Positions 1 through 64,000 of a stretch of DNA of 64,000 nt are shown here, in pieces. The translations under genes and the position numbers were made by a program. Numbering within the stretch: position 1 is the first letter of the stretch; each line of letters begins with the position of its first letter. The stretch is from an uncultured Nitrososphaerota archaeon (GTDB lineage Archaea > Thermoproteota > Nitrososphaeria > Conexivisphaerales > DTJL01). The stretch covers positions 192,001 through 256,000 of the forward strand of contig CAWJIE010000004.1 in NCBI GenBank assembly GCA_963842885.1, in the 5' to 3' direction. Below the pieces are notes generated by a model. The model worked only from the letters and a program-made list of their open reading frames with translations, did not search any database and was not told the DNA's origin.

Positions 1-1
1 A

Positions 2-490
2 GGACCCTGCATCTATTCCAGCGTCATACTCGGAGGTGTTCTGGCGCGGGCGTTGGAGGCCAAAGACACCAGCGAAGCTGGCCTGTGGGGATACAACGTG
101 GAATACATGCGGTTCTACGGCTTTCAGATGGCGAGCTTCGAAATCCTCAGGGCCTACCTTCAGACTCTTACCAACAAGCAAATCAGCTACGGAATGAAGC
201 ACTTCCTGTCCGAGGAGGACGTGGCGCACATTACTAGGCGGCAGCATCCCGAATTCGACAGGCTGAGGATGTTCAACCCCATGATGTGGCTCAGAATCCT
301 GAGCGAGCCAGCCCTGGCCAGCAACTTGAGGTTCACGGCCAAGAAGAGCGAGTCGCTAATAGCTCATAACCTGAGGTATCCGGAGAAGCCGGCGGGCTGG
401 CTTGAGTGGAAGAAAGGCCTGGTCAGGGAGATGAACGAGGCGTTCAGGAGATTCCAGGTCAAAGAGATCACCGGGACTCCGATCGCCTGA
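2..490 (+). CDS. Digeranylgeranylglycerophospholipid (geranylgeranyl) reductase family, C-terminal part (5'-truncated by window)
   Basis: Frame is open from base 2 (GPCIYSSVILGGVLARALEAKDTSEAGLWGYNVEYMRFYG...LRAYLQTLTNKQISYGMK...YPEKPAGWLEW) and resembles the C-terminus of crenarchaeal GGR. Confidence 0.7.
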   Translation, partial: GPCIYSSVILGGVLARALEAKDTSEAGLWGYNVEYMRFYGFQMASFEILRAYLQTLTNKQISYGMKHFLSEEDVAHITRRQHPEFDRLRMFNPMMWLRILSEPALASNLRFTAKKSESLIAHNLRYPEKPAGWLEWKKGLVREMNEAFRRFQVKEITGTPIA

Positions 491-523
491 ACGGGCTGGA
501 GCGTGCTCGCTGGTGCGTAAAGG

Positions 524-1435
524 TTGCTCAGACGCATTGACTTGAAAGGCGAGGCCCTGGACCTCGACTACACGTTCGAATCCGGGCAGATCTTCCAGTG
601 GAGGAAGGCGGACGGCTGGTGGCTGGGGCTGGTCGACCTCCATGCGACGCTTCTAAAGACTGAGGGTGGTTCGCTCCTGTTCAGGTCAGAACATGGCTTG
701 TCAGAGGACGCGTTGCGAAGGTTCCTCAGCCTGGACATCCGGCACGACGAACTCGCAGGAGGGAGATTCATCGATGAATTCTCCCACTCCCTGCTTCGGA
801 AGTACAGAGGGTTGAGGATCCTGCGGCAGGACCCTTGGGCCTGCCTTGTCACCTACATGATCTCCGCTAGCCTCAGCATCAAGGCCATAGACAAGGTGCT
901 GGGCAGCATCGCATCTCCGGCCAAGGAGGTGAGAGTGGGTGGGCACTTTCTCAACGCCTTTCCCGGCCCTAGGGAGTTTCTGCGCATGCGGAGACCCCGG
1001 AGAGGTTACCTTGGCAGGAAATGGGGCTATCTGAGGGGCGCCGCGAGAAGCGTCGCGGCTGGGGGGCTTGACTTGGGCGATCTCAGGGCTTTCTCCTATG
1101 ATGAAGCATGGAGGTCTCTTGTCATCACAGAACAGGGCCACATCCTGGGGGTCGGCCCGAAAGTGGCTGACTGCGTTCTCCTTTTTTCGCTGGACAAGCT
1201 TGAGGCCTTCCCCTTGGACAGATGGATACTGCGCGGGCTGCGGCGGCACTACGACTGGCTGGTGCCGGAAAGGACGGCGCTCAAGCTGAAGAACAAGGGA
1301 GAGACCCTCACTCGCAGGGAATATGAAGAGATATCCAGCAACGCGAGATCGTATTTCGGCGACTTGGGTGGGCTGATACAGGAGTGCCTATTCCTCCACA
1401 TGAGGACGGCGACGCCTATGCGGCCTTCGGCTTAA
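524..1435 (+). CDS. ogg: 8-oxoguanine DNA glycosylase, Ogg1-type (HhH-GPD)
   Basis: LDLDYTFESGQIFQW N-terminus, GLRILRQDPW, HhH motif GVGPKVADCVLLFSLDKLEAFPLD. Confidence 0.85.
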   Translation: MLRRIDLKGEALDLDYTFESGQIFQWRKADGWWLGLVDLHATLLKTEGGSLLFRSEHGLSEDALRRFLSLDIRHDELAGGRFIDEFSHSLLRKYRGLRILRQDPWACLVTYMISASLSIKAIDKVLGSIASPAKEVRVGGHFLNAFPGPREFLRMRRPRRGYLGRKWGYLRGAARSVAAGGLDLGDLRAFSYDEAWRSLVITEQGHILGVGPKVADCVLLFSLDKLEAFPLDRWILRGLRRHYDWLVPERTALKLKNKGETLTRREYEEISSNARSYFGDLGGLIQECLFLHMRTATPMRPSA

Positions 1436-2132
1436 TCGATTCCAGCAGCTTCACGTTCTGCTCGTGAGAGGTCTTCCGCCTGTTGTCCACGCGAAGCCCA
1501 GATTGCAGCGCTCGGCTTTTGGTTACGCCAGCCGCTCGGAGCTCGGCGTACGAGAAGCCCTTAGCTTCCCTTTGCTTCACATCTCCCCCGTACGCGAACA
1601 TCACCATGGGAGCGGCCTTGCTCTTGATGGGCGCTGGTTTGGGCTTCGACACTCTTACGGCCTTTGGAACCACGACCTTCTTGACCTTGGGAGCCGGCTT
1701 CGGAACCACGACGGCCTCCTGGGGCGCCTTGCTTGGCGTCTCCTTCGTGACTGTCACGGTCGCCGCAACTGGCTTCGCCGCGACGGGCTTAGCCACGCGT
1801 TCGGTGACCTTGGGCTTCTCGGCAGGCTTGGGGGCCTCGGGAATGAGTTTCTCCTGCTTCGGTGCTGGGGAGGCCTTCGTCCTAGGCTTCGCAGCAGCCT
1901 TCTTCGCACTCACCTTCGTCACCTTCGTCACCTTCGTCACCTTCGGGGCGGCTTTCTCGGCGGCCTCCTCGACCCTGGCCGAGGCCTTGGCCCTGGTGAC
2001 CCTCTTCGTGGCCTTCGCCGGTGCCTTCTTGGGCACCGTGGCCTTCTTCACACGGGCTTCCTTTTCGACCTTGGCAGGCTTCTTCGCCTTCCTCTTCGAA
2101 GGCGTCTTCTTAGCGGACTTGTCTTCACTCAA
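1416..2132 (-). CDS. rpl13e: Ribosomal protein eL13 (L13e) with long Lys/Ala/Pro-rich N-terminal extension
   Basis: C-terminal REAKGFSYAELRAAGVTKSRALQSGLRVDNRRKTSHEQNVKLL matches the archaeal L13e signature; the first ~170 aa are low complexity. Confidence 0.8.
   Translation of the reverse strand: MSEDKSAKKTPSKRKAKKPAKVEKEARVKKATVPKKAPAKATKRVTRAKASARVEEAAEKAAPKVTKVTKVTKVSAKKAAAKPRTKASPAPKQEKLIPEAPKPAEKPKVTERVAKPVAAKPVAATVTVTKETPSKAPQEAVVVPKPAPKVKKVVVPKAVRVSKPKPAPIKSKAAPMVMFAYGGDVKQREAKGFSYAELRAAGVTKSRALQSGLRVDNRRKTSHEQNVKLLESIKPKAA
1911..1946. repeat. 9-bp tandem repeat (CACCTTCGT)x3 plus a variant, encoding KVT repeats in the eL13 extension
   Basis: caccttcgt caccttcgt caccttcgt caccttcgg read directly. 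Confidence 0.85.
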
Positions 2133-2213
2133 TGCAATTCATCAGTAACTAACCGTGTTACGGCGGATAGGCTTTACCGATTACCATATAAAAACGCTTT
2201 CCAATGTAACGGG

Positions 2214-2636
2214 ATGAAGTTGATTCAGGCGCCAAAGGAGCTCAGAATCAAGAGAGATGACTTGGCCTCCATCCTGCTTCAGGGCAGAGAAGAGTTACCC
2301 TTGGAGTCTTGCGGCCTAATGGTAGGGAAGAGGGATGGAGTTTCATGCCTCTGCGACCATATCCTTCCCACCGAGAACATCGACAAGTCCCCCCGTTCCT
2401 TCACGATCGCCCCTGAGGAGCTCTTGGAAGGTTATCGCCACGCCGACAGGATCGGCATGGAGCTCGTGGGCATCTACCATTCTCATCCCGCCCGGCCAGC
2501 GCCTTCTCAAGTTGACATCGGGTTCATGAAATGGAGTGCGCCGGTCTGGCTCATCGTCTCAAGCCTGAACTGGGAATATGCCGCATTCAGGTTGGACGGC
2601 GAGCGCCCAACGAAGGTCGACGTCACGCTGCTCTAG
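2214..2636 (+). CDS. JAMM/MPN+ (M67) metalloprotease, desampylase-like
   Basis: ESCGLMVG and GIYHSHPARPAPSQVD JAMM motif; ATG at 2214 follows an AT-rich box (TATAAAAA ~2187); the upstream part of the listed ORF is an antisense shadow of rpl13e. Confidence 0.85.
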   Translation: MKLIQAPKELRIKRDDLASILLQGREELPLESCGLMVGKRDGVSCLCDHILPTENIDKSPRSFTIAPEELLEGYRHADRIGMELVGIYHSHPARPAPSQVDIGFMKWSAPVWLIVSSLNWEYAAFRLDGERPTKVDVTLL

Positions 2637-2676
2637 CCAACCTTTTATCCTCAATGACGGGCTACCCCAAGGGGAG

Positions 2677-3230
2677 TTGATCGAAAATAAGAGCCATGGT
2701 GGAATCGCAGGGACTTCAGGAAGCTCTTTGACGACCTTGACAAGGAGCCGGAGGACATTCTCGAGATGTTTGAGAAGACCTTGAAGTCGTTCGAGAATTT
2801 TCCCGCGGACAGCGAGTTCGAAGGCTCATTCTTCTACGGGTTCTCCATAACGCAGGGACCTGAAGGCAAGCCCGTCATCAGGGAATTTGGAAACGTCAAG
2901 CCGTCTGGTCGTTCCATCTCCAGGTCGGACACTCGTGAACCCCTGGTGGACACGGTGTACGACCGCAAGCACAATGAAGTCAGAGTGGTGGTCGACATGC
3001 CCGGGGTCGACCCAAGGGAAGTCGTAATCTCCATTCACCAGCGTAGTGTCCGCGTACGTGCCTCCGACGGCGACCGAAGATACGAAACGAGCGTCCCGCT
3101 CGACGTCCCCGTCGAAGGGAAGCTCCTCAGGAAGACCTTCAATAACGGCGTCTTGGAGCTGACCTTGCGGGCCAAGCCCTTGCGCCGAGGTCGCAAGGGC
3201 CCGCGAACTGGAGCCGTTCCGTCTTCGTAG
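2677..3230 (+). CDS. Small heat shock protein Hsp20 (archaeal type); probable frameshift near 2688
   Basis: FYGFSITQGPEGKPVIREFGNVKP, REPLVD, VDMPGVD, FNNGVLE; in-frame EPWWNRRDFRKLFDDLDKE upstream of 2766 is cut by TAA at 2688-2690. Confidence 0.85.
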
Positions 3231-3279
3231 CGATAACCTTTTTATCGGGAGCTCGTGGAGCTTCAAACCGGTCCCGCGT

Positions 3280-3461
3280 CCCGCGGTAAGAACCTCCCTT
3301 CAGGGGGCTCCCGCAGGCTCAGCCTGGTAGAGCTTCCGACATGAGCGGTTGCGACCGTTCGTGGGAGATGCTGTAGTGGTTGGCTGTGGCTGACCCGTCC
3401 AGCCTGCCAGGCCTACACAGAAACCGGAGTGTCGCAGGCTCAAATCCTGCCCGCGGGACCA
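3280..3461 (+). tRNA. tRNA-Tyr(GUA) with three introns: 9/10 (3289-3316), 30/31 (3339-3369), 37/38 (3377-3422); CCA encoded
   Basis: Acceptor CCCGCGG/CCGCGGG-A-CCA, D stem GCTC/GAGC, anticodon stem TCCGG/CCGGA, loop CTGTAGA, T stem GCAGG/CCTGC; each intron has a 4-bp central helix flanked by 3-nt bulges. Confidence 0.9.
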
Positions 3462-3512
3462 ACATAGCTCCCTAGGCTGGGCCACGATTCGAAAGGCGAG
3501 GTCAAAGGGTGG

Positions 3513-4133
3513 TCAGGAGATGACCAGAAAGACGAAGATGAGCTCGTCAAAAAGGACGTGCGAAACCAGGACGGGGAAGAGGTTTCCCAGCCTGTTGAAC
3601 ATATATCCCCAGAAGAGGCCACCGATGAGCGCCACCAGCATCAGGGAGGGGTTGAAGGTGGAGACGTGAATCATAGTGTATAGAGCGCTCGTCAACAGTA
3701 AGGCCATGTTCGGCGAAACTGTGGTGTTGAGGTGCCGCTGAATGAATCCCCTCCAATACAGCTCCTCAGAGGGGCCGATGGGGAAGAGGAGGGCGGCCGA
3801 TATGAAAGTGATGGGTGTGCTTCCTCGGAGCTGGTACACCCAGTTGACCTGCTGCGAGAAACCGGCGAAGCCCTTGACGATCTGGAACCCTCCCCAGAAG
3901 AAGGCGTAGATGAGCAGAGCGCATGCGACGCCTATCAGAAGGTCTTTCGCCGTGACCCTGATCTTCATTGAAGAGAAGCGGATGAGCGAGAGGGAGAGGA
4001 GTATCAGCGCTGACACCGTTATCATGGGCCAGAAACCTCCGAGCACGGGGTCGTTGAAGAGGAAGAACCAGAGGACGAAGGGCACGGGGAGGGTCAACAC
4101 TTCATAGCTAATCTTCATGGTTCTCCCCACCAA
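3513..4133 (-). CDS. CPBP (CAAX/Abi) family intramembrane protease
   Basis: EELYWRG motif, YTMIH, SHVLFD, multiple hydrophobic helices. Confidence 0.85.
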   Translation of the reverse strand: MVGRTMKISYEVLTLPVPFVLWFFLFNDPVLGGFWPMITVSALILLSLSLIRFSSMKIRVTAKDLLIGVACALLIYAFFWGGFQIVKGFAGFSQQVNWVYQLRGSTPITFISAALLFPIGPSEELYWRGFIQRHLNTTVSPNMALLLTSALYTMIHVSTFNPSLMLVALIGGLFWGYMFNRLGNLFPVLVSHVLFDELIFVFLVIS

Positions 4134-4159
4134 GGTCCTCCGGTGCAGTGTTCAATAAA

Positions 4160-5077
4160 CTATCGTGATGAAAAGATTCTCCCTGTCTTCTGGTTGTTCG
4201 CCACGGAGGTCCAGTTCTCCTCAATCGCCGCCATGAACCTCTCCCTTTCATCCTCGGTCATCTTGGCGAACCTTCCTTGGGCCTTCAGGTAGAGTTCGAT
4301 GGGCTTCCGTCTCTCCTTGTTGACGAAGGGCAGGCTGGGCGTAGACAGCCTGTAAACGCCGTCTTCCACTTCGTAAACTATCCAGGAGCCGGTCTGGACG
4401 GCGAGGCGACCCACCTCTATGGTCTTCTCCGAAGAGAACTTCCAACCCGGAGGACAGGGGGCGTGCAGATGGATGTACTTGAAGCCTTGAATCCTAGCAG
4501 CCTTCTGTAGCTTCTCCGCAAAGTCGAGTGGGAAGGCCACGCTAGCAGTGGCCACGTATGGCACGTGGTGCATCATCATTATGGAGGGGAGGTCCTTCTT
4601 GCCCTCTATCTTGCCGGTGACGGTGGTCGTTGTCCAGGCCCCGATGGGGGTCGAGCTGCTCCGCTGTATCCCCGTGTTCATGTAGGCCTCGTTGTCATAG
4701 CAGACGTAGATGATGTTCGCGTTCCTCTCGGCAGCCCCGCTGAGCGACGCCATGCCTATGTCCGAAGTGGCCCCGTCGCCTGCCCACACCAGAACGCTGA
4801 CGTCCTTCACGCCCCTCTGCTCCAGCGCCGCAGCTACGCCAGATGCGCTAGATGACGCGGCAGCGAAAGCTATGTTGAGGAGCGGCACGCGGGCTGATGT
4901 CTTGGGGAAGGAGCCCTGGATGATGGTGGCGCAGCCTGCGGGCACCACCATGATGGTCTTTGGCCCCAGCGCCTTCAGAGCGATGCGCAAGCCGACGGCG
5001 GCAGGGCAGCCGTGGCATGAGGGGTTGCCGCCCAGCCAGTACTCCTCGTTGGGAAGGTCCTTGATCTTCAATACCAT
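4160..5077 (-). CDS. porB: 2-oxoacid (pyruvate-type):ferredoxin oxidoreductase beta subunit
   Basis: SCHGC, GDGATSDIG TPP motif, YDNEAYMNTGIQRSSSTP, APCPPGW. Confidence 0.9.
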   Translation of the reverse strand: MVLKIKDLPNEEYWLGGNPSCHGCPAAVGLRIALKALGPKTIMVVPAGCATIIQGSFPKTSARVPLLNIAFAAASSSASGVAAALEQRGVKDVSVLVWAGDGATSDIGMASLSGAAERNANIIYVCYDNEAYMNTGIQRSSSTPIGAWTTTTVTGKIEGKKDLPSIMMMHHVPYVATASVAFPLDFAEKLQKAARIQGFKYIHLHAPCPPGWKFSSEKTIEVGRLAVQTGSWIVYEVEDGVYRLSTPSLPFVNKERRKPIELYLKAQGRFAKMTEDERERFMAAIEENWTSVANNQKTGRIFSSR

Positions 5078-6257
5078 TACAGTATCTCCTCCCTGAGCTC
5101 AACCCATTCGTCTTGGCCCTCCTCGACCGACCTCGTGGTGACCAGCATGGCCTTCTTGACGTCCTCGACAGTGATGTCTCTGCCGCCCAGCCCAGCGATG
5201 AAACCTTTGACTTGAGGGGGTCTTCTGAGCCCGTAGAGGGCAGAGGTGAGTTCCGCGCGAATAATGCCGCCGAGTCCCAGAGAGATGTCCCTGTCTATGA
5301 CCGCCACGCCCTTTAGGTTGCCCAGGGCTGAGCGAAGAGCATCCTTGGGGAAGGGCCGTAGGACCCTGATCCTCGCCACGCCCGCGTCAATACCCTGCGA
5401 CCTCAACTGGTCGACGGCCTCTTTCGCTTCGCCCGCATGAGCCCCGGCGGCCACCACGGCATACTTGGCATCCTCCATGCGGTAGAGCTCGACCAGCCCG
5501 CCGTAGGACCTGCCGAAAGCTTCCTGGAACTTCCTGTCCACCTCGACTATCTTGCTCTCGGCCTTCTTCATCGCTTCCTCGAGCGAGATACCGGAACTCC
5601 ATGTGTCCATTCGGGGTAGGCCAGGTTCCCCATGGTCTTCGGCTCGTCAGTGTCCAGGAGGAAGCCTGGGACGCGGTTCTTCGGGAGGAAGGAATCGACC
5701 GCCTCCTGGTCGGGGACGTCGACGGGCACGGCCGTATGCGACACGATGAAAGCGTCGAGTCCGATCATGGCCGGCAGCAGGACGTCCGGGTCCTCCGCGA
5801 TCATGTAGGCCTGGATGACGCTGTCGAGGGCCTCTTGGTTGGTCTGCACCATCAAGGTGATCCAGCCTGTGTCCCTCTGGGCGAGGATGTCCGTGTGTTC
5901 CGACCATATCCCCCACGGAGGGCCGATGGACCGCGTTATCACGGCCATGACCATGGGGAGCCTTGCATAGCCGGCCCAGAAGACCATCTCGTTCATGAAC
6001 AGCAGGCCATGAGAGGAGGTCGCCGTGAAACAGCGTGCCCCGGCGGAGGCCCCGCCGACGCAGGCTGCCAGGGCGCTATGCTCCGATTCGACCCTCACCA
6101 GCTTGGCCCTGAGTTTGTCGGTGTCGACCAGTTCTGACAGCTTCTCTACGACGGAGGTCTGGGGCGTGATGGGATAGGCGGAGACGAGCTCCACCCGGGA
6201 AAGCGCTGCGCCATATGCGATGGCGTAGTTCCCCGACATGACCTTGTATTTGGGCAA
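5077..6257 (-). CDS. porA: 2-oxoacid:ferredoxin oxidoreductase alpha subunit (frameshift ~5605)
   Basis: AYPITPQT, VESEHSA, TATSSHGLL in 5568-6257; RIRVLRPFP and GLGGRDIT in 5077-5610. Confidence 0.9.
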
Positions 6258-6260
6258 CTC

Positions 6261-6521
6261 TCACCCCTCCTTGACCATCGTTATCGCCTTGGGCGGGCAC
6301 TCGTTCATGCAGATGCCGCAGCCCTTGCAGTATTGGTAGTCGATGTAGACGACCTTTTCGCCGCGCCGAATGGAGCCCTCAGGGCAGTATATCCAGCAGA
6401 AGAGGCAGTTGATACACTTCGACTCGTCGAGAACGGGCTTCTCCGTCCTCCAGCTGCTGGTGTCGCCACCGGAGCCGAGCGTCGGGGTCGAGAACGGGAC
6501 GGCCTTGATTTTCAGTGTCAA
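6261..6521 (-). CDS. porD: 2-oxoacid:ferredoxin oxidoreductase delta subunit (2x[4Fe-4S])
   Basis: TSSWRTEKP, CINCLFCWIYCP, YCKGCGICMNECP; TTG start overlaps the porG stop. Confidence 0.9.
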   Translation of the reverse strand: MTLKIKAVPFSTPTLGSGGDTSSWRTEKPVLDESKCINCLFCWIYCPEGSIRRGEKVVYIDYQYCKGCGICMNECPPKAITMVKEG

Positions 6522-7085
6522 ATGGTCTTCGTCACATCCAAGAGCGTGAGATCGTAGGCCGTCCGTAGGGCGCTGCAGTTCTTCTCGCCCACCTCGCCCT
6601 TCCACGTGTCGGCGGTGGCCTGGAGCGCCGACTCCAACGAGGCCACACCGGTGGCCCTAATGACGGCGCCCACCATCGAAGCGTTGACGAATGGAAAGCC
6701 GGATATCACAAGCCCGTTATCCAGACGCAATCTTCGTCGCGTCGACGGCCAGCACCCGGAACTTCGCGTGTGGGGACCCTGGGGCATGAGGGGCGTTGAG
6801 GATGAGGAGACCCCCTTCCTTGAGTCCTGCCGTGACGTCCACTGTCTTCATCAGGTTGGGCTCGAAGACGGCCACTACATCGGGGTTGCTGGACTGTCCG
6901 TGGATTCGCACGGGGGAGTCGGAGATGCGCACTGTCGCAGAGACCGCCGCTCCCCTCCTCTCGGCTCCGAAGTATGGAGTGCTCTGCCCCCACTTCCCTT
7001 CGCGAAGGACGGCGTTGACGATGAGCTCGGCGGCGGTGACGATCCCCTGACCGCCCCGACCATAGAGCCGGATCTCAAGCAGCAA
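6518..7085 (-). CDS. porG: 2-oxoacid:ferredoxin oxidoreductase gamma subunit (frameshift ~6725)
   Basis: EIRLYGRGGQGIVTAA, FGAERRGA, VDATKIA then PFVNASMVGA in the next frame. Confidence 0.88.
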
Positions 7086-7217
7086 TCCGCGTTACCTGTC
7101 CCATGAGGGGCTGATGGATATATAAGCCCTCTAGGAATCCGGAGCAATACATACGAGGCTTAGCTTGAACCAACGCCACATGGCGAATTCGTTGATGGGT
7201 GTCTTGCCGACTCTCTG

Positions 7218-7420
7218 TCAGTGTCCGAAAGTGATATCCGCCGGCTCGAAGTCCTGAAGCCTTCCATGGTTGTACTCGTCGTATGCGCTCAGGTCGAGAA
7301 GGCCGTGGCCGCTCAGATTGAAGAAGATGGTCTTCTTCTCTCCCGTCCTCTTGCATTCCAAAGCCTCGTCGATGGCCACCCTGATGGCATGTGAAGACTC
7401 CGGGGCTGGGATGATGCCTA
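7218..7420 (-). pseudogene. trpB2: C-terminal remnant of TrpB2 (stand-alone tryptophan synthase beta)
   Basis: [49 protein letters not shown]; only ~200 bp separate it from the proline dehydrogenase gene, too little for the rest of the protein. Confidence 0.8.
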
Positions 7421-7601
7421 TTATTGTACGCCATCTCCTTGTTTGGGTGACCCCGATTAGGTGGTCTGAATCCAGGCTCATTTCCCGTCGTTGCATGGTC
7501 GCCCACCGTCTCCTCCTCTTATTCTTGGGGCTCGAGGACCCCAAATTCGGCGCGGTTGGTGACGAATCAAGCGTGTAGATTTCGTGGTGACGTACTCGGC
7601 A

Positions 7602-8455
7602 TCAGCCTGAAATGAGGGACCTGAAGAGCAGGAGTATGTTCCGTCTTCCTCTCCTTCATCCTCCTCATTCCGTAAGGAAACCAGTTGGCGCCATAGGGGA
7701 GGTAGACGGAGAGGCTGTAGCCCTCGCTGAGAAGCTTCCTTCCCAGCTCCTCCCTGACCCCTCTGAGCATCTGGAACTCGAAGTTCGAAGCGGTCGCCGC
7801 CGGCGAGGCCCTTCGCCTCGTCTTGGAGCTTGTCGTCATGAGTCGCAATGGCGAAGAACGCCTTCTGGGCGAAGAGCTTCTTCATCATCCCGCTGTAGTT
7901 GTCCTTCACCTCCTTCTTGTCCTTGAACGCGACCGAAGCGGGCTCGTTGTAGGCGCCCTTGCAGAGCCTGACTTGTCCACCTTCCTTGACCAGGCGGTCG
8001 ATATCGCCGGAGGTACGCCGGAGGTACGCCTGGATGGCTATCCCCATCCGGTCATAGCCCTTGATTTCCTTCAGGTAGAGTTCTATCGTCTGCTCGGTGT
8101 AGGGCGAGCCTTCCATGTCGACCCAGAGGTATGTGCCGGACTTCTTCGCCCGCTCCACTATCGTGTGGAGGTTCTCCACAGCTCTCTCGAAGCCCATGGT
8201 CAGACCCAGCTGGGTGGGCTTGACGGAAACGCAGCCGTCGACCTTGTTCCGGTCCATCTGGTCGAAAATCGAGAGGTACTCGTTCTTGGTCTGCCCCAGC
8301 TCCTTTTCGTCCCTGATCTCCTCTCCTAGGAAATTGATGATGACCTTGAAACCGCGGCTGTTCATCTCCTTGGCGGTGGTCATGGCGTCTCCGAGGTTGG
8401 CCCCCGCGATGAAATGCTTGGCGATGGGGAGGAAAAGTCTGTCAGCAAGACCCAA
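7602..8455 (-). CDS. Monofunctional proline dehydrogenase (frameshifts ~7795 and ~7645)
   Basis: HFIAG, SVKPTQLG, VDMEGS, IQAYLRR, VRLCKGAYNE, AIATHD, FEFQMLRG, VYLPYGANWFPYGMRR. Confidence 0.9.
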
Positions 8456-8645
8456 CTGGCTTCACTGAGTCTACCGACCTAGCCGTAGCTAGAAATACTT
8501 TGCTCGGCGGAGGGAGTCGAGAAGATTCTGAACAGGTTACAAAGCACTATTTAATCCAGTGATAATCCTGGCAGAAATCCACGTCAACTGTTGCGTGGCA
8601 GGGAAAGGTTATTATGGGATTTCGCAGTATATTTCAGTGGCGACG

Positions 8646-9167
8646 GTGTTGGACAAGAAACACTTGGACAAGACCGAATTGGGCATCCTCCGAGTGCTCA
8701 TCGACAACTCGCGAGAGACTCTTTCCGCGATCTCCGAGAAGACAGATACGCCGCTGAGCACCGTCAGGAACAAGTTCAACGGGCTTGTAGCCAAGGGCGT
8801 CATAAAGGGATTCACGGCGTTCCTGGACGTCAGGAAGATGGGGATGGTGGGCGCCGTGTTCCTGATCAGATGCGGCCGCAGCTACGACAAGGTGGTTGAC
8901 GCGGTGACCTCTCATCCCAACGTCGGATGGGTCATGGAGCTGGTGGGGGAGTATGACATCATCGGCGACGCGCTTTTCATGGATATGGATGAGATCTCTG
9001 GCTTCAAGGAATGGTTAATGAAACACGACGGAGTGATGGACGTCAGGATCGAGGTCCTGAAGAACTGGGTATCGGCTCCCAGGTTCCCCGCGCGTCTAAT
9101 CGACCTGTATAGGGAAACTTACTACGCCAGCCCGGCCTCGCCGGCTACAGAGAGCAAGCCTCAGTAG
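8646..9167 (+). CDS. Lrp/AsnC family transcriptional regulator
   Basis: LDKTELGILRVLIDNSRETLSAISEKTDTPLSTVRNKFNGLVAKGVIKGF HTH; LVGEYDI RAM domain; divergent from proline dehydrogenase. Confidence 0.85.
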   Translation: MLDKKHLDKTELGILRVLIDNSRETLSAISEKTDTPLSTVRNKFNGLVAKGVIKGFTAFLDVRKMGMVGAVFLIRCGRSYDKVVDAVTSHPNVGWVMELVGEYDIIGDALFMDMDEISGFKEWLMKHDGVMDVRIEVLKNWVSAPRFPARLIDLYRETYYASPASPATESKPQ

Positions 9168-9168
9168 T

Positions 9169-9549
9169 CTAGGACGGCTTGCCCGTCATCATGTAGGTCC
9201 CGAAGGCCTTGGCGACGAGCTGGCCGCTTTCGTCTGTCACTTCACACTGGACGAAGGCGAGGTGGTCACCCATCTTGTCTACCTTTGAGGTAGCCGTCAG
9301 TATCCCCCTTCTGGCTGGCCGGACGAAGTTGATCTTGAACTCGACGGTGACCAGTGGCCTCTGCGCCGCCACCAGGCAAGCCAGACCCATTGAGTTATCC
9401 ACGAGGGTCGCGATGGCGCCACCGTGCGCTAGTCCGAGCTGGTTCAGGTGCCTCTGCTCCAGCGGGAGAGTCACGACCACCTTGTCGCCGACGACGTCGT
9501 ATCCCTCAAGGCCCACAAAGACCGCGAAGTTCGAAGGTTGGTCCGTCAT
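9169..9549 (-). CDS. PaaI family thioesterase (hotdog fold)
   Basis: HLNQLGLAHGGAIATLVD, TVEFKINFVRPA. Confidence 0.9.
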   Translation of the reverse strand: MTDQPSNFAVFVGLEGYDVVGDKVVVTLPLEQRHLNQLGLAHGGAIATLVDNSMGLACLVAAQRPLVTVEFKINFVRPARRGILTATSKVDKMGDHLAFVQCEVTDESGQLVAKAFGTYMMTGKPS

Positions 9550-9688
9550 GAGATTACGAGGTTTTGCCCAATTAGCCTAGAATAAAAGCATATGCGGAAT
9601 CGGATTCTCGGGTTCCGGCGCCAGTTCACAATTGACGCATGAGGTTCTTGAAAATCATATATATCGTCAGAGCGGAGAAAGGCGAGGC

Positions 9689-9996
9689 ATGGTATTCCCG
9701 CTGGGCGAGCTGGGGGACTACGAAATCAAGTTCAAACCAGAAAACGGGATGTTCAGGAAGTTGATCAGAGAGTTCTTCGAGAAAGAGGTGGAGCCTAGAG
9801 TCCCGGAGATTGAAGAGAACGACGCGGTGCCAGCCGACCTGTTGAAGAAGATGGGGGAGCTGGGGTCGTGATCGACCTACACATCGGGAGAATGCTGTGC
9901 GATGTGGAGATCAGCAAGGGATGCGAAGTTTCGAACGAAATACAGCGGCTTGTCATCATCAGGCAGACGATGGGCTTCGACCCGATGGGAATGTAA
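9689..9996 (+). pseudogene. Acyl-CoA dehydrogenase remnant with large internal deletion
   Basis: N-terminus MFRKLIREFFEKEVEPRVPEIEENDAVPADLLKKMGELG joined to a decayed C-terminus GRMLCDVEISKGCEVSNEIQRLVIIRQ (cf. RD.KI.EIYEGTNEIQRLVI); upstream of etfB. Confidence 0.75.
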
Positions 9997-10028
9997 GTAA
10001 TTAGGGTCATTGGAAGGTTCCATCGCCC

Positions 10029-10811
10029 ATGCTCAACATTGCCGTCCTCGTCAAGCATGTATACGACGAGAATCAGCTCAAGGTGGACAGGGGAAGTGGG
10101 ACGATAAGCTTCGAAGGCGTGCCCGGGAAGATCAGCGACTTCGACCGCTCCGCCGTGGAGGCGGCCCTGGTGCTGAAGTCAGCAGGCGGCGGTAAGGTGA
10201 CGTCGGTCACGTTGGGCCCAGAGGAGGCCGTCAGGTCGTTAAGGGAGGTGATGGCGATGGGCGTCGACCAAACAGTCCTGGTGAAGGAACAAGCCTTCTT
10301 CCGGCTGGATGCCGCGGCGACAGCCTCCGTCCTAATGAAGGCTCTGGAGAAGGCGGGCGGCTTCGACCTTCTGATCTGCGCCGAAGGCTCCGTCGATTCC
10401 TACACTTCACTGCTCGCGCCCATGCTGGCCGAAAGGCTACGCCTTCCGTTGGTGACGTATGCTCAGTCGTTGCAGGTCAGGGAGGGGTCGATGAGGGTCG
10501 AAAGAGTGCTCGAGAAGCGGATAGAGGTGGTCGAGGCCAGGCTGCCCGCCATCGTGACCGTCACGGGAGAGATAAACGACCCGAGGATCCCCACCCTGCT
10601 GCAGATAATGGGCGCCATGAAGAAGCCCATAGCCATGTTCACGCTTGCCGATTTGGGACTAGACCTGCAGAGCCTGACGGCGGGTGGCTACAGGCTCCTT
10701 GAGTACTCGGCGAAGTCCAAGGAGAGGCGCAAGGTGATATTCGATGGGACCGTCCCGGAGGCCGTCGCGAAGCTCGTAGACGCCCTGGTCAAGGACGGGC
10801 TGGTGAGCTGA
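10029..10811 (+). CDS. etfB: Electron transfer flavoprotein beta subunit
   Basis: IAVLVKHV, FDRSAVEAAL, VMAMGVD, EINDPRIPTL. Confidence 0.9.
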   Translation: MLNIAVLVKHVYDENQLKVDRGSGTISFEGVPGKISDFDRSAVEAALVLKSAGGGKVTSVTLGPEEAVRSLREVMAMGVDQTVLVKEQAFFRLDAAATASVLMKALEKAGGFDLLICAEGSVDSYTSLLAPMLAERLRLPLVTYAQSLQVREGSMRVERVLEKRIEVVEARLPAIVTVTGEINDPRIPTLLQIMGAMKKPIAMFTLADLGLDLQSLTAGGYRLLEYSAKSKERRKVIFDGTVPEAVAKLVDALVKDGLVS

Positions 10812-10812
10812 A

Positions 10813-11772
10813 ATGGCTGACATACTGTTCTATTCTGAGGAGGACGACCTCCTTCACGAGCTGGCTGGGCTGGCCGCAGGTCTGGCCGCACAAGCAGGAG
10901 GGAGGAGCTGCGCCGTGATGGTGGGCGAAGACAAGGCGGCGATGGCTTCCTCTATCGCTTCTGAAGGCGTCTCTGAGGTTTACCTGTTCAAGGCGACGGC
11001 GGTCGTCAGGGCGCACCCTGAAGCCGCTGCGCAGGCGCTGGCGGAAGCGTTAGCCATGCATCACTCCGCCTTCCTGCTTGTGGGATCGACGAAGGAAGGG
11101 AAGGTGGTCGCCGGGAGGCTGGCGGCGGCTCTAGGGGCGCCGGTGGCTTCCGACTGCGCCACCCTTCAGCTCACGGGAGAAGATTTGGTGGTGGAAAGGC
11201 CCAGCTATGGCGGGAGGGTGACCACCAAGGTCGCCCTTTCTGGCAGATATGTCGTCGCCTGCGTCAAGGCCCGGGCCTACCCTAAGGCCTCGCCCTCCGG
11301 CTCGGCAGGCAAAGTGACAGAGATCTCCTTCGAACCGGCGCTGACGACCTCCCTGATTGAAATCCTTGAAAGGCCGACGAGCAGTGTGGATCTGACTAAG
11401 GCCGAGAAGATAGTCTCTGTAGGCCGTGGGCTGAAGAAGAAGGAGGACGTCTCCATAATTCAGAGCCTGGCAGACGCCATGGGCGCTTCGGTGGGATGCT
11501 CTAGGCCGCTCTCGGCCGACCTAGGTTGGCTCCCCGAAGAGGCCCACATCGGGCTCACTGGCATCGAGGTCAAGCCCAAGGTTTACGTCGCCGTGGGGAT
11601 CTCGGGCCAGCTGCAGCACTTGGCGGGCGTCAAGGAGGCAGGCACCATAGTCGCGATAAACACGGACAAGGCAGCCCCGATATTCGCGAATGCAGATTAC
11701 GGCATCGTGGGCGACCTCTACCAGGTAATCCCAGAACTGGTCCACCAACTTGCAGCTTTAAGAAATAAATGA
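10813..11772 (+). CDS. etfA: Electron transfer flavoprotein alpha subunit
   Basis: AEKIVSVGRG, GCSRPL, IGLTG, YVAVGISGQLQHLAG, AINTDKAAPIF. Confidence 0.92.
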   Translation: MADILFYSEEDDLLHELAGLAAGLAAQAGGRSCAVMVGEDKAAMASSIASEGVSEVYLFKATAVVRAHPEAAAQALAEALAMHHSAFLLVGSTKEGKVVAGRLAAALGAPVASDCATLQLTGEDLVVERPSYGGRVTTKVALSGRYVVACVKARAYPKASPSGSAGKVTEISFEPALTTSLIEILERPTSSVDLTKAEKIVSVGRGLKKKEDVSIIQSLADAMGASVGCSRPLSADLGWLPEEAHIGLTGIEVKPKVYVAVGISGQLQHLAGVKEAGTIVAINTDKAAPIFANADYGIVGDLYQVIPELVHQLAALRNK

Positions 11773-12055
11773 CTATATTGTTCAAAGTTTAGGATATCTG
11801 TTCAAGGGAACGTGTATCAAGTACTTACGTCTGAGATAGGAAAGTAGTAGTTTTGTCGATGACTGCCAGCCTAGGCGTCCTGAACGCAGACCATCAAGAG
11901 GAGGTCTTGGGCGAGCAGAAGCCCGCTACTCGGCACGTCCAGCTCTTGCCCGACGGAAGCCAGCAGGAGGTTGAGAAATCCGGCTTCACGAAGGACGTTA
12001 TGGTCAATAGCCACCGAGGATTACCACTTGAAGTGGTGATATAAGGCCGGGGGGT

Positions 12056-12119
12056 GGCATATGCCGCTTTGGCGGGGCATATGCCTCCGTCGTTCCCCGG
12101 CATACGCTAGCGTATGCCG
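12056..12119. repeat. Cluster of four GGCATATGCC-like 10-bp palindromes, including a perfect 22-bp palindrome
   Basis: GGCATATGCC at 12056 and 12076; CGGCATACGCTAGCGTATGCCG at 12098-12119. Confidence 0.75.
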
Positions 12120-12250
12120 CCTACGACACCGATAAGTCCAGCCGTTGATATAGCAGACAGCGAACGCAGAAATGACTCTCCAGCTCAGGCTCGTGATGGA
12201 GAAGCGTGAAGCGGACGGGATTTTCACTTACTGGTTCGAATCTGCCTAGG

Positions 12251-14239
12251 CTATTTCCCCTTGAACTTGGGCTTGCGTTTCTCGAAGAAGGCTCCCAGCC
12301 CTTCTCCTACGTCCTCACTGCTGAACAAAGCGGCGAAGCTGGCGGCCTCAATCTCCGACCCTGGCCCGATGGGATAGGTGGCTGCGTTGATGGCCTTCTT
12401 GGCCGCGGCTATGGCCAGAGGAGGCTTCTCTGCGAGGGAAAGGGCGAAGGCTTCCACCTCATCAGCCAGCTTCGTGTCTTCGAACACGCCGTCCAGTAGG
12501 CCCATCTCCGCCGCTTGGCTCGCGGCGACTGTCTCGCCAGAGAAGATGAGCCTCTTCGCCCTTCCGGGTCCGGCCAAGCGGGTGACACGCTGGGTGCCTC
12601 CTGCGCCCGGAATGAATCCCAAGTTGACCTCGGTCTGCCCAAGCTTCGACGACGCGGACGCGAATCGCAGGTCGCACGCCAGGGCCATCTCCAGCCCTCC
12701 TCCCAAGGCGTAGCCTTGGATGGAGGCGATGACAGGCTTCGGAAGACCCTCGATAAGGAAGTTCAGCTCCTGGAACTGGCGCACCAGGCTCAGCACGTGT
12801 TGTGGGGAAGTGTCTTCGAGGAATGAGGCGAGGTCGAAACCCACGCAGAACGCTCGCCCTTCTCCCTTGAGCACGATGACCCGGACATCAGGGTCGCCCG
12901 CCGCTGCGCCCAGCGCCCCGGTCAACTCCTTCAACATGTCCGGGCTGACGGCGTTGAGCTTCTCTGGGCGGTTCAGAATCAAGTAGGCGATGGGTCCCTT
13001 CTTCTCCAGCAGGACGGTGCCTTGTTTCTTCTCGGCGGAGGCGGAATAGTCGAAGAAGCCCCTCCCGCTCTTGACCCCCAAGTGGCCCTCCGAGACGAGG
13101 CTCGAAAGGTATTCGCAGGGCACCAGCCATTCCTTCGCCGTCATTATATAGAGGGATTCCAGTGACGCCTTGACGACGTCTAGGCCCCATTCGTCGGCCA
13201 TCTTCAGCAGCCCCTTGGGGAACCCGAGGCCCAGGACGATGGCGGTGTCGACGTCGTTCGCGGTGGCGATGCGCTGGGAAACCAACCACGCCGCCTCGTT
13301 CACCGCGGGGGCCAATAGGTCGACGAAGTTGACCTTCCCGGCCTGCTCCATGGGGACGCGGGCGCGAGGCTCACCTGCAGAATATGCGTAGAAACCCTTC
13401 CCGCTCTTCACTCCCAGAGCCCCAGACCGCACCTTCTCCTCGAAGAGGGGGCTGGGCTCGATGTCATAGCCGCGCCGGGAGAGGGCCTTCTCCACGTCCA
13501 AGAGGACATCTAGGCCCACGTAGTCGGCAAGCTCGAATGCTCCCATGGGAAGGCCAGCTCTGAACTTCAAGCTCGAATCCACCTCGATGACCGACGCCAG
13601 CTTGAGCTGGACGAAGATGCTGGAGGCCGCCATGAGGCGGGCCATAATCCTGTTCACGATGAAGCCGGGGATATCCTGCTGCACGACGACGACCTGCTTG
13701 CCCAGCTTCTTGGAGAAGGAGACGACCGAGTCGACCGTCGCCTGGCTCGTCTGAGCGCCTTTGATGATTTCGACGAGGGCCATCATGACGACCGGGTTGA
13801 AGAAGTGCAGGCCCACCACCCTACCCGGCTCCGGGACCACAGCGGCGATTTCGGTGATTGGGATGCTGCTGGTGTTCGTGGCCAGGATGCTCTCAGGCTT
13901 GGCGAACTTGGCTACCTCTGAATAGACGGCACGCTTCAGTTCCAGGTCCTCGGGGACGGCCTCTATCACGAGGTCGGCCGATCTGACCGCCTCTTCAAGG
14001 CTGGTGGAGTAGGCGATGCGTGATAGGACCTTGTCGGCGGGCTCCGCGAGCTCGCCCTTCTCGGCCAGCTTCTTCACGCTCCAGGTGACCTTCTCCCTCG
14101 CTCTGTCGATGAACCTCTGCTCGACGTCCCTGACGACGACGTCGTAGCCAGCGATGGCGGACACCTCGGCGATGCCGTGGCCCATCGTCCCGGCGCCCAG
14201 GACCGCTATCTTGTGGATGCTCTCGAATGGTAATACCAC
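12251..14239 (-). CDS. 3-hydroxyacyl-CoA dehydrogenase / enoyl-CoA hydratase fusion
   Basis: VLGAGTMGHGIA, IEAVPE, TNTSSI, GLHFFNP, PGFIVNR; C-terminal crotonase LNRPEKLNA, GGGLEMALACD, PGAGGTQR. Confidence 0.92.
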   Translation of the reverse strand: MVLPFESIHKIAVLGAGTMGHGIAEVSAIAGYDVVVRDVEQRFIDRAREKVTWSVKKLAEKGELAEPADKVLSRIAYSTSLEEAVRSADLVIEAVPEDLELKRAVYSEVAKFAKPESILATNTSSIPITEIAAVVPEPGRVVGLHFFNPVVMMALVEIIKGAQTSQATVDSVVSFSKKLGKQVVVVQQDIPGFIVNRIMARLMAASSIFVQLKLASVIEVDSSLKFRAGLPMGAFELADYVGLDVLLDVEKALSRRGYDIEPSPLFEEKVRSGALGVKSGKGFYAYSAGEPRARVPMEQAGKVNFVDLLAPAVNEAAWLVSQRIATANDVDTAIVLGLGFPKGLLKMADEWGLDVVKASLESLYIMTAKEWLVPCEYLSSLVSEGHLGVKSGRGFFDYSASAEKKQGTVLLEKKGPIAYLILNRPEKLNAVSPDMLKELTGALGAAAGDPDVRVIVLKGEGRAFCVGFDLASFLEDTSPQHVLSLVRQFQELNFLIEGLPKPVIASIQGYALGGGLEMALACDLRFASASSKLGQTEVNLGFIPGAGGTQRVTRLAGPGRAKRLIFSGETVAASQAAEMGLLDGVFEDTKLADEVEAFALSLAEKPPLAIAAAKKAINAATYPIGPGSEIEAASFAALFSSEDVGEGLGAFFEKRKPKFKGK

Positions 14240-14241
14240 TG

Positions 14242-14578
14242 TCAGCGTGCTCCCTTCAACAAGGAATTGAGGGCCATGGTCTTGAATATGTCCCCCTTTA
14301 TCTGCACCTTCCCCTGGAAGAAGGCCTTCGCGGCGTCCATCTGGCCGTCCAAGATGGCCTTGAGGTCTCCCGAGGATGTGGTGAGCGTGGCGGTGGGACC
14401 GGGATGGGTCCCCGACTCGACGCTGATGGAGGCGTTGTTCGCCCTGATACGTATAGGAGCCACCGTCGCTCAGCTGAAGGACGAATACCTGTTCGACGGA
14501 GGAGAGCTTGTCCTTGATCAGCGGATAGTTGGTCCGGGCTATGGACCTTATCCTTTCGAGCAGTTCGTCTGAAGCCAT
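14242..14578 (-). CDS. SCP2 sterol/lipid-binding domain protein (frameshift ~14450)
   Basis: VFVLQLSDGG then PTATLTTSSGDLKAILDGQMDAAKAFFQGKVQIKGDIFKTMAL. Confidence 0.8.
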
Positions 14579-14712
14579 AGAGGCCAATTAGCGCTGTTAG
14601 GCATTTAGCCTTTTTGCAGCGACCAGATTCTGAGGTAAATCCAAACTGGCGCAGGGCATGAGGGAGAGCCGAAGCCAAACAATTTAAGCCGCTCGAGTCA
14701 TGGACGCTACGA

Positions 14713-16726
14713 TTGACCGTACCCTTCCGCGACAACTTCGTGTTCATCCCGGGATGGCAGGTGGTCTTCCTCTATGCGAGCCTGGCCGTCGCCACGGCCA
14801 TAGCCGTCTACCTCTTCTATCGCAGGTTCAAGGTATATGGAATAGGGCAGACGTGGCAGAGGGTTGCGGTCCGCAGCTCGGGGCAACCTGGGCACGTTCG
14901 CCAAGGGAGGGCTCCTGCAGAGGAAGGTCGCCCAGAGGGCACAGGGAGGAGTCCTCCACATCCTGATCTTCTACGGGACCGTGGCCCTCTTCATCGGCAC
15001 CACGCTGGTCTTCTTCGACGCGGACCTGCTCAAGCCCTTCGGAATCAAACTGCTCCAAGGGGACTTCTACCTCTACTACAAGGTCATCCTCGATGTGTTC
15101 GGCGTCCTATTCGTCATTGGCATCCTTTACGCGCTGTTCAGGAGGCTGGCCCTGAGGCCCAGCTACCTGCACAGTACGAGGGGGGACTATATCATACTGC
15201 TGGGTCTCCTTTACATGGGTCTGACGGGCTTCCTTCTCGAGGCCATCCGTCTGGCCCTCACCAACGTTCCCTGGGCCGGCTGGTCGATAGTGGGCTATCC
15301 CCTATCATTGGCATTGGCGCCATACGCGAGCAACCAGCAGCTCTTCGAAAATGTGTACCGGGCCCTCTGGCTGGGGCATTCTCTTGTGGCCCTCGCCATG
15401 GTCGCCTCCATACCCTACTCCACCCTCTACCACATCCCGGCGTCTGCCGTCAACATGCTGGTGGCGCCCAGGAAGCCACTGGGGAAGATGAATACGCCAT
15501 TCAACCTCCAGAAGATGATGGAGACGGGCAACTTCGACGTCAAAGTGGGCATCGACAAGGCCGAGGACATACCGTGGCACAGGAGGGTCATGCTGGACAG
15601 CTGCACCAACTGTGGGCGGTGCGAAGTGGTCTGCCCCGCCAACGCCGCAGAGCGGCCTCTGAGCCCGCGGAAGCTCATTCAGGATGTCGACAGGTTCATG
15701 CTCGCGCAGGTGGCGGGGAAGACCGCCCAGGGCGCGTTCGAAACCGACACCGTCAACGATGACGAGCTGTGGGCATGCACGAGCTGCAATGCATGCGTGT
15801 ACGAATGCCCGGTCTACATCAACCAGCTGGACTTCCTGATGGACTTCAGGAGGACCATCGTCGCGGCCAACAGGCTGGACGACTACAAGAACAGGCTGCT
15901 TCTCAACGAGGCAACGTACAGCAACCCCTACGGCCTCCCGTCATCAGATAGGGACTCGGCTCTCGAAGAGATCGGGGGGAGGGCTTACAGGGAGGGCGAG
16001 CAGTTCGACTATGTCTACTGGCTCGGCTGTGTTGCGAGCTTCGACGCCCGGGCTCGGAACATCGCAAAGAGCATGGTCAAGGTCTTGGAGGCGGCCGGCG
16101 TCAGCTACGTGATGCTCGGGTCCAAGGAGAGGTGCACGGGCGACCCGATCCGGCGCCTGGGGGAAGAGGGGAGGTTCCAGGAGCTGGCACTCCAGAACAT
16201 CGAGATGCTGAAGGGGATAGGGGCCAAGAAGATCCTCACCCACTGTCCCCACTGCTTCAACACCCTGAAGAACGAATATCCCGACATCGGTGGAGAGTTC
16301 GAAGTCATCCATCACTCCGACTTCGTCTCGAAGCTCTTGATAGAGGGAAGGCTCAAGCCGTCCAAGCCCCTGAACCTCAAGGCGACCCTCCACGACGCTT
16401 GTTTCATAGCGAGGGGGAACGCCATGGTGGAGGAGCCGCGCAAGGTGATGGGGGCGTTGCCAGGGCTCAAGTTGGTCGAGATGAAGGACAGCAGGGAAAG
16501 GACGTTCTGCTGCGGAGCAGGGGGAGCCAACTATTGGTACAAGATGAACGAGAAGAAACCTATCTCGAAGCTTAGGCTGGGCCAGGCGCTGGCCACCGGT
16601 GCGGAGGTCCTCGCGGTGGAATGTCCCTTCTGCACCGCCATGTTGGAAGATGCCGTCAAGGCGGAGGGCGCAGAGGGCAAGGTGGCCGTCAAGGACCTTG
16701 CAGAGCTCGTGGCGGACACGATATAG
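14713..16726 (+). CDS. Membrane Fe-S oxidoreductase, HdrD/FadF-like with CCG domains (probable ETF:quinone oxidoreductase); frameshift ~14860
   Basis: NarI-like TM region, CTNCGRCEVVCP, CTSCNACVYECP, CPHC, FCCGAGG, CPFC; clustered with etf and beta-oxidation genes. Confidence 0.85.
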
Positions 16727-16775
16727 CGCTGGCACGCCTAGCACGTTAATTAGAACCGCCGCGTAGTCCAGTGAT

Positions 16776-17180
16776 GTGAAGAAGCTGGACGTTAAGACGG
16801 AACGGTCGCTGATTTCGGAAGCTCGCAAGGCTGCCGAGAAGGCCTACTCTCCATTCTCCAAAGTCGAGGTCGGCGCAGCCATACTCACCTCCGACGGCAG
16901 GGTTTTCTCGGGCTGCAACGTGGAGAACTCTTCGTACGGGCTCAGCATCTGTGCGGAGAGGACCGCTGCCGTCAAGGCCGTGTCCTCAGGTGCGAGGAGT
17001 TTCGAAGCGGTGGCCATCGTCTCCAACCTGGAGGGGCTGACCTACCCCTGCGGCGCCTGTCGTCAGTTCTTAAGTGAATTCGGAGACGACATCATGGTGG
17101 TTGTCGCGACGAAGAAGGGGAGGGTCAAGCGTCATGGCCTCGGAGAACTTCTCCCGGAGACTTTCTTGTTAAAGAAATGA
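16776..17180 (+). CDS. cdd: Cytidine deaminase
   Basis: AYSPFSK, GCNVENSSYGLSICAER, PCGACRQ. Confidence 0.93.
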   Translation: MKKLDVKTERSLISEARKAAEKAYSPFSKVEVGAAILTSDGRVFSGCNVENSSYGLSICAERTAAVKAVSSGARSFEAVAIVSNLEGLTYPCGACRQFLSEFGDDIMVVVATKKGRVKRHGLGELLPETFLLKK

Positions 17181-17277
17181 TAGATAATACCCAAGACAAC
17201 TTGAAATCTCATAGCGTTTTGCTTGTCCGAGAATCACTTATATAGCTTGGCAAGGCTGTATCCGTCGGGAATCGTAA

Positions 17278-18522
17278 ATGTCCCTGCTTTCTCACAGCAA
17301 GAAACGTGCGATCGCACGAGGCACTCTGGTGGGTGCAGTCATCGTGATAATCGTGGTGGCTGCGATAGGCATTTACTACTACTCAACTCTGACGACTAAA
17401 TCGTCAACCAAGGTGACCATCGGAATCGTGTATGACACTGGTGGCAAAGGAGACAAGTCATTCAACGACATGGCGTATGCGGGAGTCCTCCAAGCTAATA
17501 GTAGCCTAGGCATAAACTATATCGAGGAATCGTCTACCGACGCGAGCGACTACGTGCCGAACATTGACGCACTGGTCAGCAAGAACGTCAGCCTAATCGT
17601 GTGCGTCGGCTTCCTGATGGACGATGCCGTCGCTTCGGAAGCTGCGAAGTATCCGAACATGAAGTTCGCCCAGATAGACGGCGACGACTACAACATATCA
17701 AACGTCGTCGCGATAAAGTATCAAGAGAACCTCGGAAGTGCGCTGGTGGGCGCTCTCGCCGTGGCGATGACCAAGTCGGACGTCATTGGGTTCATCGGCG
17801 GCATGAGCACCGGCATCATCTACAAGTTCTGGCATGGCTACCAGTACGGCGTCTCGTGGGCGGAGAACTACACGGGGAAGACCGTCACTCTGCTCCCCGC
17901 CCAGTACACGGGGACGACACCGTCAGCCTGGGACGACCCAACCACCGACAGCCAGATAGCCCAGTCCATGATGGCGAAGGGCGCTGACATAATCTACGCG
18001 GCCGCGGGCGCTAGCGGCGTCGGCATGTTCAATGCGGTAGGTGCTGCGGACAAGGCCACAGGGTGGAACTGGTCGTTGACGACACCTCCCAAGTACTTTG
18101 CTATCGGCGTCGACTCTGATCAGGACTACTATGGGACCTACCAGTACTTCGTTCAAGGACTGAGCAGTGGCTTCACGGCGCCTTCATTCGTCCTCACGTC
18201 CGAGATGAAGAGGGTGGACACTGGCGTATACACGGTCATCGAGAGCGTGGTTGCCGGGAACTACAGTAGCTTCTGGAACAACCCAATGACGTGGGCTCCT
18301 ACATTCTACAACGGTACGACGCAAATCTGTGGATCCACCGGAGACCAGCCATGCAATGTCAGAGGGGTCTTCCTCCTTGGGCTCGCCCAGGGCGGCGTTG
18401 GACCAAGTCCGATGACCTACACGTTGCAGTATCTTACACCCGAAGCCACAACCGTCATGGCACAGCTGAAGGCAGCAATCCTCAACGGCACCGCAAATGT
18501 TCCTGAGAACTACAATCCATAG
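17278..18522 (+). CDS. BMP family nucleoside ABC transporter substrate-binding protein
   Basis: N-terminal TM anchor, GGKGDKSFND, GADIIYAAAGASG, AIGVDSDQ, LTSEMKRVD. Confidence 0.9.
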   Translation: MSLLSHSKKRAIARGTLVGAVIVIIVVAAIGIYYYSTLTTKSSTKVTIGIVYDTGGKGDKSFNDMAYAGVLQANSSLGINYIEESSTDASDYVPNIDALVSKNVSLIVCVGFLMDDAVASEAAKYPNMKFAQIDGDDYNISNVVAIKYQENLGSALVGALAVAMTKSDVIGFIGGMSTGIIYKFWHGYQYGVSWAENYTGKTVTLLPAQYTGTTPSAWDDPTTDSQIAQSMMAKGADIIYAAAGASGVGMFNAVGAADKATGWNWSLTTPPKYFAIGVDSDQDYYGTYQYFVQGLSSGFTAPSFVLTSEMKRVDTGVYTVIESVVAGNYSSFWNNPMTWAPTFYNGTTQICGSTGDQPCNVRGVFLLGLAQGGVGPSPMTYTLQYLTPEATTVMAQLKAAILNGTANVPENYNP

Positions 18523-18564
18523 AGGGGGGTGGGCTCACGCTCACCTTCTTCGTTTTTTTGGTGA

Positions 18565-20088
18565 TTGCCTACTTTGAGTGATTTAGCCATAAGGATGACC
18601 GGTATGAGGAAGTCCTTCCCTGGCGTCCTAGCGGTTGATGACGTCGACTTTGAGGTCAGGAAGGGAGAGATCAGGGGACTATTGGGGGAGAACGGGGCCG
18701 GCAAGTCAACCCTGATGCGTTTGCTCTACGGGCTGTACCGCTTGGATGTCGGACGAATAGAAGTAGACGGGAAGGAGGCACACATCGGAAGCTCCCATGA
18801 CGCGATTCGACTAGGCATCGGGATGGTCCACCAGGAGTTCATGCTCGTCCCGAACTTGTCGGTCAAGGAGAACATAGTTCTGGGGTTCGAACCCGGCAGT
18901 TCTGGCGTCTTCAGTCCCGGAGAGTCCAGACAGAGGGTACTGGACCTCAGCAAGTCTTCTGGCCTGCCCGTCGACCCCGATGTAGCTGTCGAGAGGTTGC
19001 CCACAGGGCTCAAACAGAGGGTTGAGATTCTCAAAGCTCTGTACCGTGGGGCAAGGACTCTGATTCTGGACGAGCCCACGGCGGTGCTGACGCCAGTTGA
19101 AGTCGTGGAGTTATTCAAGTCCATTAGGAAGATGAGAGATTCAGGGACGACCATAATCTTCATAACGCATAAGCTTCAAGAGATCAAGGAGATTACCGAC
19201 AGTATAACCGTTATGAGAAGAGGACGTGTAGTGGGCAGCGGCCCGACGAAGGAGGTGAGCATAGGCCAGCTCGCTAACATGATGGTCGGGCGGGAGGTCA
19301 TCAGGTCGTTCTCCTTTGACCCATATAATCCTGGCGAGGTGTTGCTGGAGGTCAAGGAATTGAGGGTAGCAGGCCAGAGGAAGGCCGTGGCCGTCGACGA
19401 CGTTTCTTTCTCCGTCAGAAGGGGCGAAATTGTGGGCCTAGCAGGCGTGGACGGCAACGGTCAGAGTGAGCTAGTCGAGAGCCTCATTGGTTTCAGGAAG
19501 CCGTTAAGCGGGAGCATCTCTATCAAGGGGGTCGTAACCACTAGCCTCGACACGAGCAAGATATTTGAAAAGTCCGTCGGGCATATCCCCGAGGACAGGG
19601 TAGCCCAGGGTCTGGTGTTGGACTTCTCCATCTCTGACAACTCGGTCCTGGGTATAGTGCAGAAGGACGAATTCTCGTCTAGGAGTGGATTGATTCACGT
19701 TGACAAAGTGAAGCGCTTCGCTGAAAACGTTGTCCATGCATTCGGGATAGTCACTACCAGCGTAAGCATGCCGGCGAAGTATCTTTCTGGCGGCAATCAG
19801 CAGAAGCTCATAGCTGGAAGGGAGCTTTCAAGCGACCCAGATCTGCTCATCGCTGCCCAACCGACCCGTGGACTGGACATATCGGCTACGGAATACATCC
19901 AGTCCCTCTTGGTGAAATCGCGGAACGGCGGGAAAGGGATACTTCTCGTCTCCGCAGACTTTGATGAGGTCTTGAACCTTAGCGATAGGATATTGATCAT
20001 ATTTGAAGGGAAGATCATCGGGGAACTCTCGAGAGAGCAGGCAAGTGTGGAAGCGCTTGGGAAGCTGTTGGGAGGAGTGAGCGCTTGA
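18565..20088 (+). CDS. Nucleoside/sugar (CUT2) ABC transporter ATP-binding protein
   Basis: GENGAGKST, ILDEPTAVL, LSGGNQQK, QPTRGLD. Confidence 0.92.
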   Translation: MPTLSDLAIRMTGMRKSFPGVLAVDDVDFEVRKGEIRGLLGENGAGKSTLMRLLYGLYRLDVGRIEVDGKEAHIGSSHDAIRLGIGMVHQEFMLVPNLSVKENIVLGFEPGSSGVFSPGESRQRVLDLSKSSGLPVDPDVAVERLPTGLKQRVEILKALYRGARTLILDEPTAVLTPVEVVELFKSIRKMRDSGTTIIFITHKLQEIKEITDSITVMRRGRVVGSGPTKEVSIGQLANMMVGREVIRSFSFDPYNPGEVLLEVKELRVAGQRKAVAVDDVSFSVRRGEIVGLAGVDGNGQSELVESLIGFRKPLSGSISIKGVVTTSLDTSKIFEKSVGHIPEDRVAQGLVLDFSISDNSVLGIVQKDEFSSRSGLIHVDKVKRFAENVVHAFGIVTTSVSMPAKYLSGGNQQKLIAGRELSSDPDLLIAAQPTRGLDISATEYIQSLLVKSRNGGKGILLVSADFDEVLNLSDRILIIFEGKIIGELSREQASVEALGKLLGGVSA

Positions 20089-21212
20089 ACGCGCAAGCAA
20101 AGGGCTCGACGCTCTCGTCATACCTAGAGACATCAGTTCACAACGCCCTTCCCTCCCTGCTGTGCCTTCTGCTGGGATTGGTCGCCGGCTCCATCCTCAT
20201 CATCATATGCGGCTACAACCCTGTCCTCGTGTTCGGCGAAATGTTCTCAGGAGCCTTCGGGTCGGTTCAAGGCCTCTCATATACGATAACCTACATATCT
20301 CCTTTCATACTCGCCGCCTTGGCCTTCCTCATTCCAGGTAAGGCGGGCATCTGGAACGTTGGCGGACAGGGACAGGTCTACCTTGGCGGCATAACAGCTA
20401 CCCTCGTAGCTCTGTACATTCCGATGCCCCCTATCCTCTGGCCAATAGTTGCTCTCCTCGCCGGTGCCGGAGCAGGAGCTTTGGGGGCGGCACTTCCGGG
20501 CATCCTTGAATCGTACCGGAACGCGTCCGCGATAGTTACGACCATAATGCTCAACTATGTGTACGCGCCAATCGCGTCGTTCATCCTGTTCTTCGTAATA
20601 GCCGTGACATATCCGACGACCAGGGTCGACAGCCAGACCCCGAAGTTCAGCTCCGCCGTGAGGCTCCCACATATCCCTGGTTTGAGCTCGTCGATAATGG
20701 TGTTCTTCACCATCCTGATCGCGATAGGACTCTATTACTTTCTGCTTCGGACCACCCTTGGCTACAAGATCAGGGCAGTGGGGCTAAACCCGACGGCGGC
20801 TGAGATGAAGGGGATCGACTGGAGGAAGATCAAGGTTGTGGCCATGATGATTGGCGGTGCTGTGGCAGGGTTAGCTGGTGCCAGCGAAGTCCTGGGCACC
20901 TACGGAAACTACGTGGATCAGTTCGCTGAAGGGTATTTCGGTGGTATGGGATTCGCGGGCATAGCCGTTGCGCTCGTGGGGGCTAGCAGCCCCATAGGAG
21001 CCATATTCTCCTCTGTCTTGTTCGCCGTGATGGTTTCTGGTGGACCGTACATCCAAGCCTTGGGGATACCTAGGGAGCTGGTCTGGTCCCTACAGGGCAT
21101 CATAATCATCTTCGCCTCCATGCCCTACATCTACAAGATCATCACCAAGACGGACTGGAGCCGCGCCTGGCGGAGGACCATAGTCTCGCCCGGCAAGCTG
21201 GAGGGACAGTAG
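20085..21212 (+). CDS. Nucleoside ABC transporter permease
   Basis: WNVGGQGQ, TTIMLNY, GYKIRAVGLNP, GFAGIAVAL. Confidence 0.9.
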   Translation: MNAQAKGSTLSSYLETSVHNALPSLLCLLLGLVAGSILIIICGYNPVLVFGEMFSGAFGSVQGLSYTITYISPFILAALAFLIPGKAGIWNVGGQGQVYLGGITATLVALYIPMPPILWPIVALLAGAGAGALGAALPGILESYRNASAIVTTIMLNYVYAPIASFILFFVIAVTYPTTRVDSQTPKFSSAVRLPHIPGLSSSIMVFFTILIAIGLYYFLLRTTLGYKIRAVGLNPTAAEMKGIDWRKIKVVAMMIGGAVAGLAGASEVLGTYGNYVDQFAEGYFGGMGFAGIAVALVGASSPIGAIFSSVLFAVMVSGGPYIQALGIPRELVWSLQGIIIIFASMPYIYKIITKTDWSRAWRRTIVSPGKLEGQ

Positions 21213-21213
21213 A

Positions 21214-22131
21214 TTGGCCATAAGTGAAGTGGTGATCCTTCTGGTGCTGGGCCTTCAGCAGAGCGTAACCATCGCTCTGGCCGCCCAAGGTGAGCTACTA
21301 TCAGAGAAGTCTGGCGTGATGAACATCGGCATAGAGGGAACCATGCTCATAAGCGCCTTCGCCGCAGCATATATGAACTGGCTGTTGAGGCCGACGTTCG
21401 GCCTTACAACCCCCTACGTCGCTTTGCTGTTCGGGATTGCGACCGGGATGCTAATCAACTTCCTTCTCGCCGTCCTGAGCACGAAACTCTATGTGGACCA
21501 AGTGATAGCCGGGATAGGTATCAACGTCCTGGCTGGCGGGATCACTGTGCTGGCTTTGATCCACATATTCGATGTCCACGACCAGACGCCTCCGGCCAAT
21601 ACACTACCTTACGTCTTCACAATACCCGGCCTTGGCAGCACCGGACAAATCAGCCTCCTTGAAATCTTAGCCTTCGTCCTTCCGGTCCTCACCTTCCTTC
21701 TCTTGAGCAGGACGAAATTCGGCCTCAGGATCAGGGCAGTCGGGGAGAACCCCAAGGCCGCCGAGACCGCAGGGCTCAACGTGGTCCGCACCAGGATACT
21801 AGCTACTACATTGGGAGGCGCGATGCTTGGCATGTCAGGTTCCTATCTGTCGATAGTCCTCAATCCATTCTTCGTCAAGTCCATGACGCACGGCCTGGGG
21901 TTCATTGCACTGGGAGCCGTAATCGCGGGCGCCTGGAGCTCTTTCCTCGTGTTCGGCTTCAGCCTCCTTTTCGGTGTGACCTTCGGTGTCTACATAGAGT
22001 ACGGTGGGATGCAGGGATACACCTATCTGCTCGCCGCGCTACCTTACCTAGTGACAGTCATCGCCATGGCCTTGACGACCAAGCGACTTCGACCGCCGAC
22101 GGCCCTAGGTGCGCCCTACAAGAAAGAGTAA
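21214..22131 (+). CDS. Nucleoside ABC transporter permease
   Basis: SEKSGVMNIGIEG, GLRIRAVGENPKAA, ALPYLVT, ALGAPY. Confidence 0.9.
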   Translation: MAISEVVILLVLGLQQSVTIALAAQGELLSEKSGVMNIGIEGTMLISAFAAAYMNWLLRPTFGLTTPYVALLFGIATGMLINFLLAVLSTKLYVDQVIAGIGINVLAGGITVLALIHIFDVHDQTPPANTLPYVFTIPGLGSTGQISLLEILAFVLPVLTFLLLSRTKFGLRIRAVGENPKAAETAGLNVVRTRILATTLGGAMLGMSGSYLSIVLNPFFVKSMTHGLGFIALGAVIAGAWSSFLVFGFSLLFGVTFGVYIEYGGMQGYTYLLAALPYLVTVIAMALTTKRLRPPTALGAPYKKE

Positions 22132-22440
22132 ATCGACTGAATCCGGAAGGGGCTTCGGCCTAGCGCGCGATCCAACTTGGAACCGTGTATGATTGAATCA
22201 TAGACGGATCTAGAGGACCTATCTCAAGAGCGACGAAATGTTGGTATGGAAGAATGAAGACGGATTCGAGACTTGCAGGAGCGTGGCCTCGTTTCGGATT
22301 CTCGGAGCACGGAGCGCTTCGCGTCTGCAAATTCCCAGTTCATGAGGAGTTCCGCGCAGTTGAACAGGGGTCCGAAAGCCAGGACCTGTTGTGCGTGAGC
22401 GAAGCTTTGTGACCGTGGGCAGGGGCTGGACTCGTGTGCA

Positions 22441-22527
22441 TGGCGCCGGGGGTGGGATTTGAACCCACGAGGGCTTTCGCCCACAGACTTAGCAGGCCTG
22501 CCCCCTACCAGGCTAGGGTACCCCGGC
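22441..22527 (-). tRNA. tRNA-Ser(GCU), long variable arm, CCA encoded
   Basis: Reverse complement GCCGGGG TA CCCTAGCCTGGTAGGGG G CAGGC CTGCTAA GTCTG ... GTGGG TTCAAAT CCCAC CCCCGGC GCCA. Confidence 0.95.
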
Positions 22528-23143
22528 TTCAAGGCAAAGCGTAAACCCTCGTGGTTAATCATCTTTATGTTATTGAAGGCAACTTGTTAATTGAACGAAA
22601 ACAGGGCCGAGCCTCCGGCCAAGCCGTGCTCGCTGCCAAGTTAGCGTGACCGTACCTCCCGACTCCAGCCAAAAGCATCTCCCATGACCCAGACCGTTTG
22701 GAGGGGTTGAATTCAGCGGTGGGTTCCGAGCCCCAAGATGTGAATTTGATAGGCCAGAGGGAACCCGAGGCCAAAGGCGGCACACCTACAACTGCAAGAT
22801 AGAGCCACCGAGGCCATGCCAAAGTCTTGTTGAATGGCAGTCGGTGGCCGCGACCACTGTCGGGTGGATTCTTCTCTCTGTCTTTAGCTTGAATGTGCTT
22901 GGCGGAAGCAGAGCAGGGCGGCCATGCCGGCCTAGTTTTATTTTGCGATCTTATTTTGCCTATCTTGCTTTCTTGCGCGGCCTATTCTTCTATTCTGCGA
23001 CTGGTTCTGTGACTCTTCGACACCATTCTAGACCTTTTTGAGACAGCCGTGGACCTCAAACATAGGCTTGGACCTTCGCTTACTCAAGTCCAACTGACGT
23101 AAGCCTTAATCGTAAGTCGACTTGGAAGAAGGTCAGAGATATC

Positions 23144-24931
23144 TTGAGTGTGAAGGAGATTTCATGGGACCTCACCGGCATCTTCCCAAGTGCGACCGAC
23201 CCCTCCGTCGAGGCGGCCATCGAAAAGGCGTTGAAGGCGGCTGGCCGATTCACTGACGAATACAAGGGAAGAATCGGCAGCATCCCGCCGGCGGACATTG
23301 CGGCATGCATAGGCGAGTACGAGGACCTTGAGACAGAGCTTTACGACCTGGACTTGTTTGCCACGTTGTCATTCCAGGCGAACATGACCCTCCCCGAGGC
23401 GCAGGCGATTCACGACCGGGTGAGCAAGCTCGTAGCCGAAATCAACAAGGAGCTTGCCTTCTTCGAATTGGAGCTAGTCTCGAGAATCTCCAAGGACCCA
23501 GGGATTGTGCATGATTCGGCCTTGGTGACGTACATGCACGCTCTCGAGAGGCTCGAGAGGAAGAGGCCCCACCTGCTTTCTGAGGCCGAGGAGAAGCTGG
23601 TCATAGGAAAGGACCAGTTCGGCGTGAAGGCTTGGGAAGAACTGCAGAACAAGTGGCTCAATACGCGCCAGTTTGAAGTGGTGGTGGAGGGGACCAGAAA
23701 GACACTCACGTACGGAGAGGCGAACGGCCTCCTTCATCACCATGACAGGGCCACACGAGAGTCGGCCAACAGGTCGATATACGGTACCCTGGGTCAGTCG
23801 GGAGAAATCTTCAGCTTCGCGTTGAGGAGCATATGCAGCGACTGGGTCAACACCTGCGGAGTCAGGAAGTACGACTCGCCGATGCATCCCAGCCTCATCG
23901 CGAATGACACCGAGCAGGGGATCATCGACGGTCTTCTGAAGGCAGTGGAGGGACACGTCGAGCTTTACCACAGATACCTCAGGCTGAAGGCCAAGCTGAT
24001 GGGGCTGCCCAAGCTGGGATGCCATGACATCGTCGCTCCCCTCCCCCAAGTCCCAGACATGAAGTATGACTACGAGACTGCGAGGGACATTGTCGCAAGG
24101 GCCTACAGCAAGTTCGACGAAGGCTATGCTTTCGCCGTGAAGGACATGTTCGCCCAGAGGCATATCGACGCATCGCCGAGATATGGCAAGATGAACGGCG
24201 CTTTCTGTGCGCCGTGGTTCACCGGGAAGTCCGCTTTCGTGATATCAAGCTTCAATGGCCACCTCGACGACGTCTACACCCTTGCCCACGAACTCGGCCA
24301 TGCCACCCATGACTACTACTACGAAGGGAGCCAGACCTACATGAACATGGATATCCCATCGGTGGTGGCTGAAACGGCCTCGATCTTCGGGGAGCTCCTA
24401 CTGACGGACCTCTTGCTCGGCGAAGCGGGGTCGGACGCGGAGAAGCTGGCCGTCCTCTGCCATGTGCTTGACGGCGCCGGGAGCGTGATATACCAAGTCA
24501 CGGCGAGGGCGTGGTTTGAGCAGAGCCTCTACGAGGCGATAAGGAAGGGAGAGTATCTGGACTACAGTAGCATCTGCGAGCGCTGGACAGCCGCCAGGGA
24601 CAAGGTCTACGGCAGCGAGGTCGAATGGTTCGATGAGCTTGCGGCAGAGTGGACCATGAAGCCCCACTACTACTTCGCCAACTACAGGTTCTACAACTAC
24701 CCCTACGTGTACGCCCAGCTCTTCGTCTATGCCGTCTACGAGAAGTACCTCCAGGAAGGCAAGGCCTTCGTGCCCAAGTTCAAGAAGGCCCTGTCAGCGG
24801 GCAGCAGCGTCTCCCCGGTCGAGATCGGGAGAATCGTAGGGTTGGACGTCACCAATCCCGCCTTCTGGGAGCTGGGCCTAAAGCGGTTCGAGCACTTCTT
24901 GAACGAGCTCGAAAGGATATCCAAGGGCTGA
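23144..24931 (+). CDS. pepF: M3 family oligoendopeptidase F
   Basis: WDLTGIF, GAFC, TLAHELGHATH zinc motif, AETASIFGE, FYNYPY. Confidence 0.9.
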   Translation: MSVKEISWDLTGIFPSATDPSVEAAIEKALKAAGRFTDEYKGRIGSIPPADIAACIGEYEDLETELYDLDLFATLSFQANMTLPEAQAIHDRVSKLVAEINKELAFFELELVSRISKDPGIVHDSALVTYMHALERLERKRPHLLSEAEEKLVIGKDQFGVKAWEELQNKWLNTRQFEVVVEGTRKTLTYGEANGLLHHHDRATRESANRSIYGTLGQSGEIFSFALRSICSDWVNTCGVRKYDSPMHPSLIANDTEQGIIDGLLKAVEGHVELYHRYLRLKAKLMGLPKLGCHDIVAPLPQVPDMKYDYETARDIVARAYSKFDEGYAFAVKDMFAQRHIDASPRYGKMNGAFCAPWFTGKSAFVISSFNGHLDDVYTLAHELGHATHDYYYEGSQTYMNMDIPSVVAETASIFGELLLTDLLLGEAGSDAEKLAVLCHVLDGAGSVIYQVTARAWFEQSLYEAIRKGEYLDYSSICERWTAARDKVYGSEVEWFDELAAEWTMKPHYYFANYRFYNYPYVYAQLFVYAVYEKYLQEGKAFVPKFKKALSAGSSVSPVEIGRIVGLDVTNPAFWELGLKRFEHFLNELERISKG

Positions 24932-25007
24932 ACGGCACGGCTGTCCACCTCTCCCTGCGCAGAGGAAGGCGGGGGAATCGGCCATCGGTGACCCTGCATT
25001 GTGAGAA

Positions 25008-25327
25008 GGGCGGCAGCTCCCGTAGTTTTCCCGAGCCAACCACTGCTCCGGCGAAGCCCGCGAATCCCCCACGTAGGCCCAGCAGCGTCACTACCCCGAC
25101 TTAGAGCTGCTCCCTCCCGGGCCTGACTCATTTCGCCGGTTCACGGGTGGAACCCTTCCTTCGAAGGGCCCTTCCCCCTTCGTAACGACCCGCTGAGGCG
25201 CGGGTTCAGCTTCCGGTGCCTGCCGGAAACAGGGGCCGAACAGGGTTAACCTACGGGTTACTGGCTCCTGCGTATAGCCGGTTTCAGGTACGGGGGACGG
25301 CTGGCCCCCCAACCCTACCCACCGCCC
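25008..25327 (-). ncRNA. ffs: Archaeal SRP (7S) RNA
   Basis: Minus strand has helix-8 motif TCAGG CCC GGGA GGG AGCA, an Alu-like 5' domain, and termini GGGCGGTGG / CTGCCGCCC that pair over ~320 nt. Confidence 0.9.
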
Positions 25328-25352
25328 AGACCTAGGCAGGGCATGAGGGTAA

Positions 25353-26276
25353 TTAAACCCTGACAGGCTTGACGGTGTCGAGCAGTGTGCAGACCGAACA
25401 GGGGTCGCTCGTGCTCGGGAAGCCGCACCTCCTGCAGTTAATCACCGGCGGCTGCTCCGCCAACGGCTTCTCCGAAAGCTCGAGCGCCGACTTCAGGAGG
25501 GCGTACTTCATCCCCGGGTGCTTCTCCTCCATTTCGTTGAGGTAGGCCCTCACCTCGGACCTGATGCCCTCGTCCATGTAAGGGCAGGGGATGGTCTGCA
25601 GCGGCGTGCCGTTTCCGAAGGCGTAGAGCGCTATCTCCTTCTCGTATACCTCCAGGAAGGGGTGGACCCGCCGGACCCTGAACCCGTTGCTGCCGTCGCG
25701 GGAGGAGTTCAACCAGGTGATGCGTTTCAGGTCGCCGCTGAGGAGGTTGATCATGAAGGTCTGGACCATGTCGTCGAGGTTGTGGCCAGTGGCCAGTACG
25801 GTAACGCCGGCCTTCATGGCCGCCACGTCGATGGCCCTCCTGCGAAAGGTCCCGCAGATGGCGCAGGAGGAGAGTTTGGTGCGCCTGTCCTTCAAGGCCT
25901 CGTCAAGAGAGAAACCGAAGAGCTCCTTGTAAGAATAGAGGAGATGAGGGACACCCAGCTTCTCCGCGACCTCGGCGACGTATGAGAGGGACTCGGCCCT
26001 GTAGCCTTCTATCCCTTCGTCGATGGTCAGGGCGACCAGCTTGCTGCCGTGGCCCGCCGTTATCCTGGTGAGGATCCTGAGGAGGCTGAGGCTGTCCTTC
26101 CCTCCTGAGACGGCCACCCCGATGTAGTCCCCATGGCGGAACATGCCGTACTTGGCGATGGAGTTCTTCGTCTTGTCCTCGATGGATTCGGAGAAGCAGG
26201 AGCGGCAAAGAGACTCCCCGGAGTAAGCCCTGTGGTAGAACACATCTTTGCCGCAGTTATCACAGGTCGAGGGCAT
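25353..26276 (-). CDS. tRNA 2-thiolation protein, NcsA/TtuA/Ctu1 family
   Basis: N- and C-terminal Zn-finger cysteines, PP-loop SGGKDS, CAICGTFRR, ATGHNLDD, CPY. Confidence 0.9.
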   Translation of the reverse strand: MPSTCDNCGKDVFYHRAYSGESLCRSCFSESIEDKTKNSIAKYGMFRHGDYIGVAVSGGKDSLSLLRILTRITAGHGSKLVALTIDEGIEGYRAESLSYVAEVAEKLGVPHLLYSYKELFGFSLDEALKDRRTKLSSCAICGTFRRRAIDVAAMKAGVTVLATGHNLDDMVQTFMINLLSGDLKRITWLNSSRDGSNGFRVRRVHPFLEVYEKEIALYAFGNGTPLQTIPCPYMDEGIRSEVRAYLNEMEEKHPGMKYALLKSALELSEKPLAEQPPVINCRRCGFPSTSDPCSVCTLLDTVKPVRV

Positions 26277-26283
26277 TGGCCGA

Positions 26284-27466
26284 TCAGAATGGCCTGAAGC
26301 CTACTCTAAAAAGACTAGCTATAAGATTGGCCGCGAAGAGGACGAGGATGAAGCCGTTGACCGAATACCGAAGGTATTTCGCTACGTTCGGCCGGGAGAT
26401 AGCGCTCCAGGAAGGAATTCATGTAACCCTCGCCGTCGAAGGGGACCATGGGAAGCATGTTGAATGCCCCGACAACGGCGGAGAAGTAGCTGAGCCAGAG
26501 CAGGAAGGAGAAGATCCAGGCGGGCATCTCAGGGACGTTCAGGTAGGGCGGGTAGTAGGTTTCGCCGTAGAAGCCCAGTGCTCCTCTAGAACTGTTGTTA
26601 GGGTTCGGCAGAGTGGTGACATCGACGGTCTTCGTGACCCCCTTCGAAAGTATCTGGACAGATACGGTCTGGTTGACGGGGAGGGTGATGGCGCTCAGCT
26701 GGCCCAGATCGTGAACCGTGACCCCGTTGACCGAGGTGACGGCGTCGCCGACGCCCACCCCGGCGAGCTGAAGGCCGGTGTTCGAATAGAAGCCGGTGAC
26801 GGCTATACCAGAGGCGGGCCCATAGAACGCCGACCTGAACGGCGACGGAATCCAGTAAGCGAACGTGGGCTGGAAGATGAGGAGGGCCGCGACGATGACG
26901 GCAAGGATGATGTTGGACCAGCTTCCCGCGGCCAGGACCCTCCTCCTCTTCTCCGGCGTCGCCGCCTTGAACTCCTTCTCGTCGGGCTCAACGAAGCCGG
27001 CGATAAGTATGGCGAAGAGAGCTATCCCTCCGCTCTTCAGAGAGATTCCTTCGTAGCGAGCGACGATGGCGTGAGAGAATTCATGGACGACCAAGATGAT
27101 GGGGATGGCGGCGAAGAAGTAGATCAGGAGCTGCGAGCTCTGGATGGTTACGAAAGGAACCACCAGCGTCACGGCCTGAAACTGCGACGGCGCGAAGCTG
27201 AGACTCAGAATGTTGTTCAGGAAGAACCAGATCGAGTAACCCGCAAGGAAGACGCCTGCCACGACGCCAAGGCTGGCGAAGATGTCCACGGCCCTTCGGT
27301 ACTTCAATAGCCTGTCGAAAAACGGGTTGACGTTGCCAACCCTGAACATGAAATAGAACGGCTGCACGTCGAAACCCCTTTTCTTCAGGAACGGAATGCG
27401 ACCTATGAGGTAGAGGGCGCCCCAGAAGATGAGGAACCCTATCAGAAGCTCAAGGTAGTAGTTCAA
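26284..27466 (-). CDS. Site-2 protease (M50) with PDZ-like insert; frameshift near the C-terminus (~26385)
   Basis: HEFSH, GFVEPDE, AAGSWSN, FNMLPMVPFDG. Confidence 0.88.
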
Positions 27467-27566
27467 GGGCCGTTCCTTTCACTGGGCTGCACTTTCGCTT
27501 CTATAAATGCATCGTAGGCAACCCGTGCCCGTGGGTGCTTGCATCGACGGAAAGGCGTGAGAATCG

Positions 27567-27827
27567 ATGAGCGGCGTTCCGTTCGACGATTCCGGTCTCC
27601 AGGGCCTGACGGACGTAGCCAAGAACATGGTCGTGGGCATAGCCGACTTCCTGAAGGTCATACTGGCCCAGATAACGCAGCTCATCGCGGAGATATCGAT
27701 ACCTCTGGCCCTGGTGCTAATCCTCACCGGCTCCATCCTGTACTTCTCTCAACTGAACAGAAGGCTGAGCCGAGATTTCGTCGTACTCTCCATGGTCCTT
27801 ACGATAGTTAACCGAATCTTCAAGTGA
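27567..27827 (+). CDS. Small membrane protein, unknown function
   Basis: 86 aa with hydrophobic C-terminal helices; divergent AT-rich promoter-like sequence near 27500. Confidence 0.5.
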   Translation: MSGVPFDDSGLQGLTDVAKNMVVGIADFLKVILAQITQLIAEISIPLALVLILTGSILYFSQLNRRLSRDFVVLSMVLTIVNRIFK

Positions 27828-28888
27828 AGGTGGAGATCGGATACCTGAGGAGGGCGACCGCGCCGCCCAAGCCGTCCACCTGACCGCCCAAGAGGGTCGA
27901 AGAGTCCAAGAGGAAGACTTCTCCCGCCTTGGCTTCCACTTCGTTGGCCAGCTTCACGACAGAATCCTCGTCCGACAGCTTGAACACGGCGTCGGAGATT
28001 AGCAGCGAATCGACGGCCCCCTGCGAGGCCGCCGACTGACAGGCAACGAAGCCCATGGCCAGCCTGCCGTCGTTCTTCGCCAATGAAATCTTGGCGTCGT
28101 CCACGAGCTTCTGCACATGGCTGAATTCCGTGTCGGCGAGCAGCCCCCTGAAGGGGCTGTAGGCGAGGAGGAGGCGCACCCCGTCCTCTCCTGCGAGGTC
28201 GTAGCCATCGAGGACCACCGCGTTCATGGGGGAAGCTGGCGTTGTTGAAGTAGTTGTTGAACTGGTTCTTGAGGTTGCCGGGACCGACGAGGACGACCCT
28301 GGCATCGGGTGACGCCTGCAGTACCGTCCTAAGCAGGTCGGCGATGTTGCGGAAGTAGGCTCGCGCGAGCTTGTCATGGTCCTGCGAATAGGCTTTCCCC
28401 GAAATGCCAGATTCAATCGTGCCGTAGAACTTGAGGGTGACTCCCGTCAGGAGGCCCACCCCGGCCTCCCTAGAATCCAGAGCCACGACGATAGTGCTCT
28501 CCACCTTGCCTCTCTTGGACAGCATCCCCATCATCCAGCCGGGGTAGACGTCCCTCCACAGCGTTATCTCGGAGGTAGGCTCGACTTCGATTGAATGATA
28601 TGATCCGTGAGGGACAAGCTCGTTGTCTGACTCCACGATCCTGCCCTTGATTCTGAGCCTTCCCAAGTCGGAGTCGAAGTTCACGGACTCGACTTCGACC
28701 TTCACCTTCACGCTCACCCGCCGCCCCTTGTCAGGCCTCTGGAACTCCCCTTCGAGCTTGACCTCACGGGTGGTCCAGGACTGAACCTGGTCCCCTCTGG
28801 AGACGATCCTGCGCAGGGTCCAAATGTCCTGCGAGTTCAAAGGCTTGAGGAAGAGGGCCTTCCTACCATCGACCCAGCGGAAGAGCAA
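27820..28888 (-). CDS. pelA: Pelota / Dom34 ribosome rescue factor (frameshift ~28230)
   Basis: DIWTLRRIVSRGD, RLRIKGRI, GSYHSIEV, VGPG, LLISD, GLGGAVALLRYP. Confidence 0.88.
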
Positions 28889-28899
28889 TGTCCAACAGC

Positions 28900-30091
28900 T
28901 TAGGCAAGCCCGACGGAACCGAACGACTCGATGACCATGCCGTCGGGCTTCTTGATGGCGTCAGACACCTTGTAGCCGATTATGGTCGACACGCCGGACT
29001 TGCGTTGCGATGTCCACCAGCCTCTGGGTGACTATTCCGTCGAATACGATGTGCTTCGCGCCCTTGAAGCCCTCTAGGGATGTTGCCAGTTCGCTCACAG
29101 GAAGGTGGCCCAGCACGTTCAGCTCTTCGTCCAGTATGAAGGCCTCCAGGCTGTCCTTGAGGTCCGGGAAGACCTCCTTCAGCTTGGCGCCCAGCTTCTC
29201 CGGAAGCTTGACAGTGGGCTTTGGCGCGACAGGCCTCGGAGGCGGAGCGGGCTGCTCCTCCCTTCTCTCTTCCCTTCTCTCCTCTCTTCTCTCCTCCCGC
29301 TTTCCATGCAGTATGTCCAGTAGCTCGACCGGCGTGAGGTCTTCCACTTCCTTGCCCGGCGGCGCACGGAAGACTTTCGAGACTCTGGCTACCTGCTGTA
29401 GCTCCTTCTGAATCAGGTCTCCTCCGCGGTCCCCGTCCAGGAAGGCGATTAGGTTCCGCTCCTTGGCCAGCTTGATGACCGAGTCGGGGATCTTCGCACC
29501 TTCCACGGCAAGGGTGTTGTCGACACCGGCCCTGAGAAGGTTCAGAACGTCAGCCCTTCCTTCCACCAGTATGACGGTGTCGGCGTTGAACATTCCGGGG
29601 CCGGCGGGCAGTCCCTCGGGTCCGTATGAGGCGATCCTCCCAGGCTTCGCGGCCTCCGTGACCTCCCTGACCAGCTCCTCGCCTTCGCTGGTGGACCTTG
29701 CCGACCAAACCTTCAGGATCTCCTTGGCCCTGTCGCTGATGAGCTTCCTCTTCGAGGCCCTGACGTCTTCAATCTCACCCAGCTGGAACCGTGCAGCGCA
29801 CGGCCCGACCTTGTCCACGCTCTCGACCGCGGCTGCCAGGAGGGCAGCGGTGGTGATGTCCGTGGAGGACGGTATTAGAACCTCACCGAACGTCTGATCG
29901 TTCCTGGAATTCAGGTTGATTTCGATCCTCCCGATCTTCCAGTTCTTCTGCAGCTCGTTGAGGTTTAGCTCGGGTCCGAAAAGGCCCTCCGTCTGGCCGA
30001 AAATAGCGCCAATGACGTCTGCCTTCTCTACCACTCCTTCGATGTTGAATTTCAGCCTTACCATATACTTGATAATACTCGATTCCGGCAT
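28900..30091 (-). CDS. dnaG: Archaeal DnaG (Toprim, exosome-associated); frameshift ~29003
   Basis: VEKADVIGAIFGQTEGL, DKVGPC, VEGRADV, FLDGDRGG, FDGIVTQRLVD. Confidence 0.92.
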
Positions 30092-30125
30092 TTTCCTATA
30101 TCATCTCATTCTGTTCGTTCTAACG

Positions 30126-30147
30126 TGTTAAGCGTTAAGCGTTAACA
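30126..30147. repeat. 7-bp tandem GTTAAGC/GTTAACA repeat in the dnaG leader
   Basis: tgttaagc gttaagc gttaaca read directly. Confidence 0.6.
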
Positions 30148-30203
30148 GCTAGAGCCTCCCTGAGCATCATAATAAACCTTTTTCAGCCATTTGTTCGTGT
30201 TGC

Positions 30204-30678
30204 CTATGAACCGAATCGTTTCAGGTCCTCCACGTGGTTGGCGAGGCCGTTCGTCATGGCCCTGATCTCGCGACGGAAGCTGGTGTCCACGTTCATCCCT
30301 CTTCTCTGGAGCATGGAGGCGACCTTCCAGGTCAGGTTTCGCCCCTTCATGTCGTAGTCAAGAAGGAGTATCACCTTGCTGGTGTGATTCCGCCTCGGCC
30401 ATGACGGCGGAAAGGGAGTTCCTCGTGTGGCAGAGCTTGAAGGCGCGTCCCTTGAAACCCAGGTGCTGAAGGGCCCTTTCGTCCCTCACCCCCTCGACTA
30501 CCACCAGCGCCCCTTCGTCCAGCTCGGCGTTGAGCTGCGACACAAGAGCGATCAGCCTGTCCACCGCCAGGGCTTCGTCGAGCCTGTTATGTCTCTCCGC
30601 GGGCAGCTTGGCGTAGCTATCTCCGGAGGCGGTGGGCTTGGCCGTCCGCCGGAGGATCTTCCTCGTCGCTTCGTTCAT
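30204..30678 (-). CDS. Small Toprim domain protein (frameshift ~30382)
   Basis: VVVEGVRDERAL, then KVILLLDYDMKG in the shifted frame. Confidence 0.8.
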
Positions 30679-30887
30679 GAATAGAATCAGTTGGTGTGAG
30701 TCGGCTCTTAAGGAAAGCGGCCCAAGCGGTAAGGATGGATGATTATGTCCCGCCTCTGACAGCTGTTGAGTTCACAGCGGGCCTTTGTTGGCCCCCTCCC
30801 GCAGCTCTTTAACGGGACGGACGGGTGACGCCCTCGCGGACACCACGCGCCGATGACGTTCGGCTCTGCCTCGGCTTTAACCCTTTC

Positions 30888-32554
30888 CTAGGAGGAGACC
30901 TTCCGGAGGAAGGGGTCGAGCGAGACCTCCAAGATGGAGACGGGGGTGCGCAGGCCGAAGGAGAGTACCACCTTGGGGGACACCTCACCTACGACGCCCA
31001 GCCTCCTCCCACGGTAGATGCATTCGGCAGCCCGCCCGTCTATGAGGAATGGGACTTGGATAGGCCTGTACGCCGCCTTCACGTTGAACGTCCTGAGGAG
31101 GACCGTGTCGATGATGGATTTTGCATCGGTGAAGCTGGCCGTGTTGTTCGTGATTGCGGCGGCGAAGTGGAGTTCCTCTTTGACGCCCGTCTCCGTGCCA
31201 TGGGCTGGTGAAAAGACCTCGGCCATCTCGAAGACGCACTGCGGATACTGTTCGTGAATGTTGTCGGCAAGGAGCTGCAGAAGAGTGGGCACCAGCATGT
31301 CCCTCAGATATTCGTAGAGAGAGCTCTTCGAAGCGGCCACCTTCAGGGGAGACTCCTTCTTCCTTTCCATCTTCTCATAGAGGACATCTCCGCTGGTCAG
31401 AGAATATCCCATCACTTCTTGGAGGCCCAGTCCGACGGCGGACCTCCTGACGGCCTCCATGAGATGCGTTCGAGGAGGACAGGGAGCCCTTCGTGTACTT
31501 GAAATCGTAGGACGGCTGCAGCTTCTCGAATCCGTATCCGTACATCACTTCCTCTGCCAGGTCCACCGAGTGGAGAAGATCGAACCTGTAACGGGGAGCC
31601 GTCACGGCTATCTTCCCGCCGCTGGCGGCGGCGTCCAACCTGGACCTCCTGAGCGCGTTCACGATCTCCGAGTCCTTGAGCTTGAGACCCAGCCTGTTGG
31701 AGATGAGCTGGTTGGTCACGACAAAGGAGAAGGGTTCGAGGGAAGGCGTGAACGCTCATCCTTCCCCCGTCTCTCACTCCCACGCTGAAGACCTGAGCGC
31801 CGGCGTCCCAGAATACCTCGGCCAGGAGGGCCAAGCAGTCCTCAAGTACCCTCCGGTCAGTCCCAGTGACATCGATGAGCAAGTTCTTCGTCTGCGGAGT
31901 GACCTTCGTCGTGTTGCCGTTGATCACCGGGGGGAAGGACAGGACCGTCTTCTTCGCGTCGATGATGATCGGGTAAATCTCGTGGGCGGAGACCAGGGAT
32001 GCATACTTCCTCCCTGTAGGCAGCTCGGAGAGGATCTCACCTATGGTCAGCGGAACCTTCGAATCAAGAGGAGTGAATCTGAACGACGAACGGACGGTGG
32101 AGTACTTCAGCGGGGCCTTGACGGCATCGGCGTCGTGTATGCCGATGGCCAGCTTGGCCCTCTTCCTGCCCAGACCGTTGTGAAGGTCCTCCTGCATGGA
32201 GATGATCTGCCGTATGGTTTCGTCGTCAAGCTCGACTCCCTTTGCTAGGAGCCCCGCAATGCAGGGTCTGACCTTCTTCACCGAGATGTCCACGCTGAAA
32301 ATGACATCGGACTTCAGGAGCCTGTGTCTGGGCACCCCTTTGGCGAGGCCGAAGCTGCCCCTCAGGGACCTGGCGATTCCGTAATCGGTGGAATAGTCCA
32401 ACCTGTTGGGGTCATATTCGACTTTGACGGAATCCTCCGAAACCTCCTCTATGTGGAGGCCGAGATGGGGGAGCCTGTCGACGAGCTCCTTGAAGCCCAA
32501 GTTGCCCCCGACCAGCGCCTGAAGCCGGTCCTTGCGGAGTGTGATTACGGGCAT
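30888..32554 (-). CDS. pheT: Phenylalanine--tRNA ligase beta subunit (frameshifts ~31745, ~31465)
   Basis: MPVI, PNRLDY, QEDLH..GRKRAKLAIGIHD, SFPPVIN, DLLHSVDLAEEV..YG, YPQCVFE, GEVSP. Confidence 0.93.
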
Positions 32555-34050
32555 TGAGGTACCTCCCTAAGCCAGGAGAGCCTATTGCTATAGAAGTCCC
32601 GCATGTCGGCTGCGTCGAAGTACAGCATTGCCAGCCTTTCGAGGCCGAATCCCCAAGCTATGACGGGGTTCTTGACGCCTGCGGGAAGGGTGACTTCGGG
32701 CCTGAACACCCCCGATCCGCCCAGCTCCAGCCATCTTCCGAGCTTCTCGGAGTAGACCTGAGGCTCCAGCGATGGTTCGGTGTATGGGAAGAAGGAAGGC
32801 TGGAACGTGACCTTCTTGAAGCCAAGCCCCTTGAGAAAGGCGGACAGATAGCCCATGAGCAGACGGACGCTGGCGTCCTTCTCCACTACGATTCCTTCTA
32901 TCTGGTTGAACTCCATGAGGTGGGTGGAGTTGGCGCTCTCATTCCTGAACACCTTCCCCAGGCTGAAGACCTTTGCTTCTTCACGGGAGTTCTCGGCGAG
33001 GTATCTGATGGTGATGGCCGTGGTGTGGGTCCTCATGACGGACCTCTCCGCTTCTGAGAGCGACCAACGGTACCCCCAGCCCTTCGATCCCAAGTTCCAG
33101 CCGTCCTCATGTACCCTTTTCACCCTGTTGACCAGCGGCGCATTTCCGACGGTGGACTTGACATCCTGCACGTAGAACGTGTCCTGCATCTCACGGGCGG
33201 GGTGCTCCTGAGGTGTGAATAGGGCATCGAACGTCCAGAAACTGGACTGCACAAGAGGCCCGTCCACCTCCTCAAAGCCCATCGCGAGGAGCGTCTCCCT
33301 GACAAGCCTGAGGAAGGTCGCCATGGGGTGCTCCTTTCCCATCGGGAGGATGGGCGAAGATGGTGAGACGTCCAGTTTTGAAAGTCGAACCGACCCAGCG
33401 GCGGCCCTATCCAGCAGCGCGGCGGTGAGGACCACCTCCTCCGCGGTGTCCAGGTTGACTTCCGCCGGCACGCTCAGGAGTTTGACTAGGGCCGCCTTTT
33501 CGTCCTTCTCGGTGAAGTAATCTGGACGCTTGGAAAGGTCACCAAGGATGCGCAACTCATCCGGAGCAAGCGTCTTCTTGTCCGTCGGTCCGGAGGACAG
33601 CTTCTTGAGGAGCGCTTCAGAGGGCTGCATCGGAGGCGAGGCAAGCGGAGATGCGGCCAGGGCCTCACCCTCCTTGCCGATCTTGATCCATCCCAGCTGC
33701 CTGGCCCTGCCCAGAGCCGCGTTGAAGGTCGCTGGCTCCATCTTCAGCTCGGCGTTCAGGTGAGCCAAAGGGAGCGGAGCGCCCTTGGTGGAGAGGAGGC
33801 GTGCGAGACGTGCCTCGGGGAGGCCGTCCGCGGCGATGGCCCTGCCTTCCTTCCCGAGTGTTATGACGGTGCGCGCCTTGACTTCGACATCGACATACCC
33901 CTTGGCCCTGAGCCATTCCACGACACGCCTCAGCTGGTCGATGTTCTCATTCGATTCCCTCGCCAGCTCCTCCAATTCCATGACCTTTCGCCGTAGGAGG
34001 ATTGAGAGAGCCCTCTTCTCGAGGGGATGGAGAGGCGTCTGACTTGACAA
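32545..34050 (-). CDS. pheS: Phenylalanine--tRNA ligase alpha subunit
   Basis: FDALFTPQEHPAREMQDTF, RTHTT, VFRNE, FPYTEPS, AWGFGLERL. Confidence 0.95.
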   Translation of the reverse strand: MSSQTPLHPLEKRALSILLRRKVMELEELARESNENIDQLRRVVEWLRAKGYVDVEVKARTVITLGKEGRAIAADGLPEARLARLLSTKGAPLPLAHLNAELKMEPATFNAALGRARQLGWIKIGKEGEALAASPLASPPMQPSEALLKKLSSGPTDKKTLAPDELRILGDLSKRPDYFTEKDEKAALVKLLSVPAEVNLDTAEEVVLTAALLDRAAAGSVRLSKLDVSPSSPILPMGKEHPMATFLRLVRETLLAMGFEEVDGPLVQSSFWTFDALFTPQEHPAREMQDTFYVQDVKSTVGNAPLVNRVKRVHEDGWNLGSKGWGYRWSLSEAERSVMRTHTTAITIRYLAENSREEAKVFSLGKVFRNESANSTHLMEFNQIEGIVVEKDASVRLLMGYLSAFLKGLGFKKVTFQPSFFPYTEPSLEPQVYSEKLGRWLELGGSGVFRPEVTLPAGVKNPVIAWGFGLERLAMLYFDAADMRDFYSNRLSWLREVPQCP

Positions 34051-34097
34051 GAGAGAATGAATCCACCTCGTTTATGTCATACCTCAATCGTGGGTGC

Positions 34098-35228
34098 CTA
34101 AATAGGCTTCTGTCCCACGAGAGACTTGCTGCGCTCCAACAGCGATTCGGCTTCGGGGGTCATCTCCTCCCTCTTCTCTCGATGTTCTGTCAGGAAGGTT
34201 TCGACGTAGCCGATCGCCTGGAGCTTGCATCCTCCACAGAGGCGGGCCCCAGAGACGCATTCATCGTAGACCGTCTTGACGACTCCTTCGTCGTCTACGA
34301 AATGGTAGAGGTAGAGGTCGTAGACCGGACAGATGTTCGGATTAGCGCCGAGCTTCCTCTGTTCCTCCACCGTGGCCCTCCCGCCCGTGAAGGCGGCGAG
34401 TATCTTCTTTCTGGCTTCCTTGGGCGTGTCCGAAAGGGTCAGCATAGTCATGGGGTCCCTCTTCGACATCTTAGTGTCCCCTTTGAGCGACCTGACCAGC
34501 TTGTGGTATATCGAGGAGGGCGGAATCAAACCCATATCGGCGGCGTGCTTCTGGGCAATATCCCTTGTCAGCCTGATGTGGGGATCCTGGTCGGCGCCGA
34601 CGGGTACGAGGACGGGCTTTGGCCCCCCGAAGATCTTGGTCTCCGGGAGAAGTATGTCCCCCGCTTGGACGAAGGCCGAGAGATAGAGGCCGATGGGCCT
34701 GTCACCGTAGATGGCCTTGAGCGTGTTGAACGTGACGTCGCGGGAGAAGATGAAAGCGAGGTCCTGGACTGCCAAGGAGTCGGATTGCTTGTAGACTACA
34801 GCCCGTTTTGGGTCCAAGCCCAGCGCCAGCAGGTCAGCGACGTTGATGACGGCCATCTTCGAGCTTTCGGCCATGCTCATCCCGTTGTCGCAGTAGGCTT
34901 CGACATCGGCGATTGCGTAGAACGCCGTAGCGCTCTTCGAAAGGGATTGGAAGAAGATTATCTCATCGGCCGTGACCTTGCTGCCGAGGTGGAAGGGGCC
35001 CGTCGGCTTGATGCCGGACATGACGGCGTAGGGCTTTCCAGCCTTCGCAGCGTCCAAGATTCGCTGCAGTTCCCGCTGGCCGAAGATGAACTTCCTTCTC
35101 GCATACCTGTTGCCCTTCAGGGCCTCCGAAAGCTCCTGTGGCATGGGTGAGATGCCGAACTCTTGGTAGAGGCGGTCGTAATCCTTGATGTCGGAAGTGC
35201 CCCATGGGTCGAGGTGAGGTTCTGACAT
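34098..35228 (-). CDS. trpS: Tryptophan--tRNA ligase
   Basis: LDPWG, SGIKPTGPFHLG (HIGH), PVGADQDPHIRLTRD, KMSKR. Confidence 0.93.
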   Translation of the reverse strand: MSEPHLDPWGTSDIKDYDRLYQEFGISPMPQELSEALKGNRYARRKFIFGQRELQRILDAAKAGKPYAVMSGIKPTGPFHLGSKVTADEIIFFQSLSKSATAFYAIADVEAYCDNGMSMAESSKMAVINVADLLALGLDPKRAVVYKQSDSLAVQDLAFIFSRDVTFNTLKAIYGDRPIGLYLSAFVQAGDILLPETKIFGGPKPVLVPVGADQDPHIRLTRDIAQKHAADMGLIPPSSIYHKLVRSLKGDTKMSKRDPMTMLTLSDTPKEARKKILAAFTGGRATVEEQRKLGANPNICPVYDLYLYHFVDDEGVVKTVYDECVSGARLCGGCKLQAIGYVETFLTEHREKREEMTPEAESLLERSKSLVGQKPI

Positions 35229-35268
35229 TGCTACGGTGAATCCGACAGCCGTCCTGTTGAAAAACTTT

Positions 35269-35766
35269 TCAACGTCCCCCGGAGAGGAGGTGGCCCTCTC
35301 TGTCTATCTCATGGATTCGGATTCGTGTCGAGGAGATCCTGACACCGTCCTCTGCCAACACCAAGGGGACCAGCACGACATGCACCGTCCTGAGGCCCGC
35401 CTTGGCCCTGACTACGTTGGCCTCCATCCCCCGATCGAAGGAATCGGGGGTCACAACCACAGCTTCGACTGCGGGGTCGCTGGCCAGGGGACCGTAGGGC
35501 TCCTGAAGCTGGAAGAGCCTGAAAGGTTCGCCGGCGTGCTTCTTCGCGATGTACTTGGCCACGTTCATGAACCTGTCGTTGTAGTGCTGTTCGGGGGTCT
35601 TACCCAGCGAATGCGCGAGGGCGTCGGAGACGACGCCGACGAGAAGAGTCCGACCTATTTCGAATCCTTCGTCCAGGAGCGCCCTATGGCCCCTGTGAAG
35701 GTAGTCGAAGGTCCCTCCCAGAGCGACGACTTTGAATCTTTTGGAGGCGGCCCGCTTCTTATGCAA
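35269..35766 (-). CDS. coaD: Phosphopantetheine adenylyltransferase (archaeal)
   Basis: ALGGTFDYLHRGH, PYGP, ISSTRIR. Confidence 0.88.
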   Translation of the reverse strand: MHKKRAASKRFKVVALGGTFDYLHRGHRALLDEGFEIGRTLLVGVVSDALAHSLGKTPEQHYNDRFMNVAKYIAKKHAGEPFRLFQLQEPYGPLASDPAVEAVVVTPDSFDRGMEANVVRAKAGLRTVHVVLVPLVLAEDGVRISSTRIRIHEIDREGHLLSGGR

Positions 35767-35831
35767 GTCCTCTGCAGTAGAGTTAGCAAAACGTCTTTAT
35801 TTTAAACCATTCCCAAGAGGTTGGCGAGCGC

Positions 35832-36725
35832 TTGACCCCAAGGGAATCGTACGTCAACGCAGGCAAGATAGCCTCCGAAGCATTGCGATACGGGGCCGAC
35901 ATGGTGACGGAGGACATGCTGGTCGAGGAGATCTGTGAGAAGGTGGAGGCGAGGATCATCTCCAGAGGGGGATTTCCCGCATTCCCCTGCAACGTATCAC
36001 AGAATTCCGAGGCCGCCCACTATTCGGCTTCCCCAGGCGATGGCCGGAAGATAGAAAGGAACTCCATCGTAAAGGTGGACATCGGGGTCCACGTAGATGG
36101 TTACATCGCCGACACCGCGGTGACGGTTAATTTCAATCCGGCCTTGGAGGACATGGTGTCGGCGAACAGGGCAATCCTGTCGGATGCTTTGAAGACCATC
36201 AGGCGTGATGTGGTCGTGGGCAATGTGGGCGAAGTCGTCGAGACTGAGGCGGGAAGGAGGGGCTACAGGCCCATCTCGAACCTCGCGGGCCACCAGTTGG
36301 ACCAGTACGTCCTCCACGCGGGGGTCTCCATACCAAACGACAGGGAGAGGACTGAAGCGTCTTTCAGGCTGGACACTGCCTACGCCATAGAGCCTTTCCT
36401 CGTGTCCCGGTCCACCCGAGGCTTGGTGATCAACGGCCCCCCGGGTAACATATACAGGCTCGTGAGCAGGAAGCGCAACAAGGACAAGGCCCTAGCCGAC
36501 GCGGCGGAGTTCATCTGGCAGAGCTACAAGAGCCTCCCCTTCAGTTCACGGTGGTTCGTGAAGGGATACGGAGGCGCCAAGGCTGTGATCCTGCTGCAGT
36601 CGATGTTGAAACAGCGGATCGTCATGACCTACCCGGTCCTTGTTACGGCCGACGAGTCTCCGGTCTCTCAGTTCGAACATACGGTCTATGTAGGAGAAAA
36701 CGAGACCACGGTGACGACGCTCTAG
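35832..36725 (+). CDS. map: Methionine aminopeptidase type II
   Basis: PAFPCNVS, AAHY, KVDIGVHVDGYIADTA, NLAGH, AIEPF, SQFEHT. Confidence 0.93.
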   Translation: MTPRESYVNAGKIASEALRYGADMVTEDMLVEEICEKVEARIISRGGFPAFPCNVSQNSEAAHYSASPGDGRKIERNSIVKVDIGVHVDGYIADTAVTVNFNPALEDMVSANRAILSDALKTIRRDVVVGNVGEVVETEAGRRGYRPISNLAGHQLDQYVLHAGVSIPNDRERTEASFRLDTAYAIEPFLVSRSTRGLVINGPPGNIYRLVSRKRNKDKALADAAEFIWQSYKSLPFSSRWFVKGYGGAKAVILLQSMLKQRIVMTYPVLVTADESPVSQFEHTVYVGENETTVTTL

Positions 36726-36916
36726 CTCTTCGGCGGGGCCTCAGCGTAGATGGCAGAAATGGACATGGTAGTGCCGCAGCGCGGGCACTTCCCCACTTCC
36801 TTGACGATGAAATCGCCTTGAGTGAACAGCCTCTTGTTCTTCAAGCCGCACTTAGGACACTCCTCGACGGTGTAGATTATCTGTTTCTGGTGCCTTCCGA
36901 CTTCGGCGCCCATCAA
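36722..36916 (-). CDS. Small zinc-ribbon protein
   Basis: CPKC...RLFTQGDFI...CPRC...ISAIY; directly downstream of the DUF1512-like gene. Confidence 0.7.
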   Translation of the reverse strand: MMGAEVGRHQKQIIYTVEECPKCGLKNKRLFTQGDFIVKEVGKCPRCGTTMSISAIYAEAPPKS

Positions 36917-36931
36917 TCCACCATCACCGTT

Positions 36932-38062
36932 CTACTGGGCGACGCCCAGCGTGTTCCCCACCCCGATGATGATGACCTTGCCGTTCTCGGGGATCGTCTG
37001 CTCGACGATCCTGTAGACGGACTTCTGGACTTCGCCGACGGACTCCGATATCTCCTTCTTCATGGCGCCGATGGCCTCGATGAGGGACTCCTTCACGATG
37101 ATGGCGTAAAGCGGGATCCCCTTCTTGTACGCCACTTCTTCTATCTTGAATTTCTCAACACCATAGCCCCCTATGGCCGCGCCGACGCCTTCGGCGACCT
37201 CCCCCGTCTTCTCTCCCTCCATCTTGAGGGCGGCGTCAATCATTATGATGGCTTTGGCGTCGCTGTGCTCTCCGTCGAGGATCTTGATCAGAGCGTCGTC
37301 CAGCTCGCCCAACGAGCCCTTCGGCCCCTCGGCCTTGATTAGGATTACCTTCCTGCTCTTGTAGTCCGTCTCCGCCAGCATGGTGTCCCTTTCCACCTGG
37401 GTCTTCGGCCTGTCCTTCATCAGGAGGCCGACGCTCATTGCCCCGATTCCGTCGCCCAGCGGTTGGCCCTGTTCGACCGCGCCCATAGACGAAACCAGCG
37501 CATCGGCCTGCTTCAGGAGCGTGGGCAAGATCATCTGGAGCTGGTAGATCAGATAGAAATTGGAAGACTTCTTCCCCAGAAGGTAAAAATGACGCACAAT
37601 CTTGTATACCTGATTCATGGCGGCGGCGACGCCGGCCATGTTCTCGATGACGCTGCGCTCGACGTCGCTAATGTTGGGCATGAGTTGCACCACTTCATCT
37701 CTGATACGGTCGTCTTGGGTCGTCAGGATATGGTCCAGCTTCTTGACGACGCCGCTGGGGTCCATGCTGACGGGCTGAATCATGAAGTATTCAAGGAAGT
37801 CGTCCATCTTCTTTGGGGCGTCCATGTTGCCAGGGGCCCTCTTCGTGACGTAACCCAGCAGGGTCTGCTTGGACTTGTCTCTGAGCACGCTCAGACGCGC
37901 GAGACTCCTGCTCACGTCTCCTGCGTACTGCATACTCAGCAGGCGCTGGCCGAACACCATATAGATGAAAAGCGGACCTATGATGAATGCGATTTGCAAC
38001 CCTAGGTTAGTCACGGATCCAATTGGGATCTGGAAAGGAATCGGCGTAGCAAACACGTCCAA
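36932..38062 (-). CDS. DUF1512 family protein
   Basis: PVSMDPSG, KIVRHFYL, PLGDGIG, IKAEGP, IDAALKMEGEKTG, GVGNTLGVAQ. Confidence 0.8.
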   Translation of the reverse strand: MDVFATPIPFQIPIGSVTNLGLQIAFIIGPLFIYMVFGQRLLSMQYAGDVSRSLARLSVLRDKSKQTLLGYVTKRAPGNMDAPKKMDDFLEYFMIQPVSMDPSGVVKKLDHILTTQDDRIRDEVVQLMPNISDVERSVIENMAGVAAAMNQVYKIVRHFYLLGKKSSNFYLIYQLQMILPTLLKQADALVSSMGAVEQGQPLGDGIGAMSVGLLMKDRPKTQVERDTMLAETDYKSRKVILIKAEGPKGSLGELDDALIKILDGEHSDAKAIIMIDAALKMEGEKTGEVAEGVGAAIGGYGVEKFKIEEVAYKKGIPLYAIIVKESLIEAIGAMKKEISESVGEVQKSVYRIVEQTIPENGKVIIIGVGNTLGVAQ

Positions 38063-38221
38063 TGAGGTTGGTATTAAAGCATTATTTTAAGCTATTACGT
38101 GTTCCATGCCCGTAGTCCTCCGCCCATCGATCCTCTCGCCGCCAGGCTCCATCCGTTCAACGCGGTCGTCCTGTCTTTGGATGGTCGGTGGGGAATGGCT
38201 GCCACTGAGGGTGAACAAGTA

Positions 38222-38340
38222 GGCGCCGGCACCACTGCTTCGCGAGAGCTCGCGCATCTCACTAGCACAGCGGCGGTGACGGGTTTAACTTCTGGGTTCG
38301 GAATGGGACCAGGTGGGACCCCGTCCCTATGGCCGGCTAA
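38222..38340 (-). rRNA. rrf: 5S rRNA (stand-alone)
   Basis: Reverse complement GCCGGCCATAGGGACGGGGTCCCACCTGGTCCCATTCCGAACCCAGAAGTTAAACCCGTC... with terminal GCCGGC pairing. Confidence 0.93.
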
Positions 38341-38473
38341 CCAGACCCACATCATGATATGGTAATTAACCTTTGCGCCCGTCGTACGATGAGACCTGGA
38401 CCGAAAAGGCGGGACACCCTCCCGTAACGCTTTTCAATGGAGTTCAATCACCACAAAGGATGCTGGGCGGGTT

Positions 38474-38642
38474 GGGAGCGTCGTCCAGCTTGGCAGTTCG
38501 CAGACAGGATGCCCTGGATAGGTAGGACGGCAGGCTCCAGAGGATTGCTACAGGTTCGCTGATCCCAGGAATGGGGATGATGTACATCTGGAGCACCGGG
38601 GGAACCTGTAGGCCGTGGGTTCAAGTCCCACCGCTCCCACCA
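38474..38642 (+). tRNA. tRNA-Trp(CCA) with a D-loop intron (38490-38520, after position 16) and a canonical 37/38 intron (38541-38603)
   Basis: GGGAGCG/CGCTCCC-A-CCA; D arm GTCC AGC|GGTA GGAC after splicing (BHB TCCA/TGGA); GCAGG CT CCA G|A CCTGT; GTGGG TTCAAGT CCCAC. Confidence 0.92.
38541..38603 (+). ncRNA. Intron-encoded box C/D guide RNA of pre-tRNA-Trp
   Basis: CTACAGGTT-cg-CTGA is antisense to the tRNA 3' exon start, with the +5 rule hitting C39; GGATGA is C'-like; TCTGGAGC-a-CCGG is antisense to the anticodon loop, with +5 hitting C34. Confidence 0.8.
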
Positions 38643-39138
38643 CTCTCAGCTGATTAGCTGCGAGCATCGCGCTTGGGGGTCGTCCGTGAAGCGACCGCGG
38701 CGGGTCGAAGAAGACGTATTTTCCACAGTCGCTTGCTCGATGCGGAGAATCGGTATGGCTGTCGACGATAGAGACAAGAAGCTGCTGGAAGCATTTTGGC
38801 GCGGTATTCCAGCAGAAGAGAATCACAGGAACGGCGGGGAGTTCGTAAACAGACAGACCCAGCCTTCCTATGGCAAGGGCCCTCGAGCCACATCCTGATG
38901 TCTCTCTGACTTCGCAGAATCACCCCACACTTGGAATGTTGATGAAAGATGGGCTAGCGACGGCCAGCTATGATGCGGCAGGAGCCCCACCGACTGCTGA
39001 AGGCCCAATGTTCATATTGCGGAGGCGGGATACTTCCCAAGCTGACCTCGGCGTGAATTCGTGCATGGCTTCAGTGGCCTGCTCTCCGTGCTCAGACTTT
39101 ATTGCCCACGATCGAGGGGCACGCGCAGGAGAACCCTG

Positions 39139-40764
39139 ATGAGACTGATAGATGTGTGGCGCCTGAGCCGGATTCCCTACGGAGAGGTCGCATACAGGTC
39201 GATAGCGCAGACTCGCAACGGGATGTGGTGGGGCTCCTTCGGCAAGAGAGACCCCGAGAAGGCCATGCAGAGCGACGCCGAGTTCATCCTAAGGGCTCTC
39301 AGAATAGCCAGATTCGACAAGGTCGTCGTAGGGGTCGTGAGCGTCTTTGCTTCGCTTCTGCCTTTCTGGTGGTCTCTCTCTGGCTCGACAGCGAATTCCA
39401 TTGCGGGGGCCGTTTCGCTTAGCCTTGCGACCTCCTTCGCGTTCGTGATGCTCTACGCTGTGCAGACTCTGTCCTCCTTCCTGAGCGCCGAGTCATGGAC
39501 TTGCCTGTCAACACTGCCCTTGGCGAAGCAGGACCTGTCCATGATTACGTTGTTTTCATTCGTGAGGACCGTCGATTACATGGTCTTGGGGGCCGTCGCG
39601 AGCCAAGTGATAGTCGTGGCCTTCCTGACGGCATCTCTCTTCGCAGCTGCCGCCACGCTCCTTGCCTCGGCTGTGAACATGCTTCTCGCGGTGACGCTCT
39701 CCCTCTGGTTCTCGAGGCTCTTCTACGGAAACATGGCGAGGGGAGGGAGGTCCAGACGTGGTACCTTGCTTCGAATCGCCTTCCTAGGCCTCTGGGGGCT
39801 GCTCCTGGTCAGCTTGGGGTTCCTCTTCAGCGCGGCGAGCTACTTGATGCCGTACCTGAACAACGTGCTCATCGGTGGAGAGCATGGGATCGGCTCCGCT
39901 CTGGCGGCCGTGTATCCCTTCTCCTTGGCCATCGTAGTCGCCGGCTCGACCGGTCCCGGGGTGGCTTCTCCTCTCCTTGCCACCGCGCTCGTCGCCGCGG
40001 CGTTCTACGCTGGGCTCTCCGCTTACCTTCTGAGATGGAGCCTGGGGAGGATAAGGGAGATGTCCCAGGCTTCTGGGATCTCCCATCATTTCGCCAAGGC
40101 TGGGGATTTCCTTCTCAGGGTGCGGAGCCCCCTGTTCGGATATGTCTGGAAGGATCTGAGGGCGTCATCTCGGAACCCGGCGACGGCCTTCTTCTACGCA
40201 CTGCCCGTGTTCGAGACCGTCGTTGTGCTCCTGTCAACCATGAGCCTGCCGGTCTTGAGGGCCTCCATAGTCCTCGTCGCGACGGCCATGGGAGGGGCCT
40301 TTACGCTTTTCATGCCGCTCGGACTTCTGAACGCGGAGGGAGGTGGGCTTTCATATACGATAGGCCTACCCGTGAAGGTGTCGACCATCGTCTCGGCAAA
40401 GGCGGTGATATCGACGCTCGCGTTCCTTCCAGTCCCGCTCGTCATGGTGGCGCTGGCGTTGTTCAGGCCCGTCACCTCGTCATTTATCCTCCTCTTGCCG
40501 CTTGTAGTGGTGGCGTCCGCGGCCGCTGGGAGCCTCGTAGAAGTATGGCTCTTCCTGGGTGTCTCGGCTGAGACAAGGACTTCTGCAGTGCTTCATGACA
40601 TGGTCCGGCTCCTGGCGGGGGTCTCCTTGATGCTCTTGCCGGAGCTGGCCTATGCGGGAGCTTACATCGTGTCCTTCGACCATGCTCTGTCTGTGTTGGC
40701 CGGTGCCGCGATTGCGGCCTTCGAGCTTGGGGCCGTGGTGCTGCTGGTCAGGCACCCTCGGTGA
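39139..40764 (+). CDS. Polytopic membrane protein, ABC-2/permease-like
   Basis: Many TM helices; LSTLPL and WKDLRASSRNP resemble ABC exporter permeases; no adjacent ATPase gene. Confidence 0.65.
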   Translation: MRLIDVWRLSRIPYGEVAYRSIAQTRNGMWWGSFGKRDPEKAMQSDAEFILRALRIARFDKVVVGVVSVFASLLPFWWSLSGSTANSIAGAVSLSLATSFAFVMLYAVQTLSSFLSAESWTCLSTLPLAKQDLSMITLFSFVRTVDYMVLGAVASQVIVVAFLTASLFAAAATLLASAVNMLLAVTLSLWFSRLFYGNMARGGRSRRGTLLRIAFLGLWGLLLVSLGFLFSAASYLMPYLNNVLIGGEHGIGSALAAVYPFSLAIVVAGSTGPGVASPLLATALVAAAFYAGLSAYLLRWSLGRIREMSQASGISHHFAKAGDFLLRVRSPLFGYVWKDLRASSRNPATAFFYALPVFETVVVLLSTMSLPVLRASIVLVATAMGGAFTLFMPLGLLNAEGGGLSYTIGLPVKVSTIVSAKAVISTLAFLPVPLVMVALALFRPVTSSFILLLPLVVVASAAAGSLVEVWLFLGVSAETRTSAVLHDMVRLLAGVSLMLLPELAYAGAYIVSFDHALSVLAGAAIAAFELGAVVLLVRHPR

Positions 40765-40904
40765 GCTCGAATAGCTTCAGGTCGGAAGGACACATGAAGC
40801 CTCACCAGCCAGCATTGAGAGAGCCCAAGGCTTGAGTGAGGGTTCTTCTATCTCCGAGCGATTCGGACGCCTTCACGACACATAAATAGGGGTAGGCCTC
40901 AATT

Positions 40905-41312
40905 ATGACCGATATGCGCCTAGGGATGTTCCTAGCGGGGATGATTCTGCTTCTCGTAGGGGGATTCGCGGGAATGACGGGCTACCTTTACCTCTCTTCG
41001 AGCGGGACCTCCTTTCAGCAGGTCCTGTCATCCCTCCCGCCGGACCTGAGCACAACCGTCGGCCTGATGACCGTCGCGTCGGCAGGAGGAGCTGTGGTGG
41101 CGCTCATAGGGTTAGGCCTGATCGTCGGAGGGGCTGCCAGCAGGTACACGATAAGGTCGGCTGACCCGTTGGTTCTGAAGTCGTTGACCGAGAAGGAACC
41201 GGTACCCACCCCCAATGGGTATCCCGAAAATGTCGTCTTCTGTCAGAGCTGCGGACGACCAGTGAACATGAGCGATGAGTTCTGCGCCGTGTGCGGAGCC
41301 AAGGTCCGCTGA
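40905..41312 (+). CDS. Membrane protein with C-terminal zinc ribbon
   Basis: Two TM helices plus FCQSCG...FCAVCG. Confidence 0.75.
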   Translation: MTDMRLGMFLAGMILLLVGGFAGMTGYLYLSSSGTSFQQVLSSLPPDLSTTVGLMTVASAGGAVVALIGLGLIVGGAASRYTIRSADPLVLKSLTEKEPVPTPNGYPENVVFCQSCGRPVNMSDEFCAVCGAKVR

Positions 41313-41350
41313 TCCTTCCGACTCAGAAGAGATGCACATGAGGACGGCAG

Positions 41351-41578
41351 ATGTTGTTGCCCCGTAAGATTCCTCGGCCAACGCTGCGCCTCAAGACATA
41401 CAACGTAGTCCGCTGCCCCCACTGCAAGTTCGTCCAGGGAATACGAAAACAAGCGTCCTGCAAGTCCTGCGGGAGAAAGCTTGATGCCTCCAAGCTCCAG
41501 GTGCTTGGATCCACCAACAAGGTCACTGACCTCCCGCAGCTCGTTAGGAGCGTCAAGGAGTCCCTGGCCCTAAAGTAG
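41351..41578 (+). CDS. Small zinc-finger protein (DUF1922-like)
   Basis: YNVVRCPHC...CKSCGRKL. Confidence 0.65.
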   Translation: MLLPRKIPRPTLRLKTYNVVRCPHCKFVQGIRKQASCKSCGRKLDASKLQVLGSTNKVTDLPQLVRSVKESLALK

Positions 41579-41722
41579 CGTCATGGTTTCAGAACCTCCC
41601 AAGGGGTTGGAAGGGTCCGCCGAACCCAATAGGCTTATCATCGGCGGCGACGATTGCGCAGGATACACGGCGTCGGGTCGATGCGTGCCACTGAGAAACC
41701 GAGAAGGCCTCCGAAGAGGGCC

Positions 41723-42238
41723 ATGTCCATCACCTCGAAATACGATGTGGACGGCGGAAGCTATGACGCCCTCTACCGCGGCGAACAGACAGCTAAACTA
41801 GAGGCGGCCTTGAAGGCAGGGTGGGCGCCTGGCGAGCGTCTGGTGGATATCGGATGTGGGACGGCGCTCCTGACCAGTCGCCTCGCCAGGGGATGCGACC
41901 TGGCCGTTGGCCTTGACATCTCATCTGGGATGCTCAAAAAGGCGAAGCCACGGAAGAGGGTGGAGCTGGTGCGGGGGGAGGCATCATACCTGCCGTTCCG
42001 GTCCGATAGCTTCACCTCCTGCGTCTGCTTTACATCCTTTCACCATTTCAGGCGAAAGCTGCAGGCGATTGATGAAATGGCCGGCCTAGTGAACCACGGA
42101 GGCTCTATCGTGTTCTCGCTGCTCTCAAGAGGGGGGGAGCCCAACGACGAGCTGAGGATCAGGCGCAGCCGAAGACTTGAAATCAGAAGCAGACTCACCG
42201 CGGGCAACGACTCCCTGCTCATCATGAGACGATTGTAG
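41723..42238 (+). CDS. Class I SAM-dependent methyltransferase
   Basis: YDALYRGEQ, VDIGCGT, GLDISSGML, LPFRSDSF. Confidence 0.85.
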   Translation: MSITSKYDVDGGSYDALYRGEQTAKLEAALKAGWAPGERLVDIGCGTALLTSRLARGCDLAVGLDISSGMLKKAKPRKRVELVRGEASYLPFRSDSFTSCVCFTSFHHFRRKLQAIDEMAGLVNHGGSIVFSLLSRGGEPNDELRIRRSRRLEIRSRLTAGNDSLLIMRRL

Positions 42239-42302
42239 GCCGCCTCTCAAACCAACAACTTTAAATCGAATACAGAGAGCGAAAAGGCCAGAGTAGAGAG
42301 CC

Positions 42303-42863
42303 TTGACATTCTGCACAAAATGCGGCAGCGAGATTCCGGCAGGGGCGATGTACTGCGTAAAGTGCGGGAATCCTGTGCAGACGACCGGGGCGCCACAACA
42401 GCCTTCGCCGCCTCCTTCCAGCTGGCAGGGCCGGAGGGATGAAAGGAGGGCATACAGGCGACAAGAGAAGCAAGAGAAGAACGAGAAAGGAGAGAAGCAT
42501 GAGAAGGGGGAGAAGCATGAGAAGGGAGGGATGGAGGGCGCCCTGATCGGCGGAGTCTTGCTGATCTTCTTGGGTGTGGCATCCTACTTGTCCCATTACG
42601 GCTACTTCGGCTCGGGCCGTTGGTGGGCTCTTCTGCTGGTGGCGCTGGGCATCGTATTGATCGCCCAGGACCTCTACTACATTGTCAAGGGCGCACGTAG
42701 GGGAGCCGGGATCATAGGCGGGCTGATACTTGCATCCATAGGCTACGCTCTTTACGCCGACATAAGTTACTGGTGGCCCCTCATACTCGTGGCGATAGGG
42801 GTAGGCATCATAGCTTTGGCGATCCTCGATCGCTCGAGGAGCCCGGCACCTCGGCCCCTCTAG
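42303..42863 (+). CDS. Zinc-ribbon membrane protein with (xEK)n repeat
   Basis: FCTKCG...YCVKCG, QEKQEKNEKGEKHEKGEKHEK, four TM helices. Confidence 0.8.
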   Translation: MTFCTKCGSEIPAGAMYCVKCGNPVQTTGAPQQPSPPPSSWQGRRDERRAYRRQEKQEKNEKGEKHEKGEKHEKGGMEGALIGGVLLIFLGVASYLSHYGYFGSGRWWALLLVALGIVLIAQDLYYIVKGARRGAGIIGGLILASIGYALYADISYWWPLILVAIGVGIIALAILDRSRSPAPRPL

Positions 42864-43993
42864 GTGGCCCAGGCTGTTGAGATGCGATACAGCATGTGCT
42901 CTAGAATGACGGTGGGTTTGGCGCGCCCAAAGATGCGAAAGTAGTTGGGTCCTAAACACTCCACCATGTCACCGATGTCGTACCTCGGGAAGACCGGGGT
43001 GGAGACTACAAGGCGCCCCCATTGGCCGCGTTTCATCTCGTGGAGTGGCAGGACCCGCCCTCCGGTCTTCACTTCGAAGACGTATGAATCATAGTTGGGA
43101 ACGATGTATGGATATGAATCCAGCTGCTGGCCGAACACTCCCTCTGTGGCCGAGTACATCTCGCGTACGGGGGCTGGCCCGAATAGGCGTTGGAGCTGAG
43201 GGCCGTAGACCGAGTGGATCTTCGCGACGCTGGTGCAGAACAGGGCTTTCATCTTCCACATCTCCGAAGGTGGGCGTCCATGGTGGCTCCTGACATACCG
43301 GGCGAAGGACAGGATGACAGGCGAGACGCCCATGACCGCCACGACGGGCAGGTCTTTCGTGTCATCGTAGACCGACTCGAACCTCCTCCGCCAGTCCTCC
43401 TTGGTGATGCCTGGGCCCAGGGAGTCTATCGATTCCTGCGAAGGCACCAGGCCTCCGGTGCCAAGCGTGGGTTTGAGCCTCGCGTAAGTGCCGGAGCTGT
43501 AGCCGTATCGGATGATTCCCGCAGGGGTCGACGCCTGAGTGACGATTGATGGGAAGTTGAGGTTCAGTATATGGCCCTCGACGAGCGAAACGTCGTCGGT
43601 CCTGTAGGCCTGACAGATGAGCTCTCTCGCCCCGCATTCGAAGACCCTGTCGAGGTGCGCCTGCGTGCAGGGAACGACCTTTGGCTTCCCGCTCGTGCCC
43701 CGCGTCATCACGTAAGCCAGAGGCTGGCTGGAGCAAAGGTATGCTGGATTGCCCTGCATGGCACGCTGGACCATCGGAGCGTACTGGTCGTATCCCATGA
43801 TGGGGAAGGCCTCGTTGAAATCTGCCATAGAAGAAATGCTGCCGGCACCCCTTTCCCGACCGTACCCGGTCTTGCTGTACTCTCCTAGAAGAGCGCGCAG
43901 CGCCCCCTCTTGAGCCGCGGCTGGATCGCGAAGCGAATCGAACCAGCTAGACAACAGCTGCTCGAGTATCTGTCTCTGAAAGGTCATTGGCAC
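42860..43993 (-). CDS. GH3 family (ANL superfamily) adenylating enzyme, short form
   Basis: AAAQEGALRALL, TRGTSGKPKVVP, YSATEG, PRYDIGD. Confidence 0.8.
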   Translation of the reverse strand: MPMTFQRQILEQLLSSWFDSLRDPAAAQEGALRALLGEYSKTGYGRERGAGSISSMADFNEAFPIMGYDQYAPMVQRAMQGNPAYLCSSQPLAYVMTRGTSGKPKVVPCTQAHLDRVFECGARELICQAYRTDDVSLVEGHILNLNFPSIVTQASTPAGIIRYGYSSGTYARLKPTLGTGGLVPSQESIDSLGPGITKEDWRRRFESVYDDTKDLPVVAVMGVSPVILSFARYVRSHHGRPPSEMWKMKALFCTSVAKIHSVYGPQLQRLFGPAPVREMYSATEGVFGQQLDSYPYIVPNYDSYVFEVKTGGRVLPLHEMKRGQWGRLVVSTPVFPRYDIGDMVECLGPNYFRIFGRAKPTVILEHMLYRISTAWAT

Positions 43994-44012
43994 GGCGACG
44001 CCGCCCGCATGG

Positions 44013-44531
44013 TCAGCTGGCGGCCTTAAGCTCCTTCTCCAGCTGGGCTATCTTCCACTCGATGGAGGTCACGTCCTTGCCGTTGTCATAGTTTCTGAGC
44101 TCGTTGCCGCATTCGGGGCACCGGAAGGAAAGGTCCATCGCGTCGTCAAACGTCCTCTTCTTACAGGTCTGAGTTCCACAGAAGAAGAATTGGTTACCTG
44201 ATTCATAGTCTAGGCGCTGCCTGAGCCTGCCGAGTATCTTCCTCTTCTTGTTGTTGAGGAACGCCTCCACCTGATCGGTCTGCGCCCTCCACTGATACAC
44301 GTACCACCCCCTCTTCGGGTCCTTGACGCGGATGCCCGTGATCAGGGATTTGCCGAACAGGTCGTAGAGGACGCGCCGCACGACGTTGATCTTGAGGCCC
44401 GTCGCGCTGGCGATCTCCTCGTCGGTGGCGTTCTCATTATTCAGAAGGGCACGCGCCACCTTGACATACTCCTCTCCGCCTAGCAGACCTGACACCTTGA
44501 CGAAAGAGTCTTCGTACTGTAGTTTCTTCAA
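44013..44531 (-). CDS. tfe: Transcription factor E alpha
   Basis: TDEEIASATGLKINVVRRVLYDL, GWYVYQW, TFDDAMDLSFRCPECG. Confidence 0.92.
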   Translation of the reverse strand: MKKLQYEDSFVKVSGLLGGEEYVKVARALLNNENATDEEIASATGLKINVVRRVLYDLFGKSLITGIRVKDPKRGWYVYQWRAQTDQVEAFLNNKKRKILGRLRQRLDYESGNQFFFCGTQTCKKRTFDDAMDLSFRCPECGNELRNYDNGKDVTSIEWKIAQLEKELKAAS

Positions 44532-44614
44532 GAAGCAATTCTCCTGTAATTGGGGTAGTGTCTAAAGGGCATCGATAGACTTTAAAACCTTACCATTTCC
44601 CTTCTTCTCAAATC

Positions 44615-45154
44615 TTGCCCAAGCTCTGTGTATTCAGGCTCGCCCACCGGCCCAGCAGGGACAAGAGGGTCACGACACACTGCGCCCTCGTCGCCAGGGC
44701 CTTTGGTGCCGCCTCGATGGTCTTCTCCGGCGAGGCCGACGACGAGCTCATCGCCAGGGTGGACAAGGTGGCGGAGAGCTGGGGAGGGGATTTCTCAGCT
44801 TCGTATGAGCCGCGGTGGGAGGCTTTCATCAAGGAATGGAGGAGGGGAGGCGGGATCGTGGTTCATTGCACCATGTACGGCGAGAGGATACAAGACAGAA
44901 TCTCCTCTATCAGGCGGGCTGCCAAGACGCATGACATCTTGGTGGTCGTCGGTGGAGAGAAGGTCCCAGGGACGATGTACAGGCTTGCGGACTACAACAT
45001 CGCGGTGACCAACCAGCCTCATTCCGAAGTGGCGGCGCTGGCCATCTTCCTCGACAGGTTCCTGGGAGGGAAGGAGTTGGAGCTGGAGCACAAAGGCGCG
45101 AAGTTCAGGATCGTGCCTCAGAAGGTCGGCAAGAAACTACTCGTCGGCAACTGA
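44615..45154 (+). CDS. tRNA (cytidine(56)-2'-O)-methyltransferase, aTrm56
   Basis: RDKRVTTHCALVARAFGA, VHCTMYG, GGEKVP, NQPHSEVAALAIFLDR. Confidence 0.93.
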   Translation: MPKLCVFRLAHRPSRDKRVTTHCALVARAFGAASMVFSGEADDELIARVDKVAESWGGDFSASYEPRWEAFIKEWRRGGGIVVHCTMYGERIQDRISSIRRAAKTHDILVVVGGEKVPGTMYRLADYNIAVTNQPHSEVAALAIFLDRFLGGKELELEHKGAKFRIVPQKVGKKLLVGN

Positions 45155-46408
45155 TTTCGAAGCAACGGCGTTCTCCTGCCTGAGCTCATCGATGGCCCAC
45201 TCCGGCCCGAGGACGATTAGGTGGACCTTCCCATCCTCGGCTACCGTCTCCTTGACCGTCACCACGTTGCCGAAGAACTTCGCCTTCTGTGAGATGGAGG
45301 AAGCCTTCTCCTGAGGGAGTATCAGGTTGAGCTCTGCGGCCTCCTGGACTCCCGTCTTGATGAGCCGGAGAAGCTCGCCGATTCCCTCTCCGGTCTTCGC
45401 CGAGACCAGCACGACGGCCTGGGCCGATGGTTCCACCATGTCGACCTTCCTCCTCGCCTCCTCCATCCCCACAAGGTCCACCTTGTTCATCACGAGGATG
45501 GTCTTGTGAGGGGAGACGTTGAGATCCGCCAGCGTGTTCATGCAGGTTTCGTATTTCACCTGGAATCTCTCATCGAGGTCGCTCACGTCAACTATCAGGA
45601 GCACAAGGTCAGCGTAGGTCAGCTCCTCGAGAGTGGACTTGAAGGCCTCTATCATATAGTGAGGGAGGCGGCTGATGAATCCCACGGTGTCGGAGAGCAG
45701 GAGGGGGAGTTCGTCTATCTCGAGGCGCCTCGTCGTGGTAGAAAGGGTGCTGAACATCTTCCCCAGGACGAGTTGGTTCTCCCCCACCAACCTGTTGAAC
45801 AGGGTGGTCTTACCTGCTGCCGTGTAACCGGAAAGAGAGACGATGGAGAGGTGGCTCTTGGCCCGTTCCTCCCTGAATACCTCCCTGCGTTTCTTCAGGA
45901 CCGCCAGCTTCCGCCGCGTGGAGTCCAGGCGGCCCTTGATGTTCCGGTAGTATTTCTCCACCTCATAGCTGCCAAAGCCGAACATGCCCGGTTGCTCACC
46001 CATCCTGACAAACCGCACATAGTCACGCACCCTGGGGAGCTCGTAGGTCAGCTCGGCGGCCTTAATCTGGAGGACGGCCTCTTGGGTGGTGGCCCTGGCC
46101 TTGAAAATCTCGAGGACCAGCTTCTCCCTGTCTAGGATTTCGCAGTTGCAGTGCTTGCTGAGATTGTAACTCTCTTGCGCTGACAGCTTGTCGTCGACGA
46201 TGACGTGGGTGGCATGGAAGTCTGCCACGGCCTGCTTCGCCTCGTCGGCCTTCCCTTCACCTACGCCGAATTTCCCATGCCTGAGCTGACGCATCAGGAT
46301 CACGTGGACCGGCTGGTATCCGCCTGCGACACACAGGCCCTTCGCTTCCTCAATGCTGTCGGGATACTTGTAGGAGATGAGAACGGCTGGTGTCAGCAGC
46401 AAAGCCAA
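45137..46408 (-). CDS. hflX: GTPase HflX
   Basis: VGEGKA, LVLEIF, GYTAAGKTTLFN, FSTLSTT, DTVGFI, FKSTLEE, NKVD, SAKTG. Confidence 0.92.
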   Translation of the reverse strand: MALLLTPAVLISYKYPDSIEEAKGLCVAGGYQPVHVILMRQLRHGKFGVGEGKADEAKQAVADFHATHVIVDDKLSAQESYNLSKHCNCEILDREKLVLEIFKARATTQEAVLQIKAAELTYELPRVRDYVRFVRMGEQPGMFGFGSYEVEKYYRNIKGRLDSTRRKLAVLKKRREVFREERAKSHLSIVSLSGYTAAGKTTLFNRLVGENQLVLGKMFSTLSTTTRRLEIDELPLLLSDTVGFISRLPHYMIEAFKSTLEELTYADLVLLIVDVSDLDERFQVKYETCMNTLADLNVSPHKTILVMNKVDLVGMEEARRKVDMVEPSAQAVVLVSAKTGEGIGELLRLIKTGVQEAAELNLILPQEKASSISQKAKFFGNVVTVKETVAEDGKVHLIVLGPEWAIDELRQENAVASKSVADE

Positions 46409-46416
46409 TCACCCCT

Positions 46417-46833
46417 TCACGAGGAGTCCGTTTCGAAGAGGCGGATCTTCATCAGATTCTCGAGCTTCTTGGCGAGGGCGACGCTGGGCTTCAGCTTCCC
46501 GCTCTCGAGCTTTCCCACGACGGACGACTTCTCGTTGACCTTCATCCCCAGCTGCTCCTGGGTCAGCCCGGACGACTCCCGAGCCTTGCGGAGGACGGCT
46601 GCGTAGTCCTCCCGGAGCACCAGCTCGTCATCGGGCACGACGGCAGCCTGCCTCCTGTAGATGTGCATGGTGGTCTCTGATGGGCCCCGAGGGGGAGCTG
46701 AGACAGGAATGGCCTCCCTTGCCGGCCTCCCCAGCCTGGAACACCTGCCGCAGGCTACCATAATGGCTCCATCGATTTCAATGCGGTGGCTCTCGCCCAT
46801 GATGTTGCCACCGCAGATTTCACACTTGGCCAT
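46417..46833 (-). CDS. mbf1: Multiprotein bridging factor aMBF1
   Basis: CEICG zinc ribbon plus Cro-HTH LRKARESSGLTQEQLG...KLESGKLKP; next to hflX. Confidence 0.9.
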   Translation of the reverse strand: MAKCEICGGNIMGESHRIEIDGAIMVACGRCSRLGRPAREAIPVSAPPRGPSETTMHIYRRQAAVVPDDELVLREDYAAVLRKARESSGLTQEQLGMKVNEKSSVVGKLESGKLKPSVALAKKLENLMKIRLFETDSS

Positions 46834-46896
46834 AACTCCTCGTCGTTCAATGCTCCCTCTTCTTTAATAAAGCTACTAGAGTTAACCGAACGCGTC

Positions 46897-47409
46897 ATGA
46901 GAGCCGACAGGCTACAGCTGGAGGCTTCCTTTGAGTACTTCTATGGGGAAGGGGTGGCAAGGCATCTCCCTTGGAGCAGGATCACATGCATCAGGTCTCG
47001 GAAGAGCCAGAGGATGAAGAAGGCCCTACTCGACGACCGGCTGTTGGCGACTGTGAGGGAGGACGGCAGCATCGCGTACACGCTGGAATGCGCGAAATAC
47101 CTGATGAAGAGTGCGGCCTTCAGGGAGAGCTGCATAGTCGTCAACGATGACGCTGCGCAGTTCGTCGTGAGGGGGAAATCGCTCTTCTCCAAGCATGTGC
47201 TCAGTGTGGGCGCCAACGTCAAACCCGGTCTGGAGGTCTGTCTGCTGGATGGGAAGGGGGAGCTCCTAGCTGTCGGCAAGGCCATACTTCCCAGGGGCTA
47301 CATGGGAAGGATGCAGAGCGGGGCTGCGGTGCGAGTGCGAGAGGGGACCCGTTCTACAGCTGCAGGAAAGGATTTAAGAGCCGAAACGGGGAAGGCAACT
47401 CTGACTTGA
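46897..47409 (+). CDS. PUA domain RNA-binding protein (resembles ArcTGT C-terminal domains)
   Basis: LLATVREDG, GKSLFSKHV, ELLAVGKA, AVRVREG. Confidence 0.8.
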   Translation: MRADRLQLEASFEYFYGEGVARHLPWSRITCIRSRKSQRMKKALLDDRLLATVREDGSIAYTLECAKYLMKSAAFRESCIVVNDDAAQFVVRGKSLFSKHVLSVGANVKPGLEVCLLDGKGELLAVGKAILPRGYMGRMQSGAAVRVREGTRSTAAGKDLRAETGKATLT

Positions 47410-47738
47410 TGGACAACAGGCAGGCCCGGAGAATGATGGAGCGGATGGGCCTGAACATGAACGAAATCAAAGATGTGAAAGAGGTAGTCATTCTCACATC
47501 AGAGAAGGAGATCCATCTGGAGAAGGCGTCGGTCTTCGAAATCAAGGCCAAGGACACGCGCGTCTTTCAGGTCACAGCGGAGAATGTCACGGAGAAGACC
47601 ATCGCCGCTCCGAAATTCACCGAAGAGGACGTCTCCCTAGTGGTAACGAGCGCCAACGTCAGCCGGGAGAGGGCCATCTCGGCACTAGAGGAGACCGGCG
47701 GCGACATAGCGCTCGCCATCCTACGCCTGAAGCCATAG
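47406..47738 (+). CDS. nac: Nascent polypeptide-associated complex protein
   Basis: RRMMERMGLNMNEIKDVKEVVI, EEDVSLV, ALEETGGDIALAI (UBA). Confidence 0.9.
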   Translation: MMDNRQARRMMERMGLNMNEIKDVKEVVILTSEKEIHLEKASVFEIKAKDTRVFQVTAENVTEKTIAAPKFTEEDVSLVVTSANVSRERAISALEETGGDIALAILRLKP

Positions 47739-47762
47739 GCCGCGGAACGTTCCTTCCTGGAT

Positions 47763-47857
47763 TGTCAAAACCTGTTGACCTGATGCGTTGAGGCGTCTCC
47801 TGACGGTCGTCGCGTCTCATCGTATGTGGAAAGGGCATTTGTCAACATTGATTAACC
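47763..47857 (+). promoter_or_regulatory. Paired TGTYRACA-like boxes upstream of nrdJ (putative operator)
   Basis: TGTCAAAA-CC-TGTTGACC (47763-47780) and TGTCAACA-TT-GATTAACC (47840-47857), just upstream of an A-rich BRE/TATA-like segment at ~47858-47872. Confidence 0.45.
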
Positions 47858-47921
47858 AAAAACGCTAATAAAGGGCCAAACCATCTGGTGGCGGCTTTTA
47901 AGAGGCTAGTGGTTAAACAGC

Positions 47922-50501
47922 ATGGCGGTCCTTTCGTCAAGAATCAAGTCAGTCCGCAAGCGCGACGGCAGGGTTGTAGCGTATGACAGCAGCAAGATAT
48001 CTGAGGCCATCTGGAAGGCCATCAAGGCCACCGGTGGCAAGGACAGGTCGACGGCCGTCGAACTCTCGCTCAAGGTCAACGAAATCTTGGAGAAGCGGTT
48101 CGGGGAGGGGGCCGTGCCTTCTGTCGAGGATGTGCAGGACGCCGTCGAGCATGTTCTGATAGAGGGAGGATATGCCAAGACCGCCAAGGCCTACATACTC
48201 TACCGCCAGAAGAGGGCCGAAATCCGCGAGGAGAAGATGAAGATCCTCGAGAAATCGGACATCGACGAAGTAGACAAGAGCTTCGATAGCAACGCCCTCA
48301 AGGTCCTCAGGGCGCGATATCTGCGCAAGGATGAGAACGGCCATGTCTTGGAGTCGCCCAAGGAGCTCTTCATGAGGGTGGCCCTGCACACCGCATTGGC
48401 CAGCATCCTCTACGATCCTAGGGTTTTCGACGTCAAGGGAGGACAGCCCACAAAGGAGGCCCCTGAAAACGTCGATCTCATGGCGTATGCGGACCTGGGC
48501 GTGGGAAGGTTCAAACTTAACCAGTTCCACGTGGAAGCTCTTCTGCGTGTCTTCAAACGGTTCAACGCCTCCGGGAAGTCCAAGGTGTCGTGGCAGGAGC
48601 TGCTGGAGATGTTCAGGAGAGGGGATTTCACCTCTTACGAGAAAGAGGTGGATGACTACCAGACGCTCATGGTCAGCAAGCATTTCATGCCGAACACTCC
48701 GGCATTGGCCAACTTCGGCAACGTGTTGGGAATGGGCTCGGCCTGCTTCGTACTGGACGTCGCTGACTCCATAGACGACATAATGGAGACGCTGAGGAGC
48801 GCGGCGATAATATTCAAGGCTGGAGGAGGGGTCGGCTACAACTTCTCCAAGCTGAGGCCTGAAGGAGACTTCGTCAAGAGCACGTCGGGCATCGCTTCGG
48901 GTCCCGTCAGCTTCATGCGACTGTTCGACACCATGACCGAAGTGATCAAGCAGGGAGGGATAAGAAGGGGCGCCAACATGGGCATCCTCAACATCAACCA
49001 CCCCGATATCGAGAGCTTCATCAAGGCTAAGGAGGGGAACAAGGCGCTCAGGAACTTCAACATATCCGTCCTCGTACTGGACGATTTCTGGAATTACTAC
49101 AACAAGAACGAACCGTATCCGCTGGTGAACCCCAGGACACATGAAGTGACGCGCTATGTGAACCCCAAGCAGCTCCTCGACATGATCGCTTTCCAGGCGT
49201 GGGAGAGCGCCGAGCCGGGGGTCATCTTCTCCGACAAGGTCAACGAGTTCAACCCCTTCCTCAAGTCGCTCGGCCCCATAGTGACCACCAACCCATGCGG
49301 AGAAGTCCTGCTCTACCCCAATGAGTCATGCAACCTGGGAAGCATCAACGTGGCGGCGTTCACAAAGGAGGACGACGATGGGAACGTCACCTTGGACTGG
49401 GATGGCCTGAGGGACACGGTCGAGATGACGACCAAGTTCCTCGACAACGTGATCGACATCAACCACTACCCTCTCCAGGCTATCGAGGATATAACCCTGA
49501 AGACGAGGAAGATAGGGCTGGGGGTGATGGGGATGGCCGACATGCTCTTCGAGATGGGCGTGGCGTACAACAGCGAGGAAGGGCTCAAGTTCATGGAGCG
49601 GTTGATGGAGTTCGTCAACTACCATTCGAAGAAGGCCTCCATCAAGCTCGCGAAAGAGCGTGGTGTCCTGCCGTCCTTCGAAGATAGCAGCTACAAGGAA
49701 GGGAAGTTGCCGTTCGGAGGTTTTGCGGACCAGTCCTCCTGGCACTTCGACTGGAAGGGGCTGGCGGAGGAGATAGCGCGAGAGGGAGTGAGGAACGGTT
49801 ACACCACCGTCATCGCCCCGACGGGGAGCATCTCGATGATAGCAGGATGCAGCAGCGGCATAGAGCCGGTCTTCGCCCTCGTCTACGAGAAGAATGTATC
49901 GATAGGGAGCTTCTACTACGTTGACACTGCCTTCGAGAAGGCGATGAAGAAGGAGGGTCTCTTCGATGACGACCTCCTCAAGCAGATAGTCTCCAACCAC
50001 GGCAACATAGGGGGCGTGTTCTACCTGCCCGAGAAGATCAAACATGTCTACGTCACGGCCATGGATATCGGCCCTGAAGACCACGTCAGGGCGATTGCGG
50101 CCTTCCAGAAGTGGGTCGACTCCAGCATCTCAAAGACGACAAACCTACCTGCTGAGGCCACCGTGGAAGACGTGAAGAAAGTGTACATGCTCTCCTACGA
50201 GCTGGGATGCAAGGACGTCACGGTGTACAGGGACAAGTCCATAACGAGCCAGGTCTTGCGCACACCGGCGTCAGGAAAGGAGGAGAAGGGTCCTGGGCTG
50301 GCGCCGCAGAAGACCGGTCCCACCCCTCTCGCCGTGCACGCTCCCGTTTCGTCTCCGCTCCAGACCTTCAACGCCCGTCTGAGCTTGGATGGCAAGAACG
50401 GCAGCCTGACCAACTGCCCCTCCTGCAGCACCAAGTTGGAGTTCAAGGAAGGCTGTGCGACATGCCCCGGCTGTGGCTGGAGCCTGTGCGTCAGCGCCTA
50501 G
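47922..50501 (+). CDS. nrdJ: Adenosylcobalamin-dependent (class II) ribonucleotide reductase with N-terminal ATP cone
   Basis: VRKRDGR ATP cone, FMPNTP, SACFV, RRGANMG, TNPCGE, CNLGSIN, APTGSIS, ISKTTN, TVYRD, C-terminal zinc ribbon. Confidence 0.95.
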   Translation: MAVLSSRIKSVRKRDGRVVAYDSSKISEAIWKAIKATGGKDRSTAVELSLKVNEILEKRFGEGAVPSVEDVQDAVEHVLIEGGYAKTAKAYILYRQKRAEIREEKMKILEKSDIDEVDKSFDSNALKVLRARYLRKDENGHVLESPKELFMRVALHTALASILYDPRVFDVKGGQPTKEAPENVDLMAYADLGVGRFKLNQFHVEALLRVFKRFNASGKSKVSWQELLEMFRRGDFTSYEKEVDDYQTLMVSKHFMPNTPALANFGNVLGMGSACFVLDVADSIDDIMETLRSAAIIFKAGGGVGYNFSKLRPEGDFVKSTSGIASGPVSFMRLFDTMTEVIKQGGIRRGANMGILNINHPDIESFIKAKEGNKALRNFNISVLVLDDFWNYYNKNEPYPLVNPRTHEVTRYVNPKQLLDMIAFQAWESAEPGVIFSDKVNEFNPFLKSLGPIVTTNPCGEVLLYPNESCNLGSINVAAFTKEDDDGNVTLDWDGLRDTVEMTTKFLDNVIDINHYPLQAIEDITLKTRKIGLGVMGMADMLFEMGVAYNSEEGLKFMERLMEFVNYHSKKASIKLAKERGVLPSFEDSSYKEGKLPFGGFADQSSWHFDWKGLAEEIAREGVRNGYTTVIAPTGSISMIAGCSSGIEPVFALVYEKNVSIGSFYYVDTAFEKAMKKEGLFDDDLLKQIVSNHGNIGGVFYLPEKIKHVYVTAMDIGPEDHVRAIAAFQKWVDSSISKTTNLPAEATVEDVKKVYMLSYELGCKDVTVYRDKSITSQVLRTPASGKEEKGPGLAPQKTGPTPLAVHAPVSSPLQTFNARLSLDGKNGSLTNCPSCSTKLEFKEGCATCPGCGWSLCVSA

Positions 50502-50503
50502 GG

Positions 50504-52561
50504 TCAGGCAAGGGGAGCAGTAGCCCCACCGCATAGGCCGCAGCGCTCAGTTCCAGCGACTTCCTTGTTTCCGCATTTCTTGCATAGAGCTATCAGCGGT
50601 CTGATAGTGAAGTGGGGGAGGCGCACATTTGCCTTTTCGATGAGCTTGGCAGCGTCGTTCAGGTCGGTGATTGGAAGGGACAGCCGCGCAAGCACTCCTC
50701 CGCCGATACTGCCGTCCAAGTCGTCCAGCCGCGCACCTGTGGACTCCGAATCCAGCTCCTTCGAGTCGATGGAGAAGGCCTGGCCGTACTGCGAAATGCT
50801 GAGGTTCTTCATCTTGGCCCTCCCGAACCTTTCGACATCGAGCTGGGGGAACCGGATGGCGCTGTCGTCGATGGTCAGCACCAATGCGAACTTCTCATCG
50901 CCCTCCTTGCCAGCCGTTTCGAGGTACTGGTTTGCCGAGATAATCGTCTTCTCCTGCAGCTCCGCCAGCTCCTTGGTGGACGAATCTGGGCTTACCAGCT
51001 TGAGCGAATCCTCGAGCCCTGTCAGGTTCACCCTCAACAGGGGAGACTCGGAGTAGAGGAGGTTGCTCAGGACGTCGAGGGCAGGGAGGAGGCCGTTCTT
51101 CATGTTGTTCTGTATGAGGCGGCGCCTCACCCGTAGCGCGTTGACGGCGTTTTCGAGTTGCATCGTGACCCGGGCGCGGAAGTATACCTCGTCGTTGTGA
51201 GCGTCAAGAGCTATGCGCGGAAGGTTGATCGATATAGAGTCCAGGACCACGGGGCCGCCCTTCTTGAAGTCGTCGACGCTCAGGCCCTGGAAGGTCCTCC
51301 GGCGGCCACTCCCCTTGGACAGGGATATCATCCCGTTGTTCCTCGCTATCTCGGCCAGAGGCCTGTAGGCTGACTTCTCCAGTTTCTCGGAGTTGATGAT
51401 GGCCAGACCTATCGAAGGTGATGGGGTCGCCTTGACGTAGTCCAAGTATCCTCTGAAGAGTGAGTTGAAGATGCCGCCGGTCGTCTTCGCTGCGTCCACT
51501 TCGAGCTCGACCTTTGGACGCTCCGAGCCCTCCGGATAGGCATAGGCCATGAGATAGAAGAAGGAAGAGTAACCCTTGGCGTCGAGGTCAAGCTTCTGAG
51601 CGAGATCTGTGAAGCCCGCAAGGAAGATCTCTCTCCCCGCCTCGCGCGTCAGCAGATAGCTGAGCGACAATAGCTTGGTCAGGTTCTCTTCGTCCGTGTT
51701 GTCGTAGCCTTCTCTGGGCGTGTGAGGGAACTTCGCGCCCAGGCGTGACAGGGAAAGCGACTGGTCGCTGATGTTGATGAACAGAGCATCAGGACGTAGC
51801 CCCCAGTAGTTGACGTTGGCGATGTGGATGTCGCCTGAAAGATGGGAGTCTACGACGTCTCGGGGCAGCTGTATCAGCATGAGGTACTCTGAGAGCACGG
51901 AGCCCGCCGTCTGGTTGAAGACGCCCTCAAGTCCGTAGGGCCCTTCGCCTAGCTTCTCGAGGTTCTCCGTTACGTCGTAGACGGGCATCCCTAGCCGGCT
52001 CAGGCGGTGCCGGTACTCCTCCAGACCCTCCTCGATCAGGATCGAGTTCACCAGCTCCCTGATCAGGGGGGCCGTGAGGTAGGCAGTCTGAAACTTGTAG
52101 ATCCTGGATTCGGCTTCGCTGGAGATCCTCTGGGCCAGCTCCACGGGCATCCCGGCCTCGGTGACAAGAGAATGGATTATCTTGTCGGTGGTGAACTCCT
52201 CCATCCTGTGGCGGGAGCTTCGGACGAAGAGCCTTCCGCTCTCCAGGAGGGCCTGCTCCTCTATCTGCTTCGCCGCGTTCAGGACCAGCCGACCCAGCGT
52301 GGTGAGCATGTACTTCCGCTCGGCCCGGTTCTGAGCTATCAGGTTCTGCCTGAGCAGCTTCCGAAGATGGTAGGCGAACTTGCCCGACTCCTTCTTCGAC
52401 TTGAATCCGGCCAGCGTCTTCAGCTCTGAATAAGTCATCGGCCCTTTGGCGTTGAGTATCTTCAGTATCTCAAGGCGGCTGGGGGAAGCGATGACGGAGA
52501 AGATAGTCTTCACGCGGCGAATGGAGACCTGAGTGCTCATAGAACCACTTATTGACATCAC
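50504..52561 (-). CDS. ArsR-type wHTH + ATP cone + degenerate class III RNR (NrdD-like) domain protein; putative regulator/pseudoenzyme
   Basis: SPSRLEILKIL...GKFAYHLRKL wHTH; VRSSRHRMEEFTTDKI...LTAPLIRELVN ATP cone; RLGMPVYDV, HLSGDIHI, SINLPRIA, RFPQLD..RFG NrdD-like motifs; the only Cys are in the terminal CKKC/CGLC ribbon. Confidence 0.85.
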   Translation of the reverse strand: MMSISGSMSTQVSIRRVKTIFSVIASPSRLEILKILNAKGPMTYSELKTLAGFKSKKESGKFAYHLRKLLRQNLIAQNRAERKYMLTTLGRLVLNAAKQIEEQALLESGRLFVRSSRHRMEEFTTDKIIHSLVTEAGMPVELAQRISSEAESRIYKFQTAYLTAPLIRELVNSILIEEGLEEYRHRLSRLGMPVYDVTENLEKLGEGPYGLEGVFNQTAGSVLSEYLMLIQLPRDVVDSHLSGDIHIANVNYWGLRPDALFINISDQSLSLSRLGAKFPHTPREGYDNTDEENLTKLLSLSYLLTREAGREIFLAGFTDLAQKLDLDAKGYSSFFYLMAYAYPEGSERPKVELEVDAAKTTGGIFNSLFRGYLDYVKATPSPSIGLAIINSEKLEKSAYRPLAEIARNNGMISLSKGSGRRRTFQGLSVDDFKKGGPVVLDSISINLPRIALDAHNDEVYFRARVTMQLENAVNALRVRRRLIQNNMKNGLLPALDVLSNLLYSESPLLRVNLTGLEDSLKLVSPDSSTKELAELQEKTIISANQYLETAGKEGDEKFALVLTIDDSAIRFPQLDVERFGRAKMKNLSISQYGQAFSIDSKELDSESTGARLDDLDGSIGGGVLARLSLPITDLNDAAKLIEKANVRLPHFTIRPLIALCKKCGNKEVAGTERCGLCGGATAPLA

Positions 52562-52614
52562 TTGCTATATCTAGGTCTAAAAAGGTTTACCACTCGGTTG
52601 GCTGCTGTGAAGGC

Positions 52615-52692
52615 TGGTGGGGCCGGGCGGATTTGAACCGCCGATCACCAGCGCCCGAGGCTGGTAGCGTAACCAAGCTAGCCCACGGCCCC
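52615..52692 (-). tRNA. tRNA-Pro(CGG), intronless, CCA encoded
   Basis: Reverse complement GGGGCCG TG GGCTAGCTTGGTTACGCT A CCAGC CTCGGGC GCTGG TGATC GGCGG TTCAAAT CCGCC CGGCCCC ACCA. Confidence 0.95.
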
Positions 52693-52818
52693 AAGAGACG
52701 AAGCTGGCGGCTGCCCGTCTGTGGCAGTTTCAACCGGCACTTTTAAGCTTGTATCATGTGGCCGGCTCTGGTCTTTTGATAAGTTTAAAGAAGCAAAGGC
52801 GCCGACTAGGAAATTCGG

Positions 52819-53895
52819 ATGAAGATCGTCGTCACCGGCATCAGCGGGGCGGGCCGCGGCTCCTACCTGTCAGAGGTCGAGGGCCTAGCCAGGGCGGACG
52901 GGAGGAGCATCAGGATCTTCGAGACCGGCGACATGATGTTCGAGACCGCCAAGAAGCTGGGCATCGAGATACCGGAGGATAAGATCCTTGACCTGTCACC
53001 TTCTACGTTGAACTTCCTTAGAACGACCGTATTCGAGCAGATCATTAGGGAGTCCAAGGAGGTGGAGGACATCGTCATCAGTACCCACGCGTGTTTTCGC
53101 TGGAAGAAGCACATCATCCAGGCCTTCGACTTCCACTACCTCGACCAGATTCGTCCTGACGTCTATGTTTCCATCATCGACTCCATCACTTCGATAAGGG
53201 CCCGGCAGGAAATGACGTCGCAGTGGAGGGGGCAGCTCTCCATGAAGGACATTCTGGTATGGAGAGACGAAGAGGTGTTCGTGACGAAGTCGATAGCGGA
53301 CTTTCAGAGGAGGACGTTCTACATCATACCCCGCGACGAACCCCCCGAGACGCTATTTCGCCTCCTCTATCGTCCGGGTACAAGGAAGGCGTACCTGAGC
53401 TACCCGATGACGCACACCGGAACGGATGAAGAAGATGTGAAGAGGAAGGACGCTTTCAGGGACAGGTTGCGCGACGCAGGGATGGTCGTGTTCGATCCCA
53501 TCTCCATAGGGGATGGCGAGCTCTTGGCTTTCTTGGCCGACGCTAGAAGCAAAGGGGAGAGGACGATAGCCTATTCGAAGGGGAGGACGACCGTGAAGTT
53601 CGACATAAAGGAGGCGGAGGAGGTGAGCGACGACGTCAACGACCAGATCGTCGCCAGGGATTATCAGCTCATCGACCAGAGCGACATGATAGTGGTCTAC
53701 TACTTTCTCCCCGTCATGTCGCCGGGAGTGCTTTCCGAGATGACCTATGGTTTCACGAACAAGAAGAACGTCTACGCCGTGTTCAAGGGTCAGGAGTCGC
53801 CATTCTTCAGATACTACTCCACCAAGATATTCCAAGACGAAGATGCCCTCCTTGGGTACCTGAAGGAGAAGGCTGGAGGGGAGCCAACCAGCTGA
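52819..53895 (+). CDS. Archaeal adenylate-kinase-like domain fused to a nucleoside 2-deoxyribosyltransferase-like domain
   Basis: VTGISGAGRGS P-loop, ISTHA (cf. AdkA VDTH), WRDEE; C-domain KAYLSYPM, DYQLIDQSDMIVVY, SPGVLSEMTYG. Confidence 0.7.
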   Translation: MKIVVTGISGAGRGSYLSEVEGLARADGRSIRIFETGDMMFETAKKLGIEIPEDKILDLSPSTLNFLRTTVFEQIIRESKEVEDIVISTHACFRWKKHIIQAFDFHYLDQIRPDVYVSIIDSITSIRARQEMTSQWRGQLSMKDILVWRDEEVFVTKSIADFQRRTFYIIPRDEPPETLFRLLYRPGTRKAYLSYPMTHTGTDEEDVKRKDAFRDRLRDAGMVVFDPISIGDGELLAFLADARSKGERTIAYSKGRTTVKFDIKEAEEVSDDVNDQIVARDYQLIDQSDMIVVYYFLPVMSPGVLSEMTYGFTNKKNVYAVFKGQESPFFRYYSTKIFQDEDALLGYLKEKAGGEPTS

Positions 53896-54323
53896 AGACG
53901 ACGATCTACGTGGGCGGGCTGCTTATAGACGGGGGGAGCATCTTGCTGAAGACGGGAGGAGGGGCTTCCCAACAGTGGCTTCGCCCCCCAGGCAAGTACC
54001 TCGAGGGTGATGAGACCCTTGAGATGGCGGTGTCCAAGGGTTTCAAGGAGGAGACCGGATGGACGTGCGCCGTGAGGGACCTGGCTTACGTCATAGAGTC
54101 GTTCAAGGGCGACGGTGAACGGGAACTGGGCGTCTACTTCCTGGTCGGCGTTCCTTCGCTCAGGGACCGGAACGTCGTGGAGTCAGGGCTCCGATTTGTC
54201 TCAGTGGAGGATATGATAACGATGGATGTGCGCCCTGCCGTCCTGGCTGGGAAGATATTCGCAGACGAAAAGAGGGGCTCGTGTGGATCCGCCACCTACC
54301 TAGTCAACCACTGGAATGATTGA
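53892..54323 (+). CDS. Nudix hydrolase with degenerate Nudix box
   Basis: WLRPPGKYLEGDETLEMAVSKGFKEETGW; frame stays open back to the preceding stop, start uncertain (53892-53910). Confidence 0.75.
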   Translation: MKTTIYVGGLLIDGGSILLKTGGGASQQWLRPPGKYLEGDETLEMAVSKGFKEETGWTCAVRDLAYVIESFKGDGERELGVYFLVGVPSLRDRNVVESGLRFVSVEDMITMDVRPAVLAGKIFADEKRGSCGSATYLVNHWND

Positions 54324-54426
54324 CGAAGCCGTCGTATGGCCGGCGGCCCAACTCAAACGTGGTCTATGAGGCCTCGGAAACCAAGTTCAAGGAGACGCTG
54401 TTCAGGATGCTCCGCGGCGAGCTCAG

Positions 54427-55239
54427 TTAGCGAGCGTGAGGCTTGCCTCGGGGAGGGGGTTCGGCCTCGAAGACAGGGTCGCTCTGCGATCTGAGCAGCC
54501 CGGACAATCCGATCAGCCCAAGCAGAACATATGGCGCCTCGAGGAGGTAGACGCCCGCCAGCGTGGTGCCAGACACATATACGTTGAGGAGTGGGACCGC
54601 GAAGTCTGCCACTGAAGCGTAGACCGTCGCGATCAGGAAGAGCCCCTTCACATTCCTCAAGGCCATGAACACCATCACTATGGCAAGGCACTCTATGCAG
54701 AGGTTCGACAGCCTGTCGATGATGGGCGCCCCGATGAAGGCGGCGCCTAGGGCATATTGGGCAGAGAGAGCCTGTTGCACTGATGGACTTAGAGTCCCCA
54801 TTACTGATGGATTCATCAGAATCTCCAGGATTCCGAGGAAACTGTTGAGCCCCAGGACCAAGGATTCGATGCCGGCGAACCCCAAGCCGAAGCCGACGGC
54901 ATCGTCGAAGGAAGCGCTGAACAATCTGAATCGCCTGGCCCATATCCAAGTGAACCCGGTCTCAGAGATGCCAGTCCTTATGCCGACGTACAGCCCGAGG
55001 ACCAACGCCGAAGCCAAAGCGCCGGCGCCCTGGACGGCTGCTGACAAGGAAGGTGTGACGACCCCATCCATGACCAACTTCAAGATGGCGGCCGATAGCC
55101 AGGCTATGGCGCCCAGGCCGAAGACCTTCCAGGAAACTCCATGCTTCCTCTGCCAGTAGATGACGGGGGCCAGCCCGATCATCACCATGCCGAGCCCGCT
55201 CAGGAGGAGGACCGGGCTGGGCTGCACCAAGGTCGCCAA
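54427..55239 (-). CDS. YhfC-like intramembrane protein (PrsW/CPBP-related superfamily)
   Basis: GLYVGIRTGISETG, AVGFGLGFAGIES, many TM helices. Confidence 0.7.
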   Translation of the reverse strand: MATLVQPSPVLLLSGLGMVMIGLAPVIYWQRKHGVSWKVFGLGAIAWLSAAILKLVMDGVVTPSLSAAVQGAGALASALVLGLYVGIRTGISETGFTWIWARRFRLFSASFDDAVGFGLGFAGIESLVLGLNSFLGILEILMNPSVMGTLSPSVQQALSAQYALGAAFIGAPIIDRLSNLCIECLAIVMVFMALRNVKGLFLIATVYASVADFAVPLLNVYVSGTTLAGVYLLEAPYVLLGLIGLSGLLRSQSDPVFEAEPPPRGKPHAR

Positions 55240-55265
55240 AGCGAGAGACCTAGGCCTATCCTGCC

Positions 55266-56139
55266 TTAAGCCTTGTTGGACAGGCTCTTCGCATAGGCCA
55301 CCAGGCTCCTGCAGACATCGGCCATGAACGCGTAGTTCAACCCGTCTGGAGCGTCTGAAGGGGCGTGATAGCCGGAGTACCTTGAGGCTCCGGTGTCAGT
55401 CAGCAACAGTGCCTGGTATCCGTTGGCCCAGAACGTAGCTTGATCCCCCCTGAGTCCTTCGGGGGAGGTTTCGCCCTTGCCGGGCAAGATGACAGGGAAA
55501 ATGGAGAGGCTGGCGACGGACGCCTTGTTGGAAGCGGAGAAGGTATCGGCCAGGCCCTTTGTCGCTTTCACAACCTACAACCGCAAGGAAGTCTCCTTCG
55601 GCTGGCAGCGCGACTGTTAGTCCCTCCGGGGTAGACTGTTTCATCTGGCCAGCCACGCCGACCGAATCAAGACAGATTGCCGCGCTGACGGGGATGCCCC
55701 TGGACTTCATGTTCGCCACCAGCCTTTCGCTGCCTCTCAGGCTGGACCCCTGCCACAGCTCTTTCATCGAGACCGCTGCGAAGAAGACGCGTACGGGAAT
55801 CCCCGAGCTACCTATGAGCCTGCTGGCCTCCAGCATGACGGCCACCCCGCTGGCGTTGTCCCCAGCGCCGGGAGATTTGTCCACGGTATCGTAATGAGCG
55901 ACGACGACCAGCGTCGGCGGGATGTGGAAACCTGCCGCCTTCTCACCCACTACGTTATGGAAGACGAGTTTCCCCGACCTCCAGCTCTGGTCCAACATGT
56001 AGCAGCCGCTCTCCATCATCTGATTCCAGATGTAGCCTCTAGCCTTTTCCAGTCCCTTCGGATTCGAATCCAGATGGCGCACGAAGTACAGGCTGGCGAC
56101 ATGAGACTTCAAGCGATCGAGAGAGACGTCCTCTGACAA
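55266..56139 (-). CDS. M28 family peptidase (frameshift ~55572)
   Basis: VVAHYDT, SPGAGDNASGVA, CLDSVG, GDQATFW..GY, YHAPSD. Confidence 0.8.
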
Positions 56140-56204
56140 AATCGTTCAACAAATGCCTATGGAAATGAAAAATAAAAACCTTGGGCTGAAATGCGGTGCC
56201 TTCA

Positions 56205-58214
56205 CTATCGAGGCAGGAGCTCATCCTGATGGACAGGGGTCCTCTGAAGTCTCCTTCCGAGGACCTTCTCGAGGGCCCTGATAACGGCTGGGGGGAGGCC
56301 TGTCGTGGCCATTTCTCCTACGCCCTTGACGCGGAGCGCCTCCGAGGGTGGATGCTCCGCGAACCTAACAACGACGCGAGGGATTGATGATGCCAACGGG
56401 AGGCCAGCATCGGCCAAAGTTCCGGTTATCAGCTGTCCCTCCTCGCTGTACCAAGACTCCTCAGAGAGCGCCTGCCCGATTCCCTGGGCAGAACCGCCGA
56501 CGACCTGCGCTTCTGCGTTTTCCTTGTCAAGCACCTTCCCTATGTCATAGAAGGCGAGACACTCCTCAACCTTCGCCTCCCCTGTTTCGCTCAGGGAAAC
56601 CCTGACCAGGTTGGCTCCCAGGGAGCTGACGGGCTCGTTCATGTAATGAAAGACCTTGACATCGAAATCATGCTTCAGAAGCTCGTCGGGGGAGTTGGCT
56701 CCCACCTTCTTCGCCTGTTGCCGGATCTTCCCCGCAGCCTCGACCAGCGCCGCACTGGCCACTATGGCCGTCCTGCTCCCCCATGTGCCGACTCCTTCGT
56801 CCAGCTCATCCGTGTCACACGGCTCCAGCTTCACCGCTGACTCGGGGATTCCAAGCTCTTCCTTCAGCACCTCTCTGACCATAACCTCGTGTCGCTGCCC
56901 GCTCTGGCCGCCTCCGATCCAGACCCTGACCGAACCTCCCTTGATGGCTACCCTCGCTGACTCGCCAGGCTGCACGGCTGACAACAATATGAAACAGGAG
57001 AATCCAATATCCTTCTCCTTAGCCCGGCTCCAATACCCCAGCTGCTCAGCCGCCGTAGTGAGGAATGGTTTGAGGGGGTCAACCTTCAGACCCAGCGGCG
57101 AGACGAACTGCTTCGAGCTGGCGTTCCTAAGCCTAATCTCAACTGGGTCCTGCCTCAATTCGTCCGCCAGCAAGTCCATCATCCTCTCTATGAAGAAAGC
57201 TGCTTCGGGCCTTCCTGCGCCCCGATATGGCCCCAAGGGGACCTTGTTGGTGTAGACCGAGGCGGCATTGATGTACGCCTTCCCTATCGAGTAGGGGCCG
57301 GTCAGCAGGTACCCGATGAACATCGGAGCCGATGAACCCATTCCGCTAGCAAATGCCCCGTTATCGACGAGCACATCCGCCTTGAGCCCGCTGACGTGGC
57401 CTTCCCTGTCGGCGAACATCTTCATCCGAGCCCGCGCCCCCCGACCTTGGTTGGTGGCGAGAAGATGCTCCGACCTGGTCTCCACCCACTTCACTGGCTT
57501 TCGCGTCTTAATCGCCGCATAGCAGGCGACGGCGTATTCCGGGTAGAGGGAACTCTTGGCCCCGAAAGCACCTCCGGTATCCATCTGGATGACCCTCACG
57601 GCTTCCGCGGGAAGCTGCATGACGTCACAGATGGCCTCCTTCCATGTGTGAACGGATTGGGTCGAAGCCCATACGGTGAGCCTGGAGCCGTCGTAGCGGG
57701 CGACCATGCCGCGGGGCTCCATGGGATTGGGGGATATCCTGGCATTGACCAGGACGTCCTCCAAGACGATGGGAGAGTCATCGATGAAATCCTCTCCTAG
57801 CTGCACTTCGTTGACGATGTTGGACTTGATGCTGGGATGGATGGGCTCGAATGTCCTGGCCTCTTCGGGGTTGATAAGGGGCTTGAGCGGCTCGTAGTCG
57901 ACTTCGACCTCATCCAGGAGGTCCTCGGCCTCATAAGGGTCCTTCCCCAGGACGGCCGCGACGGACTGGCCGGAGTAGCTTACGTACTCGGTCGGCAGGG
58001 CGGGATATGCGACTGACACGGGACCTCCCCAGGCGCCCTCACCGACAGAGACGATGTTCGCCTTGAACTCCGAGCCGGTTATACCGCCTTTGACCTTCAG
58101 GATGCGTGCCCTGGCGTAGGGGCTCCGCACCATCTTGAGGTGAAGCATCCCTTCCAGCTTCAGATCGTCGACGAACCTCCCATTCCCCGAAAGGAACTTG
58201 TCCGATTCTCTCAA
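56205..58214 (-). CDS. Xanthine dehydrogenase family molybdopterin-binding (large) subunit, CoxL/CutL-like
   Basis: RFVDDL, VRSPYARA, PMEPRG, GGAFGAK, PYRGAGRPEA, GTWGSR, KGVGE. Confidence 0.9.
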   Translation of the reverse strand: MRESDKFLSGNGRFVDDLKLEGMLHLKMVRSPYARARILKVKGGITGSEFKANIVSVGEGAWGGPVSVAYPALPTEYVSYSGQSVAAVLGKDPYEAEDLLDEVEVDYEPLKPLINPEEARTFEPIHPSIKSNIVNEVQLGEDFIDDSPIVLEDVLVNARISPNPMEPRGMVARYDGSRLTVWASTQSVHTWKEAICDVMQLPAEAVRVIQMDTGGAFGAKSSLYPEYAVACYAAIKTRKPVKWVETRSEHLLATNQGRGARARMKMFADREGHVSGLKADVLVDNGAFASGMGSSAPMFIGYLLTGPYSIGKAYINAASVYTNKVPLGPYRGAGRPEAAFFIERMMDLLADELRQDPVEIRLRNASSKQFVSPLGLKVDPLKPFLTTAAEQLGYWSRAKEKDIGFSCFILLSAVQPGESARVAIKGGSVRVWIGGGQSGQRHEVMVREVLKEELGIPESAVKLEPCDTDELDEGVGTWGSRTAIVASAALVEAAGKIRQQAKKVGANSPDELLKHDFDVKVFHYMNEPVSSLGANLVRVSLSETGEAKVEECLAFYDIGKVLDKENAEAQVVGGSAQGIGQALSEESWYSEEGQLITGTLADAGLPLASSIPRVVVRFAEHPPSEALRVKGVGEMATTGLPPAVIRALEKVLGRRLQRTPVHQDELLPR

Positions 58215-58476
58215 GCTAGGCCTTCACCCCCGAGTGGGCGACGGGGTGAGAGAGGTCCAGCGTTCCCCTGCGCCGACGATCGACTTCTTTCGGCATCTTC
58301 TCACGGATGGAACGTCCCAATGACGTGTAGCGCTCTGCCAACGTCTTCTCGTGTTGGCCTTGGAGGGTAGTTAAGGATTAGCGCGTTCTCGATGTCGCGC
58401 ATCTCAGCCGCCAGGATGCTGGGCGACGTCAGGAAACCCGTATTAGACCATCGGCCGGAGGGAAGCAGGATAGGAT

Positions 58477-58930
58477 TTGGAGTTCGGAGGGATCCGAGCT
58501 CATACATGCGAAGAGGGAGGAGGTGTTCGATTTCATGGTTGACGCTCGGCATTTCTCCTCTGGGATCCCCGACATTCAGTCCGTCAGGGTCCTCAGCCCC
58601 GACAGGTTCAGTGTGACGGCTAAGCTCGGCATATCCGTCATCAGGTCGACGTTCGACATCGATTTCGAAGCTTCCGAGAAGACGGCGCCGTCACACGTCA
58701 AGCTGCTCGGACATGGCATCAGCGGAGGCAGCGCTTTGGACCTCGAATTGACGATCGACCTGGAAGATCGAAGCCCGTACACGGCTCTGAAGTGGATTGC
58801 CGTGGTCAGAGTTTCAGGGACCTTGGCCGCTCTGGGACAGAGGGTGCTCAGCGCTGTCGCCGACAGATTTGTGAGGGAGGTCTTCGGCAAGATACGTGCC
58901 GAGCTTGAAACCCCTGGCACGCAGGTCTGA
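58477..58930 (+). CDS. coxG: CoxG / SRPBCC domain protein (frameshift ~58490)
   Basis: MEFGG then SELIHAKREEVFDFMVD; SGIPD; SGTLAALGQRVL. Confidence 0.8.
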
Positions 58931-58960
58931 GATAGGGCCTTCAGGAGTCCGATCGGCATC

Positions 58961-59458
58961 CTAATCGTCGGCAGGCTTCCGGGATCTGGAGCCTCCACCG
59001 CTCTCCCGTACTGCAGAGGCCTGAATGATTGCTTGGACTATATTCGCGTATCCTGTGCACCGGCAGATGTTGCCCGAGATGGCCTTCCGGACCGAGTCCT
59101 CGTCCAGCTTGGAGTTCCTTGACAGCAAGTTGTATGAAGTCATCAGTAGTCCGGGGGTGCAGTAGCCGCACTGCACGGCAAGGCACTCGGAGAACGCCTT
59201 CTGCAGCGGATGAAAGCCCTCGTCGGTTGCAAGGCCCTCCGCGGTCAGGATGGAGGAGCCGTCGGCCTGGACGCCCAGCAGCAGACAGGACTTCACGGCG
59301 TTTCCGTCCAATATCACAGTGCAGGCGCCGCACCTCCCCTCATCGCACCCTTGATGCACGCTGAGGAACCCAAGGTCTCGGAGCACGTCCACAAGCAGGG
59401 TTCGGGGCGATGGGTCGACGTCTTGGAGCTTGCCGTTGACGGTGAGCTTGATATGCAT
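58961..59458 (-). CDS. Mo-hydroxylase small (2Fe-2S) subunit, CoxS-like
   Basis: GCDEGRCGACTV, KSC, QCGYCTPG, GNICRCTGY. Confidence 0.92.
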   Translation of the reverse strand: MHIKLTVNGKLQDVDPSPRTLLVDVLRDLGFLSVHQGCDEGRCGACTVILDGNAVKSCLLLGVQADGSSILTAEGLATDEGFHPLQKAFSECLAVQCGYCTPGLLMTSYNLLSRNSKLDEDSVRKAISGNICRCTGYANIVQAIIQASAVRESGGGSRSRKPADD

Positions 59459-60327
59459 TCAGACGCCTCCAAATGCAGAAAGGAGGGCGCGCCTGGCGGC
59501 CAGGGATGCCATCTCGCGCCGGTAGGCCGCCCGGACCCTTGAATCAACCAGGGGTTCCCGAAGGTTGGAGCCAACGGCCTTGGCGGCTTCGAGGAGCGTC
59601 TCCTTTGACAACGTCTTGCCTACCAAGATGCCCTCGGCTTCGGTCAGCCGGACCGGGATGGCCGTGGCGGCACCGACGACTATGGTGGCCGATTCGCAGA
59701 CGGAGGCGTGAGCTTCCAGCAACACCGCCGCGATGGCCGTCGCGAAGCTTCCTCCCTGGCCGTGAATGACTTCGTAGCCCCAGGGAATCCCAAAGGGCTT
59801 CGGAATCCTGATCTCGGTGAGTATCTCGTCGGGGCCAAAGCATTTGTGAACATCTCCTTGAAGAAATCGGCCGCCCTAATCACCCTCTTTCCCCCAGCAC
59901 CGGTGGCGACCAGCTCGGCGCCCAAGGCAACAACGGCAGGCAAGTAGTGGGCGGCGGGATCGGCGTGGCAGAGGCTGCCACCAATGGTGCCCCTGTTTCT
60001 GACCTGATAGTCGCCGATGTCCTCCGCAGCCTTCGCCAGCATGGGACATCGAGCCCTTACGACTTCAGATGTGGAGAGCTCGTGATGCGTGGTCAGGGCT
60101 CCTATGGAGATCCCATCTTGGTTTTCCCTTACGTACGACAGCTTCCCCCTGAGGTGCTTGCCGATATCGACCAACATGGCGGGGCTGACCAGCCTGAACC
60201 TCATCAAGGGCAACAGGCTCTGGCCGCCTGCGATCACCTTCGCCCGGTCCGGATTCTCGACGATCAGGTGAAGCGCGTCTTCGATGGTGGCTGGCGCATA
60301 ATACTCAAAGGCCTTTGGATAGGGCAT
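59459..60327 (-). CDS. Mo-hydroxylase medium FAD-binding subunit, CoxM-like (frameshifted ~59760-59835)
   Basis: FEYYAPAT, AGGQSL, QVRNRGTIGGSLCHADPAA; C-terminal RLTEAE, AAYRREM in another frame. Confidence 0.88.
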
Positions 60328-60474
60328 GTCCTGCGCGTCGGCATGATTCCGGACGACCCTTTAGACCTTATCCCGGGAATAGCACTGGTTTCCGTCGGAC
60401 AAGTCTCGACGGCGAACGTGGAGGTCTGTAGTTTGGGCCAAGCTTAATAGCCGCAGTCGTGAGATTTCAGACCC

Positions 60475-60633
60475 ATGCCAGTCTGCGACGTCTGCGGCAA
60501 GGTCGTGAGCAGCCTGCGCAAGCACAAAGAAAGGGGGCGCTGCGGCAAGAAGGGGGCCAAGAAGGTCGCCGGCCCGATGCCCGGGAGCCCGCAGGAGACC
60601 CTTGCAAGATACAGCCGACTGGGCGGGCGTTAG
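60475..60633 (+). CDS. 52-aa basic zinc-finger microprotein (below the ORF-track cutoff)
   Basis: MPVCDVCGKVVSSLRKHKERGRCGKKGAKK...; TATA-like CTTAATA ~30 nt upstream. Confidence 0.6.
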   Translation: MPVCDVCGKVVSSLRKHKERGRCGKKGAKKVAGPMPGSPQETLARYSRLGGR

Positions 60634-60734
60634 TGCCCTCCCATCGTTTCGACGGTTCCGGAGCTATCGACTGGAAGGCGTAATGGCTGATCAGATTCCT
60701 GACGGATAGTCATGAACCTATCTGACTGAAGAGA

Positions 60735-60829
60735 TGGTAGCGAGGAGTGGATTTGAACCACTGCTCTGCGGGTGTCTCAACCATCGGTTTATGAGCCCGC
60801 CGGGATAGGCCTGGCTTCCCCACCTCGCT
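60735..60829 (-). tRNA. Initiator tRNA-Met(CAU) with a 16-nt canonical intron
   Basis: A1:U72 pair (AGCGAGG/CCTCGCT), GCGGG CT CAT A [intron] A CCCGC with three consecutive G-C pairs, CCA encoded. Confidence 0.92.
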
Positions 60830-60888
60830 AAGAATGACTATTCAAGGTTTGCCAATCGTTCGGTATTAAAGTTTTGTGGAGCTGCCCG

Positions 60889-62196
60889 TCAGAGTTCGTA
60901 GGGCAGCGTCGCAGGCTTGCTAAGATGGCGTCGAGCTCGGGGCGGAACGGCGTAGAGTCCAGGAGAGATGGCTCTCTCGAGCTTCACCTTGATTGGCTGC
61001 AACGACATGGACTTGAATTTGCAGGCTGGGCACTGGAATCCCTTCCCCTTGCCTTCCGATTTCATGGTCTTCCCGCACTCGGGGCAGCCGGGATTCCTCG
61101 TGACCTCCAAGGTGGTCAGGGAGAGGACCTCCATCTTCTCGACGTTGATGGTCAGAGGGGTGACCGGTTTCTCCTTGACGCCGCCATAGACTCTCACAGC
61201 ATCGCCGGGCACAAGCGCCCTGCCGACGTCTCTGAAGCCCCTAGTGGGCTCGTAGATGGCACAGTCGACGGAGCCGCTGTCGTCTTTTATCCTGAATATC
61301 AGGTGGCCGCCGCGGATGACATGGGGCTTGGCGCACACGATGCCGGAGACCTTGACGGTGGTCAGAGGCGTTATCTTCCCAGCCTTGGCGTCGGAGATGT
61401 GGGCGTCGGTGGCTTGATTGGTTTCGTAAATCTGGAAGCGTTCGACGGGCTGAAGTGGCTTCACCAAGCTGAAGGCTCGCTCCAGATAGTGCGGTTTGAA
61501 TGCTCGAATGCCGAAGTAGACCGGGCAGGGAGTGTGCGGCATTATCCTGACCTCGCCGGTGTTCTTGTCCAGGTTGTCGAAGGTGAAGGGGTAGGTGGCG
61601 TCGTTCATGGCAACTATGGACCCCAGCTCCATCTCTCTCCGGGTCCCGACGAACTGGGGGGTGCGATAGGCTATCAGCTCGTATGTGCGGCCGTATTCCA
61701 ACCGGTTGCCTATCGCGGCTAGGGCGCCGATGATGCCGCGACCCAGCTTGAACTTGTGGACCTCTATTCCCAGCGAGTCCGCCACCGCGTCCGCATCCTC
61801 GATGGTCATCATCTCCTTGACCACCCGAGAGGAGAACTCGCCGAGGGAGACTGGTATCTCTTCGCCCACGAAGAAGGCGACGCCAGACTCCGTCCCTTCG
61901 TCGTCCAGCATGGCCATCTCCTTGACGCGTTTGAGGACCAGCTCCTTGATCTGGGGCATGATGGCCGGAGAGGCGCGGAACTTGAACGACAGGGCGGCGT
62001 TCCCTCTAGTCTTGAAGGGGCAGTTGGGGTTCAGTCGGATGAGCCGGGGGAAGCCCTCCAATTCCAGGCCGAAAGTGCTTTCAATCTCGTCGATGAGGAC
62101 GGCCGCGAGATAAGTCGTGCACATGCCTTCGGAGGAGTCTGTGTCGTCCAGACCGACATGGAGGAGGGGAAGCAGGGTCTCCTTCTTTGACGCCAA
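60889..62196 (-). CDS. tiaS: tRNA(Ile2) 2-agmatinylcytidine synthetase
   Basis: GLDDTDSSEGMCTTY, LIRLNPNCPFKTRGNAA, PHTPCPVYFGIR, TNQATDAH, YEPT, zinc ribbon, RRHLSKP. Confidence 0.95.
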   Translation of the reverse strand: MASKKETLLPLLHVGLDDTDSSEGMCTTYLAAVLIDEIESTFGLELEGFPRLIRLNPNCPFKTRGNAALSFKFRASPAIMPQIKELVLKRVKEMAMLDDEGTESGVAFFVGEEIPVSLGEFSSRVVKEMMTIEDADAVADSLGIEVHKFKLGRGIIGALAAIGNRLEYGRTYELIAYRTPQFVGTRREMELGSIVAMNDATYPFTFDNLDKNTGEVRIMPHTPCPVYFGIRAFKPHYLERAFSLVKPLQPVERFQIYETNQATDAHISDAKAGKITPLTTVKVSGIVCAKPHVIRGGHLIFRIKDDSGSVDCAIYEPTRGFRDVGRALVPGDAVRVYGGVKEKPVTPLTINVEKMEVLSLTTLEVTRNPGCPECGKTMKSEGKGKGFQCPACKFKSMSLQPIKVKLERAISPGLYAVPPRARRHLSKPATLPYEL

Positions 62197-62668
62197 GGGT
62201 CGATTCTCCCTCTCCAGTATTGATTATTTGAGCATATGGTTGGGGGAAAAGTCGTCTAACCCTCCCTTATCTGCGTCCGCCCACGCCAGCGCTCCCGGCT
62301 TGGTCGATTTCATGCATGTCCAGCGACGGAGGCTTTGAACTAGCGGTGTGATGATGGGAAAGTGCGGCTGAGGGCTACCAGTGTCATTCATGCTCTCCTC
62401 TCAGTGCCTTGGGCTGTCTTGAGCGGAAGGTTGGCATCCCAAACTTACGTAGATTGGTCAGGAGTGAAAGCTTCCGAGTCATCCTGGTCTTGATCCTCTG
62501 CTGTCATGGCGAGACTTGTATGCCGGCCAAGGCGACACTCTTTGACACCCCTTACGGGAGGATTTGCGGCCCACCAGACGACGGGCTGATGATTTCTTTG
62601 GCTCGTTAACAGGCTGTCTTGACACCCTCCCCACGGCACTCAGAGCCTGTATAGTGAGTTTTTTGAGG

Positions 62669-62774
62669 TGTCAAAAGGTGTCGACAGGGTGCCGGCCAAA
62701 GTGTCGACACGGTGTCGACACCCCGTCAACAGGGTGTCGCGCAAGAGCCGACACCCGCCATGACGGTGTCAGAC
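62669..62774. repeat. Non-coding tandem array of TGTCGACA-like 8-bp palindromes with ~11-bp period
   Basis: Units start at 62669, 62679, 62690, 62702, 62713, 62724, 62735, 62746, 62767; outliers at 62521-62547 and 62604-62624. Confidence 0.8.
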
Positions 62775-63037
62775 CAAGGGCAGGGGAAGGCCGGGTCCTT
62801 CCAAGTCCGACAAATAGGACTCGAACCCAATTCGGTACGAACCCCTTCGGGCCCACCACTCGGATCCCAATCCTGAATCAGAGTTAGTTCCTATCCTCCT
62901 GACGCCAGTCAAATCCCCATTTCTGCTGGGGGGTTCTTGCTTGGCCTCTCGGTCGACATCGGAGCCAGTTATGCAACCTTTTCATCTATGCTGATTGAGT
63001 CTAATGAATAGAAGGGAAAACTCGTCAGAACAGGGGC

Positions 63038-63271
63038 CTACTCTTCGACCACTATCATCGTCAGAGTGGAGCGTACCTTCTCCAGTCGCCTTATGTGCCA
63101 GGTGATGGTCTCCTTGACCTTCTCCATCGTGTCGGCTTCGACCTTCAAGATGAGATCGTACACACCGTACACCACGTAGACCTCCGTGACGTTTGTTATC
63201 TTCTTCACTTCGGCGACGAGCTCCTCCTCCGCGCCCAAATCGGCGTTAATCAGGACGAAAGCCTTTGGCAA
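63038..63271 (-). CDS. Stand-alone Lrp/AsnC ligand-binding (RAM) domain protein
   Basis: AFVLIN, VYGVYDLILKVEA, IRRLEKVRSTLTMIV; no HTH. Confidence 0.88.
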   Translation of the reverse strand: MPKAFVLINADLGAEEELVAEVKKITNVTEVYVVYGVYDLILKVEADTMEKVKETITWHIRRLEKVRSTLTMIVVEE

Positions 63272-63334
63272 TACTATCTGCCTAGCAGATTAATAGAAGG
63301 TGATTTTAAGCATTTGGGAGAATCGCAGAGAAAA

Positions 63335-63878
63335 ATGAGCGATGAAGAGCCGGGAAAAGCTAAACTGTTCGTGCTACACCTGCGGCAGGACGATCCCTCC
63401 AAGTGCACGGCGTCGAAGCTCAGGCGCCTGGGCAAGGTAGGCTTCCTCTCCAGGCACAGCCAACGCGGGCTGCTGCTCGACCCGTACTGCGATACCTCCA
63501 TTTCCCGCACCGACAGGGAGACGGTGCTCTCGGAAGGCCTCACGGCGATCGACGCCAGCTGGAAGAAGGCCGTCGAATCGTTCAAAGGCATCAGATGGAG
63601 GAGGCGATCGTCGGCGGGCGCTCCCCTATCTCGTCGCGGCTAACCCGACCAACTACGGCATCCCGGTGAACCTCTCGACCGCCGAAGCGCTGGCCGCGGG
63701 GCTCTTCATCGTGGGGCTCGGCGAACAGGCGGAGGAGGTCATGGGCTCTTTCAGGTGGGGTCACTCCTTCTTCGAGCTCAACCTGAAGTACCTGGAGGCG
63801 TACCGCAGGGCCGATTCCAGCTCCGGCGTCGTCGAAGCCCAGCGGGCATTCATGAGGGAGCTGGGCTTTGCAGTCTAA
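63335..63878 (+). CDS. tsr3: Tsr3 / DUF367 rRNA aminocarboxypropyltransferase (frameshift ~63615)
   Basis: QDDPSKCTASKL, IDASW, then PYLVAANPTNYG, LSTAEALAA, FRWGHSFFELN. Confidence 0.9.
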
Positions 63879-63919
63879 CCTTTAAATCGTGGGGAACGTC
63901 GGAGCTAGCCCGAGGATGT

Positions 63920-64000
63920 GAGCTGGTGGGCAGGTTCGGGGCGAATAGCCCTGAGGAAGCTCCTCCCTCCGTGCAGGAGACGCGGCGTTGAGAGACGCAG
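63920..64000 (+). ncRNA. rnpB: RNase P RNA, 5' part (truncated by window end)
   Basis: GGGGC GAATA GCCCT hairpin (P3-like) followed by GAGGAAGCTCC (CR-I variant of GAGGAAAGUCC); TTTAAA box at ~63881. Confidence 0.7.

What the first reader, a model, noticed from the sequence alone, without database searches (positions are those of the whole stretch)
50504..52561. Dead class III ribonucleotide reductase fused to a DNA-binding domain: candidate archaeal NrdR-analogous dNTP sensor
Seen: a 685-aa protein made of an ArsR-like wHTH (~1-100), an ATP cone (~110-185), an NrdD-like body and a terminal zinc ribbon. It has no cysteine outside the ribbon, so the NrdD active-site cysteines are absent (e.g. 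HLSGDIHIANVNYWGLRPDAL). It stops right after the ribbon with no glycyl-radical loop (R..GY), and no NrdG activase gene is nearby. Its stop codon lies 2 bp from the stop of a complete class II nrdJ, so the truncation is not a frameshift artefact. Established: NrdD needs the glycyl radical and thiyl Cys; ATP cones bind ATP/dATP; bacterial NrdR uses an ATP cone plus a DNA-binding domain to repress nrd genes. Inference: an RNR pseudoenzyme repurposed as a transcription factor that reads (d)NTP pools through the cone and perhaps the retained specificity site, and controls nrdJ. Pipelines would likely mislabel it as an anaerobic RNR. I recall similar architectures in Nitrososphaerota annotations but no functional description; novelty needs a literature check.
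Basis: partly seen in the sequence, partly recalled or inferred. Interest (0 to 1): 0.85.

Follow-up and report, generated by a model that had tools for sequence, protein, structure and literature searches.

The report
Dead anaerobic RNR turned gene regulator
An archaeal protein that is a catalytically dead copy of the oxygen-sensitive ribonucleotide reductase, fused to a DNA-binding domain, sits beside the cell's only working reductase gene and probably switches it on or off, which may explain how these archaea control DNA-precursor synthesis.

Summary
ORF 50504-52561(-) encodes wHTH + ATP-cone-like domain + NrdD-like barrel + Cys4 ribbon. Its only four Cys are the ribbon's, it ends 8 residues after the last Cys, and no NrdG or second NrdD was found in the assembly (87% complete). 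The likely start is the ATG at 52540 (678 aa).

It belongs to a large family in one archaeal phylum. Bathyarchaeia carry a ~760-aa form with a vestigial Gly-radical tail. Nitrososphaeria carry a ~690-aa form without the tail. In 75 aligned members, none keeps the bottom-face Cys or the finger-loop Cys pair.

In Nitrososphaeria, nrdJ lies immediately downstream in 74 of 80 loci; the other 6 contigs end within 480 nt. An inverted repeat, GTCAA-N5/6-TTGAC, occurs in 53 of 75 nrdJ upstream regions, about 24-fold denser than in the rest of the same loci. It occurs in 0 of 8 nrdJ upstream regions from genomes that lack the protein. The window's nrdJ promoter holds the only pair of such sites in the 2.03-Mb assembly. 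The body is predicted to form a dimer.

Best reading: a dimeric, RNR-derived transcription factor dedicated to RNR genes and functionally analogous to NrdR. Nucleotide sensing is inferred, not shown. Ten literature searches found no description.

The parts
50504..52561 (-). ORF of the wHTH / ATP-cone / dead-NrdD protein (685 aa from GTG; likely CDS 50504-52540, 678 aa from ATG)
   Evidence: P0002, 678 aa, 100% identical; frame-breaking 1-nt deletion between the GTG and the ATG in relative L046
52274..52507 (-). N-terminal winged helix-turn-helix (residues 19-96), ArsR-like, with no Cys
   Evidence: DUF7347 42.6 bits and HTH_20 33.4 bits, both over cut-off; 66-71% identical to Nitrosopumilaceae-type orthologues; the near-invariant motif [ED][SA]G[KR]F[AGV]YHL[RK] was the search pattern
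52013..52228 (-). ATP-cone-like domain (residues 112-183) with a VR[ST]S[RK] start in place of the canonical KRDG (canonical motif recalled)
   Evidence: 25.1 bits, cut-off 25.8; 36-46% identical to the cones of true NrdDs of the same phylum, 4 of 7 of which share the variant start (3 have VRRSD)
50597..51994 (-). NrdD-like alpha/beta barrel body (residues ~190-655) without the catalytic Cys residues; predicted homodimer interface at residues ~190-230, 275-307, 328-348 and 371-383
   Evidence: AlphaFold2 model, pLDDT 90.4, pTM 0.81; top Foldseek hits are class III RNRs, E 4e-19 to 1e-10; family profile against PDB NrdDs, E 2e-40 to 4e-31; catalytic columns; dimer score 0.84 against best control 0.00
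50513..50593 (-). C-terminal Cys4 zinc ribbon (Cys 660, 663, 674, 677); the protein ends 8 residues later, with no Gly-radical loop
47922..50501 (+). nrdJ, class II (B12-dependent) RNR with an N-terminal ATP-cone; the only RNR catalytic gene found in the assembly; convergent with the regulator, 2 nt between stops
47763..47780 (.). Candidate operator site 1 upstream of nrdJ: inverted repeat TGTCAA-N6-TTGACC (core GTCAA-N6-TTGAC exact)
   Evidence: one of 3 exact N6 cores in 2.03 Mb; the only one of those 3 outside a >=100-aa ORF; in relatives L046-L049 the half-sites are conserved while the spacer varies
47840..47857 (.). Candidate operator site 2 (TGTCAA-N6-TTAACC), 77 nt downstream of site 1 and ending 8 nt before a TATA-like box
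   Evidence: the same 77-nt spacing in L046 and L047; the only pair of >=9/10 sites within 40-110 nt in the assembly
47865..47873 (+). TATA-like box (ctaataaag) of the presumed nrdJ promoter
   Evidence: read from the sequence; conserved in L046 and L047; inference only, no transcript data
52576..52584 (-). TATA-like box (CTTTTTAGA) of the regulator's own presumed promoter; a lone GTCAA half-site follows at ~52550-52556
   Evidence: box conserved in W and L046-L049; inference only

Best explanation
The gene encodes a transcription factor built from a catalytically dead class III ribonucleotide reductase. An ancestral NrdD with an ATP-cone, of the Bathyarchaeia/Thermoproteota type, was duplicated. 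The copy gained an N-terminal ArsR-like winged-helix domain and lost the thiyl-radical Cys residues. In the ancestor of Nitrososphaeria it also lost the whole glycyl-radical domain. The protein keeps the NrdD dimer. This places two winged-helix domains on the inverted repeat GTCAA-N5/6-TTGAC, which lies in the promoter of the organism's RNR gene: nrdJ here and in ammonia oxidisers, nrdD in some Bathyarchaeia. In some clades the repeat also lies in the regulator's own promoter. The retained ATP-cone, and perhaps the dimer-interface specificity site or the empty substrate pocket, are proposed to bind ATP/dATP/dNTPs and alter DNA binding or oligomeric state, so that RNR transcription follows the nucleotide pools. 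That would make it a functional analogue, not a homologue, of bacterial NrdR. Shown by computation: the architecture, the loss of catalytic residues, the fold, the predicted dimer, the gene linkage, and the conserved and specific DNA motif. Inferred: that this protein binds that motif, that nucleotides are the effectors, and the sign of regulation. Site 2 abuts the BRE/TATA region, and in the Nitrososphaerales clade the regulator's own site lies about 35 nt before the start codon. This favours repression, but weakly.
For: Architecture and dead active site: (bottom Cys 0 of 75 against 7 of 7 true NrdDs; finger-loop Cys pair 0 of 75 against 6 of 7; the Gly column is a gap in 33 of 40 sequences <=725 aa). 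Fold: pLDDT 90.4; class III RNRs are the top Foldseek hits. No activase and no second NrdD in the assembly. Family size and conservation: 4368 proteins at E<=1e-3 among 8000 scored; 144 of 201 genomes of the phylum, including 26 of 26 in family f2. The wHTH and cone are the best-conserved parts: 66-71% and 58-61% identity, against 26-33% for the body (L010-L034). Linkage: nrdJ is directly downstream in 74 of 80 loci (70 tandem, 4 convergent); the other 6 contigs end within 480 nt. In a second, overlapping sample, 23 of 25 loci are tandem. The long form lies directly upstream of a true nrdD in L039-L042 and L129, and of nrdJ in L130. Operator: >=9/10 core match in 53 of 75 nrdJ upstream regions, 2.88 sites/kb against 0.12/kb in 920 kb of the same loci; exact matches 0.418 against 0.005/kb. 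With the 12-position pattern, >=10/12 in 23 of 70 regions against 22 of 1400 shuffles. GTCAA-N6-TTGAC ties for the top exact 5-mer palindrome (8 sequences; the maximum in 50 shuffles is 4). Half-sites are conserved while spacers vary between relatives. The window holds two sites 77 nt apart, the only such pair in the 2.03-Mb assembly. 0 of 8 nrdJ upstream regions carry the motif in same-phylum genomes without the protein. The regulator's own upstream region carries a site in 17 of 75 loci; 7 of them (a Nitrososphaerales clade) lie at -33 to -36 from the ORF start. A Bathyarchaeia-type long form (L129) has a perfect GTCAA-N6-TTGAC in its own promoter. Dimer: ipSAE 0.84 (three runs: 0.87, 0.84, 0.74) against best control 0.00; the runs agree in >=88% of contacts; partner pLDDT >=84. 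This mark was reached by 20 of 30 proteins solved as pairs and 1 of 23 solved as single chains. Because NrdD dimers are solved, the pass may reflect likeness to them. No Rfam riboswitch lies upstream of nrdJ. Canonical NrdR was not found in the assembly or in 0 of 26 f2 genomes, and is over cut-off in only 8 of 201 genomes of the phylum. A Nature Communications 2022 paper calls NrdR 'rare in archaea' (PMC9110341, passages read).
Against: No experiment or transcript data bear on this. No RNA run was listed. The DNA motif could belong to another factor. In the window's own clade the regulator's promoter shows only one half-site, so autoregulation is not general. Nitrososphaera-type loci show no clear motif, and 22 of 75 upstream regions have no >=9/10 site. 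Outside Nitrososphaeria, linkage to RNR genes is patchy: 2 of 16 loci chosen without regard to neighbours. The ATP-cone scores just under Pfam's cut-off here, and its N-terminal hairpin lacks the canonical Lys-Arg pair (recalled motif), so nucleotide binding is unproven, although 4 of the 7 neighbouring true NrdDs share the variant start (3 have VRRSD). Family f13 has both canonical NrdR (8 of 8) and the long form (8 of 8), so the two are not strictly alternative. The tree is FastTree only and is rooted on 7 NrdDs of one phylum.
Confidence: 0.6

Rival explanations
1. It is a DNA-binding regulator of RNR genes, but the effector is not a nucleotide. The cone is degenerate, and the barrel senses something else (for example cobalamin status or redox state) or serves only as a dimerisation scaffold.
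For: The ATP-cone hit is under the cut-off (25.1 against 25.8). The hairpin motif is non-canonical. The body is the fastest-evolving part (26-33% identity between orders).
Against: The cone is among the best-conserved segments of the family (58-61% identity between orders; several invariant and near-invariant residues fall within the cone). It is homologous to the cones of neighbouring true NrdDs, with the same variant start in 4 of 7. A 470-residue barrel kept with high model confidence in thousands of genomes is more than a dimerisation scaffold needs.
Confidence: 0.2
2. It acts at the protein level: a dead paralogue that binds NrdJ (or NrdD), for example through cone-cone contacts, and modulates enzyme activity. 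The wHTH would serve another purpose, such as tethering.
For: Both proteins carry ATP-cones. Established knowledge: cones mediate nucleotide-dependent oligomerisation in RNRs and NrdR (abstract of PMC9110341). Gene adjacency fits a protein partner as well as a regulator.
Against: A conserved inverted repeat specific to RNR promoters co-occurs with the protein. The wHTH is the most conserved domain. The partner enzyme changes class (nrdJ or nrdD) while the wHTH and the half-site stay the same. No complex with NrdJ was tested here.
Confidence: 0.1
3. It is still a ribonucleotide reductase, working by a non-canonical radical mechanism or together with a separately encoded glycyl-radical subunit.
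For: The NrdD fold, the NLPR motif, the RLxxLD..YG motif and the zinc ribbon are retained. Public annotation calls it an anaerobic RNR.
Against: There is no Cys outside the ribbon. 0 of 75 members have the thiyl Cys pair or the bottom Cys. There is no Gly domain. No NrdG was found over cut-off in the assembly. By their record titles the hosts include Nitrosopumilus, Nitrososphaera and Nitrosotalea, which are aerobic ammonia oxidisers (recalled), where an oxygen-sensitive glycyl radical would be of no use. A complete nrdJ is present.
Confidence: 0.01
4. It is a decaying pseudogene or an assembly or annotation artefact.
For: None beyond the missing catalytic parts.
Against: Intact ORFs of constant length across orders. 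A confident fold. A single short-form clade of 38 sequences with internal conservation. Conserved gene order.
Confidence: 0.01

Closest known systems
NrdR (bacterial RNR repressor: N-terminal zinc ribbon + ATP-cone, ~150 aa)
   Same: A dedicated regulator encoded with or near RNR genes. It carries an ATP-cone. Paired DNA sites lie in RNR promoters (NrdR boxes; here two inverted repeats 64-86 nt apart in 14 of 53 loci with a strong site). The proposed logic, nucleotide pools controlling RNR transcription, is the same (abstracts of PMC9110341 and PMC12176259).
   Different: Not homologous as a whole: TIGR00244 is not among the NCBIfam matches of this protein. DNA binding would be by a winged helix, not a zinc ribbon. 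The protein is about 4.5 times larger because it carries a whole NrdD barrel and dimer. The ribbon is C-terminal and inherited from NrdD. The phyletic range is archaeal (Nitrososphaeria, Bathyarchaeia), where NrdR was over cut-off in only 8 of 201 genomes.
NrdD, class III anaerobic ribonucleotide reductase (T4, T. maritima, P. copri, S. thermophilus structures)
   Same: ATP-cone, ten-stranded barrel fold, NLPR and other core motifs, Cys4 ribbon, predicted dimer through the N-terminal helices.
   Different: No thiyl Cys, no bottom-face Cys, no glycyl-radical domain (short form) or a degenerate one (long form; Gly kept in 10 of 35). No NrdG in the assembly. An added wHTH. Scores far below every NCBIfam NrdD equivalog cut-off.
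One-component regulators with an enzyme-derived sensor domain, such as MocR/GabR-type wHTH + aminotransferase-fold proteins (recalled, not tested here)
   Same: An N-terminal winged helix fused to a full-size, dimeric enzyme fold that no longer needs to catalyse and serves as the ligand-sensing and dimerisation module.
   Different: The sensor fold is a glycyl-radical-enzyme barrel of an RNR. I know of no example of this and found none in 10 searches. The regulated gene encodes an enzyme with the same activity as the sensor's ancestor.
Catalytically inactive RNR large-subunit homologues of herpesviruses (e.g. MCMV M45; recalled, with only a search listing seen)
   Same: An RNR large-subunit fold kept after loss of catalysis and put to another use.
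   Different: Those derive from class I R1, act in cell-death signalling, and have no DNA-binding domain or link to RNR gene control.

Membership tests
Class III RNR catalytic subunit (NrdD) | Ten-stranded alpha/beta barrel of the glycyl-radical-enzyme/RNR type | tested here: met
   Model pLDDT 90.4. The Foldseek top hits listed down to rank 34 are all NrdD structures, E 4e-19 to 1e-10. Family profile against PDB NrdDs, E 2e-40 to 4e-31.
Class III RNR catalytic subunit (NrdD) | Thiyl-radical Cys on the finger loop (the 'CC'/'GC' motif; Cys416 in P. copri per PMC11226230) | tested here: not met
   The window protein has Gly-Leu at these columns. 0 of 75 family members have the Cys pair; 6 of 7 true NrdDs of the phylum do. 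The PDB alignments show MGCRS and SCCRL opposite non-Cys residues.
Class III RNR catalytic subunit (NrdD) | C-terminal glycyl-radical motif R..GY (Gly711 in P. copri, PMC11226230) | tested here: not met
   The protein ends 8 residues after the ribbon. The Pfam match stops at profile position 528 of 562. The column is a gap in 33 of 40 sequences <=725 aa.
Class III RNR catalytic subunit (NrdD) | Second (bottom-face) Cys after the HxxGxIHxH motif | tested here: not met
   0 of 75 family members; 7 of 7 true NrdDs.
Class III RNR catalytic subunit (NrdD) | Partner activase NrdG in the genome | tested here: not met
   TIGR02495 best hit 39.8 bits against a cut-off of 131.15, in an 87%-complete assembly.
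Class III RNR catalytic subunit (NrdD) | Curated equivalog score | tested here: not met
   TIGR02487 51.7 bits against 326.35; NF006126 51.3 against 548.
ArsR/SmtB-type winged-helix regulators | wHTH of the HTH_20/HTH_5 type | tested here: met
   HTH_20 33.4 bits (cut-off 27); DUF7347 42.6 (cut-off 27.6); HTH_5 16.0 (under its cut-off of 22).
ArsR/SmtB-type winged-helix regulators | Metalloregulator subfamily score and metal-binding Cys/His sites | tested here: not met
   NF033788 28.1 bits against a cut-off of 55. There is no Cys in the first 659 residues.
NrdR | N-terminal zinc ribbon followed by an ATP-cone, ~150 aa (TIGR00244) | tested here: not met
   TIGR00244 is not among the protein's NCBIfam matches at E<=1. 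The genome search found no TIGR00244 match in the assembly.
ATP-cone domain (PF03477) | Pfam gathering score | tested here: inconclusive
   25.1 bits against 25.8 for this protein. 27.4 bits for the L039 long form. PF03477 is listed for most homologues. 36-46% identity to the cones of true NrdDs.
ATP-cone domain (PF03477) | Binding of ATP/dATP | not testable with these tools
   Needs ITC or a structure. The N-terminal hairpin reads VR[ST]S[RK] instead of the canonical KRDG (canonical motif recalled).

The most novel reading that the evidence does not exclude
The dead barrel is not just a scaffold. It still binds an NTP in the former substrate pocket, a dNTP at the dimer-interface specificity site, and ATP/dATP at the cone. 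The transcription factor would then re-use the enzyme's three-site allosteric cross-talk to convert the NTP/dNTP balance into promoter occupancy. On this reading an entire RNR allosteric apparatus was converted into a gene switch, first to regulate its own active paralogue (nrdD in Bathyarchaeia). It was then kept to regulate an unrelated RNR class (nrdJ) when Nitrososphaeria, whose members include aerobic ammonia oxidisers (recalled), no longer carried a true nrdD.
Probability: 0.3. Interest if true: 0.9.

Novelty: new variant of a known kind. Interest (0 to 1): 0.78.

Why it matters
How archaea control RNR transcription is largely unknown, and the bacterial regulator NrdR is rare in them. 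This family is present in 144 of 201 sampled genomes of its phylum and in every sampled genome of one ammonia-oxidiser-type family (26 of 26). It is glued to nrdJ in organisms that matter for the global nitrogen cycle, so it is a concrete and testable candidate for that missing regulator. It also gives a clean case of pseudoenzyme evolution in ordered steps: duplication next to nrdD, wHTH fusion together with loss of the radical Cys residues, then loss of the Gly-radical domain. Finally, it flags a systematic annotation error. Calling these genes 'anaerobic ribonucleotide reductase' wrongly implies anaerobic dNTP synthesis in Nitrososphaeria and inflates nrdD counts in metagenome surveys.

Tried and rejected
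- An active RNR was rejected on the catalytic columns and the missing activase.
- A pseudogene or artefact was rejected on conservation.
- A riboswitch or other known cis-RNA upstream of nrdJ: none in Rfam at E<=1 across window 47500-53000, apart from the tRNA.
- A bacterial-type promoter or terminator explanation for the palindrome: nothing found by the consensus scan of 47600-48000.
- A wider regulon in this genome: the other two exact N6 cores lie inside long ORFs. An 11/12 match at window 62669-62686 lies between a TiaS-like gene and a small ribosome-biogenesis-like gene with no link to nucleotide metabolism. It was not pursued.
- The motif in the intergenic regions of the tandem long-form/nrdD loci L039-L042: no >=9/10 site with spacers 4-7, except GTCAA-N4-TTGAA in L040. 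The operator is therefore not shown for those four loci.
- Expression: no RNA holder was listed for window 47600-52900.
- Literature: 10 searches and passages of PMC9110341, PMC13450708, PMC7785015 and PMC11226230 gave no description of a wHTH-NrdD fusion or a dead NrdD regulator. Subscription journals and supplementary files were not visible and may hold one.
Full report
**1. What is at the coordinates**

The minus-strand ORF 50504..52561 exists as described: 685 aa from a GTG.

- Pfam finds a winged helix at residues 19-96 (DUF7347 42.6 bits; HTH_20 33.4 bits; both over cut-off).
- It finds an ATP-cone at 112-183 (25.1 bits, just below the 25.8 cut-off).
- It finds NRDD at 64.5 bits. The best stretch, 433-678, covers profile positions 272-528 of 562, so it stops short of the Gly-radical end.
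- NCBIfam's NrdD equivalog models score 51.7 bits or less against cut-offs of 326-764.
- The only cysteines are 660, 663, 674 and 677, and the chain ends at 685.
- nrdJ (47922..50501, +) is complete and canonical. Two nucleotides separate the two stop codons.

The real start is probably the ATG at 52540 (678 aa). A close relative has a 1-nt deletion between the GTG and that ATG. The protein collection holds the 678-aa form. A conserved TATA-like box at 52576-52584 fits that start.

In the assembly (2.03 Mb, 11 contigs, 87% complete):
- This gene is the only PF13597 match.
- nrdJ is the only PF02867 match.
- No NrdG-type activase reaches its cut-off (best 39.8 bits against 131).

**2. Fold and active site**

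An AlphaFold2 model built on a 71-sequence alignment is confident (pLDDT 90.4, pTM 0.81). Its best Foldseek matches in the PDB are all class III RNRs: S. thermophilus 9dca (E 4e-19), T. maritima, P. copri and phage T4. A profile of the family matches the same PDB sequences at E 2e-40 to 4e-31.

That alignment shows the residue-level picture:
- The 'NCC-LID' segment after the HxxGxIHxH motif faces non-Cys residues.
- The finger-loop 'MGCRS' / 'SCCRL' faces non-Cys residues.
- 'RI[TV]GY' faces a degenerate tail, seen only in the long relatives.

I aligned 75 family members with 7 true NrdDs taken from genomes of the same phylum.

| Position | True NrdDs | Family members |
|---|---|---|
| Bottom-face Cys | 7 of 7 | 0 of 75 |
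| Finger-loop Cys pair | 6 of 7 | 0 of 75 (usually Gly + Ile/Leu/Val; one member has a single Cys in the first column) |
| Radical Gly | 5 of 7 | 10 of 35 sequences >725 aa; gap in 33 of 40 sequences <=725 aa |

The whole wHTH-bearing family is therefore catalytically dead, not only this protein.

**3. The family and its history**

The word-indexed search gave 4368 proteins at E<=1e-3 among 8000 scored. The exhaustive search of 50%-identity representatives gave 970, of which 168 have E<=1e-30.

Two forms exist:
- A ~690-aa form like the window's. By source names and record titles it occurs in Conexivisphaerales, Nitrososphaerales, Nitrosopumilaceae, Nitrososphaera, Nitrosotalea and Gagatemarchaeum.
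- A ~750-780-aa form that keeps a C-terminal tail. The sources name it as Bathyarchaeia/Bathyarchaeota.

Names given by the sources alternate between 'anaerobic ribonucleoside-triphosphate reductase' and 'ArsR family transcriptional regulator'.

In a sample of 201 genomes of the window's phylum, 144 have a match at E<=1e-10. This includes 26 of 26 in family f2 and 0 of 15 in f12.

A FastTree tree of the shared cone-plus-barrel columns, rooted on the 7 true NrdDs, gives three results:
- The family is one clade (support 100).
- 38 short forms are one clade (support 100, stem length 1.1) nested among the long forms.
- This fits one fusion-and-inactivation event followed by one loss of the Gly-radical domain. 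The tree method is quick and the outgroup narrow, so this is provisional.

The family's cone is 36-46% identical to the cones of the true NrdDs. Four of those 7 share its unusual VR[ST]S[RK] start (the other 3 have VRRSD). This points to descent from an NrdD of this phylum.

**4. Linkage to RNR genes**

In 80 Nitrososphaeria loci from named public genomes:
- nrdJ is the next gene downstream in 74.
- 70 of these are in tandem on the same strand (gaps 37-875 nt).
- 4 are convergent with 1-5 nt between stops. These are the relatives most similar to the window's protein (58-87% identity).
- The other 6 contigs end 0-478 nt after the gene.

The two samples may share genomes.

In some Bathyarchaeia-type genomes the long form lies directly upstream of a true nrdD. 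In L039, for example, a 766-aa long form is followed by a 708-aa NrdD scoring 518 bits. L040-L042 are arranged likewise, but I picked these four because both genes matched on one contig.

Of 16 further loci chosen without regard to neighbours, 2 had an RNR gene next door: nrdD in L129 and nrdJ in L130. Others had NAC or pyrB/pyrI genes. Linkage is therefore universal in Nitrososphaeria and patchy elsewhere.

**5. A candidate operator**

Comparing the nrdJ upstream regions of the window and its four closest relatives showed an inverted repeat, TGTCAA-N6-TTGACA. Its half-sites are conserved while the spacer and flanks differ.

In the window:
- Site 1 is at 47763-47780 (1 mismatch).
- Site 2 is at 47840-47857 (2 mismatches). 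It ends 8 nt before a TATA-like box.

Statistics over 75 nrdJ upstream regions:
- 53 have a >=9/10 match to GTCAA-N5/6-TTGAC.
- Site density is 2.88 per kb, against 0.12 per kb in the remaining 920 kb of the same loci.
- Exact matches are 0.418 against 0.005 per kb.
- With the 12-position pattern, 23 of 70 tandem-locus regions score >=10, against 22 of 1400 shuffles.
- In a count that assumed no motif, GTCAA-N6-TTGAC tied for the most frequent exact 5-mer palindrome (8 sequences). The ties were TTGAC-N5-GTCAA, which overlaps it in several loci, and an A/T-only word. No shuffle exceeded 4.

These sequences are related, so the counts overstate independence. The variable spacers argue against simple inheritance.

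Clade differences:
- Nitrosopumilaceae-type loci carry an N5 version about 95 nt before nrdJ.
- Nitrososphaera-type loci show no clear site.

Negative control: 0 of 8 nrdJ upstream regions in same-phylum genomes that lack the protein have a >=9/10 site.

In the window's own 2.03-Mb assembly:
- The nrdJ promoter holds the only pair of >=9/10 sites within 40-110 nt.
- Of the three exact N6 cores, only that one lies outside a long ORF.

The regulator's own upstream region carries a site in 17 of 75 loci. In 7 of them (a Nitrososphaerales clade) it sits at -33 to -36 from the ORF start. One Bathyarchaeia-type long form has a perfect site before its own TATA-like box. The window's own regulator promoter has only a single half-site.

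No Rfam element other than a tRNA lies in 47500-53000.

**6. Dimer**

Two copies of residues 190-685, folded with the family alignment, gave ipSAE 0.84 (three runs: 0.87, 0.84, 0.74) against a best control of 0.00.
- The runs agree in at least 88% of contacts, and partner pLDDT is at least 84.
- This mark was reached by 20 of 30 proteins solved as pairs and 1 of 23 solved as single chains.
- The interface is symmetric and uses the N-terminal helices (190-230) plus residues 275-307, 328-348 and 371-383.
- NrdD dimers are solved, so this may show likeness to them rather than independent evidence.

A dimer fits a palindromic site. Two sites 64-86 nt apart, seen in 14 of the 53 loci with a strong site, would fit a higher oligomer.

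**7. Reading**

The most economical account is a dedicated RNR-gene transcription factor derived from a dead NrdD. It would work like NrdR but is not related to it as a whole.

- NrdR itself was not found in the assembly.
- It is over cut-off in only 8 of 201 genomes of the phylum, all in family f13. That family also carries the long form, so the two can coexist.
- The NrdR literature I read calls NrdR rare in archaea (PMC9110341, passages).
- The P. copri NrdD paper places Gly711 and Cys416 as the radical pair. In the text I searched, it does not mention archaea or DNA-binding fusions (PMC11226230).

Three things remain inferred: that this protein binds the motif, that nucleotides are the effectors, and whether it represses or activates. 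The cone is conserved but non-canonical at its first hairpin.

**8. Novelty**

Ten full-text searches and four papers read in part gave no description of this architecture or function. The library lacks most subscription journals, and supplements were closed, so prior mention cannot be excluded.

As a type, it is a one-component regulator with an enzyme-derived sensor, which is a known design. An RNR barrel used as the sensor, controlling RNR genes, appears to be new. I rate it a new variant of a known kind, with high interest for the RNR and archaeal transcription fields.

Noticed in passing
window 52819-53895 (+) and 53910-54323 (+): On the upstream side of the regulator, beyond the tRNA gene and on the opposite strand, lies a 358-aa ORF. 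It combines an AAA_17 nucleotide-kinase-like domain (49.3 bits) with a nucleoside 2-deoxyribosyltransferase-like domain (25.7 bits, under the 28.8 cut-off). A NUDIX hydrolase follows. This may be a small deoxynucleotide-metabolism neighbourhood.
   Followed up: partly
window 52615-52692 (-): A tRNA-Pro(CGG) gene lies directly upstream of the regulator on the same strand, about 30 nt before the regulator's TATA-like box. The arrangement is conserved in relatives L046 and L047.
   Followed up: partly
window 47790-47820 and equivalent places in L051-L072: A third conserved element, GCGTCTCA(T), lies between the two candidate operator sites of nrdJ. In the window it occurs twice (~47792-47799 and 47812-47820). 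In several Nitrososphaerales loci it runs straight into a TTGAC half-site. Its role is unknown.
   Followed up: no
L050, L052, L059, L062, L063, L068, L073, L077 (nrdJ upstream): Site 1 is preceded by a further half-site, giving TTGAC-N5-GTCAA-N6-TTGAC. These are two overlapping dyads, which suggests that more than one dimer binds.
   Followed up: no
L129 ~8540-8860: In one Bathyarchaeia-type locus a small thioredoxin/NrdH-like ORF (CxxC motif) seems to lie between the long form and the true nrdD. This was read from the DNA only and was not scanned against Pfam.
   Followed up: no
L042 4176-6083 (-): The 635-aa NrdD-like gene next to the long form in genome G004 keeps the bottom-face Cys. However, it has Gly-Leu at the finger-loop Cys pair and Ala at the Gly column, so it may be a second, wHTH-less degenerate paralogue rather than a working NrdD.
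   Followed up: no
genomes of family f13 (G013, G061, G077, G133, G148, G155, G169, G190): These 8 genomes carry both a canonical NrdR (154-163 bits, over cut-off) and the long wHTH-NrdD form. They would be a natural test case for division of labour between the two.
   Followed up: no
window 47406-47738 (+); L126, L133: A NAC (nascent polypeptide-associated complex) gene neighbours the RNR/regulator locus both here (upstream of nrdJ) and next to long forms in distant lineages. pyrB/pyrI are neighbours in L039, L131, L136 and L141. This may be old synteny.
   Followed up: partly
window 50400-50501 (NrdJ residues ~826-858): NrdJ ends in a Cys-rich CxxC...CxxC tail with only weak IBR-like hits (E 0.024). 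It was not examined further.
   Followed up: no
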